This document shows positions 1 through 50,361 of a stretch of DNA of 50,361 nucleotides, in pieces. This DNA is from a virus (lineage: Duplodnaviria; Caudoviricetes), in the IMG/VR virus record IMGVR_UViG_3300009506_000050, positions 1-50,361 of that record; one strand, written 5' to 3'. Both the position numbers and the translations under genes were made by a program. The notes beneath the pieces were generated by a model, which was not told the DNA's origin, did not search any database, and saw only the letters and a list, made by a program, of their open reading frames with translations. Each line of letters starts with the position of its first letter. Positions within the stretch are counted from its first letter, which is position 1.

Positions 1-15
1 GTCGCGATTCACAAT
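1..15 (+). repeat. Terminal direct repeat GTCGCGATTCACAAT (other copy 50347-50361)
   Basis: Exact match of the first and last 15 nt; probably an assembly overlap of a circular contig. Confidence 0.9.
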
Positions 16-63
16 CCCAATGGATATGGGGCATATCTCACAGTACCTTTTTATATGCCTGAT

Positions 64-804
64 TTATTTGAATTTTTTAAGCTGATGATTTATGGAGTCA
101 GCCCATATTTGTAGAATATTTGTTTGTTTTACAAAGGCTTTCCTAGCCTCGGTTAGCCACCTAATGCGCTTGGGAGTGAGCCTATTATCGAAGGATTGAA
201 GTTTCTTTATAACCCCCTGTTTAAAGCGGTATAGACCACGCTTGAAGCGGCCTAAGGGGCGACGCAAAATAAATGTCTGGGCTGTCTTCTTCTCATGTAG
301 GATATGTAGAAATGCGACAATTCTTTTTGCACCACTGAGGCCTTGTAGGCTGAAGCTTCGGCCTTCCTTGGTCTTGAGGCCTTCCGTTTTATTGGGCCCT
401 GGATATTTTGCCTGAGGCTTGAGACGTGCCCATCCCTGTATAGGGGCTTGCATATCTCCGCCTCGAGCCGCTTTTGTAAAGACGCGATTTCGTTTCGCAG
501 GCTTCCCGAGTTCCTGTTCTGCCAGACCTGTATAACGCGGCCTTTCCACTGAGCCTGTTATGGAGATGATTTTATTTATATTGGGGACCGCTTTTGCTTT
601 AATGACTTTGAGGCTTCCATAAATGAAGCCAGGATTTCTGACAGTCATTTTTGAGCCTATGATTTTGATTGCCTCTTTGCGTGTCCCGAAGGCTAGAGCA
701 TTAAGAGTTGCTAATACAGCTTTGGCAAAGAGGTTGGGGGCCTTTTTATAGAACTTGATAAGCCGCTCAAGATCCTTGTCATCCATTTTAAAGATTTCGG
801 CCAT
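64..804 (-). CDS. Basic phage virion morphogenesis protein (gpZ-like/neck-type), upstream of terS across the circular junction
   Basis: 246-aa Lys/Arg-rich ORF with an N-terminal pattern (A..LN..AF..R) seen in such proteins; position beside the putative cos region. Confidence 0.5.
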   Translation of the reverse strand: MAEIFKMDDKDLERLIKFYKKAPNLFAKAVLATLNALAFGTRKEAIKIIGSKMTVRNPGFIYGSLKVIKAKAVPNINKIISITGSVERPRYTGLAEQELGKPAKRNRVFTKAARGGDMQAPIQGWARLKPQAKYPGPNKTEGLKTKEGRSFSLQGLSGAKRIVAFLHILHEKKTAQTFILRRPLGRFKRGLYRFKQGVIKKLQSFDNRLTPKRIRWLTEARKAFVKQTNILQIWADSINHQLKKFK

Positions 805-818
805 GATAAATCATAACA
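805..818 (-). promoter_or_regulatory. Extended -10 promoter TG-T-TATGAT, 5 nt before ATG (leaderless)
   Basis: TATGAT at 815-810, TTATC spacer, ATG at 804; no SD. Confidence 0.55.
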
Positions 819-829
819 TATCTGGAAAA

Positions 830-1150
830 TCATCATTTAAAAGGTTATAGAAATCAAGTATATAGAGAACATATAATTAAATAAATAAATAATAATTATA
901 ATGATTGTTGTTGTTGTTGTTGTTTTATATAGACTTTTTGGGCTTTAATTTTTTAACTGTTTTAATCGATAATTCTATCGCATCACGCGAGCGATAGCCT
1001 GTTTAATTATTGATTGCGTTATTCTTCCTATAAAGGCTTTGTTGAATCGGGTTAAAGCGGTTAAAAAGTTATTCACAGGATTTTCAATTAATTATCATTG
1101 GCTTAGCTTTAATTTTCGGCTAATTATTGTGGAAATAAAAAATTAATTGC
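830..1150. other. AT-rich intergenic region, candidate replication origin
   Basis: Largest non-coding AT-rich tract, between the divergent arms; DnaA-box match TTATTCACA 1069-1077; many TTAA-core repeats; (TTG)6 at 905-922. Confidence 0.45.
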
Positions 1151-1158
1151 GCAAAGGC

Positions 1159-1187
1159 TTGACATGATTAGCGCAATATGTTAGCAT
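1159..1187 (+). promoter_or_regulatory. Sigma70-type promoter TTGACA-17-TAGCAT with extended TG
   Basis: TTGACA 1159-1164, TAGCAT 1182-1187; SD AGGAG at 1211. Confidence 0.7.
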
Positions 1188-1220
1188 GTTTTGCATATCA
1201 AATAAATCTCAGGAGACAAT

Positions 1221-1433
1221 ATGCCGAAAATCAGCGTTCCAGTAAATGATACCAAAGAATATGAAGCCTTCAGGGAGCATGCGAAGGCCAGGGGCTTTGA
1301 TGGGAACTTGGCGGCCTATGTCCGCTGGCTGATTAGGGATGATATGCGTCAATTGGAACTCGAAAAAGCCAATGGATTTCATCTTACCAAAAGGCGTGGT
1401 GAATTTCCTGGAGGAATTATACCTTCAAAATAA
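1221..1433 (+). CDS. Small ribbon-helix-helix-like DNA-binding protein
   Basis: N-terminal strand KISVPV then helices with NLAAYVRWLIR, a CopG/Arc-like pattern; good SD. Confidence 0.55.
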   Translation: MPKISVPVNDTKEYEAFREHAKARGFDGNLAAYVRWLIRDDMRQLELEKANGFHLTKRRGEFPGGIIPSK

Positions 1434-2335
1434 TGGATAATATCATTCAAATCAATTGGCAACGGTGTCCGATGTATCTATCCATGAAAAACAAGGTTTT
1501 TGTCTCCATTGTTTTTACGTGGCATCTTCCTTTGATTCGTCAATTCGCCCTCAACACTCATAAGAAAGTTATTGTTGGTGGACCTGCCACACAAATCATG
1601 CCTGACTATTTTCATGATGTCCAAAATGTACATGTTGAAACCAAGTCACCCATAAATTTCCTTGAGGCACATAATCCCCTTGCTACTTTTACCACACGGG
1701 GCTGTCCGAATACATGCTCATATTGCGCAGTTCCAAAGTTAGAGAAGCATTTTATTGAGCTTGAGAATTATCCTGTCAAGCCAGTCATATGTGATAATAA
1801 TTTCCTTGCCGCCTCAAGCGGGCATATCGAAAGATTTGTGGAAAAGGCAAAGGATCTTCCCTTTGTTGATTTTAATCAGGGACTTGATGCCAGACTTTTT
1901 ACAGAAGAGCATGCAAAGCTATTTAAACGCTTTCATCTTCCAATTATCAGGTTTGCAATGGATACAAAAGATCGTGAACTTGATGTTTTTCGGGCTATTG
2001 ATGTTTGTAGAAAGTTCGGAATCAATAATATATCTGTTTACGTTCTCATTAATCATGATGAAACGCCTGATGAAGCATTATATAAACTTGAAAGTCTGAA
2101 AAATTATGGCATCCAGACATTCCCGATGCGATATCAACCATTATGGTCTTTAAAATACAATGAATATATCAGCGACAAATGGCTTTATGCTTTCGGAGAT
2201 GAAGCAAATAAATGGTTAAAGGAAATCTGCCGCTATTACTCAATGTATAAACGCCTCGGAATCAAATCATTCGATATATGGATGGATGCAAGGCTAAAAG
2301 AAAACTCTTCATGTCACCAAGGATGCTTTCTATGA
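1433..2335 (+). CDS. Phage radical SAM protein
   Basis: TRGCPNTCSYC (CxxxCxxC), DNNFLA, DFNQGLDARL, upstream VGGP; visibly AT-rich. Confidence 0.85.
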   Translation: MDNIIQINWQRCPMYLSMKNKVFVSIVFTWHLPLIRQFALNTHKKVIVGGPATQIMPDYFHDVQNVHVETKSPINFLEAHNPLATFTTRGCPNTCSYCAVPKLEKHFIELENYPVKPVICDNNFLAASSGHIERFVEKAKDLPFVDFNQGLDARLFTEEHAKLFKRFHLPIIRFAMDTKDRELDVFRAIDVCRKFGINNISVYVLINHDETPDEALYKLESLKNYGIQTFPMRYQPLWSLKYNEYISDKWLYAFGDEANKWLKEICRYYSMYKRLGIKSFDIWMDARLKENSSCHQGCFL

Positions 2336-3609
2336 GCCTTGAGCCCTACTATCAGGAAAAAGGTATCACCCTATATGAAGGGGATTGCCGCGAGGCGATG
2401 GCGGCCATGCCTCGGGAAAGCATTGATACGATAATTACAGACCCGCCATATGGGCTTGAATTCATGGGTAAGGCATGGGATAGGGCGGTCCCTGGTCCCG
2501 ACTTCTGGACTCCGGCTCTCGATGTCTGCAAGCCTGGCGCCATGCTGATGGCCTTCGGCGGGACTCGGCTATATCATCGGATGATATGCGCTATCGAAGA
2601 TTCTGGATGGGAAATCCGCGACTGCCTCATGTGGCTTTATGGTTCGGGTTTCCCTAAGTCTCATGATATAAGCAAGGCGATTGATAAGGCGGTAGGAGCG
2701 GAGCGGGAGAAAATACAGCCCGGCAATGCCCCCTCTTATCAGCGTTCAATTGGGAATACTCGCCCATGGATGGACGATCCAAATCATAAAATTGATTCCA
2801 ACATCCCCGCATCCCCCGAGGCCGAGCAGTGGAATGGCTGGGGCACTGCCCTCAAGCCCGCATGGGAGCCCATAGTGCTTGCCATGAAGTCCCTGGACGG
2901 TACCTTTGCCCAGAACGCCCTCAGGCATGGCGTGGCGGGCCTGAATATTGACGGGGGGCGGATAGGATTGACAGAAAAAGATGCCCAAGCGATGGAGAGA
3001 TGTAATACTCCAGGTTCTGACTGTTTTCATAAATCAGAAGGCACCTCATATGGAAGGCCAACCCCATCTAAACCCTTGGATGTTACTCAAGGCCGCTGGC
3101 CCGCGAATCTAATACTGGATGAAGATACCGCTTTAATGCTTGACTCTCAAACTGGCGAACTGACAAGTGGTGATGCGCCCCTTAAAAGAAACAGTGATGT
3201 TTTCAGGGATTGTTACGGAGAGTTCAAGGGGAATTCTGTATGCCCCCCTGGTCGCACTAGCAATTCCGGCGGGGCTTCCCGCTTTTTCTATATCGCAAAG
3301 CCTGATGCCAAGGATCGCGGACATCGCGAAAAGGTTGAAATGCCTCTTTTCGATACAGTGGATAAGGGCTTTCGCAATACACATCCGACTGTCAAGCCTA
3401 CACCTTTGATGCATAGGCTTTTGGCATTACAGGCCTACCTTGCACGTCTCACTTCAACCCCTAAGGGCGGTATTGTTCTTGATCCTTTTGGCGGATCAGG
3501 TACGACGGCGATAGCTTGTCGCATGGTGGGCCGGGAATGCATCTTGATTGAAAAAGACAGAGAAAATCTTGATCTGACAATAGAACGGTTGAAGTTGAAA
3601 GGGTTTTAA
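2332..3609 (+). CDS. DNA N6-adenine/N4-cytosine methyltransferase (beta class)
   Basis: TDPPY catalytic motif, HPTVKP, VLDPFGGSGTT SAM-binding motif; ATGA overlap start at 2332. Confidence 0.92.
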   Translation: MSLEPYYQEKGITLYEGDCREAMAAMPRESIDTIITDPPYGLEFMGKAWDRAVPGPDFWTPALDVCKPGAMLMAFGGTRLYHRMICAIEDSGWEIRDCLMWLYGSGFPKSHDISKAIDKAVGAEREKIQPGNAPSYQRSIGNTRPWMDDPNHKIDSNIPASPEAEQWNGWGTALKPAWEPIVLAMKSLDGTFAQNALRHGVAGLNIDGGRIGLTEKDAQAMERCNTPGSDCFHKSEGTSYGRPTPSKPLDVTQGRWPANLILDEDTALMLDSQTGELTSGDAPLKRNSDVFRDCYGEFKGNSVCPPGRTSNSGGASRFFYIAKPDAKDRGHREKVEMPLFDTVDKGFRNTHPTVKPTPLMHRLLALQAYLARLTSTPKGGIVLDPFGGSGTTAIACRMVGRECILIEKDRENLDLTIERLKLKGF

Positions 3610-3835
3610 ATGAGTAACCGTATTACATGCCGACGTGATTGTCCATATGCCGCCTGTATAGATATCTGCGAGGATTATGGTAAAAAAATTACCGAAGGGC
3701 CTTCGTGCCAGAAATCCTAAAGAATACTTTCGGCGATACAGACAGATGCATAAAGATCATCATCGGAAATATGCCCGTGACTGGTATCATCGCAATAAGG
3801 CTTTGAAGGGGGCTTAACATGAAAGAGCATGGAAA

Positions 3836-5137
3836 ATGAATTATGCCACTGTCTGCTCGGGCATCGGGGCCCCAGAGGTCGCATGGAAGGACTTGTGGGG
3901 GCGTCCTGAGTTCGTCTCGGAAATAGAGCCATTCCCCTCCGCGGTCCTCAAGCATCACTATCCGGATGTCCCCAATTATGGGGATATGACCAAATACGAG
4001 GAGTGGCCTGACCATGAACTTGAGCTTATTTGCGGGGGAACCCCCTGCCAGTCCTTCTCAGTCGCCGGACTCAGAAAGGGAATGGATGACCCGCGCGGCA
4101 ACCTTACCCTTGTCTATCTCGGCATCCTTGCCCGATATAATCCCCGCTGGTTCATTTGGGAGAACGTCCCCGGTGTCTTTAGCTCCCGAAGCAATGGAGG
4201 CTCTGACTTCGGACGGTTCCTGTCCGCCCTGGCAGAACTCGGGTATAGTTGCGCCTACCGGGTGCTTGACGCTCAATACTTCGGAGTGCCCCAGCGCCGT
4301 CGTCGAGTCTTCGTTGTCGGACATCTTGGAGCGGACTGGAGACCACCTTACGCGGTACTATTTGAGCCCGAAAGCCTGCGCGGGAATCCTCCGAAGAGCG
4401 GAAAAGCGGGGGAAGGAACTGCCCGAGTTTTTGAAATCAGCCCTGGAGGCGCGGGCGAATGCGAAGTAATACCCACGTTTGACAGCCGATGCAAGGACGG
4501 ACCTATAAGGAATCAGATAGGCGCACTTGTCATGGCCCACGGGCAGGGGAACGCGGAGATATGCAGGGACGGGTCCCCGTCCCTCACCTGTAACCATGAG
4601 GCACCGATAGCTTTCATGGCCGGCCAGGGGGCAAAGGCAGGGAGCATTGCGGCAAGCGATAAGATAAGCCCTACCATTCGCAGTTCTGAAAGCGGCACGA
4701 ACAGAACGCCATGTGTAGCAATCCAGGACGGCAGGGGCATGGAGAAGGGCCAGAACGGTATCGGCATAACCGAGGGAGGGCCTGCATATACCCTTGACCA
4801 GACAGGAGCGCAAGCGGTCGCCTTCCAGCCCAAAGCCTCAGTCAGCCAGAGCATGAACCCATCCGAAACATGCCCCACCATCGGGACAACCAAGGAGCCG
4901 GGCATTATCCATAACACCATCGTCCGCCGCCTCACCCCCATCGAGTGCGAGAGGCTCCAGGGCTTCCCGGACAACTACACCCGCATCCCGTGGAAAAACA
5001 AGCCAGCCGACCTCTGCCCCGACGGCCCCCGATACAAGGCCCTCGGCAACTCCATGGCCGTCCCCGTGCTCCGGTGGATTGGCCAGCGTATCCAGTTATG
5101 GGAAAGCCTTGTAAAATCAGGCAAAATAAAGGCTTGA
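3836..5137 (+). CDS. DNA cytosine-5 methyltransferase
   Basis: CSGIGA (I), GGTPCQSFS (IV), WENVPG (VI), QRRRRVF (VIII), RRLTPIECERLQGFPD (IX), YKALGNS (X). Confidence 0.95.
   Translation: MNYATVCSGIGAPEVAWKDLWGRPEFVSEIEPFPSAVLKHHYPDVPNYGDMTKYEEWPDHELELICGGTPCQSFSVAGLRKGMDDPRGNLTLVYLGILARYNPRWFIWENVPGVFSSRSNGGSDFGRFLSALAELGYSCAYRVLDAQYFGVPQRRRRVFVVGHLGADWRPPYAVLFEPESLRGNPPKSGKAGEGTARVFEISPGGAGECEVIPTFDSRCKDGPIRNQIGALVMAHGQGNAEICRDGSPSLTCNHEAPIAFMAGQGAKAGSIAASDKISPTIRSSESGTNRTPCVAIQDGRGMEKGQNGIGITEGGPAYTLDQTGAQAVAFQPKASVSQSMNPSETCPTIGTTKEPGIIHNTIVRRLTPIECERLQGFPDNYTRIPWKNKPADLCPDGPRYKALGNSMAVPVLRWIGQRIQLWESLVKSGKIKA
4014..4469 (+). CDS. Nested +1-frame ORF resembling the M.EcoHK31I beta polypeptide
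   Basis: GAGGAG at 3998-4003 before ATG; WQNSG...NTSECPS..ESSLSDILE...YYLSPKACAGILRRAEKRGKELPE; resemblance recalled from memory. Confidence 0.65.
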   Translation: MNLSLFAGEPPASPSQSPDSEREWMTRAATLPLSISASLPDIIPAGSFGRTSPVSLAPEAMEALTSDGSCPPWQNSGIVAPTGCLTLNTSECPSAVVESSLSDILERTGDHLTRYYLSPKACAGILRRAEKRGKELPEFLKSALEARANAK

Positions 5138-5163
5138 CAAGATATATATCTTTGTGTTATGAT
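5134..5163 (+). promoter_or_regulatory. Promoter TTGACA-18-TATGAT containing the 14-bp palindrome AAGATATATATCTT
   Basis: Palindrome 5139-5152 directly follows the -35 box; extended TG. Confidence 0.7.
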
Positions 5164-5190
5164 TGAATTAACAGCACAGGGAGGCGATCA

Positions 5191-5736
5191 ATGCTTAAAC
5201 CAATGTTAGTATCAGAGATTCCAGGCCATCGCGGGCGCATTCTCTCGCAGCCCTATGTTTTACTTCAGCCAAAGCTTGACGGCTGGTGCTGCATGGCCAA
5301 TACCCGCACACGCAAGATTTATACCCGCTCCGGCAATGAGATTACCACGCTGCCGCACATCAATGCTGCCCTTCCTAAAGGGGGTCCGGAATGGCTTCAT
5401 GGCGAACTATGGAAGCACGGGGCGACATGCGATACTGTCAGCGAGATGGTAAAAAATGGCGATCCAAGCCTTGAATTCCATGTTTTCGATTGCGTCAGCC
5501 AGGAACCCTATTCCGGGCGCTTGTACCGGATATCAAGCATACCGATGAATGAGACTATCAAAACAGTACCGACCTTTACCTCTGATAGCAACATAACACA
5601 GACCATCCGGGATGCCTATAATGCCTGCTTAGAGCGCGGTTACGAGGGCCTTATCATTCGCCTGGACGGTTACGGCTATGAGCATAAGCGAAGCATCAAT
5701 GTCTTCAAGATGAAGCCCGGCATCGAGGAGGTATAA
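5191..5736 (+). CDS. Minimal ATP-dependent ligase / nucleotidyltransferase (adenylation domain only)
   Basis: QPKLDG (motif I), YTRSG, LHGEL (III), FHVFD (IIIa), YEGLIIR (IV), FKMK (V), then stop. Confidence 0.8.
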   Translation: MLKPMLVSEIPGHRGRILSQPYVLLQPKLDGWCCMANTRTRKIYTRSGNEITTLPHINAALPKGGPEWLHGELWKHGATCDTVSEMVKNGDPSLEFHVFDCVSQEPYSGRLYRISSIPMNETIKTVPTFTSDSNITQTIRDAYNACLERGYEGLIIRLDGYGYEHKRSINVFKMKPGIEEV

Positions 5737-5737
5737 T

Positions 5738-5920
5738 ATGAGCGAGTCTGATAAATTTGTTGATGCTATGTTATTTTACGTCGCAGCATCACAAGGCATC
5801 CCCGTTAATATCCTCAAGGGCAGAATGATGATTGAGAATGAAAAGCGACACGGGTTTTATTTTATGCGCCGATATAATCAAGCCGGCCCGTGGGCCGACA
5901 TGCTAAAAGAGAGGATATAA
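5738..5920 (+). CDS. Hypothetical protein
   Basis: SD GGAGG; tightly packed with neighbours. Confidence 0.5.
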   Translation: MSESDKFVDAMLFYVAASQGIPVNILKGRMMIENEKRHGFYFMRRYNQAGPWADMLKERI

Positions 5921-6084
5921 TGACAGGATACATTTTTATAACAGTTGGAAAAGATCCATTTGGCTTTCCTTGCACTTTATTAAAAAAGCCAATGAAATAT
6001 AGCCTAGATAAGAAAATAATTATTGGATGCCGTTATTGTTTTGCAACGCATCTTAAACCTCCATGCTATTATGGTATGGAATAA
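5920..6084 (+). CDS. Small Cys-rich hypothetical protein
   Basis: TAATG coupling, SD GAGGA; GCRYC...PPC. Confidence 0.45.
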   Translation: MTGYIFITVGKDPFGFPCTLLKKPMKYSLDKKIIIGCRYCFATHLKPPCYYGME

Positions 6085-6088
6085 TCAC

Positions 6089-6117
6089 TTGACACATTAA
6101 TATAAATATGTTAAGGT
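6089..6117 (+). promoter_or_regulatory. Promoter TTGACA-17-TAAGGT with extended TG
   Basis: Consensus -35 box in an intergenic gap; SD GGAGG follows. Confidence 0.65.
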
Positions 6118-6144
6118 ACGCTTAACAAAAACTGGAGGTAATTC

Positions 6145-6366
6145 ATGTCAGGCAAGCGCAACAAGAAGCTCCGCAAGGAAATCAAGCGATTCAACAAAAA
6201 GGTTTTTTATGATTTCACGGTCGAGGTTTCGGCCATGCCATTCTGGTCCCGCCTGAAGTTCTGCATGCTCATGGCATTTTGCCGCCATGAGCTTCAGAAG
6301 AGCCTCATGGAAGAGATTAAGGCAAAGCGGGCCGAGAGAAAACAGCAGAAAAAGGGGAACGGCTAA
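6145..6366 (+). CDS. Basic hypothetical protein
   Basis: SD GGAGGT; first gene after the promoter. Confidence 0.6.
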   Translation: MSGKRNKKLRKEIKRFNKKVFYDFTVEVSAMPFWSRLKFCMLMAFCRHELQKSLMEEIKAKRAERKQQKKGNG

Positions 6367-6368
6367 TT

Positions 6369-6566
6369 ATGGGCCAGCTGCTTATCCCCGTAAAAGCGAT
6401 CATGCTTTCAGGCATGCATCATAATCTCTACATAGCGGAAAGACTCAAGGCCGCAGGTGCGCCCATTACTATCGAAAAGAACATTATCCACCGCACCGGG
6501 CCTATTACTCAGGAAGAAGATCCAAACAAAAAATGCCTGATTTTCCATTGGGAGGATAAACGCTAA
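6369..6566 (+). CDS. Hypothetical protein
   Basis: Operon packing. Confidence 0.5.
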   Translation: MGQLLIPVKAIMLSGMHHNLYIAERLKAAGAPITIEKNIIHRTGPITQEEDPNKKCLIFHWEDKR

Positions 6567-6715
6567 TGGGCAAGATTAAACCATGCTGTTTAAGATGGAT
6601 AGTGGCAAGATTTCATGGTTATAATTCTTCAGTCCAATTATCAATAGGGAATTATAAATACAATTTTAACAAGATTAAATTTTGCCCTGAATGTGGCAAA
6701 AAACTGGGGGTATAA
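6566..6715 (+). CDS. 49-aa Zn-ribbon-like protein (not in the ORF track)
   Basis: MGKIKPCC...IKFCPECGKKLGV; SD GGAGG; TAATG coupling at both ends. Confidence 0.6.
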   Translation: MGKIKPCCLRWIVARFHGYNSSVQLSIGNYKYNFNKIKFCPECGKKLGV

Positions 6716-7752
6716 TGGGCTCGATACCAGTCGGAATATCCGGTTCCAGGGCCGCGGCGGTCCTCGGCATGAATCCATGGCAGACGCCTTTTCAGGTCTG
6801 GCAGGATATCATGGAGCATCGCGAACCCGGCTTCAATGCGGCCAAGGGCTTCAAATATGAACCCTTCGAAGGCAACGCTTCGACGCGGTGGGGTCTGGCC
6901 TTTGAGGATTCCATTATCCGGATAGCCGAAGGGATTGCCGGCAGAAGCATTGTCAGCCGGGAACGCGAATTCAGCCATTCGGAATATCCTTTTATCACAT
7001 GCCACATCGATGGCGGCTATCAGGCAAGCCAGTCCCTCCATGAAGGCAAGACATCAAATGCCTTCGGCTTCCGGGACAAATGGGGAGAGCCGGGAACCGA
7101 CCTGATCCCGATTGAGTATCAGATACAGGTACAGCATCAGATGCTCTGCACCACGGCGGACGAATGTATTGTTTCCGTCCTTGTTTTCCCCAAGCGGCCC
7201 GACGAATGGGAAGAAGAGGGCTGGCGAGTTATCCCGCAAAATAATGGAAGCTATCTGCTAGGCCGCAAGATCGAAGAAGGCTCCTTAAAGGGTTGCGGGC
7301 ACGTAAACGATCCCAAGCAATGGGCGGTCATTCTCGCCCAGATGGGTTATTTCCATCAATATCCTGTCAAGGCAGACAAAGAGCTCCAGGCAAAACTGGT
7401 TGAAAAGTATGTTGCCTGGTGGGAAGCCCATGTCATAAAGCAGACTCCCCCGAAGCCCATTGTTTATGACGATATCCGTGCCATGATAACCGCGCCTTCG
7501 GGGACTATCATTGTTGATGATGATACAATGCGCTGGTTCAAGGAGTATAAAAATATCGGCTCGGAAATCAGCCAGACAGGGCGGCTTGCCAAGAGGCGCA
7601 ATCAGTTGAAAACCCTCATTCTCGACAAAGCCAGGGCCCTCGAGGCTACACTTGATGACGAAAGCACGGACAAATGGATATTCCGGGATAGCCAGGGCAA
7701 GAAGCTCGGCTCCTATGGCCGCGAGGCAAGCGGAAATATGGTTTTCAGATAA
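6715..7752 (+). CDS. YqaJ/lambda-exonuclease family recombination nuclease
   Basis: GISGS.AAAVLG.NPWQTP, WG..FE, HIDG, EGKT, YQIQVQHQM. Confidence 0.9.
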   Translation: MGSIPVGISGSRAAAVLGMNPWQTPFQVWQDIMEHREPGFNAAKGFKYEPFEGNASTRWGLAFEDSIIRIAEGIAGRSIVSREREFSHSEYPFITCHIDGGYQASQSLHEGKTSNAFGFRDKWGEPGTDLIPIEYQIQVQHQMLCTTADECIVSVLVFPKRPDEWEEEGWRVIPQNNGSYLLGRKIEEGSLKGCGHVNDPKQWAVILAQMGYFHQYPVKADKELQAKLVEKYVAWWEAHVIKQTPPKPIVYDDIRAMITAPSGTIIVDDDTMRWFKEYKNIGSEISQTGRLAKRRNQLKTLILDKARALEATLDDESTDKWIFRDSQGKKLGSYGREASGNMVFR

Positions 7753-7768
7753 TGGGGGGGAAAGTTCT

Positions 7769-7906
7769 ATGCCTCAGAAATCGGAATGCTGTCAGGCCCC
7801 GACTGTAAGGGATGATACGGGCGATATCATATGCGTCGCCTGCGGAATAATTCAGGAAAATACAGCCGCCCCGGGAGGTGATGATGCTGATAAAGGCGAA
7901 GGTTAG
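7769..7906 (+). CDS. Small Zn-ribbon protein
   Basis: SECCQAP...ICVACG. Confidence 0.4.
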   Translation: MPQKSECCQAPTVRDDTGDIICVACGIIQENTAAPGGDDADKGEG

Positions 7907-8084
7907 AGGATCGGAAAACAAATGGCATGCCTTGATTTTCATATCCGGCATGTGGAGGGTTTTCTGTACTCCCTTTGCCATCGCAAAGGAAGTGCTGAAG
8001 CCGCATAGTTCCGCAAGAAGAGCCAGGGCCGCCGCAAACGACCTGGCGGCAAAGCTTAACATTAATCTTGAATGGGAGGACTAA
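7878..8084 (+). CDS. Hypothetical protein
   Basis: SD GGAGGTG. Confidence 0.5.
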   Translation: MMMLIKAKVRGSENKWHALIFISGMWRVFCTPFAIAKEVLKPHSSARRARAAANDLAAKLNINLEWED

Positions 8085-8088
8085 CAGG

Positions 8089-8973
8089 ATGGCAGGCGAT
8101 ATCGTAAAGCAGTCGGATAATATCAGGGACTTTTTGATGGTGCAGTTCAAGCCCATCATCAAGGACTATGCGACACGGGCATACAATGAGGATGCCTGGC
8201 TGAAATCGGCCATGATGTGCATCGTGGAATCAGAAGAGCTCCAGAAGTGCCTGGCCACACCGCAGGGCAAGGCAAGCCTTGTCCACGCTCTCAGATACGC
8301 GGCGGCCACCGGCCTTTCGCTTAACCCGCAGGAAGGCAAAGCCGCTCTTATCCCTTATGCCGGCAAGGTCGAGTATCAGGTAATGAAGGGCGGCATGATC
8401 GCGCTCGCCATGGCTTCCGGCAAGGTCGAATTCATAACCGCCGATACAGTGTATGAAAACGACGATTTCCAGATCGAAAAAACCATGGATGGCGACACCT
8501 ATCGCTTCAAGCCTGCCCTGAAGGACCGGGGCGACGCGCTCGGATATTTCGCGGCCCTCAGGATGACAAGCGGCACGGTACATGTCAAATGGATTGACAA
8601 GGCCAACATGGAAAAACACCGTGACCATTATGCCAAGGGCCTCCGGTATACCCATGAGGACAAGGCCAAGGGCATCAAAAAAGGCGAGCTCAAGCCCAAT
8701 CATGCCTGGGTCAAGTCCTTTGACGGCATGAGCCTTAAAACCGTCCTGAAGGCCCTCTTGCGCTCCCTGGAGATCAGCCCGGAACTCACAAGCGCGGTTG
8801 TCAGCGATGATCGCTTCGAGTCGGGGGAGATCCTTGATGTCACTCCCCGGGCCGAAGAGGCCGGAGCCTCTGCCGAAGACGTCAAGGAGCAAATGGCAGA
8901 GGTGGAAACCGAAGAGGCTGCCGGGACAAGCGAAGAGCCTCCGCAGGAAAAAACGGAAAAGGATTTATTCTAA
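8089..8973 (+). CDS. recT: RecT-family single-strand annealing protein
   Basis: AATGLSLNP..GKAALIPY, YQVMKGGM, VYENDDF, W...FDGM..KTVLK, acidic tail; follows the YqaJ gene. Confidence 0.9.
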   Translation: MAGDIVKQSDNIRDFLMVQFKPIIKDYATRAYNEDAWLKSAMMCIVESEELQKCLATPQGKASLVHALRYAAATGLSLNPQEGKAALIPYAGKVEYQVMKGGMIALAMASGKVEFITADTVYENDDFQIEKTMDGDTYRFKPALKDRGDALGYFAALRMTSGTVHVKWIDKANMEKHRDHYAKGLRYTHEDKAKGIKKGELKPNHAWVKSFDGMSLKTVLKALLRSLEISPELTSAVVSDDRFESGEILDVTPRAEEAGASAEDVKEQMAEVETEEAAGTSEEPPQEKTEKDLF

Positions 8974-8974
8974 A

Positions 8975-9123
8975 ATAGCGGTGGGGCGGGAGAGATACGC
9001 AACCTAAAAGCTGCCATTACCGGTGGATTGAAACGGAGGATAGATGTCCTCTGGCGGTAGGCGAGAATGGCACAACCTAATCGTCTCAATCATGCAAGGG
9101 AGAATGGCCCTTGTCACCGCTAT
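8975..9123 (+). ncRNA. tRNA-shaped structured element with a long central arm
   Basis: 9-bp closing stem, D-like GCG/CGC, T-like GCAAGGG/CCCTTGT with 7-nt loop, internal nested hairpins; no CCA. Confidence 0.5.
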
Positions 9124-9133
9124 CGCTTTAGAA

Positions 9134-9309
9134 CTGACTGGCGGCTTGAACGGTACCTGGATAGGACGCCGGGCCGCACTGGCCAAACAGGGCCGCAGTC
9201 AGGTCTAACCCGGGGCTGATGTATGGGTCAGGCGCATTTGGAAACAGGCTTGAGGGTTACAGCTTCCGGCCCTTGTTGCCCTAACCATCAGCCCCGCCCC
9301 TTCGGGGGC
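9134..9309 (+). ncRNA. Two long stem-closed elements plus a UUCG hairpin
   Basis: CTGACT-G-GCGGC/GCCGCAGTCAG (9134-9202); CGGGGCTGATG/CATCAGCCCCG (9211-9296); GCCCC-TTCG-GGGGC (9296-9309). Confidence 0.45.
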
Positions 9310-9323
9310 AGAAAGGAAAGGAT

Positions 9324-9593
9324 ATGGCTAAGAGCTTTATAGATGGACATGAGGTTTACTATGAAAGAGAGACCCGAACCTGGAAATGGAGCGATACCGA
9401 TGAACCCGTGGAAGCATCCAGGCCATGCCCCAAGTGCGAAAAGCTTCCCGTTAATGGCCATGATGACTGCCTGAAGAACTTGCCCGGCGTAAAATCTGCC
9501 TGTTGCGGCCACGGCAAAGAAACAGGCTATATCCTTTTTAACGATGGGACCATGATCCAGGGGCATTTTTCTATTAATAGGAAATGGGGGTAA
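9324..9593 (+). CDS. Cys/His-rich phage protein
   Basis: CPKC...HDDCL..LPGV.SACCGHG, a pattern I recall from phage proteins. Confidence 0.7.
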   Translation: MAKSFIDGHEVYYERETRTWKWSDTDEPVEASRPCPKCEKLPVNGHDDCLKNLPGVKSACCGHGKETGYILFNDGTMIQGHFSINRKWG

Positions 9594-9598
9594 ATGAG

Positions 9599-10351
9599 AT
9601 GAGCAATAGATTTTGGGATTTGGGCCCAATGGTGGTCACGGGCTGTACAAAGGTCAGCGAGGGATGTTTACGCTGCTGGAGCGAGACCGCCCATAACAGG
9701 CGATGCCATAATCCCGCGGTGGAGCATCTTTACAGAAAGGAGCTACTGACCAACGGGAAATTCAATGGCAACATACAGTTTAATTTGCAACAGCTTGAGC
9801 ATGCTGTCAAGACCCGAACGCCTAAGGTTATAAGTCCCTGGAACGACCTGTACCATGAGGCCCTTACAGTGGAGCAAATAGGGCAGGCCCACAGGATAAT
9901 GGCCAACAAGCGCAATGCTCACCACACTTTCCTGATAGTCACAAAAAGGGCCGACCGCGCGGCGGATTATTGCCAAGGGGTTTCGGATATATCCGGTGGC
10001 ATACAGGTACCCGATAATATGTGGCACCTCTTCACCTGCGAGAACCAGAAGCGGCTTGATGAGAGGATGCCCCATATCCTCCGCATCCCCGGCAAGAGGG
10101 GCGTGCTCATCGAGCCCTGTCTGGAGGGGGTGGACCTAGCTGAAAAGGGGCATGGGTGGCTTTTTGTTGATGAGCTTGCAGATGGTAGGCGGACAGGCAT
10201 CCACCAGGTCATCCTCGGCCCGGAGAACGGCCCCGGCAAGCGTCCCTTTGACCCGGCATGGGCGGACAGCGTCAAGTCCCAGTGCGCGGCCGCAGGAGTG
10301 CCATTTTACCGCAAGGACACTGGCGAAGGGACTCTTGCCTGGCGCATATAA
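9599..10351 (+). CDS. DUF5131 (phage Gp37/Gp68) family protein
   Basis: TGCTKVSEGCLRC, DLYHE, HTFLIVTKR, ENQ, EP.L, QC.AAGVPF..K. Confidence 0.88.
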   Translation: MSNRFWDLGPMVVTGCTKVSEGCLRCWSETAHNRRCHNPAVEHLYRKELLTNGKFNGNIQFNLQQLEHAVKTRTPKVISPWNDLYHEALTVEQIGQAHRIMANKRNAHHTFLIVTKRADRAADYCQGVSDISGGIQVPDNMWHLFTCENQKRLDERMPHILRIPGKRGVLIEPCLEGVDLAEKGHGWLFVDELADGRRTGIHQVILGPENGPGKRPFDPAWADSVKSQCAAAGVPFYRKDTGEGTLAWRI

Positions 10352-10401
10352 GCAAGTAAGGCAAAATAAAAAATTTAATGGGATATGGAATATAAATTTT
10401 T

Positions 10402-13077
10402 ATGCCAGAGAAAATTGATACCTCTCGTTACAAACCACTGCTTCGTGATTTTCTCATTCGCCGCGGCGTTAAAATAAATGAGAGGAAGCGGCCCAATACC
10501 GCCCAATGCCCTAACCCAAGCCATTCGGATGAAGATCCGAGTGCCATTATTTATCCCGAGAATCTTCATTGTCCCATATGCGCTTTAACATGGGATGTCT
10601 TTGAAGTCGCGGGACTTCTCGACGGATTGACTGATTTCCCTGACAAGCTGAAGGCGGTCCAGGATACACTGGGAATCAGCGAAGTCAAGCCCGCCGGGCC
10701 CGGAGGATCCAAACCTAAGGACTCCAAGAAAGACAAAAAGCCCAAATATGAAGCAGTCGCCCTTGAGCGGGAAAGGGCCCTTCAGGTCTATTCCCCCACC
10801 GCTCTTCTTGAACGCGCAAAAAGCGCGAAATGGCTTGAAGGGGATATCAGGCTTATCAAGGTCTGGCCCTACTACAATGCCGAGGGCCTGATTGATATTC
10901 TGGATGCCCGCTTTGAAAATGAGCACGGCAAAAAAGCAGTCATAACCTTTTATTATGATGGCAAGGTTTTGCGCTCCGCCGGCGCTCCGATTCTGCTTTA
11001 TAACCGGAACCTCATTGAAGCCGATAAGGAATCTCCTGTCCTGATAGTCGAAGGCGCGAAAGCCGCCGAGGCTGCGGCAACAATCCCCGGCTTCATTCCT
11101 GTCACATGGAATGGGGGGGGCAAAAAATGCAAGATGGCCGACTGGACTCCCTTGAAGGAAAGAACAGTCTATATCTGGCCTGATGATGACCAGAAAGTCT
11201 ATGACGAAAAGCATGCCTTGGCTGGCGAACTGAAGCCCGAGCACGAACAGCCGGGCATCAATACAGCCCTGACGATAAAGAATAGGCTTCCGCAAGCTAA
11301 AATCATTCGCCCAATGCCCGAGGCCCGGAGCATCAAGCCTGATGGGGCCGATATCGTGGAAGCCCTGTCGCTTCCGGATATCAGCCCCGAGGCTATCGCC
11401 GAATATATCCTGACAGCCGAAGAGATCAAGACACCTGCAAAGGAAGCCGCCCAATCCTCGAGACCCCCATCAAGCCCACCGTCAAATCCAATCGATACTG
11501 CCCGCGAAGAGCCGGAACCCGAACTCTTCCCTTTCCGAATTCTGGGGGTTGCCGATGACGCAAAGGGATACTTCCTGGACAGGCATGAACGCCTGACATC
11601 GATGTCACTCGGCTCGATAACACAGAATAAGCTTTTAACGCTGGCCCCCCTGACTTTCTGGCAAATTCACTTTGCCACTGGCAAGGGCGGCATTATGGGC
11701 AAGGATGACTGGATAGCGGCAATTGACGCGGTCATTCAGGTAGCAGGGCAAATGGATTTCGACCCTGACAGGATTCGTGGCCGGGGGGCATGGCGCGAGA
11801 GGGATGGCCGAATCTGCTATCACGATGGACTTAATACTCTGGGCGAGACAGGCGAGAATCGCCTGTATTTGCGCATGACCCGCAAGGATATAGGCCTCGG
11901 TAGCCCTTTGCCGGAATTGGAGCGTCTGACGGCCATTCTGGACGTCACAGGACAGCTTTCCTTTGAGACCCGCGCCGACATGATTCGCTGTATCGCATGG
12001 TCCACGCTGGCCCCCTTTGCCGGGGCCCTCCCCTGGCGCCCCGCCGGACTCTTGACGGGCCGCTCAGAATCAGGAAAATCGACAATTGTAGACATGATAA
12101 TCAAGCCCCTTTCACTTCCATTCGTATTCTCTGGCGGCGAAACAACCGAGGCTGGCGTCAGACAGACAATCAAGAATGACGCGACGGCCATCGTCATTGA
12201 GGAAGCGGAAACCGACACACCGAAGAAGCGACAGAGGCGCGACGATATCCTTTCCCTGATGCGCCAGTCCACCTCGGACGAAACCCCGAAGGCCGCAAAG
12301 GGGACCATTGACGGAAAAGGAATGATGTTTACCCTCCGGAGCATGTTCATGTTTGTCGCCATCAGCCCCGAGGTTGAATCTATCGCGGACGATAACCGCC
12401 TCTTCCGGGTAAACCTTGAGAAAAACAATAATGACTGGCCCACGCTGAAAAACAGGCTCGGGGAACTTTTGACGCCGGAGCTTTGTTCGTCCATCCGCGC
12501 CTTTACATGGTCCAGGATGACGGAAATATTTCGGCTAGCGGATATAATGTCTCCCGTAATACAGAAAGTGACGAACAAATCAAACCGCTATGCCCTGGCC
12601 GAAGCCATACTATTCGCGGCCTATCAGATAATCTGGAAGCAGGTCGAATTAAATGAAGATGACCTTTACAGGTTTTTCGAACAAATCTATGACTGGCAAC
12701 CGCCCGAAGAAAGCCGTGACGAAACCGAAGAGCTCCTTGACAGGCTTCTCGATGAAAGCATTCAGGAAGGCAAAGACAGATATACCCTTCGCGAGATCCT
12801 CCAGAAAGCGGACAGAGGGCCGTCAGATCCGGTTTATTTCAAGAGCATCGCGGGCCGTTACGGTCTCGGCCTGACGCCCGATGGCGATCTGGCTATTGCG
12901 AAAAATTTTCATGCCATATCCCGCATCATCGAGCGCGGGCGCGGATACCAGCGCATATTCTGGCGGCACCCCCTGCTTATAGCGAAGGGCCGCTCCGTAG
13001 CCATAGCGGGGAAGGTCCGCAACTGCCTTGTAATCGATAAAAAGATACTGACCGAGTCAGGGGAAGAGGTTTTCTAA
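10402..13077 (+). CDS. Primase-helicase (Zn finger + TOPRIM + P-loop NTPase)
   Basis: CPNPSH.D..PS...HCPIC; IVEG..AA and WPDDD (TOPRIM); GRSESGKS Walker A, IVIEE Walker B. Confidence 0.85.
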   Translation: MPEKIDTSRYKPLLRDFLIRRGVKINERKRPNTAQCPNPSHSDEDPSAIIYPENLHCPICALTWDVFEVAGLLDGLTDFPDKLKAVQDTLGISEVKPAGPGGSKPKDSKKDKKPKYEAVALERERALQVYSPTALLERAKSAKWLEGDIRLIKVWPYYNAEGLIDILDARFENEHGKKAVITFYYDGKVLRSAGAPILLYNRNLIEADKESPVLIVEGAKAAEAAATIPGFIPVTWNGGGKKCKMADWTPLKERTVYIWPDDDQKVYDEKHALAGELKPEHEQPGINTALTIKNRLPQAKIIRPMPEARSIKPDGADIVEALSLPDISPEAIAEYILTAEEIKTPAKEAAQSSRPPSSPPSNPIDTAREEPEPELFPFRILGVADDAKGYFLDRHERLTSMSLGSITQNKLLTLAPLTFWQIHFATGKGGIMGKDDWIAAIDAVIQVAGQMDFDPDRIRGRGAWRERDGRICYHDGLNTLGETGENRLYLRMTRKDIGLGSPLPELERLTAILDVTGQLSFETRADMIRCIAWSTLAPFAGALPWRPAGLLTGRSESGKSTIVDMIIKPLSLPFVFSGGETTEAGVRQTIKNDATAIVIEEAETDTPKKRQRRDDILSLMRQSTSDETPKAAKGTIDGKGMMFTLRSMFMFVAISPEVESIADDNRLFRVNLEKNNNDWPTLKNRLGELLTPELCSSIRAFTWSRMTEIFRLADIMSPVIQKVTNKSNRYALAEAILFAAYQIIWKQVELNEDDLYRFFEQIYDWQPPEESRDETEELLDRLLDESIQEGKDRYTLREILQKADRGPSDPVYFKSIAGRYGLGLTPDGDLAIAKNFHAISRIIERGRGYQRIFWRHPLLIAKGRSVAIAGKVRNCLVIDKKILTESGEEVF

Positions 13078-13806
13078 ATGAATCATATTGTTGCTTTATC
13101 AGGTGGCAAAGATAGTACAGCTATGGCATTACGATTACGTGAAGTAGAACCAAGGCATTATATTTATATTTGTACTCCTACTGGCGATGAATTGCCAGAA
13201 ATGGATGCGCATTGGCATAATCTAGAGAATAAATTAGGCCAACCAATTATACGTCTTGCAGATAGCGAAAATCCAACGATTTATGATTTAATTGATCAGA
13301 TGCATATGCTACCGAATTGGCGTGCTAGATGGTGTACAAGAATATTAAAAATTGAGCTTGCTCAAAGATTTTACGAATTAATACATCCGGCAATTATCTA
13401 CGTTGGCTTACGAGCAGACGAACCAGACAGGAAAGGCAATAAACTTTACGACGAAAATATTCATCAGCGATTTCCCATGCAAGATTGGGGTTGGAGGATT
13501 GCCGATGTAAAAAATTATCTGAAACAGAAAAATATTGATATTCCACGTCGCACGGATTGCGCTATGTGTTTTTATCAGCGCATAGATGAATGGTATATGC
13601 TTTGGCGTGATTATCCACAATACTTTGAACGCATTGAGGCTATTGAAAAGAAATTGGGTCATACACTTTTAAGTCCTGGCAAATGGAAAAATTGGCCACA
13701 TGCTTTACATGATTTACGTAAAGTTTTTGAAAGTGGCAAAATTCCTTCCAAAATAATCCATGAAAAAGAAATATGTTCAGATAAATGCAGAGCATGTTCA
13801 ATATAA
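13078..13806 (+). CDS. PAPS-reductase-like (PP-loop, probable Fe-S) protein
   Basis: LSGGKDS, RWCT..LK, GLRADE, RTDCAMCF; AT-rich relative to its flanks. Confidence 0.85.
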   Translation: MNHIVALSGGKDSTAMALRLREVEPRHYIYICTPTGDELPEMDAHWHNLENKLGQPIIRLADSENPTIYDLIDQMHMLPNWRARWCTRILKIELAQRFYELIHPAIIYVGLRADEPDRKGNKLYDENIHQRFPMQDWGWRIADVKNYLKQKNIDIPRRTDCAMCFYQRIDEWYMLWRDYPQYFERIEAIEKKLGHTLLSPGKWKNWPHALHDLRKVFESGKIPSKIIHEKEICSDKCRACSI

Positions 13807-13841
13807 TTGACAAGATATATATTTATATGTTAAGATAAATC
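13807..13841 (+). promoter_or_regulatory. Promoter TTGACA-18-TAAGAT, 5 nt before ATG (leaderless)
   Basis: Spacer starts AGATATATAT as at 5134; ATG at 13842. Confidence 0.65.
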
Positions 13842-14042
13842 ATGCCTGAATACTACCAGATAGAATTCGGGAAACTGAATGGAAACTATAAGGTGCTGTA
13901 CAAAACACAGTCCGGCAGGGCCGCATGGCGGGCATTTTATGAAACAGCCATAACCTCCGGCGAGAAAAAGCGCATACGTGTAAAGAAAGGGAGGGCGGGG
14001 CAATGGCGGATCCTGAAAAGAGAAAGGGCATACTGGACATGA
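13842..14042 (+). CDS. Small basic hypothetical protein
   Basis: ORF directly after the promoter. Confidence 0.55.
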   Translation: MPEYYQIEFGKLNGNYKVLYKTQSGRAAWRAFYETAITSGEKKRIRVKKGRAGQWRILKRERAYWT

Positions 14043-14178
14043 AATTCAAGCGAGGGACAAGAACACTCGTTGCCGCGATAGCCTATGGCATTTCAGTTCT
14101 TTCACATCATGTCTCTTCAGGTGAATCGCTTATTGCAGTAATTTTAATCCTGATATTATCTCTGCTAGAGGAAAAACT

Positions 14179-14379
14179 ATGATCAAGCTTCGCCGATTCC
14201 TGGGCCTGACAGTTATCAGCGGTACCCGATACGAAATGGACCGCCTGAAGGCGTTAAGCGGGGCATCGCTCAATGATGGCGATGCCGTGGCAGTTGTGCC
14301 CGCCTTTTCCCATGTCCATCGCAATCCCCGGCGTAAAGCATTTATCAGATACATTGAGGATCGGGAAGGAGAAAAATAG
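14179..14379 (+). CDS. Hypothetical protein
   Basis: SD GAGGA. Confidence 0.45.
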   Translation: MIKLRRFLGLTVISGTRYEMDRLKALSGASLNDGDAVAVVPAFSHVHRNPRRKAFIRYIEDREGEK

Positions 14380-14460
14380 AAATGATAGGGATAGGACATC
14401 ACTTGAGGAAGCGTAACCGTGGGAAGAAATAGCCATGCGGCCCATAAGGAAACACGAGAC

Positions 14461-14580
14461 ATGAAGTGTCCCGCTTGCGGCTATTCAGCCCAAGTCATCG
14501 GCCTTGAGGAATACGGGACATGGACAGCCTTTGAGCCCACGGAAGTAATATGCCCTGATTGCGGCAAAGCACTAGAATAA
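14461..14580 (+). CDS. 39-aa Zn-ribbon protein (not in the ORF track)
   Basis: MKCPACG...ICPDCGKALE. Confidence 0.55.
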   Translation: MKCPACGYSAQVIGLEEYGTWTAFEPTEVICPDCGKALE

Positions 14581-14594
14581 TCCGGGAGGTAAGC

Positions 14595-14921
14595 TTGAAA
14601 CTATCAGCAGATAAAATCATCAAAAAGGCATCAATAATGATAGAACTCAAAAAGAGACTTGGTAAGGAAAAGGATATCGCCCTTGCCGATGAGTTCGGCG
14701 TCACGAGGCAATATGTTTCATCCCTTAGAAAATCTCTTGGTATTCCTGTCTATAGGGGGGAACTGCATTCAGATAATGTTGTCCTGGTCTCTGCATGCGT
14801 AACGAAAAAGGACAGCCAGAGGATGAAAAAGGGCATGAGGAAAACGGGGGAGTCCGGCGTATCGGAATACCTTCGAGATGCCATAAGGCGCAAAAACAGG
14901 GAGGTGCTAGGGGATGGATGA
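14595..14921 (+). CDS. DNA-binding protein (HTH plus RHH-like C-terminus)
   Basis: DIALADEFGVTRQYVSSLR helix-turn-helix; VSEYLRDAIRR; SD GGAGGT before TTG. Confidence 0.65.
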   Translation: MKLSADKIIKKASIMIELKKRLGKEKDIALADEFGVTRQYVSSLRKSLGIPVYRGELHSDNVVLVSACVTKKDSQRMKKGMRKTGESGVSEYLRDAIRRKNREVLGDG

Positions 14922-15183
14922 TATAGGGAAAACTCATATTATTTTGACAGGCCTCGCGGTCCTGATCTTCGGGATTGGCATATGGTTAGGGGCAACAATC
15001 GCCCTCAACAAGTCAGGACAACATGAATACAATGCCGTCCAGGCGGCCCTTGCCAATGCTGTTTCGCCCCTGAATTGCGGGGAAAACGAGATCATCGATA
15101 CCATTCAACGCCTGGCCGAAGCGGGAACACATGTCCGGGGGTACTCAATGCATCTGGATTTAAGCAACGGGGGAGGGGAATGA
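14914..15183 (+). CDS. Membrane-anchored hypothetical protein
   Basis: N-terminal hydrophobic helix; SD GGAGG. Confidence 0.55.
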   Translation: MDDIGKTHIILTGLAVLIFGIGIWLGATIALNKSGQHEYNAVQAALANAVSPLNCGENEIIDTIQRLAEAGTHVRGYSMHLDLSNGGGE

Positions 15184-15380
15184 GAATGAGAATCCAAATA
15201 GAAGTCACCAGCTATGGATACGATGGAGAGCATGACGAAAGCTATGATGCCTTGCTATACATGGAGGACGATAACCTCGTGCTGGATTTGGGCGAAAAAA
15301 GAGGGGTATTAGAAATTGATAGGGTGGATTTCATGAGAGCGTTATCGGTAGTAGCTCTCAACCACTTGGATATGGTTTAG
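15180..15380 (+). CDS. Acidic hypothetical protein
   Basis: ATGA overlap; SD GGAGG. Confidence 0.5.
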   Translation: MRMRIQIEVTSYGYDGEHDESYDALLYMEDDNLVLDLGEKRGVLEIDRVDFMRALSVVALNHLDMV

Positions 15381-15390
15381 GAGGAAAGAA

Positions 15391-15852
15391 ATGAAACTAG
15401 ACCTAAAAGACGCAGCAGGCATTGAGCGAGCAGCCGCGCTGGTGTATGAGGCTGTGACGGGGAAGTGCTGGCATGATGATTTATTTTACATAAGCGGGAC
15501 GCTTGTCAACTGTCGCAAGTGCGATGAGGTCATTAATATAAGCGTTCACCGTCATGTTAACCCGCCCCTCGCCGCATCTCTTGACGCATGGAGGCCGCTA
15601 TGGGAAAAGATGGATAGTAACATGCTATGGGAATATTCTCTCGAACTGGCTAACTTAATGACTCCAGAACATGCAGGTTTAGAGCACTCATTGATATCAT
15701 TTACAATGGGTGATTGCGCTGGCGACCAAGATGATACTCTATGCCTAGAAGCTAGATTTGGGCATCATTTTTTCAGGGCAACCCCACCAATGCATCTTGA
15801 AGCCGCACTGAGGGCACTAGGGCTGGTGGAGAAATGGGAGGCAGGGGAATGA
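15391..15852 (+). CDS. Hypothetical protein, possible phage ABA-sandwich-like
   Basis: CWH...C.KC...NPPL..SLDA...L.EKM. Confidence 0.5.
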   Translation: MKLDLKDAAGIERAAALVYEAVTGKCWHDDLFYISGTLVNCRKCDEVINISVHRHVNPPLAASLDAWRPLWEKMDSNMLWEYSLELANLMTPEHAGLEHSLISFTMGDCAGDQDDTLCLEARFGHHFFRATPPMHLEAALRALGLVEKWEAGE

Positions 15853-16073
15853 ACTGCAAAACAGTTGGATGCTTAGAAATTCGCGGTTCGTCTTTTTGTG
15901 AAACATGCTCAGATTATACTGAGTCAGAAGAAGCCCAAATACGCAAACATGGGACATTCACGAAAGGCGAAGCTATCACATTAACTCTGGTAGCAATAAT
16001 ATTAACTCTTGTTTCTCCTATAGGCTTGATAGCGTGGCCAGCAGTATTTAGTGTATGGAGGGATTTAAAATGA
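15849..16073 (+). CDS. Small Cys-rich membrane protein
   Basis: C....C......FC..C followed by a hydrophobic C-terminus. Confidence 0.5.
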   Translation: MNCKTVGCLEIRGSSFCETCSDYTESEEAQIRKHGTFTKGEAITLTLVAIILTLVSPIGLIAWPAVFSVWRDLK

Positions 16074-16207
16074 CCGATAACGAGATAATCATAAAGTGGT
16101 ACGGGAAAAGGAGGTGGAGAGGTGAAAGTTTGCCAAAATTCAAAACATTATTCATGTCTCGCGCATAATTATAAGCGGTGTCATGGCACATGGAAGGAAT
16201 TTTTAAT

Positions 16208-16822
16208 ATGACTAACGCCCAGGAATTCAACACGCTATCCCGCGAGTTCTGCCTGTCACAAGCTGACAAGGTGGTGAATGAGTGCAAGGAGTGCGGGGGG
16301 ACGGGGATGGTTCATGTTGCAGTAGAACTTGGCGGACTATCACATGATTTCTTTGAATCGTATGATGAAGAACCCTGCCCCTCATGTCAGCGCAAGGTCA
16401 AAGAGTGGCGGAAGCTGGCGGATGAGTTCTGCTGGCATAAGATATTGGCAACCGGGAGACTATTAACTGGCGATTATCCCAATCAAGAAAATCCAACATG
16501 TCAAGGCGATTGGATGTTAGGCGATATATACGTATGTAATTGCGGATTTATAGGGATAGATTCAACCTCAAGAAAAATTGCAAGCGAAGGCAAATGGGTA
16601 GAGCATTCTGGTAATTCTAACCCCACCTACTCTAACCCCGCCGACATAGCCGCCGCACTCAAGCGCATGGGGCTGTGGGATAAGTTTACAACGTGGCTAT
16701 GGATGAAGTTTATTCCTAATGCAGAGCTTGACCAATATGGGATATTTGATATCCTAACCACCCCCGCCCTATTCCTTGAGGCCGGGAAAAACTTCTTGCG
16801 GGAGGTTGTGGGGCAACCATGA
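16208..16822 (+). CDS. Hypothetical protein with DnaJ-like CxxCxGxG and CWH/NPTY motifs
   Basis: CKECGGTG...CPSC; FCWH...CNCG...NPTYSNPAD. Confidence 0.55.
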   Translation: MTNAQEFNTLSREFCLSQADKVVNECKECGGTGMVHVAVELGGLSHDFFESYDEEPCPSCQRKVKEWRKLADEFCWHKILATGRLLTGDYPNQENPTCQGDWMLGDIYVCNCGFIGIDSTSRKIASEGKWVEHSGNSNPTYSNPADIAAALKRMGLWDKFTTWLWMKFIPNAELDQYGIFDILTTPALFLEAGKNFLREVVGQP

Positions 16823-18402
16823 GACTTCGGCCCTATCAGCAGGAGCAAATGGACGGTGCCCGGAGGGTATTATCAAGGGCCAGGTCCGTTCTGCTTCAGG
16901 CCCCTACCGGCTCGGGGAAAACCGTTCAGTTTACCGAGATCACTTCCAGGACCACGGCCAATGGTCACAGGACATGGATTATTGTCCCGCGCAATGAACT
17001 TCTGAAGCAGGCCAGCGAGCATCTGGCGAAATACAAGGTCCCCCATGGAGTCATAGCCGCCGGCATGAACGAAAGCAGGGCCTATAAGGTCCATACGGTA
17101 TCCAAGGATACTCTGATTCGACGGTATGAAAAAATCAAAAACTGGCCGGATCTGCTGATAATGGATGAAGCCCATTTGTATCTTGACCGCCAGATCGAGA
17201 TTGCCTCCCATCTCCCGGAGAGCACAAAGATAATTGGGTATACCGCCACGCCCGAACGGCTAGATGGCCGGGGACTTTCCACGGCCTCAGGGGGCCTTTA
17301 TGACGAGATAGTTTATGGACCTGATATAGCGGATCTGGTTGAAATGGGTTATCTCTCGAATATGAGATACTTCTGTCCCCCGCTCGAAGGATTAAAAGAG
17401 CTCCACCGCCGGGGGACGGAATTCAATCCCGACGAGCTTGATGCCTTTCTGCAGAGGCGCAAGATATATGGCGGCGCAATTCAGCATTACAGGGAGCATG
17501 CCCATAACAAGGCCGCCCTGGTATTCTGCCGCTCCGTGAAGGCCGCTGCCGAGACCGCCCAGAGGTTCAATGATGCTGGCTATGCCTTCGAGAATATAGA
17601 CGGGAAAATGTCATATGCCAAAAGGAAAGGGCTAATAGACGCCTTGCGCACCGGAAGGCTCCACGGCCTCACATCCTGCGAGCTCATCACCTATGGCTTG
17701 GACGTGCCGCGTGTGGAATGCATAATCATGTTGAGGCCCACGCTTTCCCGGACGCTCTATTTTCAGATGATAGGCCGGGGACTCCGCCCTTCGCCCGGAA
17801 AGAATCATTGCATTATCCTCGATCACGTTGGAAATCTCCAGGAGCATGGCCATCCGCTCGAGACCTATGATTGGCAATTCCATGGGCGCGAGAAACGCAA
17901 TAACAGGGAGGGAGTATCCAAATCCATCCTGAAGCTATGCGATACCTGCTTCCTGTATTACGAGGGCAACAAATGCCCCTATTGCGGCGGCCAGAGGGAC
18001 GGCAGAAAAAGGGCTGATTTACAGGAAGTGGACGGCAGGCTCATAGAGGCGAAGGGCCCCGTCGAATTGAAGGCGCGGCCCATGGAAGAGCAAAGGGAGA
18101 TAACCGACCGTATCAACGAGCTTTGCGAGCAATGCCAGATAAGGCCCGACGATAATGTTCTGGAACTGGATCTAAGCGTTGTTTCCGAACTTCTGAGCAT
18201 AGCCGCCGCCCTCGGCTATGATGAAAAATGGGTCTATCACAGGGTTTCAAACGGAAGCATGGCCATAAACTATCCCCTGCTTCATGCCATAGCAAAAGTC
18301 AAGGGTTACAAGCCCGGATGGGCATGGTACCAGGGAAAGGAACTGGGCGGCAAGAAAGAATACAGCAGTACAGGAAAGGAGATACGGAAATATCATGGAT
18401 AA
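16819..18402 (+). CDS. SF2 DEAD/DEAH helicase (RadD/YejH-like) with a C-terminal Zn ribbon
   Basis: LRPYQ, APTGSGKT, DEAH, TATPER, G.DVP, QMIGRGLR, CDTC/CPYC. Confidence 0.93.
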   Translation: MRLRPYQQEQMDGARRVLSRARSVLLQAPTGSGKTVQFTEITSRTTANGHRTWIIVPRNELLKQASEHLAKYKVPHGVIAAGMNESRAYKVHTVSKDTLIRRYEKIKNWPDLLIMDEAHLYLDRQIEIASHLPESTKIIGYTATPERLDGRGLSTASGGLYDEIVYGPDIADLVEMGYLSNMRYFCPPLEGLKELHRRGTEFNPDELDAFLQRRKIYGGAIQHYREHAHNKAALVFCRSVKAAAETAQRFNDAGYAFENIDGKMSYAKRKGLIDALRTGRLHGLTSCELITYGLDVPRVECIIMLRPTLSRTLYFQMIGRGLRPSPGKNHCIILDHVGNLQEHGHPLETYDWQFHGREKRNNREGVSKSILKLCDTCFLYYEGNKCPYCGGQRDGRKRADLQEVDGRLIEAKGPVELKARPMEEQREITDRINELCEQCQIRPDDNVLELDLSVVSELLSIAAALGYDEKWVYHRVSNGSMAINYPLLHAIAKVKGYKPGWAWYQGKELGGKKEYSSTGKEIRKYHG

Positions 18403-18580
18403 ATTCACAATAAGGGGGGCTGCCATAATGATATTCTATCTGGCACCCCTGACGATAATTCTGGAAATGATCGTGCGTCTCGGAAGGCTTATCAAGAGGA
18501 TCTATAAATTGCTGCATATCGCCGGCGAGCACCTGGCGCGGCATATTAACGATATCATGATCAGGTATAATTTGTCTTGA
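18395..18580 (+). CDS. Small membrane protein
   Basis: SD AAGGAG; hydrophobic segment. Confidence 0.4.
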   Translation: MDKFTIRGAAIMIFYLAPLTIILEMIVRLGRLIKRIYKLLHIAGEHLARHINDIMIRYNLS

Positions 18581-18618
18581 ATAAAATATGATTGAAGGGG
18601 GAAACTACCATGCAGGGA

Positions 18619-18960
18619 TTATCTTCGAATCACATTAAAATAGCCTCCCATGCGCTCAAGGAGGCTTCCAAACGCCTTTTGTGCCTTGGACAGATCGCCG
18701 GACACCTTGACTTCCATACCCGTGAAAACCGCGACTCTCTGGCCTACCATCTCGGGAGTGATCTCAATGGTGGTCCAGCCGCAGATATCCGGCCATCCGT
18801 CGGGGGCGGCATGCAGCGGGCGGGGAGTCTCAATTACAATCAGGGAAGGTTCACGTCTTAATATCTTGCCGGCCCATCCCATACCGGAATTGATTCTGAA
18901 GAGCCTTTGATCCGGGGGGACAGCGGCAAGTATCTCTCTTATCTTGTCGCCTTCGCGCAT
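18619..18960 (-). CDS. VRR-NUC-like PD-(D/E)xK nuclease
   Basis: LFRINSG, GWPDICG, F.GMEVK..G.LS..Q..F......GG. Confidence 0.8.
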   Translation of the reverse strand: MREGDKIREILAAVPPDQRLFRINSGMGWAGKILRREPSLIVIETPRPLHAAPDGWPDICGWTTIEITPEMVGQRVAVFTGMEVKVSGDLSKAQKAFGSLLERMGGYFNVIRR

Positions 18961-18974
18961 TTACTATTCTAGCA
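18961..18974 (-). promoter_or_regulatory. Extended -10 TG-C-TAGAAT, 5 nt before ATG (leaderless)
   Basis: TAGAAT 18971-18966, AGTAA spacer, ATG 18960. Confidence 0.55.
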
Positions 18975-18975
18975 T

Positions 18976-19017
18976 AAAAGTTGAGGCCGGAAGCTCTCGC
19001 AAGCTATCCGGCCTCAA
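18976..19017 (-). terminator. Intrinsic terminator ending the late operon and the sRNA candidate
   Basis: TTGAGGCCGGA/TCCGGCCTCAA 11-bp stem, inner AGCT/AGCT, then CTTTT on the minus strand. Confidence 0.75.
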
Positions 19018-19049
19018 GCTGCCGTAGGAGACGGTAATTGATTATATCA
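18976..19049 (-). ncRNA. Candidate ~60-nt sRNA with anti-SD loop (span includes its promoter)
   Basis: TG-A-TATAAT (19049-19041), then ACCGU-CUCCU-ACGGC hairpin, then the terminator. Confidence 0.45.
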
Positions 19050-19051
19050 TA

Positions 19052-19822
19052 TCAGGCGGCAAATAAGGCCTCGATTCTTGCCATTTCGTCCTGATACCAT
19101 TTCTGCGCTTGTTTCAGGGCCCCTGCATCTCCCTTGATCTCGAGCTCGGAGCGAAGGGATTCCGCCGCCTTGAGGGCCTGCGATTCCCTTTTCTCTTTTT
19201 CCCTTGCCCTGGCATCTTCGGGAAGGGCGGCAATAATATCCTTTTCAATCTCAAGCCATTGGGCTTCTGTCATTTTTTCATCCAGAACCGCATCGGAGGG
19301 TACCTTGTCGCCGAGCCTGACAATATCCGTGCGGCCCCACTTGCCTTTTACCTTGCGGAAAAAGGTTTTTCCCCGGTGGTCCTCCACGGTCGAACCCTCA
19401 AGGGTTATGTATGTACCCTGGGGACGCTTTTTTACGGCATCCAGGAGCTTGTGGGCCTCAGAGGCTACCACGATAACTTCCCCGTTTCTCGGCGTGAAAT
19501 AGACAGCATTCTCGCGCTTCAGGGAGTCTATTTTTTCCTTGAGGGCGATGGCCAGCGGCCTTGCCTCTTCCTGGCGGACCTGCATCCGGGCCTGGGCATC
19601 CTTGTAGGCGGAAGCGTCCCCCTTTTTCTTGGCCGTTATCATGGCTTCGCAGGCATCGGCGAATTCGGCCTTTTTGGCCTCGACCGCCTTCCATTCGTCG
19701 GTTTCCTTCAGAATCACGGAAACCTTCCGGTTAGTTTCCACCGGGTCGATCGTCGGGTTATCGAAGCCTATGATTATTTTATGGCCGTCCACTTCCTGAT
19801 ATAGAACCGTTTTGTTCTGCAT
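19052..19822 (-). CDS. Hypothetical protein, last gene of the tail operon (possible fibre-associated chaperone)
   Basis: SD AAGGAAGGA; charged helical protein; function guessed from position only. Confidence 0.65.
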   Translation of the reverse strand: MQNKTVLYQEVDGHKIIIGFDNPTIDPVETNRKVSVILKETDEWKAVEAKKAEFADACEAMITAKKKGDASAYKDAQARMQVRQEEARPLAIALKEKIDSLKRENAVYFTPRNGEVIVVASEAHKLLDAVKKRPQGTYITLEGSTVEDHRGKTFFRKVKGKWGRTDIVRLGDKVPSDAVLDEKMTEAQWLEIEKDIIAALPEDARAREKEKRESQALKAAESLRSELEIKGDAGALKQAQKWYQDEMARIEALFAA

Positions 19823-19836
19823 GCTGTCCTTCCTTT

Positions 19837-20652
19837 CTAGTACCAGATAACATATTTTGTTGAAACATTGATCATGCGCGTTTCGGAAGATGTGCGCGGA
19901 GTGCCGTTAACACCGTCGGTTTTCGGCAACGAGGTTTGTCCCTGCGATGTCGGGCTTATAACAGAAGCGTCCGGGCGGACTGTAGCTGATCCAGGAACCT
20001 CGCTAGTAATAGCGCCATATATCCACATTGTAGTCGCGGTGTAGCCAATTCCATTATAGAACAAGTGCCCCTGGAAGGCGTCATTCTGCACGTCTCCCAG
20101 ATAACGGCTGGCGCCATCGGGGTCCACGCTGGCGGCGGTATCCAGGCCGCGGGGAACATATCCCCGCCTGTCCGGCAGGATAAGGTAAGCCCCGGCTGTG
20201 TTGGGAGTCGTGCCTGCGGCATCATCGGCATGGTAATAAAATCCACCGCCTGCGGCCACGGCTGCATTATTTGCATCCCCCACATAGACAGCGGCGTCAA
20301 GGTCGGGATAGTTTGCCCTCAAAATGCCTTGGCCGGTGAGTAAAAGGCATCTGTGTCCCGTTGTCCCCGGATCGTCTTTCAGATTCCATTCCGTCACTAT
20401 GCCCGGAGGGGCCCCGAATCCTTTCTGAAGGGCTTCTTTTGTCTGGGAAGCCGAGGCGGATTCAACGACTCCGTTGGGCGTAAGCCCGGCATGATCAAGT
20501 ATCATCTGCTGAAACCCGAACATGTAATTATCAATCATTGTCGCGATGAATTCCGTCCCATCCTGTGCTCCCGGGGCCGATACGTCAATTGCCCCCGAAT
20601 CAGGGAAAGCATTACCGTCATAATTGAAAACTGCCGCTATATCAATAGCCAT
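19837..20652 (-). CDS. Tail fibre / tail-collar-domain protein A
   Basis: PPG.V.EW, L.GQ.I.RA.YPDL, LPD.RG..PRGLD, G.VQ.DAFQGH, C-terminal ETR..N....VI.Y. Confidence 0.8.
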   Translation of the reverse strand: MAIDIAAVFNYDGNAFPDSGAIDVSAPGAQDGTEFIATMIDNYMFGFQQMILDHAGLTPNGVVESASASQTKEALQKGFGAPPGIVTEWNLKDDPGTTGHRCLLLTGQGILRANYPDLDAAVYVGDANNAAVAAGGGFYYHADDAAGTTPNTAGAYLILPDRRGYVPRGLDTAASVDPDGASRYLGDVQNDAFQGHLFYNGIGYTATTMWIYGAITSEVPGSATVRPDASVISPTSQGQTSLPKTDGVNGTPRTSSETRMINVSTKYVIWY

Positions 20653-20753
20653 GCCTTATTCTTGCCTCCCTAGTATAAGATAACCCATTTTGTGGCTATG
20701 TTGATCATGCGCGTTTCGGAAGATGTGCGCGGAGTGCCGTTAACACCGTCGGT
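19868..20753. repeat. 53-bp identical direct repeat (19868-19920 and 20701-20753) shared by the two fibre genes
   Basis: TTGATCATGCGCG...CACCGTCGGT is identical in both; further near-identical blocks at ~20120-20238/20947-21065 and ~20277-20334/21093-21149. Confidence 0.9.
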
Positions 20754-21461
20754 AACTGGCGATGTGGTCTCAACCCTTGGATCTGTTTTTGTGCCTCCCC
20801 ACGTCATGTCATTACCATTTGCGCTTGCCCCGGTTGCATTCGTATCAACCGCTATCTGGTCTGTCCCCTGAGTCGTCTGTATATTATGCCAGTGTCCCTG
20901 AAGGGCGTCATTCTGTATGCTTCCGACATCCCGGCTTGCGCCGTCTGGGTCCACGCTGGCGGCGGTATCCAGGCCGCGGGGGACATATCCCCGCCTGTCC
21001 GGAAGGATAAGATAAGCCCCGGCGGTATTGCGGCTCGTGCCTGCGGCATCGTCGGCATGGTAATATGCGCTAGCGGTAGGGTTTGCGGAGTCCCCCACAT
21101 AGACAGCGGCGTCAAGGTCGGGATAGTTCGCCCTCAAAATGCCTTGGCCATTCAGCAGAAGACGTCTCCGGCCCACCGTTGCGGGGTCGTCGGCTAGGTT
21201 CCATTCCACTATCTCGCCCGGGCCTATGAAGCCCTTTTGTATGGCTTCGAGCCTCTGCGATGCTCCGGCGGCCTCTGTAACGCCATCCGGCGTAAGTCCG
21301 GCATAATCCATGAGGGCCTGGTTAAATCCCCATAGATCGTCAATAAATGCCTTGACGAATTCCGTCCCGTCCTGAGTGGTGGGCGTCGTCGAATTTATCC
21401 CCTTGGTATTGGGAAAAGCCGCCCCATCAGTATAAACAAAGGTTGTAAAATAATTAACCAT
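20670..21461 (-). CDS. Tail fibre / tail-collar-domain protein B (paralogue of A)
   Basis: Same motifs as A, with QGHWH; SD GGAGGG before ATG 21461. Confidence 0.8.
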   Translation of the reverse strand: MVNYFTTFVYTDGAAFPNTKGINSTTPTTQDGTEFVKAFIDDLWGFNQALMDYAGLTPDGVTEAAGASQRLEAIQKGFIGPGEIVEWNLADDPATVGRRRLLLNGQGILRANYPDLDAAVYVGDSANPTASAYYHADDAAGTSRNTAGAYLILPDRRGYVPRGLDTAASVDPDGASRDVGSIQNDALQGHWHNIQTTQGTDQIAVDTNATGASANGNDMTWGGTKTDPRVETTSPVTDGVNGTPRTSSETRMINIATKWVILY

Positions 21462-21475
21462 GATGCTTCCCTCCG

Positions 21476-22912
21476 TTAAGCATAATAAACTATCAGGGCC
21501 GCCCACGTATAGAGCGGCTTGTACTTCAGTATGAGGCTCTTGAATTCGGATTCCCTGGCGACATCTATCTCGGCGAAATTTATTCCTGTCAGGGATTGCT
21601 CGTCGCTCCGATAGAATTCCACATCATCCATATATGCAATACCAGTCGGAGTCCCATCCCATAGCTGCTTTATTCGTATCTTTGCTGCTGTCAGGGGGAT
21701 ATCGAAATCCTGTCCAGCCCCCGCCCTACCGATGGTTTTTGTTGTCTGCTCATAACCGCTTGTAACCGCAGTCTTTGTCAGAAGCGTTATTGTGGAAATG
21801 AGCATATCATCGCTGTCCCTGAATTCAAGGACATTCCTGTAATTGCCAGCCGTATAGGCATTCACTTCATTTTGCGCCTTTACGGTATAGGAGTGGAAGG
21901 GATTTATATCATAGGAAACGCCTTCGGCCCCATCTGTATTCGCGCCGGTTGCTTCAAGCCTGGAGGCGTATTCGCCCGAACTGACATTAAAAGCTCTGCA
22001 GGTCCATGTTACGGTACCGTCCACCACCGTGTTTCCCGGTGTCGTGGGCCATATCGGCTCGGCCCCTCCGGAAGTCCCGGCCACCGTCACTTCATACTTG
22101 AAGCCGTTATTGACAGTGGGGACCCTGAAATCCCCCAAGACATATGCTGTTGTGGCCGCCCATTGCGTATAGCCTGGATATCCCTCGAGCGTGGCGTTAT
22201 TCTGCGTCCATTCATCGAAATTGCCGAATTCAAAACCGCCATTCAGCAGGAGTTCTATAAAGCCGTAAGTGGCCGCGCCCCCAACAAAGAACACGAAAGG
22301 CCAGTATTTGGGGTCCGTGGGGATATCATAGACTTTCTTTTCGCTCTGAGAAGTTATATACGAACCGGAAAATCCATCGCCCGACCACATTGCTCCGGAC
22401 AGCGAATCATAAACTTTCTCTGTTGAAAATATATCGCCATTTACCAGGAGCTCGCCTATGCTTTTGCTGGCGAATGCTCCGGACATTCCGGCATATCCGG
22501 TCTCGCCTCCGGCCCACATGGCAAAGCCTCCACTAATGAAAATAGCCGGGTCCACCGCCGGGCTATTCTGATAAACATGCACATCAAAACCTGAATTCTG
22601 GAGCGCGGTTTCAAGATCGTCATCAGTCCCATTGCCATTTTTGTTATAAACCAGTTCCGCAAGCCTCTGGCGTCTGGTAGCCTCTGAGATATTGCTATTA
22701 AAGGGAAAGCCGAATTCCCTTTCCAGGTCCGCCAGGATAATCGTCTTGTTTGGATTCCTCAGGTCCGAAAGCTGCGAAAGAAATGTCCGGATGACTTCGT
22801 AATTATCGCCCATACCTTCGAGCAGAAGATCAAGATCGCCATCCTCTTCGGGTTCCCAGACAGAACCTTTCGGCTCTAAATCATTTATCATTGCGCGTGT
22901 GAGCCTAGACAT
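21476..22912 (-). CDS. Baseplate wedge protein (Mu gp48/YmfQ-like) with inserted carbohydrate-binding-like domains
   Basis: L.P.G.VW, DLEREFG, RRQRL, C-terminal ILKYKP; follows the baseplate J gene. Confidence 0.7.
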   Translation of the reverse strand: MSRLTRAMINDLEPKGSVWEPEEDGDLDLLLEGMGDNYEVIRTFLSQLSDLRNPNKTIILADLEREFGFPFNSNISEATRRQRLAELVYNKNGNGTDDDLETALQNSGFDVHVYQNSPAVDPAIFISGGFAMWAGGETGYAGMSGAFASKSIGELLVNGDIFSTEKVYDSLSGAMWSGDGFSGSYITSQSEKKVYDIPTDPKYWPFVFFVGGAATYGFIELLLNGGFEFGNFDEWTQNNATLEGYPGYTQWAATTAYVLGDFRVPTVNNGFKYEVTVAGTSGGAEPIWPTTPGNTVVDGTVTWTCRAFNVSSGEYASRLEATGANTDGAEGVSYDINPFHSYTVKAQNEVNAYTAGNYRNVLEFRDSDDMLISTITLLTKTAVTSGYEQTTKTIGRAGAGQDFDIPLTAAKIRIKQLWDGTPTGIAYMDDVEFYRSDEQSLTGINFAEIDVARESEFKSLILKYKPLYTWAALIVYYA

Positions 22913-24113
22913 ATGATACCGATATAAGCTTTGCGAGTTCGCCGGCATTAAGGATGTAATCCGTAAGAAAAACGCCTATCACTATGCCGAAACCGACCTC
23001 TTCAGCCGTGCCGCCGCTTGTGCTCAGAACATCCTGGACCACATTGGATATCGTCAGGTCGGTTATCTTGTCTTCCCGGTCGAGCACACTGTCAAGCCCA
23101 TCAACAAAAGGCTTTATGCGAAGGAAATAAGCCGTCAGGGCATCCAGTATTTCCGTTTTCACATCCGATTCGATATCGGGAAGTACGGAAAGTCCAGTTA
23201 TCCGCACATAAAAACCTGTGCGATAAATGGATTCGACATAAAGGGTATCGTTTGTCAGGCCCAGAGGTTGCCTTGAAAGCCCCGTTATCGGATCCGTTAT
23301 GATCGTTGCCCGGACCTCATCAAGCAGGGATTGCGGGGCGATGCCGTCAGGGTCGATTGTGGTATCAGCCTCTATGTAAATCGTCCTGTCTGGCGGGTTT
23401 TCCTCGAGAAGCAGGGTCACGGGCTTTCCGGAATAAGGATATGCCCGGGCGACTCCTGCGACTTCCTGCGCCCACAAGCGGAAATCAGCCGTGTTGCCGC
23501 CGCCAGTTACCGCCCTTATGGCGTCCAGGATTCTTATCTTGTAGGCGGCGTCCGTCTCTTTTTCCGCCCCGGTATTCAGGATGGCCGTTGTCTCGCCGGT
23601 TATCACTGCAACCGTGGCCACGGTCTCAGCCCCGGCAACCTGTGTCCCGATGGAAAGGGTATCTCCAGCCTGGAGATTTCCGATGGCTCCTAGTTCTTCC
23701 GCCGTCAATATCATCTCCGCCACTCCGGATGTCGGGTCTCCGATCTCATAGGACGAATCCAGAAAGTATCTGACACCATTGGCGTCCCCGATGAAATCCA
23801 CTGTCTGGGGTATTATCGTCGTATCTATTCCCGGAAGTGTAGCCGTCAGGACAGTGGCCTCGGCGGCCTTGCGCGTGATATCGTATTCCTCGCCTATAGC
23901 GTCAAGTCCCTCCCCAAATGCCGATATCGCCAGAATCTGTTTTGCCTTGTAGGCCGCATATTTGTAAAGAGATGTAAAGGCAATGCCTTCGATAGCAGAA
24001 AGCACCCGAAGGAAAGCCTTGTCATTTAGCGGGCTTGTTTGTGAGAGCTTGCCTTCTAGATTGGAAAGGAATTGATCTATTATTGCCTGCGTTGTCGGAA
24101 CATTAAAGGACAT
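22905..24113 (-). CDS. Baseplate J / Mu gp47-like protein
   Basis: GLD.IG..Y.ITRKAA, G..GN, G.EKETD..Y..RI, GG...DF..WA.EV.GV.RAY. Confidence 0.9.
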   Translation of the reverse strand: MSFNVPTTQAIIDQFLSNLEGKLSQTSPLNDKAFLRVLSAIEGIAFTSLYKYAAYKAKQILAISAFGEGLDAIGEEYDITRKAAEATVLTATLPGIDTTIIPQTVDFIGDANGVRYFLDSSYEIGDPTSGVAEMILTAEELGAIGNLQAGDTLSIGTQVAGAETVATVAVITGETTAILNTGAEKETDAAYKIRILDAIRAVTGGGNTADFRLWAQEVAGVARAYPYSGKPVTLLLEENPPDRTIYIEADTTIDPDGIAPQSLLDEVRATIITDPITGLSRQPLGLTNDTLYVESIYRTGFYVRITGLSVLPDIESDVKTEILDALTAYFLRIKPFVDGLDSVLDREDKITDLTISNVVQDVLSTSGGTAEEVGFGIVIGVFLTDYILNAGELAKLISVSYV

Positions 24114-24133
24114 ATCTCTTCACCGCCTCATAC

Positions 24134-24571
24134 TCATATTCTTTTATGCGCGGGATTCATTGCCTGCGCCTGCCAGTTCAAACCGTTTCTTGTTAATATC
24201 AGGGTGCGGATATCCTGTCCCGGGGGTTCGATAAGTATGGTTATCTCGAGCCTGTCAGATACCGGATTGATGGCCGTGGCAGTTACTTTCCCGAAGGCCG
24301 GAGACTCCAGGGCCCTGACTGCGGCCTGTTCGATATCAGTCAGGGATTGAAGCGTTATGGGTTTTCTGGTAGCTTCAAGAAAATCAGAGCCTATCTTCTG
24401 ATCCGGGTTCTGGAAGAATATATTCCCCGCCCATCCGGGCATGGTGAACAAGGCTATGATGGCATGGTTTGCGAATCCCTGATCCATGACCGGCTGGCCG
24501 CCCTTGAAGGTAAGGGTCGAACCGTCCGGCCCGAGCGTCAGATATGGGTCCCCCGAGAAGATATCAATCAT
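24134..24571 (-). CDS. Baseplate protein (Mu gp46-like)
   Basis: D.G...A.IIALFT..GW.GN......IGS; position before J. Confidence 0.75.
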   Translation of the reverse strand: MIDIFSGDPYLTLGPDGSTLTFKGGQPVMDQGFANHAIIALFTMPGWAGNIFFQNPDQKIGSDFLEATRKPITLQSLTDIEQAAVRALESPAFGKVTATAINPVSDRLEITILIEPPGQDIRTLILTRNGLNWQAQAMNPAHKRI

Positions 24572-24707
24572 AATATTCTGATTCAGCCTCTTTCAATATT
24601 GGACATTGCAGATGATAATTAACGCCTTTGGTGCAATTAGAACAAACACCAACAAAATTTAAAAGTTTGCATTTTCTTTTCATATATACGATAAATGGAT
24701 TACTCAT
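24564..24707 (-). CDS. 47-aa Cys-rich AT-rich ORF (not in the ORF track)
   Basis: MSNPF...CKLL...CSNC...LQCP; SD GAGGGTG. Confidence 0.45.
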   Translation of the reverse strand: MSNPFIVYMKRKCKLLNFVGVCSNCTKGVNYHLQCPILKEAESEYYD

Positions 24708-24716
24708 CAATCACCC

Positions 24717-24923
24717 TCAAAACCTTCCAGTATGAAATCTATCATGCCGTTTATCTTGCCCCATATCCATTTTAAAGTATGCATGATATTTTACCGCTAA
24801 TTGCTCGGCTGCTTTCTTTAATATTTCACGACGCTTACCATCAGGCAATTCATGAATATGAACAAAAAAATATTTTTGGGAGATATAATCAGCATGTGAA
24901 TATACCAATCTTCTTACCATCAT
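24717..24923 (-). CDS. AT-rich hypothetical protein
   Basis: ATGA overlap with the spike gene. Confidence 0.5.
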   Translation of the reverse strand: MMVRRLVYSHADYISQKYFFVHIHELPDGKRREILKKAAEQLAVKYHAYFKMDMGQDKRHDRFHTGRF

Positions 24924-25486
24924 GGCAGTTTCACCTCGTCAACCTTGGCCCCCGAAAGATCAAGGGTTATTGTGCCCGGAGTCCCCGAGCCGTCCAGCTT
25001 TCCCGCCAGGGCAGTGTTTATGGCCGCCACAAGGCCCTGGAGTATGGTATTGAGAGCATCGAATCTGACTGCGAAATCACTGTTTCCATTGACCTCTATT
25101 ATACCAGAGGCCAGCAGTTTTATGAATGCCGAACTTCCCTCGATATCGATCTCGCCCGTCTTGAGTAGCTTGATAAATGCCTGTATCGCACCCGCATCGT
25201 CAAGGGAATATATTCTCTTTTCACCGGTATTCATTGCCGGGACAATCCCGTCATCGGCCCCTATGGCTATCTTGTAAGAACTTCCGATAGTGAAAACAAA
25301 TACTTTTGTCCCGTTTATGGGATTTTCATCCTGTCCCGGGATAGGGACATACTCGACTGTCTGGATATCGTCGGGGCTTGACATCTCCACCTGCAGCATG
25401 AGGCGGCTGGTGGTCCCGTCACGGTTTTTCTTTATCTCGCGGCCACGGACTATGCCTGTTTTGGATGCCAACCGATATCCTCCCAT
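24920..25486 (-). CDS. Baseplate spike (Mu gp45-like)
   Basis: OB-like N-terminus, GEKRIYS, beta-helix repeats I.L..GEI.I; start reassigned to MGGY. Confidence 0.75.
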   Translation of the reverse strand: MGGYRLASKTGIVRGREIKKNRDGTTSRLMLQVEMSSPDDIQTVEYVPIPGQDENPINGTKVFVFTIGSSYKIAIGADDGIVPAMNTGEKRIYSLDDAGAIQAFIKLLKTGEIDIEGSSAFIKLLASGIIEVNGNSDFAVRFDALNTILQGLVAAINTALAGKLDGSGTPGTITLDLSGAKVDEVKLP

Positions 25487-25779
25487 GTCAGATGCTCTAT
25501 TTTCATGCCTGTCTGCTGTGCGTTCCTGTATTCGCGGAGTGCGCCCGGGCTGTGCTCCCAGTCCGGAAGGAAAAAGGCCGTGCCTCCCCTGCAAACCCAC
25601 ATCATCGCAAAACAGATGGACATGTAATCCTCATAATCAAAGCCATCCGGCATTATTGCGGGCGACATGACAACGTAACCCCTTGTCCTGAGGTATTCAG
25701 CGGCCCTGGAAAATTTGTCCCGGTATTCCGGATCTCCAGTAATTTTCCCGGCGATGTATGCTTTCTTATTCAGGCCCAT
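25450..25779 (-). CDS. DUF4406 family protein
   Basis: YIAGKITG...Y..KF..A..YL...GY.V.SPA...YM.IC.AM...LPDWE.SPGA..E. Confidence 0.88.
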   Translation of the reverse strand: MGLNKKAYIAGKITGDPEYRDKFSRAAEYLRTRGYVVMSPAIMPDGFDYEDYMSICFAMMWVCRGGTAFFLPDWEHSPGALREYRNAQQTGMKIEHLTWEDIGWHPKQA

Positions 25780-27014
25780 GGTTCGATTATCTCCCCTTTT
25801 GTATAGACTTGAGGCGGGATAATATTCAATGTGGCTGTCTTTTCGTTTTTGGTTTCTTCGAATTCGACTGAGCGAATAAGGAAATCAAAACCCTTCGGGA
25901 CATGGATTGAAGGGCTGATAACCGTTATTTTCTGGTTAGGCTTCCATATCTTGCCGGTGCGAGGATTCAGCCAGCCCACAACCGGGACAGGGATGGTAAG
26001 GGCATCTGCAAGGGTTTTATTGCGCTCCCATCTTGCTGCGGTTTCTATTTCTCCGGCCACGGATTTTTCAACCCTGAATGTCTTTATCCTCGACCGGGGG
26101 ACGCGGTTATCCTTGGATATGCCTTCGTTATTCCCGAATGGGGTCGTGTTGATCGCCCTGTAAGTATTGAAACGCTCCCTTCCATTGAATTCGGCCTTAA
26201 AATCCCTTACCAGGGGACTTCCCTCTTCTATTGTAGCTATTGATGCGCCTCTTACATTCGCGCTTGTAAAAAGGAGATTTCCTTCGGGCGTCGATGATAT
26301 CAGGATTCCCCTTTCCTTTGCAAGCTTCTTTAGATGGTCGAAGATGGTATCGGATTCATTCGCAGTTACCCGGTCGAACACCCCGCCGGGCGGAGTATCG
26401 AATACCGCCTTTATCCCGTGGGGCCTGACAAGTTTTTCGGCCCGCTGCTGGAGAGTGACGCTGTTTTCCTCATATGGGGGCCGCAAGGTAGAATCTATCA
26501 GGTCAGCGGTCCGGGACCATCCGGCGAGCTCCTTTATCGTACCTTCGCCACTAAGGGAAGACGCCACATTGTAAAGATATCCGGAAATGAGAAGTTCCCC
26601 TCCGATATAGACTTTTGCGGGCGGATACGCATAGGGCAACAGCCTGGAGTCAAGGGCTGGATCTTCGCCGGGGTTCCATTGAAGGCTTGCGGTCCATCCG
26701 TCCGAGGCGGTATCCATTGTAAGCATTACTCTGGACGAATATGATCTTATTTCGAGGCCGTCAATAACAATCGAAAGCTCGTCTGCATCTTTTCTTGCAA
26801 GCGGCCTATCCTGTGCCTTCAGTTCGGGGATATCGGGAATAAAGACGATCTCGCCCGGATAAATCAGATCGGGGTTGCCGGAGCGGAGGCGGGACTGATT
26901 GGCCCTCCATATTATCGGCCAATAACCCGCACTACCATAGGCCCGCCTCGATACCTGTGATAAGGTATCTTCGTCCTGAATGGCATACTGCTTTCCCGGG
27001 ATAGGCCTAGACAT
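25770..27014 (-). CDS. Baseplate hub (Mu gpP/gp44-like) with N-terminal LysM
   Basis: DTLSQVS..AYG....W..IW.AN...NPDLIYPG LysM; G.SRTADLIDS; ERF..Y. Confidence 0.85.
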   Translation of the reverse strand: MSRPIPGKQYAIQDEDTLSQVSRRAYGSAGYWPIIWRANQSRLRSGNPDLIYPGEIVFIPDIPELKAQDRPLARKDADELSIVIDGLEIRSYSSRVMLTMDTASDGWTASLQWNPGEDPALDSRLLPYAYPPAKVYIGGELLISGYLYNVASSLSGEGTIKELAGWSRTADLIDSTLRPPYEENSVTLQQRAEKLVRPHGIKAVFDTPPGGVFDRVTANESDTIFDHLKKLAKERGILISSTPEGNLLFTSANVRGASIATIEEGSPLVRDFKAEFNGRERFNTYRAINTTPFGNNEGISKDNRVPRSRIKTFRVEKSVAGEIETAARWERNKTLADALTIPVPVVGWLNPRTGKIWKPNQKITVISPSIHVPKGFDFLIRSVEFEETKNEKTATLNIIPPQVYTKGEIIEPWA

Positions 27015-28275
27015 AAACGACGATCTCCCTTCCCCTCGGCATTATCAGGTACTCGTCGCCCTGGATAAGATTTGAATCCAGAAACAGATCCAGATTCGAA
27101 TCATTTTCCCCGAGGTCTCCATATTCCTCGATTGTGACCATGACTGGATTGCGGTCCCTGTCAAGCGTGAACCGTTTTTCCGTCTTGAGATCGAAGATGG
27201 AACGCAGGAGATAAGTTATCGTAAGTGCGACAAGGATAGAAGTAACCCCATGTGTCTGTGACTGGGAAAAGTATTGTTTGTCTATTGACTGATCTTCAAA
27301 AAGCTCCTGTGTAGCGTCCAGGGTATCTATTATCCCCATGTAGCGGTCCAGATTGGTCTCTATGACTTCCACGGCTTCCGCCCTTGATAACAGGTCTCCA
27401 GTGCTGGAAATCTCTGTTATGGATGTCATGGCCGCTATCAGGGCAAGTTCCTGGATCGCCACACGGTTATATGCAGGAGTCCCCGGAGCCTCGGGCGTCA
27501 GGGAAAAGGATATCCCATCAATAAAGTTTCCATAAGCGTCAAGCCGTGTTTGCACATCCTGAATCGCCCTGGCCGGCAACTGTATAAGCTGCTGAAGCTG
27601 GCCGGCAACGGCTATGACATCCAGAGGGACCACTTCAAGGACGGCATTTATATCCCGCTTGATGGCCTCGATCGCAGAGGTTATTGTCGCGGATATCGCG
27701 GAAATGCCCTGGAGAAATGATTCGACATTCGAGACCACATTGGAAACGGCATCCCGGAATTCGGCTATATCAGCCGCAATCGCCTGAAATGCAGATTGCT
27801 CAAGCTGATTCGTGGCCGTCTCGTTTACGGTTTCCGCCTGCGTTGCCACATTCGATTGGGCTTCGGGGGCGGACGGCGGGATCGCCGAAGGGTCCAGGGG
27901 TTCTATCCATTCGGTGTCAACAGTGGTCACGTTTCCGGAAGATATGGGCTGGTCGTTCATGGCAAAAGACAAGGGCTGAAGCTTTTTCAGTCCATGCACC
28001 GGATGAATCACTTCCCATACGCCGCGCTCGGATAATGCCTTGAAAAACCTGTCCGATTCCAGGTCGTTGTCCGGACCTTCGAAAATAAGCGTAAGGGTAT
28101 AGGCGGTGGACGATGTTCCGAGATCCTGCACGATCGAGCCGTCAACGCCGGGAAAATCGAAGACGCCTATTTTTTTCGGTTTCGACCGGGGATCTCCTAT
28201 CCATCGGGGAGTAAAGACTTTCCCCTCAGGCGAAGTAAGTTGTATATTTTCCCGCAGGCGCTCCCTGTATGACAT
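27007..28275 (-). CDS. DNA circularization protein (Mu gpN-like)
   Basis: FPG.D...VQDLG, L.E.G....IHPVHG; follows the tape measure gene. Confidence 0.8.
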   Translation of the reverse strand: MSYRERLRENIQLTSPEGKVFTPRWIGDPRSKPKKIGVFDFPGVDGSIVQDLGTSSTAYTLTLIFEGPDNDLESDRFFKALSERGVWEVIHPVHGLKKLQPLSFAMNDQPISSGNVTTVDTEWIEPLDPSAIPPSAPEAQSNVATQAETVNETATNQLEQSAFQAIAADIAEFRDAVSNVVSNVESFLQGISAISATITSAIEAIKRDINAVLEVVPLDVIAVAGQLQQLIQLPARAIQDVQTRLDAYGNFIDGISFSLTPEAPGTPAYNRVAIQELALIAAMTSITEISSTGDLLSRAEAVEVIETNLDRYMGIIDTLDATQELFEDQSIDKQYFSQSQTHGVTSILVALTITYLLRSIFDLKTEKRFTLDRDRNPVMVTIEEYGDLGENDSNLDLFLDSNLIQGDEYLIMPRGREIVVYV

Positions 28276-30101
28276 TATGCCCCCATGTAATCCATGTTGA
28301 TCTCGGGAGCTCCTGCCGTGGCTTCGGCGGTTGTGCCCGGTGGAGCCTTGATATTCACGCCCACATTAGTTTTTACATTCACGCCCTGCCTGGCGGCGGC
28401 TTCCGCCTGATTGGGGGCCTCCCTTTTTGCCGGTTCCGCCCTACCCTCCGCCTTGGCCTGAAGATTGGCTTGGAATGTCTCTATTGATTGTATGGCCTTG
28501 TCGATGCCGGACACATCCCGCCCGAAGAAAGCCCCGACTTTCCTGAATCCTGTCAGGATACCTTTTATGAGTCCTCCCCATGTTGTCGCCAGGACGGAAA
28601 TCCATTTGAAGAAAAGCTTTTTCACGGCTTTAAACATTATCTGCCAGCCGAGCTTTATTTCATCCCACCAGTTGATTATGAAATTGGCAAGCAATGCAAG
28701 GCCGACGATAATGGCCGTTACCGGATTTGTTAAGGCAACTATCTTCTGGGCTATTGCGACAAGCTTCATGACACCTGCATATGCGGTCCATGCCCCTATC
28801 AGAATGGCTATTGTGGGGGCCAGCGGCTTTATGACTTCCCAGAGGTTCCTGAATATATCAACCGCCATCCCTATCCCGAAGATAATGGGCTCGGGATCGA
28901 ATTTTCTTATTGATTCTGTCAAGGCATCTATGGCGGCTTTCCCGTTCACTTCAAATGCTTCGACTACCTTGAATCCGAATTCAGTCGCCGCGCTCGCAAG
29001 GGTTTTCAGTCGGTTCCCTATAGACTGCCTCAACCGCTCCGAAGTCTTCTCGGCGGTGCCTGCGGCGTTATTCAGAATGTCCTCGAATTTATCTATACCC
29101 TCGAGCGATTCAATAAGATTCTTGGCCCCGGCAATTGCCCTCTTGCCAAAAAGGGCATTGAGAACCTTTGCCTGTTTCACCTCTCCGACTCCCCTTAACC
29201 CCCTCTGTACTTCCCCGAGAATGGCGGTTATCTTTTTCATATTGCCGGTCCCGTCATCCGTGGTTATATTGAGATAGTCAAGGGCATCCTGGACTTCTCC
29301 TGTAGGGGCCGCAAGCCTTAACATGGCATTTTTCAATGCCGTGGCCCCATCCGTGCCCTTGATACCGGCATTTCCGAGGGCGGCGGTAAGGGCGGCGGTT
29401 TCCTCAAGGGATGCGCCGACAATCCTTGAAACCGGCCCTGCTGTCTTCATGGTCTCGAACATGCTCTCGACGGTGACGTTCGCGCTATTGGCTGTTTTAA
29501 CCAGCACATCATTAAGCCGGTTGAGATTCTTTATTTTCTGGGCTGTGTTTTCCACGTTGAGTCCGAAAGAGCCGAGAAGATCCGAGCTCCAATCCGCCAC
29601 GCTGGCGAAATCCTCCCCGCTGGCAGTGGCAAGATTTATCATGGAATCAAGACTTCCCATGGCCTCGCTGGAAGTAAATCCCGCCCTTGCCAGGAAGTCC
29701 AGGGCCGCAGCGGACTGGGCGGCTGTGTATTCCGTGGTGGCCCCGGCCTCGCGGGCCCTGTCGCGTATCTTGGCAAGCTGTGCTTCAAAATCTGCTGCCT
29801 CAGGCCCTATGTCTTTGAATCTGGCAGTGGCCCCGATGGCGGCCTGATCGAAATCTATGAATTGGCCTGTTACGGAACCTATGCCGCGGGAAAGCTGGCC
29901 GAGGCCTTTTGATACGGCCCCGGCCACTAGAATGCTTTTTGTAACATCCCGGAAGCGGGAGGCGGCTTTAGTGGCATCGCGAAAATTCTTTTTGGCTGTA
30001 CGCCCGAAACGCAAGGCGCCCTTTTCCATGTCCCTGAAGGACTTGGTTACTTTGTCCTTTGCGCGAAACGATGTAAAAACGGAAAAGTCAGCCATTATCA
30101 A
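28275..30101 (-). CDS. Tail tape measure protein (TP901 family)
   Basis: ARE.GATTEYTA.Q.A..L.FLARAGF, GIKG..GAT.L; hydrophobic C-terminal repeats. Confidence 0.92.
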   Translation of the reverse strand: MIMADFSVFTSFRAKDKVTKSFRDMEKGALRFGRTAKKNFRDATKAASRFRDVTKSILVAGAVSKGLGQLSRGIGSVTGQFIDFDQAAIGATARFKDIGPEAADFEAQLAKIRDRAREAGATTEYTAAQSAAALDFLARAGFTSSEAMGSLDSMINLATASGEDFASVADWSSDLLGSFGLNVENTAQKIKNLNRLNDVLVKTANSANVTVESMFETMKTAGPVSRIVGASLEETAALTAALGNAGIKGTDGATALKNAMLRLAAPTGEVQDALDYLNITTDDGTGNMKKITAILGEVQRGLRGVGEVKQAKVLNALFGKRAIAGAKNLIESLEGIDKFEDILNNAAGTAEKTSERLRQSIGNRLKTLASAATEFGFKVVEAFEVNGKAAIDALTESIRKFDPEPIIFGIGMAVDIFRNLWEVIKPLAPTIAILIGAWTAYAGVMKLVAIAQKIVALTNPVTAIIVGLALLANFIINWWDEIKLGWQIMFKAVKKLFFKWISVLATTWGGLIKGILTGFRKVGAFFGRDVSGIDKAIQSIETFQANLQAKAEGRAEPAKREAPNQAEAAARQGVNVKTNVGVNIKAPPGTTAEATAGAPEINMDYMGA

Positions 30102-30283
30102 CTCCGCTTGCCTTTGGCGTTTTCGGCTTCCCTGATCTCGGCCCGCTCCATGAGCTTATGCCATCCATCAAAATACCTGAGATCGTCATAGTCAGCCGCC
30201 CTGATCTCGGACATGGGCTGTCCACGATAGAACATATTGCCCATGAACTGATCCATTCTGGGTGCTACACAACTATAAAAAGC
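30098..30283 (-). CDS. Tail assembly chaperone T segment (probable -1 frameshift extension)
   Basis: -1 frame open across the end of the G gene; GCTTTTTA at 30283-30276. Confidence 0.6.
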   Translation of the reverse strand, partial: AFYSCVAPRMDQFMGNMFYRGQPMSEIRAADYDDLRYFDGWHKLMERAEIREAENAKGKRS

Positions 30284-30672
30284 TGGCCTAACCTCTGGAA
30301 GATGGATATATCCACCGGATCGAGCTTCATCAGGGCTGAGGCTGGCACGCTGCCGAGGGCGCCCATGAAGGCGCAATCCTTTTCAAAGCCTCCCTTGGCC
30401 TTGTCACGCTCCTTCATCGCGAATCCGGTAACTCTCTTGTAGATGATGGAAGTGGTCTCTCCCTTAGGATGGACAAGGTTATGCTGGACCTCCCCATTGT
30501 CGAGTATCTCGACATGGCCCGCCCTTATGGCCCTGACAAGGCGGTTAATGACTGTTGCGACCCACTCAGGACCGTTCTCGATAGCGAGATCGTTTTTGTC
30601 AATATCGTATGAGTCCAGGAGTTTCTGCATCTGATCCCGTGCGGCTTCCTCTGACAGCTTGAATTCTGGCAT
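30265..30672 (-). CDS. Tail assembly chaperone G
   Basis: Between tube and tape measure; C-terminal KLDPVD motif; SD AGGAG. Confidence 0.75.
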   Translation of the reverse strand: MPEFKLSEEAARDQMQKLLDSYDIDKNDLAIENGPEWVATVINRLVRAIRAGHVEILDNGEVQHNLVHPKGETTSIIYKRVTGFAMKERDKAKGGFEKDCAFMGALGSVPASALMKLDPVDISIFQRLGQLFIVV

Positions 30673-30704
30673 CCTTTAAGTCTCCTTTCGATTGTTTGTG
30701 ATAA

Positions 30705-30807
30705 GCGATGGCCCGATACGGCGGGAATACGGGCGGCCAGGTTCACTAACGAGGGGAAAGGTACCCCCGCCCGCCATTCGCCCCGAGACACTGGCCATTA
30801 TCATCGC
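30705..30807 (-). other. GC-rich structured intergenic element
   Basis: GCGATG/CATCGC closing stem with several nested or alternative stems. Confidence 0.4.
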
Positions 30808-30820
30808 ATATCGTCTTTGT

Positions 30821-31192
30821 TTATGCTGCAAAAAGCTCCCATTCTCCCGAAGACGGGATCATGGTCACTTCGACGCTGTGCTCTTCGCTCTCGTAATTGT
30901 CAAGGCTGATTGTCCCGTCGGATCTCCAAACGGACCCATCGGCCATCTCGTAAGACATGGGAAAGTTGTCAAGCCTGTCCGAGAGCCCTTCGAGAATTTC
31001 GTATTCCGCCGGGGTGCATAGGAGCTTGACTCCCTCCACGTTGGACGCCGCCCGCGTCACCTTGACGCTGTTGCCGCCGCTGTGCGGCACGGCTTCCTTC
31101 TCGAGCTTCGGGGTCCGGGCGAAATTGGCATCCGCGGCTGCCTTGAAGGAAAGTCCGTCAATCAGAACTTTTCTGATACTTCCAGATCTCAT
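30821..31192 (-). CDS. Tail tube protein (Mu-like)
   Basis: 123 aa directly after the sheath; E.ADG.VW; SD GGAGG. Confidence 0.8.
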   Translation of the reverse strand: MRSGSIRKVLIDGLSFKAAADANFARTPKLEKEAVPHSGGNSVKVTRAASNVEGVKLLCTPAEYEILEGLSDRLDNFPMSYEMADGSVWRSDGTISLDNYESEEHSVEVTMIPSSGEWELFAA

Positions 31193-31206
31193 GTTTTAAA
31201 CCTCCC

Positions 31207-32769
31207 TTACTGTAGTACCGCGAAGCTGGTATCGAATTCTATCATGGCATCCACGATATTGCCGACACCGGAAAGGATTATCTTCGTGGTTATGGTGAAG
31301 CCGTCTCCGCCCGACCTTACCGATACGCTTCCGGCTTCCTTGAGGGCATCGATGGAATACTGGGCATCAGCAATCCAGGCCTTGCCCTCGAATGCCCTGT
31401 AAAGGGCGACAAGATCGTCCTTTACGGAATCCACGTCCCGGGCCTTGGTCCTGTCAACCGTGCTCGTGACTTTCGTAACGTCATTGACTATGGCGATGCC
31501 CTGCCATTTTTCCTGCTCGAAATTCACGCGCATGGTATTCGTAATGTTCTGGAGCTTGCTGATATTGACCATCTCGCGATAGCCATTGCTGTCCACCGAA
31601 ACGCTGTCGGGCCTGTAGAATGTTACGACATTCTGAAGATACACATTCCCGGATTTCACGCGGGTGGGGCTGATTCCTCCCTTTACGGCGGTATCGCGGT
31701 TATCGTAATCGCTGGTCCAGCGGTCGGCCTTCGTGCCCGGCCAGATGCCTTCGAGCATGATATCCACATAATGCTGCGCGGCCCTCTCCTGGTTTATGCG
31801 GGCCATATGGCCTATGGCCAGGGCCGCTATCTCCGAAGGATGGCTTTCGCTGTCGGGGACAACGACAACACCGTTTGCCCTGTCCGTCTTGCGGGCATCC
31901 GCAATAGCCTGAAGGGCGATAAGCCCCGCGCTGCCGGCGGTAACATCGCCCGTGAGGGCCCTGAAAGGCCGCGAGACCGTCTTTGCGTAAAGGCCGGTGG
32001 TGTCATTGCCTGCTCCGACATAAGTGCTTATGACGTTAAGCACAGTGGCGTCAACGCCATATCCATGAACAACATCCGTGAAGTAAGCCTCGTTTGCGTC
32101 ATCCCCGGTCCCGAGGCCATCCAGGGCGGTGGAGATGTCTGGATTCGTCGCCCCGCTGGCCATGTCCGTAATGGCCACTGTCACGCCAGTGGGCAAGGAC
32201 TGGTTGACGTCCAGATTGAAGGCGATGGAAATATTGTTTCCCTCGGGGCCCTTTGACTTTGCGGTCACATCCACCTGCGAGGTCGTGACACCGTTAACCA
32301 CCGCCGTGACGGGGAGCTCCTTGATAGCGTTTATGGCCGCCACGGTATTTGTGGCAAGGTTATCGGCGGTATCGCCATCCGAGACGGCCACTGTCACGAG
32401 AAGCCCCGCTATGTAGAGATAAAGGGTGCCCGCGAGGACTCCGTCGGATCCGGCGAAATCGAAATCCCCGGTAGCCGCCACGGCCCCACCCGCCTCGCTC
32501 TGAGGCTGGACATATACAGGTACGCCCCGGCCCCCCTCGAAAGCCCTTACCGCAAGGCGATGGACCATGAAGCCGAAACCGAACTGGTCTCCGGCGTCTT
32601 CCGCGCTGAGTACCTGGACGGGAACCTCATCGACAACTGCCGTCTTCAGAGGGTCGTATGTCCCGATAATGAGAATCTTTCTCGGCAGGGTCTCGGCGGC
32701 GGGCTGGAACTGTACGTTCTTGACGCCCACGCCGACCGCCGCTGCCCTTGATGTGCTGTCTAGTGGCAT
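31207..32769 (-). CDS. Contractile tail sheath protein (Mu gpL-like)
   Basis: KILIIG, A..QFG.G, TAKSKG..GN, M.SGA.NPDI..AL, GISP, VT.Y. Confidence 0.92.
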   Translation of the reverse strand: MPLDSTSRAAAVGVGVKNVQFQPAAETLPRKILIIGTYDPLKTAVVDEVPVQVLSAEDAGDQFGFGFMVHRLAVRAFEGGRGVPVYVQPQSEAGGAVAATGDFDFAGSDGVLAGTLYLYIAGLLVTVAVSDGDTADNLATNTVAAINAIKELPVTAVVNGVTTSQVDVTAKSKGPEGNNISIAFNLDVNQSLPTGVTVAITDMASGATNPDISTALDGLGTGDDANEAYFTDVVHGYGVDATVLNVISTYVGAGNDTTGLYAKTVSRPFRALTGDVTAGSAGLIALQAIADARKTDRANGVVVVPDSESHPSEIAALAIGHMARINQERAAQHYVDIMLEGIWPGTKADRWTSDYDNRDTAVKGGISPTRVKSGNVYLQNVVTFYRPDSVSVDSNGYREMVNISKLQNITNTMRVNFEQEKWQGIAIVNDVTKVTSTVDRTKARDVDSVKDDLVALYRAFEGKAWIADAQYSIDALKEAGSVSVRSGGDGFTITTKIILSGVGNIVDAMIEFDTSFAVLQ

Positions 32770-32782
32770 TGTGAATCCCTCC

Positions 32783-33442
32783 CTATGGCGTTGTAACCTG
32801 AACGCCGGTTTTTTCTACATCATCGCCAACAAGATCAATGTTGGCATCAAATACCTTATTGCCGAACGCCCGAAGGTCTTCACCTGTTATGGTTTCTTCT
32901 ATACGGCATGTCAGGCGCATTGAAGCCGTTATGACAAGGAATTCCCCATCGGGCTCCGGCGAATCCTTGCGTATCTGGTCTACCCATCGCCCGGCAACCA
33001 GTTTCAGGTTAGGCCTGTCTGCGGGGGGATTCAACCCGAACTGCTCATTTCGGGCATCCATGAGGACTTGATAGACAACATCAATAAGATCGTCCATCTG
33101 GCGGTCCCCTTCCGCTCCCGCCTCCGATAACTGCCTCAGGGCTTTAGCCTTTTCGTTTTCCGTCGCGGTTTCGCTTGTCAGAGTGGACAGGTCCACCATG
33201 GCCGGAGTCGCGACGGCAAGCTCGATCAGGAATGTGGTTTCATGACTCACATCCCCATAAGACTGCCCGTGCGATTTGGAAAATTCGCCCTCAGAATAGT
33301 ATACCGTGACCTGGCGGTTAGCGTTTATCTTCTCGGCTGAATCCCGGTGCTTCTGGTGCCCTATGGTTATGTAGCGGCCAGATTCCGCAGGCACCAGGAC
33401 ATTATTTATAATGGATGTCTTGAGAAGACGGAAGAGCATCAT
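32783..33442 (-). CDS. Tail terminator/neck protein (by position)
   Basis: Directly before the sheath; ATGA overlap. Confidence 0.55.
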   Translation of the reverse strand: MMLFRLLKTSIINNVLVPAESGRYITIGHQKHRDSAEKINANRQVTVYYSEGEFSKSHGQSYGDVSHETTFLIELAVATPAMVDLSTLTSETATENEKAKALRQLSEAGAEGDRQMDDLIDVVYQVLMDARNEQFGLNPPADRPNLKLVAGRWVDQIRKDSPEPDGEFLVITASMRLTCRIEETITGEDLRAFGNKVFDANIDLVGDDVEKTGVQVTTP

Positions 33443-33852
33443 GTCTGCTGCTCCGCCTTTACCGGGTAAAGCCTGATGAATCCGATGGCGCTTATTTCCG
33501 TTGCCCTGTCAGAAGTAAGGGCGAAATTCTTCATCTCCGCCGTCAGACTGGGTTCCGTGGGAAATCGAATCAGCCAGTTCTCGCCGTCCGCCGGGACGCG
33601 CTCGAGGCTGCTGATGCGAAGGACAACCGTTGGAGCCCCAACGACAAGGGGCTGTCCGGTCTCCGGAGAGAAACGGACAGTGTTCCGGTGGACCTGGCCG
33701 TAAAGCGGGATGGGATTCTGAGGGTCGGGACTATTAGCGGATGTCTTGTATTCCTTGCCGTCCGGCCCTGTCAGTTCGACTGGCAGACCCCAGTTTTCAG
33801 GCCGCTCGAGTGTGACGGCCAGATCCCTTTCCATTTGCTCGCGGAGATTCAC
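33439..33852 (-). CDS. Head-tail joining protein
   Basis: MNLREQ.E.DL..TLE..WG.PV.L.PDG; position. Confidence 0.6.
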   Translation of the reverse strand: MNLREQMERDLAVTLERPENWGLPVELTGPDGKEYKTSANSPDPQNPIPLYGQVHRNTVRFSPETGQPLVVGAPTVVLRISSLERVPADGENWLIRFPTEPSLTAEMKNFALTSDRATEISAIGFIRLYPVKAEQQT

Positions 33853-34097
33853 TTTCCGGAACTGTCCTTGTCATCCTTGCCAGAAGGCGAAGGCTTTGCA
33901 TTGGGCTCGGGAGGGGACGGCTTTTCTTCCGCCCCCTCCACCTCTTTGGCTTTGAGCTTATGGCCTCCGATAATGACGGTTTTGCCGCCCTCCAGGGCCT
34001 TCATGACGCGATCCCTGTCGGCCTTGTTTTTGGGTCCGGGATAAAGGCGCTCAACAGTCGTCCTGACATTATCGGGGACTACATAGACGGCCCCCAT
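33849..34097 (-). CDS. Hypothetical protein
   Basis: Coupled start and stop codons within the operon. Confidence 0.55.
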   Translation of the reverse strand: MGAVYVVPDNVRTTVERLYPGPKNKADRDRVMKALEGGKTVIIGGHKLKAKEVEGAEEKPSPPEPNAKPSPSGKDDKDSSGK

Positions 34098-34561
34098 TAC
34101 TGCCCACCCCCGGGCTTCGTGAGCTCTTCGACCTGCGCCTCAAGCTCCTTTATCCGGGCTTCCCGTATCTCGATGATATCGTCAAGACTCTTGATCTCGG
34201 CCTCGAGTTCGCCTACACGCTCCACGGCCTCTTCGCCGGCCTTTTTAAGCCCGTCGATCTCGGCCTGTTTCTTGGGGCATTCCTTGCAGGATGCCTTGCC
34301 CTTGCTGGACTTTAAAGAGGTGCGAAGGCTGGCGATCTCGGCCTCGAGCTCTTTGATACGAGCCTTGTCCTTGTTTCCGGAAGACGCCGCCGTCACCTTG
34401 ATGGGTGCATTCCCGATTAGGCCTTCCGCCTCCCATTTCTCGCGTGTCTTTTTGGGGACACGCTCGATGGGTATCTCATCGCCGGTTTTGAATTTGTCTC
34501 CGCCGATGAGACAAACGCCCTTGCCTAGCCAGAAAGTCGCTTCATGCGTTGACATTATCAA
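34097..34561 (-). CDS. Coiled-coil protein after the capsid gene
   Basis: Repeated (I)KELEAEI heptads; SD GGGAGG. Confidence 0.65.
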   Translation of the reverse strand: MIMSTHEATFWLGKGVCLIGGDKFKTGDEIPIERVPKKTREKWEAEGLIGNAPIKVTAASSGNKDKARIKELEAEIASLRTSLKSSKGKASCKECPKKQAEIDGLKKAGEEAVERVGELEAEIKSLDDIIEIREARIKELEAQVEELTKPGGGQ

Positions 34562-34572
34562 GTCCTCCCTTT

Positions 34573-35799
34573 CTAGGTATGCAGACCCTGCAGCACGACA
34601 AATGCGTCGGTCTGCGTGGTCGGGAATATCGGGGCGCTCTGCGTCCTGAGGACAACAGATTTCTTGTCCGGCGACCTGTAGGCATCAGAGTAGAACATCC
34701 TGGCGTCCACCACGGCGGTGTTCTGGACCTTCGGCGGCATGGGCTGTGCGGTCATGCTGAAGCCGAACAGATCCTGGTAAAGCGCGATCTCGTCAGCCGT
34801 GACAGGAAGCCTATCGGGCGGCCCGAAATAGCGGTCACACCGCGCCTTGGGATGGAAAATAAGGGCCTTGTCCGTGGGCATCCAGGGCGTCTCCACATCA
34901 GAACCGGGAGTCGTGAAATCGTCCGTGAAGGTTATGTCATAAGTGAATATCCATACCTTGCGGCCCTTCGGGGTCTCAAGATATCCCCTCGCCTGGAAGC
35001 CGTTGTCCCTGTACTTCCTGAAATCGGTCGGAAGCTCAGTGATTGTGCCTCCGAGGGCGACAAACTGGAATCGCCTGTTATCGGCATCCGACTGTATGGC
35101 ACTATCGGCCTTGAAGTCAGCAAAGGCGTCCGTGCCCATGAGGATACCATAATCCCCATAAAGGTATGCCTGCTGCTGGATAACGTCAATGCCGGAATCG
35201 ATATCAGCGGCAATTGTCTGACTGCCCGAGTTCCAGGCGTTGGCCACGGTTATGAAGTTGCCGGCATCGCGATAGAAGTCGTATATCAGATCGCTATTGG
35301 TGGTCCCGAGAATGGCCGGATGCTGGCCGGTCAGCAAGGCCTCGCGGCAAAGATACTCCATGAGGCCGATATGCTGATTCATATGCTCGAAGTGTATCTT
35401 CATGGCCTTCATGGCCATCCTGTCTTCACGGGAAGATCTCTGATAAGGATTCTCGCCCGCCACTCTCTCCAGGAGTTCGTCGGAGTTGATGGACCCCGGG
35501 GTTTCTATCAGGGGCCATTTTCTCGCTATGTTCGTATATTTCCCCTCGACCTGAGTTTTCAGGCGGGAAACATCATCACTAGAGGTGCCCCTGTTGACGA
35601 GCCTCGCGAGTCTGCGCCCATTGCGCCTTACAATGTCTATCTCCACCGTCTTGGAATCCGTGCTGAAGACGGTTATGCCTCCTGTCTCGGGCCTTCCGAA
35701 AAACGCGCCCTGGAAGGCGGTCGGTACGACGATGGCCTGTGTCTCGTCGAATTTCTCGACCATCATCCTTGTATACTGGTCAACGGCTACTAGTGCCAT
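34573..35799 (-). CDS. Major capsid protein (lambda gpE family)
   Basis: F...FF....FST.S..VEID..R..R.LA.LV.R, E.L..EALL.G, RTQSAP. Confidence 0.88.
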   Translation of the reverse strand: MALVAVDQYTRMMVEKFDETQAIVVPTAFQGAFFGRPETGGITVFSTDSKTVEIDIVRRNGRRLARLVNRGTSSDDVSRLKTQVEGKYTNIARKWPLIETPGSINSDELLERVAGENPYQRSSREDRMAMKAMKIHFEHMNQHIGLMEYLCREALLTGQHPAILGTTNSDLIYDFYRDAGNFITVANAWNSGSQTIAADIDSGIDVIQQQAYLYGDYGILMGTDAFADFKADSAIQSDADNRRFQFVALGGTITELPTDFRKYRDNGFQARGYLETPKGRKVWIFTYDITFTDDFTTPGSDVETPWMPTDKALIFHPKARCDRYFGPPDRLPVTADEIALYQDLFGFSMTAQPMPPKVQNTAVVDARMFYSDAYRSPDKKSVVLRTQSAPIFPTTQTDAFVVLQGLHT

Positions 35800-35813
35800 G
35801 TTATGAGCCTCCC

Positions 35814-36560
35814 TTAAGCGTTCTCAGCCTGCGAAGCAGTCTGGGTTCCGGTGGGGATAAGCCCCAGATCATGCAGGGTATCCCGTATGGTTTTGCCGGT
35901 CGAAAGAACCGTATCGAAATCAGAGGTGCCATCGTCAAAGACAAGCTTGTCCTCGTCGAATTTCGCCCCGGTGAAGAGCATGGGGCAATCCACGATGTCG
36001 CCTGCCACGAGGTCGGCGGCGGCGATGTCCTCGCCCATATAGATAGTGAGCGGGATTTCCGAGCCGTCCACGCCCGCGGCATCGAAAGGCACATTCTTGC
36101 CATTGGCGGTCACGGCCAAGGTAAAGAGATCGCCGACAATGAAGTCTGTCGCCCCGTCGGTTATGGTAAAGGCCAGCCCGGCGACAATGAAATCGGTTGC
36201 CCCACCGGCCCCCGGATTCATGGTAAGGCGCGGGGCGACAATGTTTCCGTTGGGGTCCGTGAGCTTGAAAACACCGCCATTGACCACGGCCTCGATGAGC
36301 TCCAGTTCCCATGTCCCGACTATGGGAGTCCCGCCGGCGGCGGCGGCCACGGCTGAGACCGTGCCATCTCCGGTGTTGCCGACATCAGCCGTCATGTCTG
36401 TGGGTATCGTGACTGGCTTCTTCGCCATGAGGGTATACTGTAAAAGCACTGTGGCCCTTGCGGCGTCCTGCTCGATAATGCCGTCATCCTCGCGGTAAGC
36501 GGGCTGCGTAAACAGTACGAAAGGCGTTGTGTCGTTATCCTGTCTTGCCTGTACGCCCAT
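35814..36560 (-). CDS. Head decoration protein (gpD-like, with inserted beta domain)
   Basis: GNTGDGT, F.ITDG.TDF.VGD.FT, DGSE.P; position before the capsid gene. Confidence 0.75.
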   Translation of the reverse strand: MGVQARQDNDTTPFVLFTQPAYREDDGIIEQDAARATVLLQYTLMAKKPVTIPTDMTADVGNTGDGTVSAVAAAAGGTPIVGTWELELIEAVVNGGVFKLTDPNGNIVAPRLTMNPGAGGATDFIVAGLAFTITDGATDFIVGDLFTLAVTANGKNVPFDAAGVDGSEIPLTIYMGEDIAAADLVAGDIVDCPMLFTGAKFDEDKLVFDDGTSDFDTVLSTGKTIRDTLHDLGLIPTGTQTASQAENA

Positions 36561-36562
36561 GA

Positions 36563-36946
36563 TTATACCCCCTCTCCAAGCCTTGCTTTGCGGGCCTCAA
36601 ACTCGGCCTGCTCTTTTGCGGCATCCCCGTCTTCGCCGCCGCCGGGGGTCTCGTCAGGCTGTTCGCTAGCTGCCGCGGCAGACTTGGCCTGCTCTTTCTG
36701 CATGTCGGCCATGGCGACAACGGCCTCGAATGCCTCGAAGCTCTTCTCGCCCTTGATGGCAAGAATGCCCATCTGCTTTACCGAAGGCGTGTACTCGTCA
36801 GAAGACATTATGGGAGTCACCTTTTCCACGATAGCCATAATGTCTTCCCTTCCTTTCTTCTCCCCTTCCTTCCGGGCCTCAACCAATGCGGTTTCATGCT
36901 CGGCCCTCGCAGTCGGGTTTCCGGCAAGTAGTTCTGCCAAAGACAT
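36563..36946 (-). CDS. Scaffolding protein (Nu3-like)
   Basis: SD AGGAGG before ATG 36946; MSL.ELLA.NP helical acidic protein; in frame with the protease. Confidence 0.7.
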   Translation of the reverse strand: MSLAELLAGNPTARAEHETALVEARKEGEKKGREDIMAIVEKVTPIMSSDEYTPSVKQMGILAIKGEKSFEAFEAVVAMADMQKEQAKSAAAASEQPDETPGGGEDGDAAKEQAEFEARKARLGEGV

Positions 36947-37000
36947 ATTTGTGTCCTCCTGTGGGTTCATTCCCGCACCTGCGGGGTTTTCTATGTGGTT

Positions 37001-38011
37001 TCATGTCCCGCCGCCGACAACGGCGGCGGCTTTCTTGCCTGAGGCGGGCTCGAATGTCTTGCCATTATTGCGCTTGCAGTGCTGCCTGGCCTGATCCGCT
37101 GTCCATTCCGTCTTCGGATACCTGAAGGCCTGCGTGGTAGTGGTGGTCTTTCCTTTAAGCCGCCCGATAATGATATTGAGCGTCTTGCCGTCGGCCTTGC
37201 GGCTTATGCGCCTGAAACTGTTTTTCTGAAACTCTCCGGGCTCCCTTACGCGGCAGGCATGCTCATTGGGATAGGGGGCCTCGGGATTCGTGGTCTCTGC
37301 GGCTTCATACTCTTCGATGGTGTACGCATTAGGATTGCTCCAGTGTTCTGCTTTGGAGGTATCCCCGAGAAGAAGAGACATGCTATCAAGATAAGCGACT
37401 GCCCTTTCGAGATCGCTGTTAGCCACATCGCTTTCGCGCATGCGGGCGAAGCAGGAATCTATCATGCCTCGTGCCTTGATGATTGCGCTTTCCCTGTCCT
37501 CTCCATCATCTTCCTTGTCAGGCGCCTCTATCAATTCATCAATGAATCCCTCATGAAGCATTTCATCGCCGAAAAGGAAAGTCTCGTCATCCATGAGAGA
37601 CTTTACCTCTTCCATTGTCTTTCCGGTCTTTTTTGAATAGGCCTTTGCCAGAATGTTCGAAAGACTTTCGAGGATGCCGGCGACTTTCCGCATATCGTTA
37701 TGGTTGCCGATAGCGAGCGCGAGCGCATTATGTATCATGAATGTCGCATTGTCATAAGCCGAAACCTTGTCGGCGGCCAGTACGATATAAGACATCATTG
37801 AAGCGGCAAGGCCGGTGATGCGGGCTTCGGTTCTGCCCGGATATTCGCGGATAGCATTGTAAATCTCTATGCCTTCATAAACAATACCGCCGGGTGAATT
37901 GACATGGAATTCGACATCCCCTCCCTTTGCTTCCTTCAGGGCCGCCCGTATGTCTTTCGCCCGGATTTCCCATCCGACCGGTCCGCTTAAGACGATTATC
38001 TTAGGCATCAC
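37001..38011 (-). CDS. ClpP-type head maturation protease
   Basis: VNSPGG.V.EG..IYN, GLAASM.S, FMIHN, LMDDETFL...E....GFID. Confidence 0.92.
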   Translation of the reverse strand: MMPKIIVLSGPVGWEIRAKDIRAALKEAKGGDVEFHVNSPGGIVYEGIEIYNAIREYPGRTEARITGLAASMMSYIVLAADKVSAYDNATFMIHNALALAIGNHNDMRKVAGILESLSNILAKAYSKKTGKTMEEVKSLMDDETFLFGDEMLHEGFIDELIEAPDKEDDGEDRESAIIKARGMIDSCFARMRESDVANSDLERAVAYLDSMSLLLGDTSKAEHWSNPNAYTIEEYEAAETTNPEAPYPNEHACRVREPGEFQKNSFRRISRKADGKTLNIIIGRLKGKTTTTTQAFRYPKTEWTADQARQHCKRNNGKTFEPASGKKAAAVVGGGT

Positions 38012-38091
38012 TATACCCCCTTATCCCATGCTGTATTGTTCATATTTCATATATATTGCAATATTCCCGATGCTTTGTCAAGCCCTCAATT

Positions 38092-38418
38092 CTATTTCGA
38101 CAAGACCTGTATTTGTGTCCCTCGGGCCGGCTTGAAGGTGTCGATATTTCCTCCGCCGTCTTCCCTTTCTATCCAGTAGAAACCATCAAATGGATCCGCC
38201 GGCATTGTCAGGACGAACTCGAATCTGCCGTTTGCTTCATCCGTGATAGTGGCTTCCACGGGATCAATAGTATAAGAGGCATCCCCAGGTTCGTCCTTTG
38301 CATAGAATCTGAATATTAGGCCGGTTATGTCTTTCGGGGTTATCCCATCTGCCTCTCTTAATTGACATTTAAGGGTTTTCTTGTCATTGATATTGAATTC
38401 AAGTTTCGGCAAAGCCAT
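38092..38418 (-). CDS. BppU/Ig-like virion protein
   Basis: DG.P.DITG...F......TI.....ITD..NG.F.F.LT pattern. Confidence 0.55.
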   Translation of the reverse strand: MALPKLEFNINDKKTLKCQLREADGITPKDITGLIFRFYAKDEPGDASYTIDPVEATITDEANGRFEFVLTMPADPFDGFYWIEREDGGGNIDTFKPARGTQIQVLSK

Positions 38419-38544
38419 TTATTCGCACCCCTCTATTATGATTATGTCTTCGTCTTCGACAATGATCTCTTCGGAGGTTTCGAAAGTAGCAAGAACCCTG
38501 TCATCCGTGTAAATTGTTCCGAACCCGTTTGTCATGCCTATCAT
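38419..38544 (-). CDS. Small acidic ORF (not in the ORF track)
   Basis: MIGMTNGFG...EEIIVEDEDIIIEGCE fills the gap with coupled ends. Confidence 0.45.
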   Translation of the reverse strand: MIGMTNGFGTIYTDDRVLATFETSEEIIVEDEDIIIIEGCE

Positions 38545-38966
38545 TGCGGAGACCTCGCTTTATATGCCCCTATTGATTCGGATGTCTTCACAAGGTCGAA
38601 TGTCACAAGAACAGTCACACCATCCCTGCGCTTCAGGGTCAATGTGTCTGTGGTTGGGTCAAGCTCCTGGCTGCCTTTTATTATCACATCAAGAATATCC
38701 GTCATCCCAAAATCATCAGGAGTAATATCAACAGGAATATACCTGTCAGCATTGCTTGTCAAAGCAGCGCCGCCATCAATAACACCAGTAAGATCTTCAG
38801 ATATATCAGGTTGCGTGAATTTATACCATCCGCCTCCAATCTCTGATATTGCGGGTTGCGGAAGATAATCAGTCCCATCACTTGCCTTTTTCAGATTATC
38901 CCATACAGGCGTCAATCCGGTTGCCGGTTGTCCGCTATCCGAAATATATATTTTCTGCAATGGCAT
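38541..38966 (-). CDS. Putative virion structural protein
   Basis: G.PATGLTP, ISEIGGGWYKF, TLK..DG.T.L.TFDL. Confidence 0.6.
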   Translation of the reverse strand: MPLQKIYISDSGQPATGLTPVWDNLKKASDGTDYLPQPAISEIGGGWYKFTQPDISEDLTGVIDGGAALTSNADRYIPVDITPDDFGMTDILDVIIKGSQELDPTTDTLTLKRRDGVTVLVTFDLVKTSESIGAYKARSPQ

Positions 38967-39679
38967 TATCTAAAACCGCCTTTCGTAAAATTGCGGGCAT
39001 GATTGGAACCCACTGATCTGAATCCCTGCTTAACAGCTAAAGGCCTCGCCTGTTTTGAGCGTGATTTGAACTCTCTGCCCACATCTATATTTTCAAAATA
39101 CCATGAGGCCTCATTGTTGGAAAGCCCTATATCATATGAACTTCCCTGCACCACATGCATGGGATAATCAGAACCTATAGGGGCAGTAAAACTCATGGAA
39201 GCCACAAGAGTATCATCTGATACTTTATACATATCCAGTATATAGGTAGTTCCAACTCGTATCCACGAATAATAATGTTCTGTGTCAAATGCAAATTGGA
39301 CATAAGAAGAGTACCCTTTAAGCACTCCATTATCTCTCAAGATAATAATGCATCTGCAAGGTGATCCAACTGTATCAGAGAACAATGTAAATATCTTTGC
39401 TCCAGGACCGGCTCCATTAAGGACTCCGGCATTCCCCACCTTATCAGCTATAGTAAATGCCATGCCATTGGCTAGATTAATCTCCGCAGTTACCGCAAAG
39501 GTAAACATATTGGGTCGGTTAATGTCTCCTGCAAAGTAACCTACCGGAAGCGCCAAATAATGACGTTCATCTTCGTCCCTGTCAACAGAAGGAAACGTCA
39601 TGCGAGAAGCATTGACTTGAATCTTGCCATTCTCGCTAACCGTTGTCCAATCTACAGAGAGAAGGTTTTCAATAGCCAT
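38966..39679 (-). CDS. Beta-rich (lectin/ConA-like) hypothetical protein
   Basis: Aromatic, beta-strand-rich sequence; lower GC. Confidence 0.55.
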   Translation of the reverse strand: MAIENLLSVDWTTVSENGKIQVNASRMTFPSVDRDEDERHYLALPVGYFAGDINRPNMFTFAVTAEINLANGMAFTIADKVGNAGVLNGAGPGAKIFTLFSDTVGSPCRCIIILRDNGVLKGYSSYVQFAFDTEHYYSWIRVGTTYILDMYKVSDDTLVASMSFTAPIGSDYPMHVVQGSSYDIGLSNNEASWYFENIDVGREFKSRSKQARPLAVKQGFRSVGSNHARNFTKGGFR

Positions 39680-39682
39680 TGG

Positions 39683-40147
39683 CTATATATCCTTCAGACT
39701 GATAAACATGTCCCAAAATGTCCCCCGCCTTGCCTGATTCTCGGCTTCATATATCGCCCACTCTATAGGATCGCTTATGTTCTCGGCATCCTGCCCATTC
39801 CATAAACCCCGAAGGCCGAGGCTATGCACTAGACGAGAAGCTTCATTGTTGGGATTAAGGCCAGTAGGAAGCACAATCTTGCCATCAACGATGGCACCGA
39901 GATCTATCAGAAAAGGCGGAGGTCCTGTCTCGGGCTCCTGTCTGTTAAAGCCAAGGTTTCTCTGAAAGTTAAGAGCCTCAATAATGCGAAGTCTTCGGGG
40001 ATAAAATTCCATTTCTTTCCACTCTATCCATGCCTCCGGCGATAGCGTACGGAGCTTCGCATTATGTTCAAGGCGCATTAACTCTTCTGCCCTGAGACAA
40101 AAGGACATGCGCTGTCCTACATTTCTGCATGATTTCGGGTATTCCAT
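39683..40147 (-). CDS. Hypothetical protein
   Basis: TAATG coupling with the holin stop. Confidence 0.55.
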   Translation of the reverse strand: MEYPKSCRNVGQRMSFCLRAEELMRLEHNAKLRTLSPEAWIEWKEMEFYPRRLRIIEALNFQRNLGFNRQEPETGPPPFLIDLGAIVDGKIVLPTGLNPNNEASRLVHSLGLRGLWNGQDAENISDPIEWAIYEAENQARRGTFWDMFISLKDI

Positions 40148-40602
40148 TAAGATCCGCTCTTCCATGAGCGTACCAGGGCCGCGCTGAAATAGAATGTCGC
40201 TGCCGCAAGGATGACAGGCCACCATATCTTCAAGAGAGACAATGCAAACATTGCAACGGCGACAAGATCGTCTTTAAGAGATGGAAAGAAAACGGCAAGC
40301 GTCCTGAAGAAAAGAGCATATACTGTCAGGAAACCTCCGAGAGCAAAGGAACCCCATGCAAGATATCTTCGCGAAAGGGACCTTGCACTCGATTCGTTCT
40401 GTGACATCTCTATATGCTTCAGGGCGATCTCGCTATACTTCAGCTTTACCTCTGCAGCCTTCGCAGCATCATGGGCCTTTTCTTCCGCCGTATACCAAAT
40501 GGCATCGATGCCTTTTGCCCCCATCCTCACGACATCAGCGGCAGTATCGACGGCCTTTGAACTGCTCTTGAATATGTCGAGAAAGTCTCCTATCATTCCC
40601 AT
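40147..40602 (-). CDS. Holin-like membrane protein (GTA 3TM-like)
   Basis: ID..WYT.EEKA, SRRYLAW, two C-terminal hydrophobic helices; follows the endolysin. Confidence 0.7.
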   Translation of the reverse strand: MGMIGDFLDIFKSSSKAVDTAADVVRMGAKGIDAIWYTAEEKAHDAAKAAEVKLKYSEIALKHIEMSQNESSARSLSRRYLAWGSFALGGFLTVYALFFRTLAVFFPSLKDDLVAVAMFALSLLKIWWPVILAAATFYFSAALVRSWKSGS

Positions 40603-40605
40603 GAT

Positions 40606-41187
40606 TTATCCCTTCATTATCCTTTCTATGTTTCGCCAGCGTCTCTTCACGTCATCCGGACGCTTGCGGCCCCATAGGGTATGCTCAATCTTGAAATCAA
40701 GGATATCCTTCGGGACTATTGGCCGCTCCTGTGCCTGAAGCCATTCGTGAAGAGCTCCGCCCGGGGTTAGATAGAACTGGTTATGGTAATCAACAATATG
40801 CACCATAACACTGTCATTCTCAAGTCTGATTCCACCGTTGTCCTCAATGACCCTGATGCAATGCTCGACGGAATGGCTGATGTGAAGCCTGTCATGATAA
40901 TCTATTACATCTCCATGAGCGCGGAGTTTTGCGTTAAGATGGCTTATATCACCGGATTGCTCTATGACCATGACTGCTTCAGCGACGGTGAATCCGCATT
41001 CCTGGAGGCAGAGGATGGCCTGCCAGTTATTGCGGGTATCGAACTGGACACGTCCGAAGGACCATCCGGATTTGCCATTTCTCACTCCATCGGGATCAGA
41101 GAATCGGTAAACAAGTTCCGGATTGCCTCCGACCTCATTGAAGGTAACGGCTTCCATCGCCTTTGATGTAATGAATTCCTTATTCAT
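40606..41187 (-). CDS. Putative endolysin (lysozyme-like fold)
   Basis: N-terminal Glu (FNEVGG), SGWSFGRVQFD hairpin motif, DYHNQ, terminal RRW; flanked by membrane proteins. Confidence 0.65.
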   Translation of the reverse strand: MNKEFITSKAMEAVTFNEVGGNPELVYRFSDPDGVRNGKSGWSFGRVQFDTRNNWQAILCLQECGFTVAEAVMVIEQSGDISHLNAKLRAHGDVIDYHDRLHISHSVEHCIRVIEDNGGIRLENDSVMVHIVDYHNQFYLTPGGALHEWLQAQERPIVPKDILDFKIEHTLWGRKRPDDVKRRWRNIERIMKG

Positions 41188-41200
41188 GCCTGTCCTTTCT

Positions 41201-41665
41201 TTAGCTGCCCATAGATTCCATCGCAGCCGGCTTCTTGTTTTTATCCTTCAGGTAATCATCAAATCGCATATGAAGACCCACAACATCATTTCGGACCTCT
41301 CCCTTGAAGTCCTTTATATCCTTTCGAACATCATCCTTGAAGTCCTTGATATTTGTCCGCATATCCTCTTTAAGATCAGCATATCCGGACCGCATGACCT
41401 GCATCATTTCTTCATCCCTAAGATGCCTGTCTTCGCGGAGAGACTGCATCATCTTTTCATCTCTCTGCCGTCTCTCTTCATTACAGTCCTTGCAGCTTTC
41501 AGCGGTTATCAATTCAGATGTAGGAGTTTCCCTGCGTGATGCATCGCGGACAATGAATCTCTTTATGAGCCATATGAAAAACGCGAAAATGGATCCTCCG
41601 ACCCCTAGAAAAAGGAAGTTTATGGCAGCACTAACAATGTATGCCAGTATCTGATCGCTCGTCAT
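41201..41665 (-). CDS. Membrane-anchored coiled-coil lysis-associated protein
   Basis: N-terminal TM helix, IKDFK.DVR repeats, H.RFD. Confidence 0.6.
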   Translation of the reverse strand: MTSDQILAYIVSAAINFLFLGVGGSIFAFFIWLIKRFIVRDASRRETPTSELITAESCKDCNEERRQRDEKMMQSLREDRHLRDEEMMQVMRSGYADLKEDMRTNIKDFKDDVRKDIKDFKGEVRNDVVGLHMRFDDYLKDKNKKPAAMESMGS

Positions 41666-41840
41666 TCAAGGGATATTCCTTTCTTTTTATCAGGCATATG
41701 TGACATCTTTCATCGCTATATGCCGGGCCGTCCTTGTGACCATAACTACATAACCTGCATTTGCGCTTTTGCTTGTCATCCTCAAGGGCGGTTATCTGAA
41801 GCCTCCCGAATTCCTCTGCTGAAAGAGATGTCTGCATCAA
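41631..41840 (-). CDS. Small Cys-rich protein
   Basis: CRLC...CHIC. Confidence 0.45.
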   Translation of the reverse strand: MMQTSLSAEEFGRLQITALEDDKQKRKCRLCSYGHKDGPAYSDERCHICLIKRKEYPLNDERSDTGIHC

Positions 41841-42412
41841 GAAGGTACCTCGAAATAATCAAGCTTCAGGCCCAGAATGGCGGAGGCCGTATTATCTGTA
41901 TTGGTTATTCTGAAAAGATATTTCTGTGCGGGGTCAAGTTCGCATACAACGGTTTCTGCCGCATTCGCCCCGGAAGAACCGGCCACGCCCGCCCCGTCAG
42001 AAGGTATCAGGAGCTCGCCTATCAAATCAGTCCCCGGCACGACTCCAGTGGGGCTTATCCTGAAAATCACTTCGCCCGGAGTGGTAATGGTATGCTTCTT
42101 ATTCGGCGGGTTTACGAGGGTGCCGTCATTATTGGCAGTGGCCCCGCGATAGACATTAATGGTTATAGGGCCCCCTATGCCGTCAAGCCCGATGGGAAGC
42201 AAAACCAGATTGCTCCCCGTGAAAGCAGTTGGATCGAGGATGATATCGATTGTCTGTGAAGCGGCGAGATTTATCCGTCGGCAGAGGCCGTATGCTATGC
42301 CTTCAACGACTTTAGCGTTTTCTATTGTGAGACACACAAAAGCCTTAAAGGGGCTGAAAGCCGCGGCAATGGCCCTGAGGACTCCCCCGCCTATTGTCTG
42401 TTTTTTCGCCAT
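41837..42412 (-). CDS. Putative virion protein
   Basis: Gly/beta-rich; KYLFRITN..L.L.YFE C-terminus. Confidence 0.6.
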   Translation of the reverse strand: MAKKQTIGGGVLRAIAAAFSPFKAFVCLTIENAKVVEGIAYGLCRRINLAASQTIDIILDPTAFTGSNLVLLPIGLDGIGGPITINVYRGATANNDGTLVNPPNKKHTITTPGEVIFRISPTGVVPGTDLIGELLIPSDGAGVAGSSGANAAETVVCELDPAQKYLFRITNTDNTASAILGLKLDYFEVPS

Positions 42413-42903
42413 CAGATTATTAACCCCACATAATCCATATAGCTGTTATGGGCTGCATTGCCCGCTACCGGATGATAAAATCTTATCTTGACATTCCCAG
42501 ACGCATCTATGAAATCATGGGAGTTGGGAGGGATATCTGTATATCTGTAATTCTGGCCCAAAGCGTTAGGAAAGGTATGTATAACCTTCCATGTCTCGGA
42601 AACAGTATCCCATATGGCAAGTTCTACCCAATGAGTAGCAGAGCCCATATACGCCATGGCAATCCCGATACGCCGGAAACTCCGGACATTCTCGAAAGTT
42701 ACTTCTATATTCTGGCCGGGTGTCGCGGCTTCTTCCTGGATCTGAAGAATATTGCCGTCCTGCCATTCCTGTATATCGGCGACTGTGCCGCCGCCGATTA
42801 CGGTGCCGACAATGACATTAATGCTCGAAGGGGCAATGTGTATCTCGGGGAAATTTATTCCCGGGCCTACTTTTTCGCCTGGCCTCTTCTTTTGTCCGAT
42901 CAT
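42412..42903 (-). CDS. Putative virion beta-sandwich protein
   Basis: FID.SGNVKIRF.H...G...H...DY pattern. Confidence 0.6.
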   Translation of the reverse strand: MIGQKKRPGEKVGPGINFPEIHIAPSSINVIVGTVIGGGTVADIQEWQDGNILQIQEEAATPGQNIEVTFENVRSFRRIGIAMAYMGSATHWVELAIWDTVSETWKVIHTFPNALGQNYRYTDIPPNSHDFIDASGNVKIRFYHPVAGNAAHNSYMDYVGLII

Positions 42904-43181
42904 GCATCGACCCTTACTTCGCCGGCTTCTGGACCGTCAAGCCAGAGATAAACGTCTATGAGTTCGGAAGAACTGATTTCGGCAGTATCGCCATCAAGGA
43001 AAATTCTTCCGCCCCTGAAGTCAGCCTTTACAGGCGCGGCATCTCCGGTGGGCACATATGTTGCAAGCCACGTTGCGCCAGCCCCTCCGTTCACTGTCTT
43101 GTGTATCTGGCCGACCGAAACGGCTGTTGCGACCTTGACGGCCTCGCCTGCCGGTACATCAACAAATACTGGTGCTGGCAT
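42900..43181 (-). CDS. Small virion protein
   Basis: SD GGAGG; directly after the portal. Confidence 0.6.
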   Translation of the reverse strand: MPAPVFVDVPAGEAVKVATAVSVGQIHKTVNGGAGATWLATYVPTGDAAPVKADFRGGRIFLDGDTAEISSSELIDVYLWLDGPEAGEVRVDA

Positions 43182-43182
43182 T

Positions 43183-44925
43183 TTATGTATCCTCCCTGCG
43201 GATTTCTATTTCGTCCACAACAGCTTCGGCCAGGGCCTGAGCGCTTCCACCACCAGCACCTCCACCGCCTGATTTTTGCCAGGGCGGCGGCACGGGTTCG
43301 CCATACTCATGCTCTAGCTGTGTCCTGTTAGTTTCGGCATCGCTGCCGTTAAGATCGCTCGCCTCGCGCTCCTGAGTAGTAAGGCCGAGGCTGAGATTTT
43401 CTCTCCGGGCCTTGGCCGTCTTTATCGGATCTATATCAGGCATTGCCGCGCCCTTCCAGTTGCCATGCAGCCATGCGGCCCTGAGGACCGGGTCGGACCA
43501 TCCGGGGGCCTGTATGCGTCCGGCGGCTATCTCGCCGGAAAGCCACATTTCAAAAACCGGGTCGCCGTCATCAGCCGCCCATTCGGCCCGCCAGATATTC
43601 ACTATTCTCCAGAAGAGAATGAGAGTGCCGCGACTCGCGGAATAATTCTGATTGAAACGCATCAGGACAACCTCAAGAGGCACACCGGCGGCGGCCCCGA
43701 GGTAATACATGAAGGCGTCCACAAATTTGTCGAAGGAATCAACAGGCGCATTGGGCTGGAAGGGCTTGATAACGTCGCCCTGGCCGGCATTCAGTATCGC
43801 ATGGCTACCGGGCTGATCAGAAGTAATCTCGGGCACCTGATAGCATCTAACAGGCTCTACCGCTACATTCTGGGCCGTGCTGTCCGGCTCCGGATTGGTA
43901 CCAAATTGCCCCGCGGCGGCGCCCTGCCCAAAAGCGGTTAATTGTCCCGCGAAAATATTCGAAGGGTCGAATTCCCTGTTCTCGACCGACATGAAGATCA
44001 TGGACTGGTTGATTGCCTTTTTCAGATGCGCCATTTTGAAATCTGTTATGTTCTCGAGCGACTGAAGGGCAAAACCTATGCGGGAATAGCCTCGGCCCTG
44101 GCCGGCATATTCAGGCCTGAATCCATGGAGCATGAAGAGGCGTCCGGACTTGGGGCCCTTGCGCTGTACTGTGACAGTCTTGAAACCGCCGTTGCCGTCC
44201 CTGACATAGACAACATAACCGGTTTCCCTGTTACGCTCGTCGCGGATAATACCGTCATAGATATTTTCCATATACTCGCCATAAGTCCCGCTCAAGCCGA
44301 GCCCGACTATCTGGTCCGGGTCCACGAAATCCCATTGGAGCGGATTTTGAAGGAATTTTTCAGTGGAGTAATAAAGGCGGCGAAAAATGTCATTGTCCCT
44401 ATGCTGAAAAATCTGATAAAGATGCTGTGACTGATAGAACGTCATGTTCTCGGCGCGATGCGTTTTCTTGTCCCTGGCCCAGAGATCGAAACGGGTATCT
44501 ACATCACGGCCCCATTCGCGGGCCCTCTCTGACGTTATTCCAAGTATGGAAGCCCTCGGGCTTGATTCCCTGACAAGGGCAACGTCCGCCACGCTATCCG
44601 CAGTGCGGTCGATAATGGCCCGGGCCTGAGGGCTGTCATGATAGGCATCACGCGCATTGGTGCGCATGCGTTGATGATTAATGACTCTGGACTTTCCATA
44701 ATTCGAAAGCCCATAAGGCCATCCGGCGCCCCCGCTTCGGTATCCCTCGTAATATGAACCGCCCCCGCCATGATATGCGACTGGGCGAGACCCGCGGCTC
44801 ATAATGTCCAGTTGATGAAGGGTTGCTTTCATGGTAGCATCCCTGATTTCCTTGTTTCGGTCAAGGATTGCATTCGCGAAATCTCGAGCGAATATTTCAG
44901 AACGTGATGGTCGATTCCCTGCCAT
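43183..44925 (-). CDS. Portal protein (lambda family)
   Basis: R..AR....DS, DGI..D...R..GY, GQ.RG, NYSASRG, IDP.K..KA. Confidence 0.92.
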   Translation of the reverse strand: MAGNRPSRSEIFARDFANAILDRNKEIRDATMKATLHQLDIMSRGSRPVAYHGGGGSYYEGYRSGGAGWPYGLSNYGKSRVINHQRMRTNARDAYHDSPQARAIIDRTADSVADVALVRESSPRASILGITSERAREWGRDVDTRFDLWARDKKTHRAENMTFYQSQHLYQIFQHRDNDIFRRLYYSTEKFLQNPLQWDFVDPDQIVGLGLSGTYGEYMENIYDGIIRDERNRETGYVVYVRDGNGGFKTVTVQRKGPKSGRLFMLHGFRPEYAGQGRGYSRIGFALQSLENITDFKMAHLKKAINQSMIFMSVENREFDPSNIFAGQLTAFGQGAAAGQFGTNPEPDSTAQNVAVEPVRCYQVPEITSDQPGSHAILNAGQGDVIKPFQPNAPVDSFDKFVDAFMYYLGAAAGVPLEVVLMRFNQNYSASRGTLILFWRIVNIWRAEWAADDGDPVFEMWLSGEIAAGRIQAPGWSDPVLRAAWLHGNWKGAAMPDIDPIKTAKARRENLSLGLTTQEREASDLNGSDAETNRTQLEHEYGEPVPPPWQKSGGGGAGGGSAQALAEAVVDEIEIRREDT

Positions 44926-45203
44926 TAATCATTTTTCCTTCGAAGAGTCATATTCGCGATTCCGGTTCCATTGAGGATATGCTGGTATCTGAGAATGCGG
45001 GCTTCGAGGCGTTTCTGTACCTTTTCCATGGCTTCCATGCTCCGGTACTTCATGACCTGTTTTCCCTCTCCTGTATCAAGGCTTGCCATTTCTACATGAA
45101 GGGTATTGTTTATGATAGCGTCATCAATGGCGTCCAGTTGGGCTTGAAGGGCGGTTATCCGTTCCTGATACCAGGCCTTTTGTGTGGAGGTCAGGCAACT
45201 CAT
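44925..45203 (-). CDS. Head completion protein (gpW-like)
   Basis: L..L.AI..AI...SLDTG.G.Q...Y.S...L; before the portal; start reassigned to ATG 45203. Confidence 0.7.
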   Translation of the reverse strand: MSCLTSTQKAWYQERITALQAQLDAIDDAIINNTLHVEMASLDTGEGKQVMKYRSMEAMEKVQKRLEARILRYQHILNGTGIANMTLRRKND

Positions 45204-45239
45204 GCTGTGATAATAAAGAAAAAATTTGTCCTTTGTCAA
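45204..45239 (-). promoter_or_regulatory. Promoter TTGACA-18-TATTAT, 6 nt before ATG (leaderless)
   Basis: TTGACA 45239-45234, TATTAT 45215-45210, ATG 45203. Confidence 0.6.
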
Positions 45240-45324
45240 TTTTTTTCTTGTGCAAAATCACTATTTTAGGCATATATTGTTGATTTTATTGATTATTTTA
45301 TTTTAAGCCCCATGCACTTTTTAC

Positions 45325-45354
45325 TTGACAAGGGATATATTTCTGTGTTATTAT
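45325..45354 (+). promoter_or_regulatory. Promoter TTGACA-18-TATTAT for the accessory cassette
   Basis: Spacer AGGGATATAT resembles the promoters at 5134 and 13807. Confidence 0.7.
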
Positions 45355-45401
45355 TAATCAAGATGAAGGACAGAGAAAACATAAACACGGAGGGCAGGGC
45401 A

Positions 45402-45656
45402 ATGGCAAGACAGGAAAGCATAGAGAAATTCGAAACAGCAATGGATGAAATTGGCATGGGTATTGGCGAAGAAGAAATGGCGATTTCAAGAGAGCCTATT
45501 GATAACTTCATAGCCCGCTGGGGCCAGCCCCATGAAATAGAAAACGGAATAAGCATATGGCATAATCTCCAAGTTGCCAAAGGCAAAAGGTGTGGCGATC
45601 TCTATGTCATGAGCACGGAAGATGGAACGTTATCTTATTTCGACGGTGAGTATTAA
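45402..45656 (+). CDS. Small acidic accessory protein
   Basis: SD GGAGGG; first gene after the promoter. Confidence 0.65.
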   Translation: MARQESIEKFETAMDEIGMGIGEEEMAISREPIDNFIARWGQPHEIENGISIWHNLQVAKGKRCGDLYVMSTEDGTLSYFDGEY

Positions 45657-45676
45657 AAATTAATAAGGAGGGCAAC

Positions 45677-45949
45677 ATGGGAAAAGCTGCCATTTTCAGG
45701 CTAAATGAAGTGGAAAAAGAAACCATCAGAGAGGCTTGGGCCTGGCTTGGGGGCCGTAGGCAATTCGTCATGACACATAATCATGACGGCAAAGAGGAGC
45801 CAATAGAAGTCGCGTACAGGGCTTACGCAGTCATGGCCAGCGGCGGATTCGTTTCCAATCGCTCAAGGCTGCTTCCGGGCTGCATAAGGATTGACGAGCT
45901 TTTAAGGGAAGTGAATGAGCGGCTAGGAATCGGATACTTAACCATCTAA
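45677..45949 (+). CDS. Hypothetical protein
   Basis: SD AAGGAGG. Confidence 0.65.
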   Translation: MGKAAIFRLNEVEKETIREAWAWLGGRRQFVMTHNHDGKEEPIEVAYRAYAVMASGGFVSNRSRLLPGCIRIDELLREVNERLGIGYLTI

Positions 45950-45969
45950 AACCAAAGGAGGACGCGGAT

Positions 45970-46377
45970 ATGAGAGAGAAAAAGTATGAATTAACCGATG
46001 AGGTAAAAAGTTTCGGCAACATAACACTTTATCGAATCAGAGCGCTTCGGGATTTCATGAACATCAAAAAAGGAGAAGTTGGAGGATTCATCGAAAAAGA
46101 ATCCAATCTAAGCCACTCCGGGGATGCTTGGGTCTACGGGAATGCCGAGGTCTACGGGGATGCCAAGGTCTAAGGGGATGCCAAGGTCTACGGGAATGCC
46201 ATAAATATTATCGGATATGAGTACCGGATCACTCTTACAGATAATCACATGGCAATTGGCTGTGAAATGCATACCTTCACTGAATGGCGGAAGTCGTATA
46301 AGGCTATATGCAGGAAGCATAATAAGAAAGAATGGGAATCAAGAATACTGGCCATTCTTGATATGGCGGGAAAGTGA
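45970..46377 (+). pseudogene. Left-handed beta-helix (VYGDA repeat) protein with an internal TAA
   Basis: KKYELT...LYRIRALRDF..KKG..GG.IE.E.NL; TAA at 46171-46173 replaces TAC; frame continues to TGA 46377. Confidence 0.75.
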
Positions 46378-46622
46378 GGACAAAGCAAGCGATGGCAAAG
46401 CACACGAATTCAGAAATGGCAATTGAGTATGACGGAAGCCTTTGTCTCGGCGGCCAGGTTGTAACAACCAGCTATGGAATCGCCCCGGATACCGCAAGCC
46501 GTGAAGAGCGTAATGCTAATCATGCAAGGATAGCCGCCCTCTGGAATGCGGCCCATGGCATGAGCACGGAAGAGGCCGTCGCGCTTCTTAACTGCTGGGC
46601 TGATGGCCTTCGGAGGGGATAA
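46374..46622 (+). CDS. Hypothetical protein
   Basis: ANHARI.A.WNA..GMSTE pattern common in small phage proteins. Confidence 0.6.
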   Translation: MRTKQAMAKHTNSEMAIEYDGSLCLGGQVVTTSYGIAPDTASREERNANHARIAALWNAAHGMSTEEAVALLNCWADGLRRG

Positions 46623-46652
46623 AAACGGAAAGCATCTGAAAGGAGAAAAAGC

Positions 46653-46952
46653 ATGATAGAACGTATTAAGGAAATGTGGGAAGAAGACTGGATGAACGTA
46701 GCTGGGCACGGATTTTTTGCCTTATGCTTAGTGGCCTTGCTTATTTGTTTTTGGGCGCTTTATAAGGAAGGCCAAAAGTGGGAGATGTTTAAAGCAGAGC
46801 ATAATTGCCGCGTTGTTGCTAAGGTTTCAGGCGAAATGTTCACTGGGGTTGCGCCTGTTGTAGGAGGTGAAGGAGGCGTGGGGATTATAATTAGTTCCAC
46901 GCCTTCTAAAACAGGATGGTTATGCGATGACGGAGTGACTTATTACAGATGA
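46653..46952 (+). CDS. Membrane-anchored hypothetical protein
   Basis: TM helix, W..FK..H.C.VV, WLCDDGVTYYR. Confidence 0.7.
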   Translation: MIERIKEMWEEDWMNVAGHGFFALCLVALLICFWALYKEGQKWEMFKAEHNCRVVAKVSGEMFTGVAPVVGGEGGVGIIISSTPSKTGWLCDDGVTYYR

Positions 46953-47428
46953 CGTCAGCAGAAAAAAACAACGGAGGACAAACAACCATGAAGAAAACCA
47001 TCATCATTCTGATTCTTTTCCTGATTATGCCGCTGGCCGCCCAGGCCGAGCGCATGGAGTGGAATGCAAAAAAGGTTTCGGCCCTGACGGCCTCGACGCT
47101 CTTCCTGTATGCAGATTACAGGCAGACAAGCAAGATCTGCGCATGGGAAAGACGGTGGAGGGATACTCAGGAATTCTATCGGTATGCTCCCCTGGATGCC
47201 AGGATTCGCATGCTTTACAAGACCCATGGAGAAAGCAACAGCTGGTTAGGCCATAAGGCGAAACAGCACAAGGTCAATCAGTATTTCATCAGCATAGAGG
47301 CCCTTTTGATAGGGGCAACATGGTTTCTGGACGATATGCCGGCCCTGGCCATCAATGGCGGAGTAGTATCCGTCCAGTATGACCATGTAAGGCGCAACAT
47401 CAAGGCCGGATGGGGCCTTCAGTTCTGA
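46949..47428 (+). CDS. Secreted/membrane hypothetical protein
   Basis: Signal peptide MKKTII...AQA (probable start 46988), DY.QT, ESN..LG, C-terminal Phe. Confidence 0.65.
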   Translation: MTSAEKNNGGQTTMKKTIIILILFLIMPLAAQAERMEWNAKKVSALTASTLFLYADYRQTSKICAWERRWRDTQEFYRYAPLDARIRMLYKTHGESNSWLGHKAKQHKVNQYFISIEALLIGATWFLDDMPALAINGGVVSVQYDHVRRNIKAGWGLQF

Positions 47429-47434
47429 AAGGGG

Positions 47435-47463
47435 TTGACATCGGCCCAGATAAATGTTAGTCT
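47435..47463 (+). promoter_or_regulatory. Promoter TTGACA-17-TAGTCT with extended TG
   Basis: Consensus -35 box; inverted repeat CTGAAACT/AGTTTCAG (47462-47487) over the start site. Confidence 0.6.
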
Positions 47464-47520
47464 GAAACTACGACCAAGCAGTTTCAGGCGGTATCTATGA
47501 TAGCAAGAAAGGAGGCCGTC

Positions 47521-47532
47521 ATGCACAGGTAA
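47521..47532 (+). other. Minigene ATG CAC AGG TAA (MHR) with a strong SD
   Basis: AAAGGAGG at 47508-47515, 5 nt before ATG. Confidence 0.4.
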
Positions 47533-47560
47533 ACTGATAAATCGAATGAGCGCGAATCCT

Positions 47561-47593
47561 AGCCGTACCCTCCGGGGTACGGCTCTTTTTATT
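47561..47593 (+). terminator. Intrinsic terminator
   Basis: AGCCGTACCC-TCCG-GGGTACGGCT followed by CTTTTTATT. Confidence 0.85.
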
Positions 47594-49592
47594 TCTTGCG
47601 GGATATCTGTTTCTCTATCTGGTCCAGAATCCACATGCGGTTGATGGCCTGTAACTGCCTTGTGTCCACCCTGATTCCCTTTTTCATGGCTATAATCCTG
47701 ATGCGCTCGCGCTCCTGTGCAACCTGTAGATCAAGCCATACATCAGCGGCGCATAAAGCATAAACCCGGCAGTCCAGAGCCTCGTTTGAATATGAACCCT
47801 TATGAAATGAGCCGTCTGCATGCATCTCTTCGGATACCAGCATCTTGAAATAATGCGCGTCATAACCCATGCCCTGAGGGAAATCACAGAAGCCCATCCG
47901 CTGGTCTTTGCCCGGGTCCGTCTCGCGTGGGATTTTCAGATTCCGATAAATGTGCTTTTTGTAATGGTTAGTCGCCACATCATAAAAAATGACATCCCCT
48001 GACCGGACATTCTTCGAGGGCTTGTATTTCATCATGTTATGCTGGCTTGTGACGTCGCCTTCGGTTTCCTTGTTCTTTTTGAAGAAGCCCACGCCCTTTG
48101 AAGGATATATCCATCCGGGGACTATATCTGGCCGCTCCGTAAACTGATAAACAGTATCCATGGTAACGCCATCGGCGGAATCAATAAACATCATGCTCGG
48201 GACAAATACCCTTCCGTCAGAACGCCGATATTTGAATTTCTCGTCAAGGATTGCCCATTGAATAAAGGCCTGCCATGCCCCGCTTGAAGGATCCTTGATG
48301 CCCGGGCCGTCTGGCCAGTCGGGGTCCGTGAATACCTTGTACTCTATGCCCCATGTCCGAAAGTTCTTGCCATGGCCCACGACTTCCATCTCGAGGCGGG
48401 GAGGCTTTGCCAGATTCGTCGCGCTCCCCTGCTGGACGTCCATGCCGACTGAAAGGAATAAAACGCCGTCGGGAATATCCCTTTCGGAATATCCGCCCTT
48501 CATGTCCTCAACAATGATTTTGGGCTTGCTTCCTGATTCCTTGTATGGCAGACCTAGCTGCAGGTTATAGAATGGCGCCATGTCTCCGGAGGCCTTGGCA
48601 TTTAGATATTCCTGATAAATGTTCGTCCAGGTAGCAAGGCCCACGGGGACCATCATTTTCGAGATATGGTATGAGCGATGATTTCGCTGTGTCGGGATGG
48701 CCATGGGGCGCCATTGGCCCCTGGCCAGCATCCACGTTTTGTCTGAATTCAAATGCCTGCCGTCACATTTGGGGCATTTCAGCCAGGCATAATCAAGCAT
48801 TTCATTCTCATCGTAAACGGGTACCAGATGCTTGAATTCCATGAAAAACATGTGGCCGCAGTGTTTGCAGGGGACGAAATACTCCCTCTGGTCCCCGAGC
48901 CTGAATTCCTTGAAGACGAGAGAGCCTTCCCATGTGGTAGGGGTCGAAAAGGCCAGGAGCTTCGCTTTCCATAGGAAGGCCTCGAGTCTGCCGCCCAGGA
49001 CTCGAAGGAAGTTGCCCTCTCCCGATCTCAGCTTCTCGGGGGCCCTGTCTATTTCGTCCGCAATGGCGACTTGAACGGAGTCCGAGGCGAGATCCGAGGG
49101 AGACTGGAGCGAGCCCATCTCCAGTGCACCGCCTCCCATGAAGGTTTTGGATAAAGTCTTGTCCCCCGTGCTCCTGGACTTCGTATCCGTATTCGAAGAT
49201 ACAATGCGATTTCTGAGTCCCATGGATGTGATAAGGGGCTCGAGCCGCTTTGTCCATTTGCCGAGGGCCTTATCGGTAGCCGTGAGGTAAAGCATCTTTG
49301 TCGGCCACCATCGCTGCCATGCCCCGATGACGTTCTCGGCAAGCCATGTAACCGCGGACTGGACAGATTTCATGATCGTGGTCCGCTTCACGGGCGAAGA
49401 CGGACTCATGTTTTCCATTATCTCCAGGAGATAAGGCGTCCTGTAGACGTCGACGATACCGGGGAGGGGAGTCCCGGGGGGCATTATGCGCTTGCCGTGT
49501 ATTGCCTCGGCAATCGTTTCGACTCCCTTTTCCGTCGGCTTCTGATCGACTAGATCCGCCAGAAACTCAATATCGCTAACAGGTAGGGGCAA
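47589..49592 (-). CDS. Terminase large subunit (lambda GpA family)
   Basis: RTPYL.EIM, K..Q Walker-A variant, DEIDR, STPT, GDQR.Y.VPC..CG, GMDVQ, IDS, NEALDCRVYA. Confidence 0.95.
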   Translation of the reverse strand: MPLPVSDIEFLADLVDQKPTEKGVETIAEAIHGKRIMPPGTPLPGIVDVYRTPYLLEIMENMSPSSPVKRTTIMKSVQSAVTWLAENVIGAWQRWWPTKMLYLTATDKALGKWTKRLEPLITSMGLRNRIVSSNTDTKSRSTGDKTLSKTFMGGGALEMGSLQSPSDLASDSVQVAIADEIDRAPEKLRSGEGNFLRVLGGRLEAFLWKAKLLAFSTPTTWEGSLVFKEFRLGDQREYFVPCKHCGHMFFMEFKHLVPVYDENEMLDYAWLKCPKCDGRHLNSDKTWMLARGQWRPMAIPTQRNHRSYHISKMMVPVGLATWTNIYQEYLNAKASGDMAPFYNLQLGLPYKESGSKPKIIVEDMKGGYSERDIPDGVLFLSVGMDVQQGSATNLAKPPRLEMEVVGHGKNFRTWGIEYKVFTDPDWPDGPGIKDPSSGAWQAFIQWAILDEKFKYRRSDGRVFVPSMMFIDSADGVTMDTVYQFTERPDIVPGWIYPSKGVGFFKKNKETEGDVTSQHNMMKYKPSKNVRSGDVIFYDVATNHYKKHIYRNLKIPRETDPGKDQRMGFCDFPQGMGYDAHYFKMLVSEEMHADGSFHKGSYSNEALDCRVYALCAADVWLDLQVAQERERIRIIAMKKGIRVDTRQLQAINRMWILDQIEKQISRKK

Positions 49593-49597
49593 TTAAG

Positions 49598-50275
49598 TTA
49601 AGCCGCTTTTTCCGTCGGGGCAATCTTCTCAGCCCCAAGCTTTATCAGGAATGAATTTTGTTCGCGCTTAATGAGGTTCAATACTCCCATGACTTCCTTG
49701 TCTATGAGATCACATATGCTTCGGACCTTTTCATCTTCATCAATGCCCAGGACCGCAGCGACGTCACTGCTTATTTTCAGGCCTAGCGTCTTCCATTGTC
49801 CATTATCGATCTCATGTATGCCATGGATAAACTTCTGGACCAGAGTTCTTTCAATGAGTTCGCCGCGCTTCTTCTGGTTATCGAGCCTTACTTTATTGAG
49901 CTCTTCCTGCAACTTCTCATTTTTCAGGGAGGTGAATTGCAAAAACTCCTGAAGATCTTCTTCATTTGAGGGAAGGCCCCGGCGTCCATTTTCCTCTGGC
50001 GGTTCCTTATCCTTAGGTTTGGGCGAAGGTTCGGCTTTCTTTTTCTCGGCAGGTTTGCCTTGCGGGCGAGAAAGGGGAGGACCCAGGGCCTTGCCTGGAG
50101 TCGAAGGGGTCCGCAACCAGGCGAGAGTAAGGGGATGATTCAAATCTATCCTGGCCGCCCTGCCCGACCCCTCGACCGGAAGGCGCCCTTCGGATATCGC
50201 CTTCTTGACGGCCTGACGCGTAACTCCTTTTTTTCTCGCTAGTTCTGACTGGTTGACGAGTTTCCGCTCTGGCAT
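49598..50275 (-). CDS. Terminase small subunit (Nu1-like)
   Basis: N-terminal HTH QSELARKKGVTRQAV; coiled coil ending RGELI. Confidence 0.8.
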   Translation of the reverse strand: MPERKLVNQSELARKKGVTRQAVKKAISEGRLPVEGSGRAARIDLNHPLTLAWLRTPSTPGKALGPPLSRPQGKPAEKKKAEPSPKPKDKEPPEENGRRGLPSNEEDLQEFLQFTSLKNEKLQEELNKVRLDNQKKRGELIERTLVQKFIHGIHEIDNGQWKTLGLKISSDVAAVLGIDEDEKVRSICDLIDKEVMGVLNLIKREQNSFLIKLGAEKIAPTEKAA

Positions 50276-50321
50276 GCTTAATTGTAAACCAAGGCCCTGG
50301 CTTTGTCAACCGGTTGACAAA
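50276..50321 (-). promoter_or_regulatory. terS promoter TTGACA-17-TACAAT (leaderless) overlapping a 20-bp palindrome
   Basis: TACAAT 50286-50281, 5 nt, ATG 50275; palindrome TTTGTCAACCGGTTGACAAA at 50302-50321. Confidence 0.7.
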
Positions 50322-50361
50322 ACATCCGCACCCGCTTTTAACCGCGGTCGCGATTCACAAT

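Follow-up and report, generated by a model that had tools for sequence, protein, structure and literature searches.

C5 DNA methyltransferases composed of more than one polypeptide have been described before. In the parts of the published accounts available to us, the small chain of M.EcoHK31I (and of M.EaeI) is encoded wholly inside the gene of the large subunit, in another reading frame; this beta chain of about 150–176 aa supplies motif IX and is reported to stabilise site-specific binding (PMC2836561, PMC3404938). For the M.AquI-type split, the available part of the same literature assigns motifs I–VIII to the alpha chain, and the rest of the variable region together with motifs IX–X to the beta chain (PMC3404938).

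The window analysed here, i.e. the whole stretch of DNA under study, is a complete virus record of 50,361 bp. Its early/replication module includes a gene for a single-chain C5 methyltransferase (Table 1). The assignment is based on a match to PF00145 (E 8.7e-52; 177 bits compared to a curated cut-off of 22), matches to phrog_116 (E 2.8e-87) and TIGR00675 (E 1.8e-50), and motifs IV, VI, VIII, IX and X as read in the main chain. Within this gene lies an ORF that, because (4014 − 3836) mod 3 = 1, is in the +1 frame; both the nested ORF and its 151-aa product are referred to as X in the following. X overprints main-chain residues 60–211, from just before motif IV (PCQ) to approximately 50 codons past motif VIII (QRRRR), and reading of the sequence places PCQ, ENV (motif VI) and QRRRR all within the overlap. 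The C-terminal block of X overlaps the poorly conserved linker that follows motif VIII in the main chain. A first-pass annotation, made from the letters alone, had proposed a 151-codon +1-frame ORF with its own Shine–Dalgarno (SD) sequence, spanning motifs IV–VIII and ending in a protein-like block (SLSDILE...); the ORF, the SD motif, the motif span and the block were all recovered. The ORF itself, its conservation, a coding-type selection, conserved start signals and natural fusions are observed, as detailed below, and support the view that the nested frame codes for an actual protein with its own role. X is almost certainly a real, ancient and widely conserved overlapping gene, and the account that we favour as the probable one is that of a genuine gene whose product serves the C5 methyltransferase in trans as a subunit.

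Table 1. Features of the nested gene X, its host gene and the surrounding module (positions in the window)
Feature	Position	Strand	Description
X, nested gene	4014..4469	+	151 aa, ATG start, inside the C5 methyltransferase ORF 3836..5137, kept across the family
Shine–Dalgarno-like GAGGAG	3998..4003	+	10 nt before the X ATG; written in main-frame E-E of the conserved Y-(K/E)-E-W
X start codon	4014..4016	+	ATG in this genome
X residues 75–78 (NSGI)	4236..4247	+	Predicted pairing with methyltransferase strand 139–145 (motif VII); lowest-error contacts
X residues 101–148	4314..4457	+	Helical C-terminal block, LSDILE ... YYLS ... GILRRA ... LP, confidently predicted
C5 DNA cytosine methyltransferase	3836..5137	+	Single chain, motifs I–X, 433 aa; PF00145, phrog_116, TIGR00675
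Motif IX of main chain, residues 364–377	4925..4966	+	Predicted contact surface for X
Radical-SAM protein	1433..2335		Early/replication module
N6/N4 methyltransferase	2278..3609		Early/replication module
Ligase-like ORF	5191..5736		Early/replication module
RecE-like	6691..7752		Early/replication module
RecT-like	8068..8973		Early/replication module
Primase	10402..13077		Early/replication module

Several features of the neighbourhood should be noted in their own right. The radical-SAM ORF overlaps the start of the N6/N4 methyltransferase gene by 58 nt. An Oscillospiraceae phage (L171:1–1366) shows the order DNA methyltransferase, radical SAM, C5 methyltransferase with nested ORF, which differs from that of the window; the presence of a radical-SAM protein beside methyltransferases in both phages may reflect a recurring DNA-modification module. 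A very basic 46-aa ORF is located at 3677–3817, between the two methyltransferase genes. The ligase-like ORF comprises just 181 aa and matches only the middle of ATP-dependent ligase profiles (PF01068 at 26.1 bits, slightly under the cut-off of 26.2; phrog_114 at positions 222–421 of 634), and may be a truncated, minimal or split ligase. Antisense to the methyltransferase's variable region (4358–4974, − strand) are two further ORFs, of 151 and 153 aa, which may be chance frames.

In its layout the locus resembles M.EcoHK31I as far as that system is described in the available sources, with X of similar size and situated wholly inside the gene of the large chain in the +1 frame. The motif division differs. 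The large chain of M.EcoHK31I is described there as lacking motif IX, which is supplied by the small chain, whereas the main chain in the window carries motifs I–X. Motif IX was located at residues 364–377, in agreement with the first-pass annotation, and is invariant across 45 relatives at R364, T367 and E370–F377. Conversely, X was said to lack this motif. When homology of its C-terminal block to a canonical methyltransferase segment was tested by hhalign, the YYLSPKACAGIL stretch aligned only weakly with motif IX of E. coli Dcm (probability 0.5, E 0.12), which we regard as no more than a lead, while comparison with the methyltransferase family's own profile gave no match to motif IX. The analogy to the beta chain drawn in the first-pass annotation thus holds for the layout and fails on one defining feature, because the main chain carries motif IX. 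X could still be a true homologue of the M.EcoHK31I/M.EaeI beta chain, which would make it a new member of a two-polypeptide type already on record. This reading overlaps with that of a trans-acting subunit, and it draws on the shared layout as well as on the fact that the best X–Dcm alignment, albeit weak, falls on the very motif assigned to beta. In view of the motif division, the lack of a profile match to the family's own motif IX, and a tblastn search of plasmids that returned only P1-like dmt and similar methyltransferase genes, we consider it doubtful.

The role of X as a separate subunit was addressed by structure prediction. Folded alone with AlphaFold2, X reached a mean pLDDT of 67.9 and was confident only for approximately residues 101–148, which form three helices, with pLDDT values of 91–98 at positions 110–150. 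A protein of the fused type (P0267, see below) folded alone with its alignment gave a poor model with a mean pLDDT of 52.5. Prediction of the enzyme together with X, a check set beforehand, placed X on the catalytic domain with an ipSAE of 0.85, compared to 0.00 for the best of three controls. Of 80 solved complexes, 58 reach the mark applied to such scores, as do 2 of 110 mismatched pairs, a calibration that is rough here as custom alignments were used. At least 55% of the contacts agreed between runs, with a partner pLDDT of at least 67. The contacts of lowest error connect X 75–78 with enzyme strand 139–145, X 105–106 with E370 of motif IX, and X 24–31 with residues 168–173, and a further contact is predicted between R364 of the enzyme and X115. 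The residues involved include L101, L105 and G77, which are nearly invariant in X, as seen for G77 in the alignment of X homologues. Searching the PDB with the single sequence of X gave no relevant match, searching it with the X profile gave 0 matches at E ≤ 10, and the best match by fold among solved structures had an E of 9.3. As no solved structure resembles X by sequence or fold, confidence in the binding mode is that of a single model.

A second line of evidence stems from proteins in which X is part of a longer chain. Proteins of 266–2000 aa yielded 1783 candidates, of which 161 match X. The 124 longer relatives analysed comprise 115 of the 120 matches listed and nine from the HMMER cluster search. 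In 92 of them X is followed by motif IX and/or motif X with no motif I–VIII pattern, and for ten longer relatives tested against Pfam the PF00145 match was confined to the C-terminal part in seven. Some fused clusters are large, such as P0323, with 36 members on 28 contigs, and P0329, with 157 members; the full-length fused clusters are mostly singletons, which could include assembly frameshifts. X is found either free or as the N-terminal domain of recognition halves in split enzymes (X-TRD-IX-X, the last X denoting motif X), and it is therefore physically linked to the methyltransferase. What the fusions demonstrate is an association of X with the TRD-IX-X half, rather than its action there.

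Taking the sequence comparisons and the model together, X is probably a subunit or docking module of the C5 methyltransferase. X would start from its own ATG or TTG behind an SD sequence written into the conserved Y-(K/E)-E-W codons of the methyltransferase, and its product would act in trans as a subunit that is required for methylation or stimulates it. The largely extended N-terminal half of X is predicted to pair as an additional strand with motif VII, the edge strand of the catalytic domain, and the three-helix C-terminal block to pack against motif IX and the C-terminal helix, which would leave the basic helix GILRRAEKRGK exposed, possibly for DNA. In split enzymes the X module would form the N-terminal domain of the subunit bearing the TRD and motifs IX–X and would dock this subunit onto its catalytic partner; the enzyme of this phage is a single chain, and X would be supplied separately from the overlapping frame.

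Alternatively, X may be a real protein that functions outside the enzyme, e.g. by regulating the expression or the timing of the methyltransferase or by acting on host defence, and that is merely housed in this gene for co-expression. Gene overlap is a common means of coupling expression in phages. Moreover, the exposed basic helix of the model could bind nucleic acid, and the main chain is complete; with all ten motifs it could be self-sufficient, which counts against a subunit. However, in-frame fusions of X to the TRD-IX-X half recur in several lineages, and the complex prediction passes its controls. X gave no family match in Pfam or NCBIfam and only a weak one in PHROGs, to a phrog named "DNA methyltransferase" (phrog_16143, E 1.6e-4), so that none of these collections suggests another role. 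A role outside the enzyme thus appears unlikely. With regard to the roles offered in the first-pass annotation, an accessory subunit or recognition partner fits best on account of the TRD-IX-X fusions and the complex prediction, and a regulator is disfavoured.

The subunit reading gains a natural context from relatives with divided genes. In L097 an ORF with motifs I–VIII (220 aa) is overlapped over about 500 nt by a 480-aa ORF carrying X-TRD-IX-X. In four loci from Clostridia the X-TRD-IX-X ORF overlaps the ORF with motifs V–VIII, as its +1 frame. In mycobacteriophage Omega, motifs I–VIII, X, and TRD-IX-X are found as three ORFs.

Further irregularities in frame were recorded among these relatives. 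In Omega (L082:1685–2989), gp127 (motifs I–VIII) and gp128 (TRD, IX and motif X) are in the same frame with one stop codon and 6 nt between them; the enzyme is therefore either in two parts or completed by readthrough, with the nested ORF as a third piece. In four loci of Clostridia/Oscillospiraceae (L083:430–520, L084:3890–3980, L085:2290–2385 and L086:435–520) the frame is interrupted immediately behind the catalytic PCQ codon. Motifs I–IV end in a 100-aa ORF and motifs V–VIII resume one base back; the junction sequence is common to the four loci and both parts are intact. The junction may be a conserved frameshift site, a sign of a three-piece enzyme or a shared lesion. L101, L102, L161, L091 and L165 show more frame arrangements, some with motifs IV/VI in another frame than VIII, others with motif IX in a third frame or with stops between the pieces, which could reflect true variants or errors of assembly.

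How translation of X would be initiated was deduced from the region upstream of PCQ. Of 68 distinct homologues, 34 have ATG, 32 TTG and 2 GTG as the first start codon of the +1 frame, so that one of the three is found in 68/68; a conserved start with a ribosome-binding site is what a functional overlapping gene should have. The start lies 29–38 nt before the PCQ codon in 63/68, and an SD-like motif, mostly AAGGAG, is located at most 20 nt upstream of it in 59/68. A +1-frame stop precedes the X start just upstream, 32–152 nt before PCQ, in 81/81 loci (the best 80 of 174 relatives and the window). The upstream stop and the conserved start and SD sequences therefore favour independent initiation over ribosomal frameshifting from the methyltransferase frame, by which an isoform with motifs I–IV followed by X would be formed. 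The frame relations in the four Clostridia loci, in which motifs I–IV share the frame of X-TRD-IX-X and motifs V–VIII are in the other, would suit such an isoform; yet stops separate the first ORF from the X ORF in the Clostridia loci too, and a slippery sequence is not apparent at the Clostridia junction. We regard frameshifting as very improbable, and it was set aside on the upstream stops and the conserved start signals.

The evidence that X is a coding gene under selection derives from two samples of relatives. When viral contigs were scanned with the methyltransferase, 175 stretches matched and 174 of these are relatives; the best 80, at 40–49% identity to the query, were kept. All 80 loci and the window contain one continuous ORF with motifs IV and IX. 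In these 81 loci (the best 80 of 174 relatives and the window) the +1 frame is open in every case, for 149–207 codons (median 160), compared to a median of 30 open codons for the +2 frame, and 68 distinct +1 translations could be aligned over their entire length. For a reference, synonymous codons were drawn from the genes' own usage outside the overlap while the methyltransferase protein was kept, with 30 replicates for the 68 distinct genes. This raised the mean number of +1-frame stops over the overlap from 0.15 observed to 8.59. Stop-free frames numbered 0/68 in each of the 30 replicates, compared to 59/68 observed over the exact span of the window's ORF, and pairwise amino-acid identity in the +1 frame was 0.290 after resampling and 0.558 as observed.

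The codon alignment of the 68 distinct genes, with a median pairwise protein identity of 0.59, was further analysed for synonymous codon identity, i.e. the share of same-amino-acid pairs with the same codon, in successive alignment windows. Values of 0.52–0.85 were found for those starting at 3986–4436, compared to 0.31–0.49 outside the overlap. The maximum of 0.75–0.85 coincides with the least conserved part of the enzyme, residues 171–210, where main-chain identity is 0.21–0.38. The reduced synonymous variation at 4014–4469 that had been set as a check beforehand was thus found, with the excess constraint confined to the overlap; likewise, the frequent stops among homologues that were to speak against a nested gene did not appear, in either the first sample or the second (see below). 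Over main-chain residues 163–208 codon position 1, which is position 3 of X, is the most variable (0.50) and position 3, which is position 2 of X, the least (0.27), whereas outside the overlap position 3 of the main chain varies most (0.56 and 0.61).

The second sample, obtained with a different query, comprises 80 loci with 57 distinct single-chain genes, and at least 140 open +1 codons were found in 56/57. After motif VIII, the variability of position 1 (0.33) again exceeds that of position 3 (0.19), reproducing the first result. Motif VIII lies one frame behind X in 74/74 loci in which both could be placed; of the remaining loci, 2 could not be placed and 4 gave no match to the X pattern. 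RNA structure and codon bias are rejected as explanations because neither gives the phase switch and the open frame together. Although the N-terminal half of X overprints the most conserved motifs of the enzyme (IV–VIII), which in itself conserves much of the nucleotide sequence, an open frame as a mere by-product of methyltransferase sequence and codon usage is scarcely credible, as it never arose in resampling, the constraint is strongest where the enzyme is least conserved, the codon phase there follows the X frame in both samples, and the X domain occurs in the main frames of other proteins.

X belongs to a broad family. A HMMER search of 1.84 billion cluster representatives returned 3793 proteins at E ≤ 1e-3, of which 1255 reach 1e-10 and 9 reach 1e-30, and lengths are mostly 150–250 aa among the matches listed (150 of the 3793). 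In a word-indexed search, 1615 of 1694 candidates of 83–265 aa match X; among the matches listed (120 of the 1615), all are unnamed or "hypothetical" except two with other labels, and matches in the ESM Atlas were unnamed viral clusters only. By tblastn, the X peptide was detected in 127 phage records (Vibrio 25, Mycobacterium 19, Escherichia 11, then Ruminococcus, Streptococcus and others) and in 529 plasmid records, mostly P1-like. Phage P1 itself has a 162-aa ATG ORF (L081 2372..2860) in the +1 frame of dmt (2071..4335), and mycobacteriophage Omega a 157-aa +1 ORF inside gp127; in the Oscillospiraceae phage the +1 ORF lies inside a 605-aa methyltransferase annotated as hypothetical. The nested ORF has no annotated CDS in any of these three phage records, which were those opened. 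Actinophage methylases carry an out-of-frame HNH insertion according to the available part of one report, and this insertion is different from X (PMC11855218). A published description of the nested gene was not found in a search to which subscription journals were mostly outside, and an earlier description elsewhere, e.g. in REBASE, may exist.

In a wider perspective, a large phage-borne class of C5 methyltransferases, including P1 Dmt and enzymes of mycobacteriophages, cyanophages, Vibrio phages and phages of gut Clostridia, might need a hidden subunit from an ancient overlapping gene. Compensating changes of frame at the borders of the overlap would have moved the module between layouts in which it is nested and free, joined to the recognition half, or part of a three-piece enzyme. 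We put this forward tentatively, as a plausible generalisation. If it is true, thousands of annotated genomes miss a gene, and recoded or codon-optimised versions of these methyltransferase genes silently lose a subunit; expression and assay of these orphan enzymes would change, because codon optimisation destroys the nested frame. Annotation practice would change as well, X being covered by no Pfam or NCBIfam model. X itself is a well-supported long overlapping gene in a phage family that includes model phages, with a concrete proposed function that can be tested, and the alternative layouts provide a natural series for the study of enzyme splitting, fusion and overprinting.

Compared to the described systems by layout and motif division, the X family differs from M.EcoHK31I also in being very large and phage-borne, and the M.EcoHK31I oddity may be one case of a general design. 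The likeness to M.AquI, as covered in the available source, concerns relatives that are split at the same place, into an ORF with motifs I–VIII and one with X-TRD-IX-X (L097; L084/L085) or TRD-IX-X (Omega gp127/gp128); where X-TRD-IX-X occurs, the variable region of the second subunit begins with X. By contrast, the enzyme in the window is unsplit, with motifs I–X in one ORF rather than divided between two separate genes, and the two genes of the split relatives overlap by about 380–510 nt, with the second in the +1 frame, a feature that the available part of the M.AquI account does not describe (PMC3404938). Finally, X resembles long same-strand overprinted genes of phages and other viruses, in that one stretch of DNA encodes two proteins, excess synonymous constraint is seen within the overlap only, and the start is internal. 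Unlike the usual overprinted gene, X is apparently a partner of the very protein that it overlaps, and elsewhere an in-frame domain of that protein's other half.

Follow-up and report, generated by a model that had tools for sequence, protein, structure and literature searches.

An exchangeable segment downstream of phage recT as a possible accessory non-coding RNA cassette

What, if anything, is encoded by the longest gap in the densely packed early gene block of a tailed phage? The phage is represented by a 50,361-base virus record of IMG/VR, the whole of which was analysed here and is referred to as the window. Genes on its minus strand encode a lambda-type portal and terminase, an E-type major capsid protein, a Clp protease and a Mu-like baseplate, and the plus-strand early block codes for DNA methylases, a YqaJ exonuclease, RecT, a DUF5131 protein, a primase-helicase and a PAPS reductase. 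Within this block, recT (8068..8973, plus strand), the gene for a RecT-family single-strand annealing protein (Pfam PF03837, E 2.1e-26; PHROG 148), is separated from the next downstream gene (9324..9593, plus strand) by 350 nt (8974–9323), the longest gap of the plus-strand block. The product of that next gene is an 89-aa phage protein that falls into Atlas clusters of viral hypothetical proteins and is without Pfam or PHROG match; the primase-helicase gene is located at 10402–13077, downstream of the element described here. Neither a sigma-70-like promoter nor an intrinsic terminator was found on the plus strand of this gap.

Predicted fold of the element

The first part of the gap is a predicted closed multi-hairpin domain ('domain 1', hereafter the element) of 149 nt on the plus strand (8975..9123), which begins one base past the stop codon of recT (TAA, 8971–8973). 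An initial annotation had described this stretch as a tRNA-shaped RNA in which a long structured arm stands where the anticodon arm would be. Direct reading of the sequence recovered all the strings and helices that it listed, and a script check of the described structure counted 38 pairs, all of them standard and three of them G-U.

On the plus strand, the closing stem is formed by ATAGCGGTG (8975..8983) and CACCGCTAT (9115..9123), which together constitute a perfect 9-nt inverted repeat (I4); from 9117 onward, the 3′ strand is common to sister phages with another cassette (see below). Enclosed by this stem are a D-like arm (8986..9000), in which GCG (8986–8988) pairs with CGC (8998–9000) across a 9-nt loop, and a T-like arm (9094..9114), in which GCAAGGG (9094–9100) pairs with CCCTTGT (9108–9114) around the loop AGAATGG. 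The stem of the T-like arm comprises 7 bp, and the arm abuts the 3′ closing strand. Both arms also appear in the MFE structure, as does an inner 8-bp hairpin (9034..9053) made up of CGGAGGAT (9034–9041) and GTCCTCTG (9046–9053), which in RNA reads CGGAGGAU-AGAU-GUCCUCUG. A repeat search further identified two plus-strand copies of the direct repeat CAACCTAA (9000..9007 and 9073..9080). As 19 of 100 shuffles reach the two copies observed in the window (0.86 expected), this repeat alone is not significant.

The plus strand of 8975–9123 has an MFE of −52.7 kcal/mol, compared to −42.5 ± 3.8 kcal/mol for dinucleotide-shuffled sequences (z = −2.69, equalled by 2 of 200 shuffles), and the fold is genuine as a prediction, moderately above chance. 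The minus strand of the same stretch folds about equally well (−49.1 kcal/mol; z = −3.19; 0 of 200 shuffles equal it), so that energy does not settle the strand; the three G-U pairs give the described structure an advantage of 5 kcal/mol on the plus strand over its mirror on the minus strand.

The long nested arm proposed in the initial annotation (9012..9072), which joins TGCCATT (9012–9018) to AATGGCA (9066–9072) and ACCG (9019–9022) to CGGT (9055–9058) on the plus strand, consists of legal pairs. The structure built around it, however, has an energy of −45.5 kcal/mol, 7 kcal/mol above the MFE, in which a local hairpin (CUGCC/GGUGG) replaces the long arm; the latter is therefore one alternative rather than the preferred fold. 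The more general proposal of a closed folded domain outside coding sequence was borne out by the fold statistics and by the poor coding support reported in the following section.

Exchange among sister phages and coding potential

Part of 8600–9700 is present in twelve public metagenome runs, which come from four studies and none of which is recorded as RNA. Contigs of four of these runs, one per study (X2, X3, X7 and X8), were aligned to the stretch. In X2, X7 and X8, one contig each fits the window through 8972 and resumes at 9117, with other letters between; the replacement comprises 94 letters in X2, 100 in X7 and 101 in X8 (record coordinates), vs. 144 window letters skipped. The joint at 8972→9117 delimits an exchanged segment (8973..9116) that spans 142 of the element's 149 bases. 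The form seen in the window was recovered from X3 (record 4), as a contig over 8689–9155 with 5 differences in 467 nt, and from X8 (record 15), as a short, low-depth minor contig over 8937–9144 with 9 differences in 208 nt, a degree of conservation that is not unusual. In X8 this minor contig stands beside the major other form, and the two forms thus coexist within one sample. Given its replacement in three of the four runs and the recurrence of the window form in two, the element is an allele of an exchangeable cassette.

A protein encoded across the cassette would be one way to account for the locus. An ATG at 9044, with a GGAGGA (9035–9040) 3 nt before it, opens a 54-aa frame that extends to 9208 and for which the gene call in the record is a shorter version of 38 aa (P0124); in X8, the change 9208 A>G converts the TAA of this frame into TAG, still a stop. 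In the predicted fold, the 8-bp hairpin at 9034–9053 sequesters both the GGAGGA and the ATG. Of 5.8 billion clusters and 1.84 billion representatives, this ORF (9044–9208), the only one that has a ribosome-binding site, matched its own 38-aa call alone, and neither Pfam nor PHROG contained a relative. The start and the first 24 codons lie in the exchanged segment, and the remainder is common to both forms. Moreover, the bridging contigs of X2, X7 and X8 have, among the differences listed, none within 9117–9207, as against 2–9% of places at which the flanking genes of the sister phages differ from the window, a pattern unlike synonymous drift. We consider a 54-aa peptide translated from ATG 9044 to be highly improbable. 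A minus-strand frame of 60 aa had no protein match, no called ORFs crossing the cassette junction were found, and a coding role for the region is unlikely.

Exchange as a unit could also reflect an element that acts as DNA, be it a replication or priming signal that serves the primase-helicase encoded downstream, a hot spot of recombination driving the exchange, or a MITE-like insertion. The perfect 9-bp terminal inverted repeats and the presence or absence of the element as a unit recall the last of these; yet its ends show no target-site duplication, it occurs as a single copy in the phage and nowhere else in the loci and collections searched, and the sister phages carry another piece of 94–101 nt rather than an empty site. 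A MITE-like mobile element was rejected on the first two of these grounds, despite the inverted ends. A replication signal would suit the position upstream of replication genes, but iterons and AT-rich stretches are lacking, the only repeats being 8–9-nt two-copy ones at a GC content of about 0.52–0.56. Likewise, the equally good fold of the minus strand is what a DNA-level element would predict, but the three G-U pairs become mismatches on that strand. Taken together, we regard an action at the DNA level as rather unlikely.

The reading that we tentatively prefer is that 8975–9123 represents one allele of an exchangeable, accessory non-coding RNA cassette between recT and the replication genes. 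Because no promoter-like or terminator-like site was found between recT and the cassette, transcription of the early plus-strand operon would be expected to proceed through recT into it. The 149 nt are predicted to fold on themselves, with a perfect 9-bp closing helix and four or five internal hairpins, and this closed domain might then be cut from the transcript or survive as a stable piece. Once released, the RNA could affect a factor of the host or of the phage in trans. The persistence of two cassettes at one site in near-identical phages, even within one sample, would favour an accessory role in the conflict between phage and host over a housekeeping signal, and the cassette probably has such a role. 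Exchangeable cassettes of near-identical phages are the usual place of counter-defence genes. Several observations weigh against an RNA cassette: the fold has a modest z-score, and the minus strand folds comparably well; the X8 copy is not unusually conserved; and homologues are absent from all searches, which covered loci of RecT relatives, INPHARED, IMG/VR and GTDB words. A search for RNA-duplex targets against 79 start regions and 5008 tiles returned no outlier, and the duplexes were of an unrealistic, long-loop kind.

tRNA-like outline and the slot after recT

How far does the resemblance to tRNA extend? In tRNA, the elbow is built from the T-loop (U54-U55-C56-R57-A58 in a loop of 7 nt closed by a 5-bp stem) and the GG of the D-loop. 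The junctions of the element are spaced as in tRNA, with 2 nt (GG, 8984–8985) separating the closing stem from the D-like arm and 0 nt separating the T-like arm from the 3′ closing strand (9114 abutting 9115). The 7-nt loop AGAAUGG, however, has no U..A frame and sits on a 7-bp stem, and is thus not a T-loop; the D-like loop reads GGAGAGAUA and lacks the D-loop GG; the coaxial stack would comprise 9+7 bp instead of the 7+5 of tRNA; and the 3′ flank is CGCTTT where RCCA would stand. That the TTCRA loop, anticodon arm and CCA are missing had already been stated in the initial annotation, and direct reading confirmed it.

In line with the same annotation, which had expected no canonical match from ARAGORN or Rfam, none was obtained. 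Rfam 15 gave 0 matches at gathering thresholds over the whole window, and at E ≤ 10 over 8965–9130 there was no tRNA, tmRNA, C4, Y RNA or other tRNA-like family, the only matches being CRISPR-DR10 (see below) and a trypanosome snoRNA. ARAGORN called 0 tRNAs or tmRNAs in the window, 0 when introns of up to 150–200 nt were allowed, and 0 among 7750 derivatives of the element from which one internal segment of 15–114 nt had been deleted (three shuffled controls also gave 0); calls emerged only with thresholds lowered to 70–80%, at other coordinates. Removal of 9008–9080 leaves 76 nt without an anticodon stem.

Homologues of the element were sought both at the loci of RecT relatives and in phage collections. 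A profile search of IMG/VR, JGI metagenomes and GTDB genomes yielded RecT relatives with DNA at 33–58% identity; closer relatives (60–69% identity) were found at the protein level. DNA similar to the gap was not detected among 53–60 of these loci by blastn or nhmmer, nor did a covariance model of the element with default filters score in 53 of them. With the filters off, applied to six loci, the top matches of the model had E values of 0.75–1.2 and three of the top four overlapped tRNA or tRNA-like genes, a ranking that shows likeness of outline and not homology. Local alignment of the 5′ and 3′ parts of the element to ten tRNA or tRNA-like genes of the relatives was not significant (best z 2.2, equalled by 40 of 1000 shuffles). 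There was no homologue of 8960–9330 among INPHARED phages (blastn), none in IMG/VR or GTDB genomes by exact 20-, 38- and 37-nt words taken from domain 2 and the element, and none in IMG/VR when RecT served as the single query. Compared with its own record, the element matched only itself and is single-copy in the phage.

In most RecT relatives, recT is not followed by a long gap. In 4 of the 32 distinct loci with sufficient sequence (L011, the L004 group, L042 and L054), a tRNA or tRNA-like gene nevertheless starts at most 300 nt past the recT stop, and several of the relatives' genes are unusual in retaining full acceptor, D and T arms while 43–76 nt replace the anticodon loop or arm. Such insert-bearing tRNA-like genes occur in L008 (4369–4508, 140 nt; 76 nt where the tRNA model has 9), L050 (953–1058, 106 nt; 43 nt where the model has 11) and L004 (4002–4108, 107 nt; 52 nt where the model has 17), and these three score 37.8–48.6 bits against the full Rfam tRNA model (RF00005). 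ARAGORN with introns allowed reads the L050 gene as a tRNA-Ala(UGC) with a G3-U70 pair and a 32-nt interruption, and likewise calls a 141-nt tRNA-like gene in L011 (1075–1215), 98 nt past recT. A tRNA with a long arm replacing the anticodon arm is thus a real theme of this phage group.

The initial annotation had interpreted the element as a tRNA mimic, open to processing by RNase P or serving as a decoy for anticodon nucleases. On this reading, the closing stem and T-like arm would imitate the acceptor/T stack, either inviting trimming by RNase P or RNase Z or letting the RNA absorb a host anticodon nuclease. The outline and the slot stand in its favour: the junction spacing is tRNA-like, tRNA or insert-bearing tRNA-like genes occupy the position in 4 of 32 relatives, and tRNA-type genes account for three of the top four unfiltered covariance-model matches, if only at E values near 1. 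The recognition loops, stem lengths, 3′ end, Rfam and ARAGORN results speak against it, as does the alignment to the relatives' genes, and the anticodon loop that a nuclease would cut is itself absent. Since the loops recognised by tRNA enzymes were lost or never present, the element probably does not function as a tRNA mimic, a reading that we rate as unlikely.

The same mixture of features could be left behind by decay. A functionless remnant, that is a degenerate tRNA or tRNA-like gene or a leftover insert that folds by chance, would explain why the element has no relatives, why its fold z-score is only modest and why a tRNA-like outline without tRNA loops lies in a slot that holds tRNA genes in relatives. 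Decay, however, would not give perfect stems of 9 and 7 bp, longer than those of tRNA, and the same form persists in samples of two further studies at about 96–99% identity. A remnant hence appears fairly improbable to us.

Several known RNAs can be compared with the element. T4 RNA C and RNA D and T5 RNA1 and RNA2 are anticodon-less, tRNA-like stable phage RNAs of about 120–145 nt that are encoded among or beside phage tRNA genes and are described as keeping tRNA-type ends and loops. The element is similar to them in size and in its tRNA-like outline, but has no T-loop, no D-loop GG and no 7+5 stack. P1/P7 C4 and P4 CI, to which the initial annotation had likened the element, are antisense RNAs, small RNAs that derive from a phage operon transcript by RNase P processing. 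Allelic forms of the cassette among sister phages would resemble P1/P7 heteroimmunity; on the other hand, the element reaches no Rfam family threshold, and the 200 nt downstream, where a cis-target site would lie, are common to phages with different cassettes, which argues against co-varying RNA-target pairs of the C4 or P4 CI kind.

Two further comparisons involve tRNA-like RNAs. Devoto et al. 2019 (PMC6784885) describe short 'enigmatic' inserts in the anticodon arm of Lak megaphage tRNA genes. Together with the genes in L050, L008, L004 and L011, these insert-bearing phage tRNAs share with the element its size (106–141 vs. 149 nt), an acceptor-type closing stem with a long folded piece in the place of the anticodon arm, direct repeats bordering the insert and, for L004 and L011, the same slot after recT. 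Unlike the element, they have canonical D and T arms that Rfam or ARAGORN detects, and removal of the insert restores a tRNA, e.g. the tRNA-Ala(UGC) of L050, whereas none arose from the element under 7750 deletions. YrlA-type Y RNAs, according to Chen et al. 2014 (PMC4201824), possess a tRNA-like domain with near-invariant T and D stem-loops and tertiary pairs, end on a long helix rather than an acceptor stem, and are encoded near Ro60. Both YrlA, as portrayed there, and the element combine tRNA architecture with a long helix for the anticodon arm; YrlA's T and D arms, tertiary pairs, position of the ends and Ro60 neighbour are absent from the element, which has no corresponding Rfam match either. 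Membership in any known family cannot be claimed.

A CRISPR-like piece and the remainder of the gap

The local hairpin of the MFE structure, CUGCC-AUUACC-GGUGG followed by AUUGAAAC (9011..9034, plus strand), resembles the Cas-binding end of a CRISPR repeat and is, as judged from its sequence, the most concrete candidate for an active part of the element. CRISPR-DR10 was the only sub-threshold CRISPR-type Rfam match on the element, covering 9007–9034 with 17.8 bits against a gathering score of 39 (E 0.1–0.43; 0.1 in a 166-nt search). Positions 9023–9034 read GTGGATTGAAAC and are identical to the 3′ end of CRISPR repeats in at least 120 arrays that a periodic pattern scan found in GTDB genomes; arrays ending in this way mostly have 32–33-nt repeats of the form GTCGC...GCGTGGATTGAAAC. 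When the repeats of 108 arrays were compared to the gap by blastn, the best alignment comprised 14 identical nt (28.2 bits), these arrays having been chosen by the shared 12-mer and not from the set of 17,823 repeats of Camara-Wilpert et al. 2023 (PMC10651486).

That study (PMC10651486) describes solitary CRISPR repeats in phage intergenic regions, which can be co-transcribed with the upstream gene, and gives a blastn score of at least 41.1 bits to a known CRISPR repeat as the SRUFinder cut-off. At 28.2 vs. 41.1 bits, the candidate was rejected as a solitary CRISPR repeat by the SRUFinder rule. Its surroundings are those of a solitary repeat, i.e. intergenic and with no cas genes or full array adjoining, and the window contains one exact GGATTGAAAC. 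RNA anti-CRISPRs and solitary repeat units (PMC10651486) share with the element an intergenic phage location downstream of a gene, plausible co-transcription and a hairpin with a handle; they differ in that the element's similarity to a repeat extends over only 12–14 nt and the piece is embedded in a larger closed fold.

The arrangement of the flanking sequence was considered as well. One array (L092) combines a 36-nt repeat with 38-nt spacers, which equals the geometry in the window, where 36 nt are followed by 38 nt before the second CAACCTAA. Searches of GTDB representative genomes for an array with a matching 5′ part gave 11 single chance-level matches, then 1, and no array. In IMG/VR, the pattern from repeat to CAACCTAA had 0 matches and the hairpin-plus-handle pattern had one, inside a 503-aa ORF. 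A target of the putative spacer was found neither in INPHARED nor in IMG/VR. A viral mini-CRISPR array was rejected, as the second 'repeat' agrees only in the initial 8 nt (and in 8 of the next 27) and no protospacer was found.

These data bear on the possibility of a CRISPR repeat mimic, in which the CUGCC/GGUGG hairpin and AUUGAAAC would imitate the repeat end bound by Cas6 or Cas5, either as a Cas-titrating RNA anti-CRISPR or as a one-spacer mini-array with 38 nt to the second CAACCTAA. The 12-nt identity to the ends of at least 120 arrays, extending to 14 nt in one of them, would be in keeping with this, but the score remains below the 41.1-bit cut-off and the Rfam score below half the gathering score, and the matching 5′ part was found in no array of the GTDB representative genomes. 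Similarly, the repeat and spacer lengths agree with those of the L092 array, but the second 'repeat' is poor and the 'spacer', besides having no target, is itself an 8-bp hairpin. Solitary repeats at phage intergenic sites are known (PMC10651486), and an exchanged cassette would suit a counter-defence gene; on balance, we deem a repeat mimic improbable. More speculative still is a combination of both resemblances, in which a scaffold derived from tRNA would present a decoy of a CRISPR repeat: the acceptor/D/T outline, retained from the tRNA genes found at this position in related phages, would provide a stable, self-closing frame, the hairpin with its AUUGAAAC handle would replace the anticodon arm and titrate host Cas5 or Cas6, and the sister cassettes would be aimed at another host system. 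We hold this to be quite improbable. If true, it would constitute a new RNA anti-CRISPR architecture, the equivalent in nature of the 'tRNA scaffold' trick used in the laboratory.

Returning to the preferred reading of an accessory RNA cassette, phage small non-coding RNAs are poorly catalogued. If a stable RNA is made from the element, it would represent an orphan family in the slot that relatives use for tRNAs and insert-bearing tRNA genes, and would link the purpose of anticodon-less and insert-bearing phage tRNA-like RNAs with the extent of phage RNA decoys. If the element is inert, its tRNA-like outline, lacking T-loop and D-loop signatures, would be no evidence of tRNA mimicry.

The element is not the only structured part of the gap, which is predicted to fold into three separately closed domains (8975–9123, 9128–9208 and 9211–9296) and a UUCG hairpin. 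Perfect 9-mer inverted-repeat seeds number four in the gap (8974–9323), compared to 0.35 per 350 nt window-wide (~11-fold). On the plus strand, domain 2 (9128..9208) is a long bulged hairpin closed by TTAGAACTGACTG/CAGTCAGGTCTAA (inverted repeat I2), domain 3 (9211..9296) is closed by GGGGCTGATG/CATCAGCCCC (inverted repeat I1), and the hairpin GCCCC-UUCG-GGGGC (9296..9309) directly precedes the ribosome-binding site of the next gene. Weak Rfam matches to a miRNA and to PhotoRC-I in the gap were taken as noise. The listed differences between the window and the sister phages in 9208–9262 cluster in the predicted apical loops of domain 3, with five of the seven variant places unpaired, and the variant 9208 A>G retains its pair as G-U.

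A putative conserved leader upstream of the 89-aa gene

In the gap between recT and the 89-aa gene, phages with either cassette have domains 2 and 3 (window 9117–9323) in common. None of the listed differences between sister phages falls within 9117–9207, and the changes seen in 9117–9323 concentrate at 9239–9262, in predicted loops, with 1-nt deletions among them. On these grounds, window 9117–9323 appears to serve the 89-aa gene as a conserved, structured leader. Part of this stretch (9151–9214) weakly matched the DUF3085 RNA motif (RF02959; 17.6 bits vs. a gathering threshold of 40.6, E-value 1.8), the majority of whose conserved letters are present; a Pfam search of the gene downstream found no DUF3085 domain.

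One sister contig (record 14 of metagenome run X8) carries ~213 additional letters, corresponding to record positions 400 to 614, where the gap ends and before the 89-aa gene begins. Window position ~9324 is another hot spot for insertions, 200 nt away from the cassette site.

Within the swappable cassette, a predicted 8-bp hairpin (CGGAGGAU/GUCCUCUG) sequesters GGAGGA and the ATG at 9044 (window 9035–9046), its 3′ strand being the anti-Shine-Dalgarno-like UCCUC.

Interrupted tRNA-like genes in RecT-related phages

Three loci of more distant RecT-related phages encode tRNA-like genes with an enlarged anticodon region (L008:4369–4508, L004:4002–4108 and L011:1075–1215), in which the acceptor, D and T arms are all complete and the anticodon region is extended by 45–76 nt. 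The D arm is of the class II (Leu-like) type in L011 and in L004, and a 75-nt paralogue of the L004 gene, with an identical acceptor stem, sits 100 nt upstream of it. At a fourth locus, a tRNA-Ala(UGC) (L050:953–1058; Rfam tRNA score of 48.6 bits) retains the G3-U70 identity pair and has its anticodon loop split by a 32-nt hairpin, whose 3′ junction, in our reading, lies within a helix rather than in a bulge-helix-bulge motif.

A divergent CRISPR array and DNA-modification-type genes

The CRISPR array of an Aureispira MAG (L092:5724–5918, minus strand) combines 38-nt spacers with a 36-nt unstructured repeat ending 3′ in GGTGGATTGAAAC, unlike the majority of other arrays, whose repeats measure 32–33 nt (GTCGC...GCGTGGATTGAAAC).

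In the early block of the window, DNA-modification-type genes are densely set at 1433–5137, 9584–10351 and 13078–13806, the set comprising a radical SAM protein, an N6/N4 methylase, a C5 methylase, DUF5131 and a PAPS-reductase-like protein.
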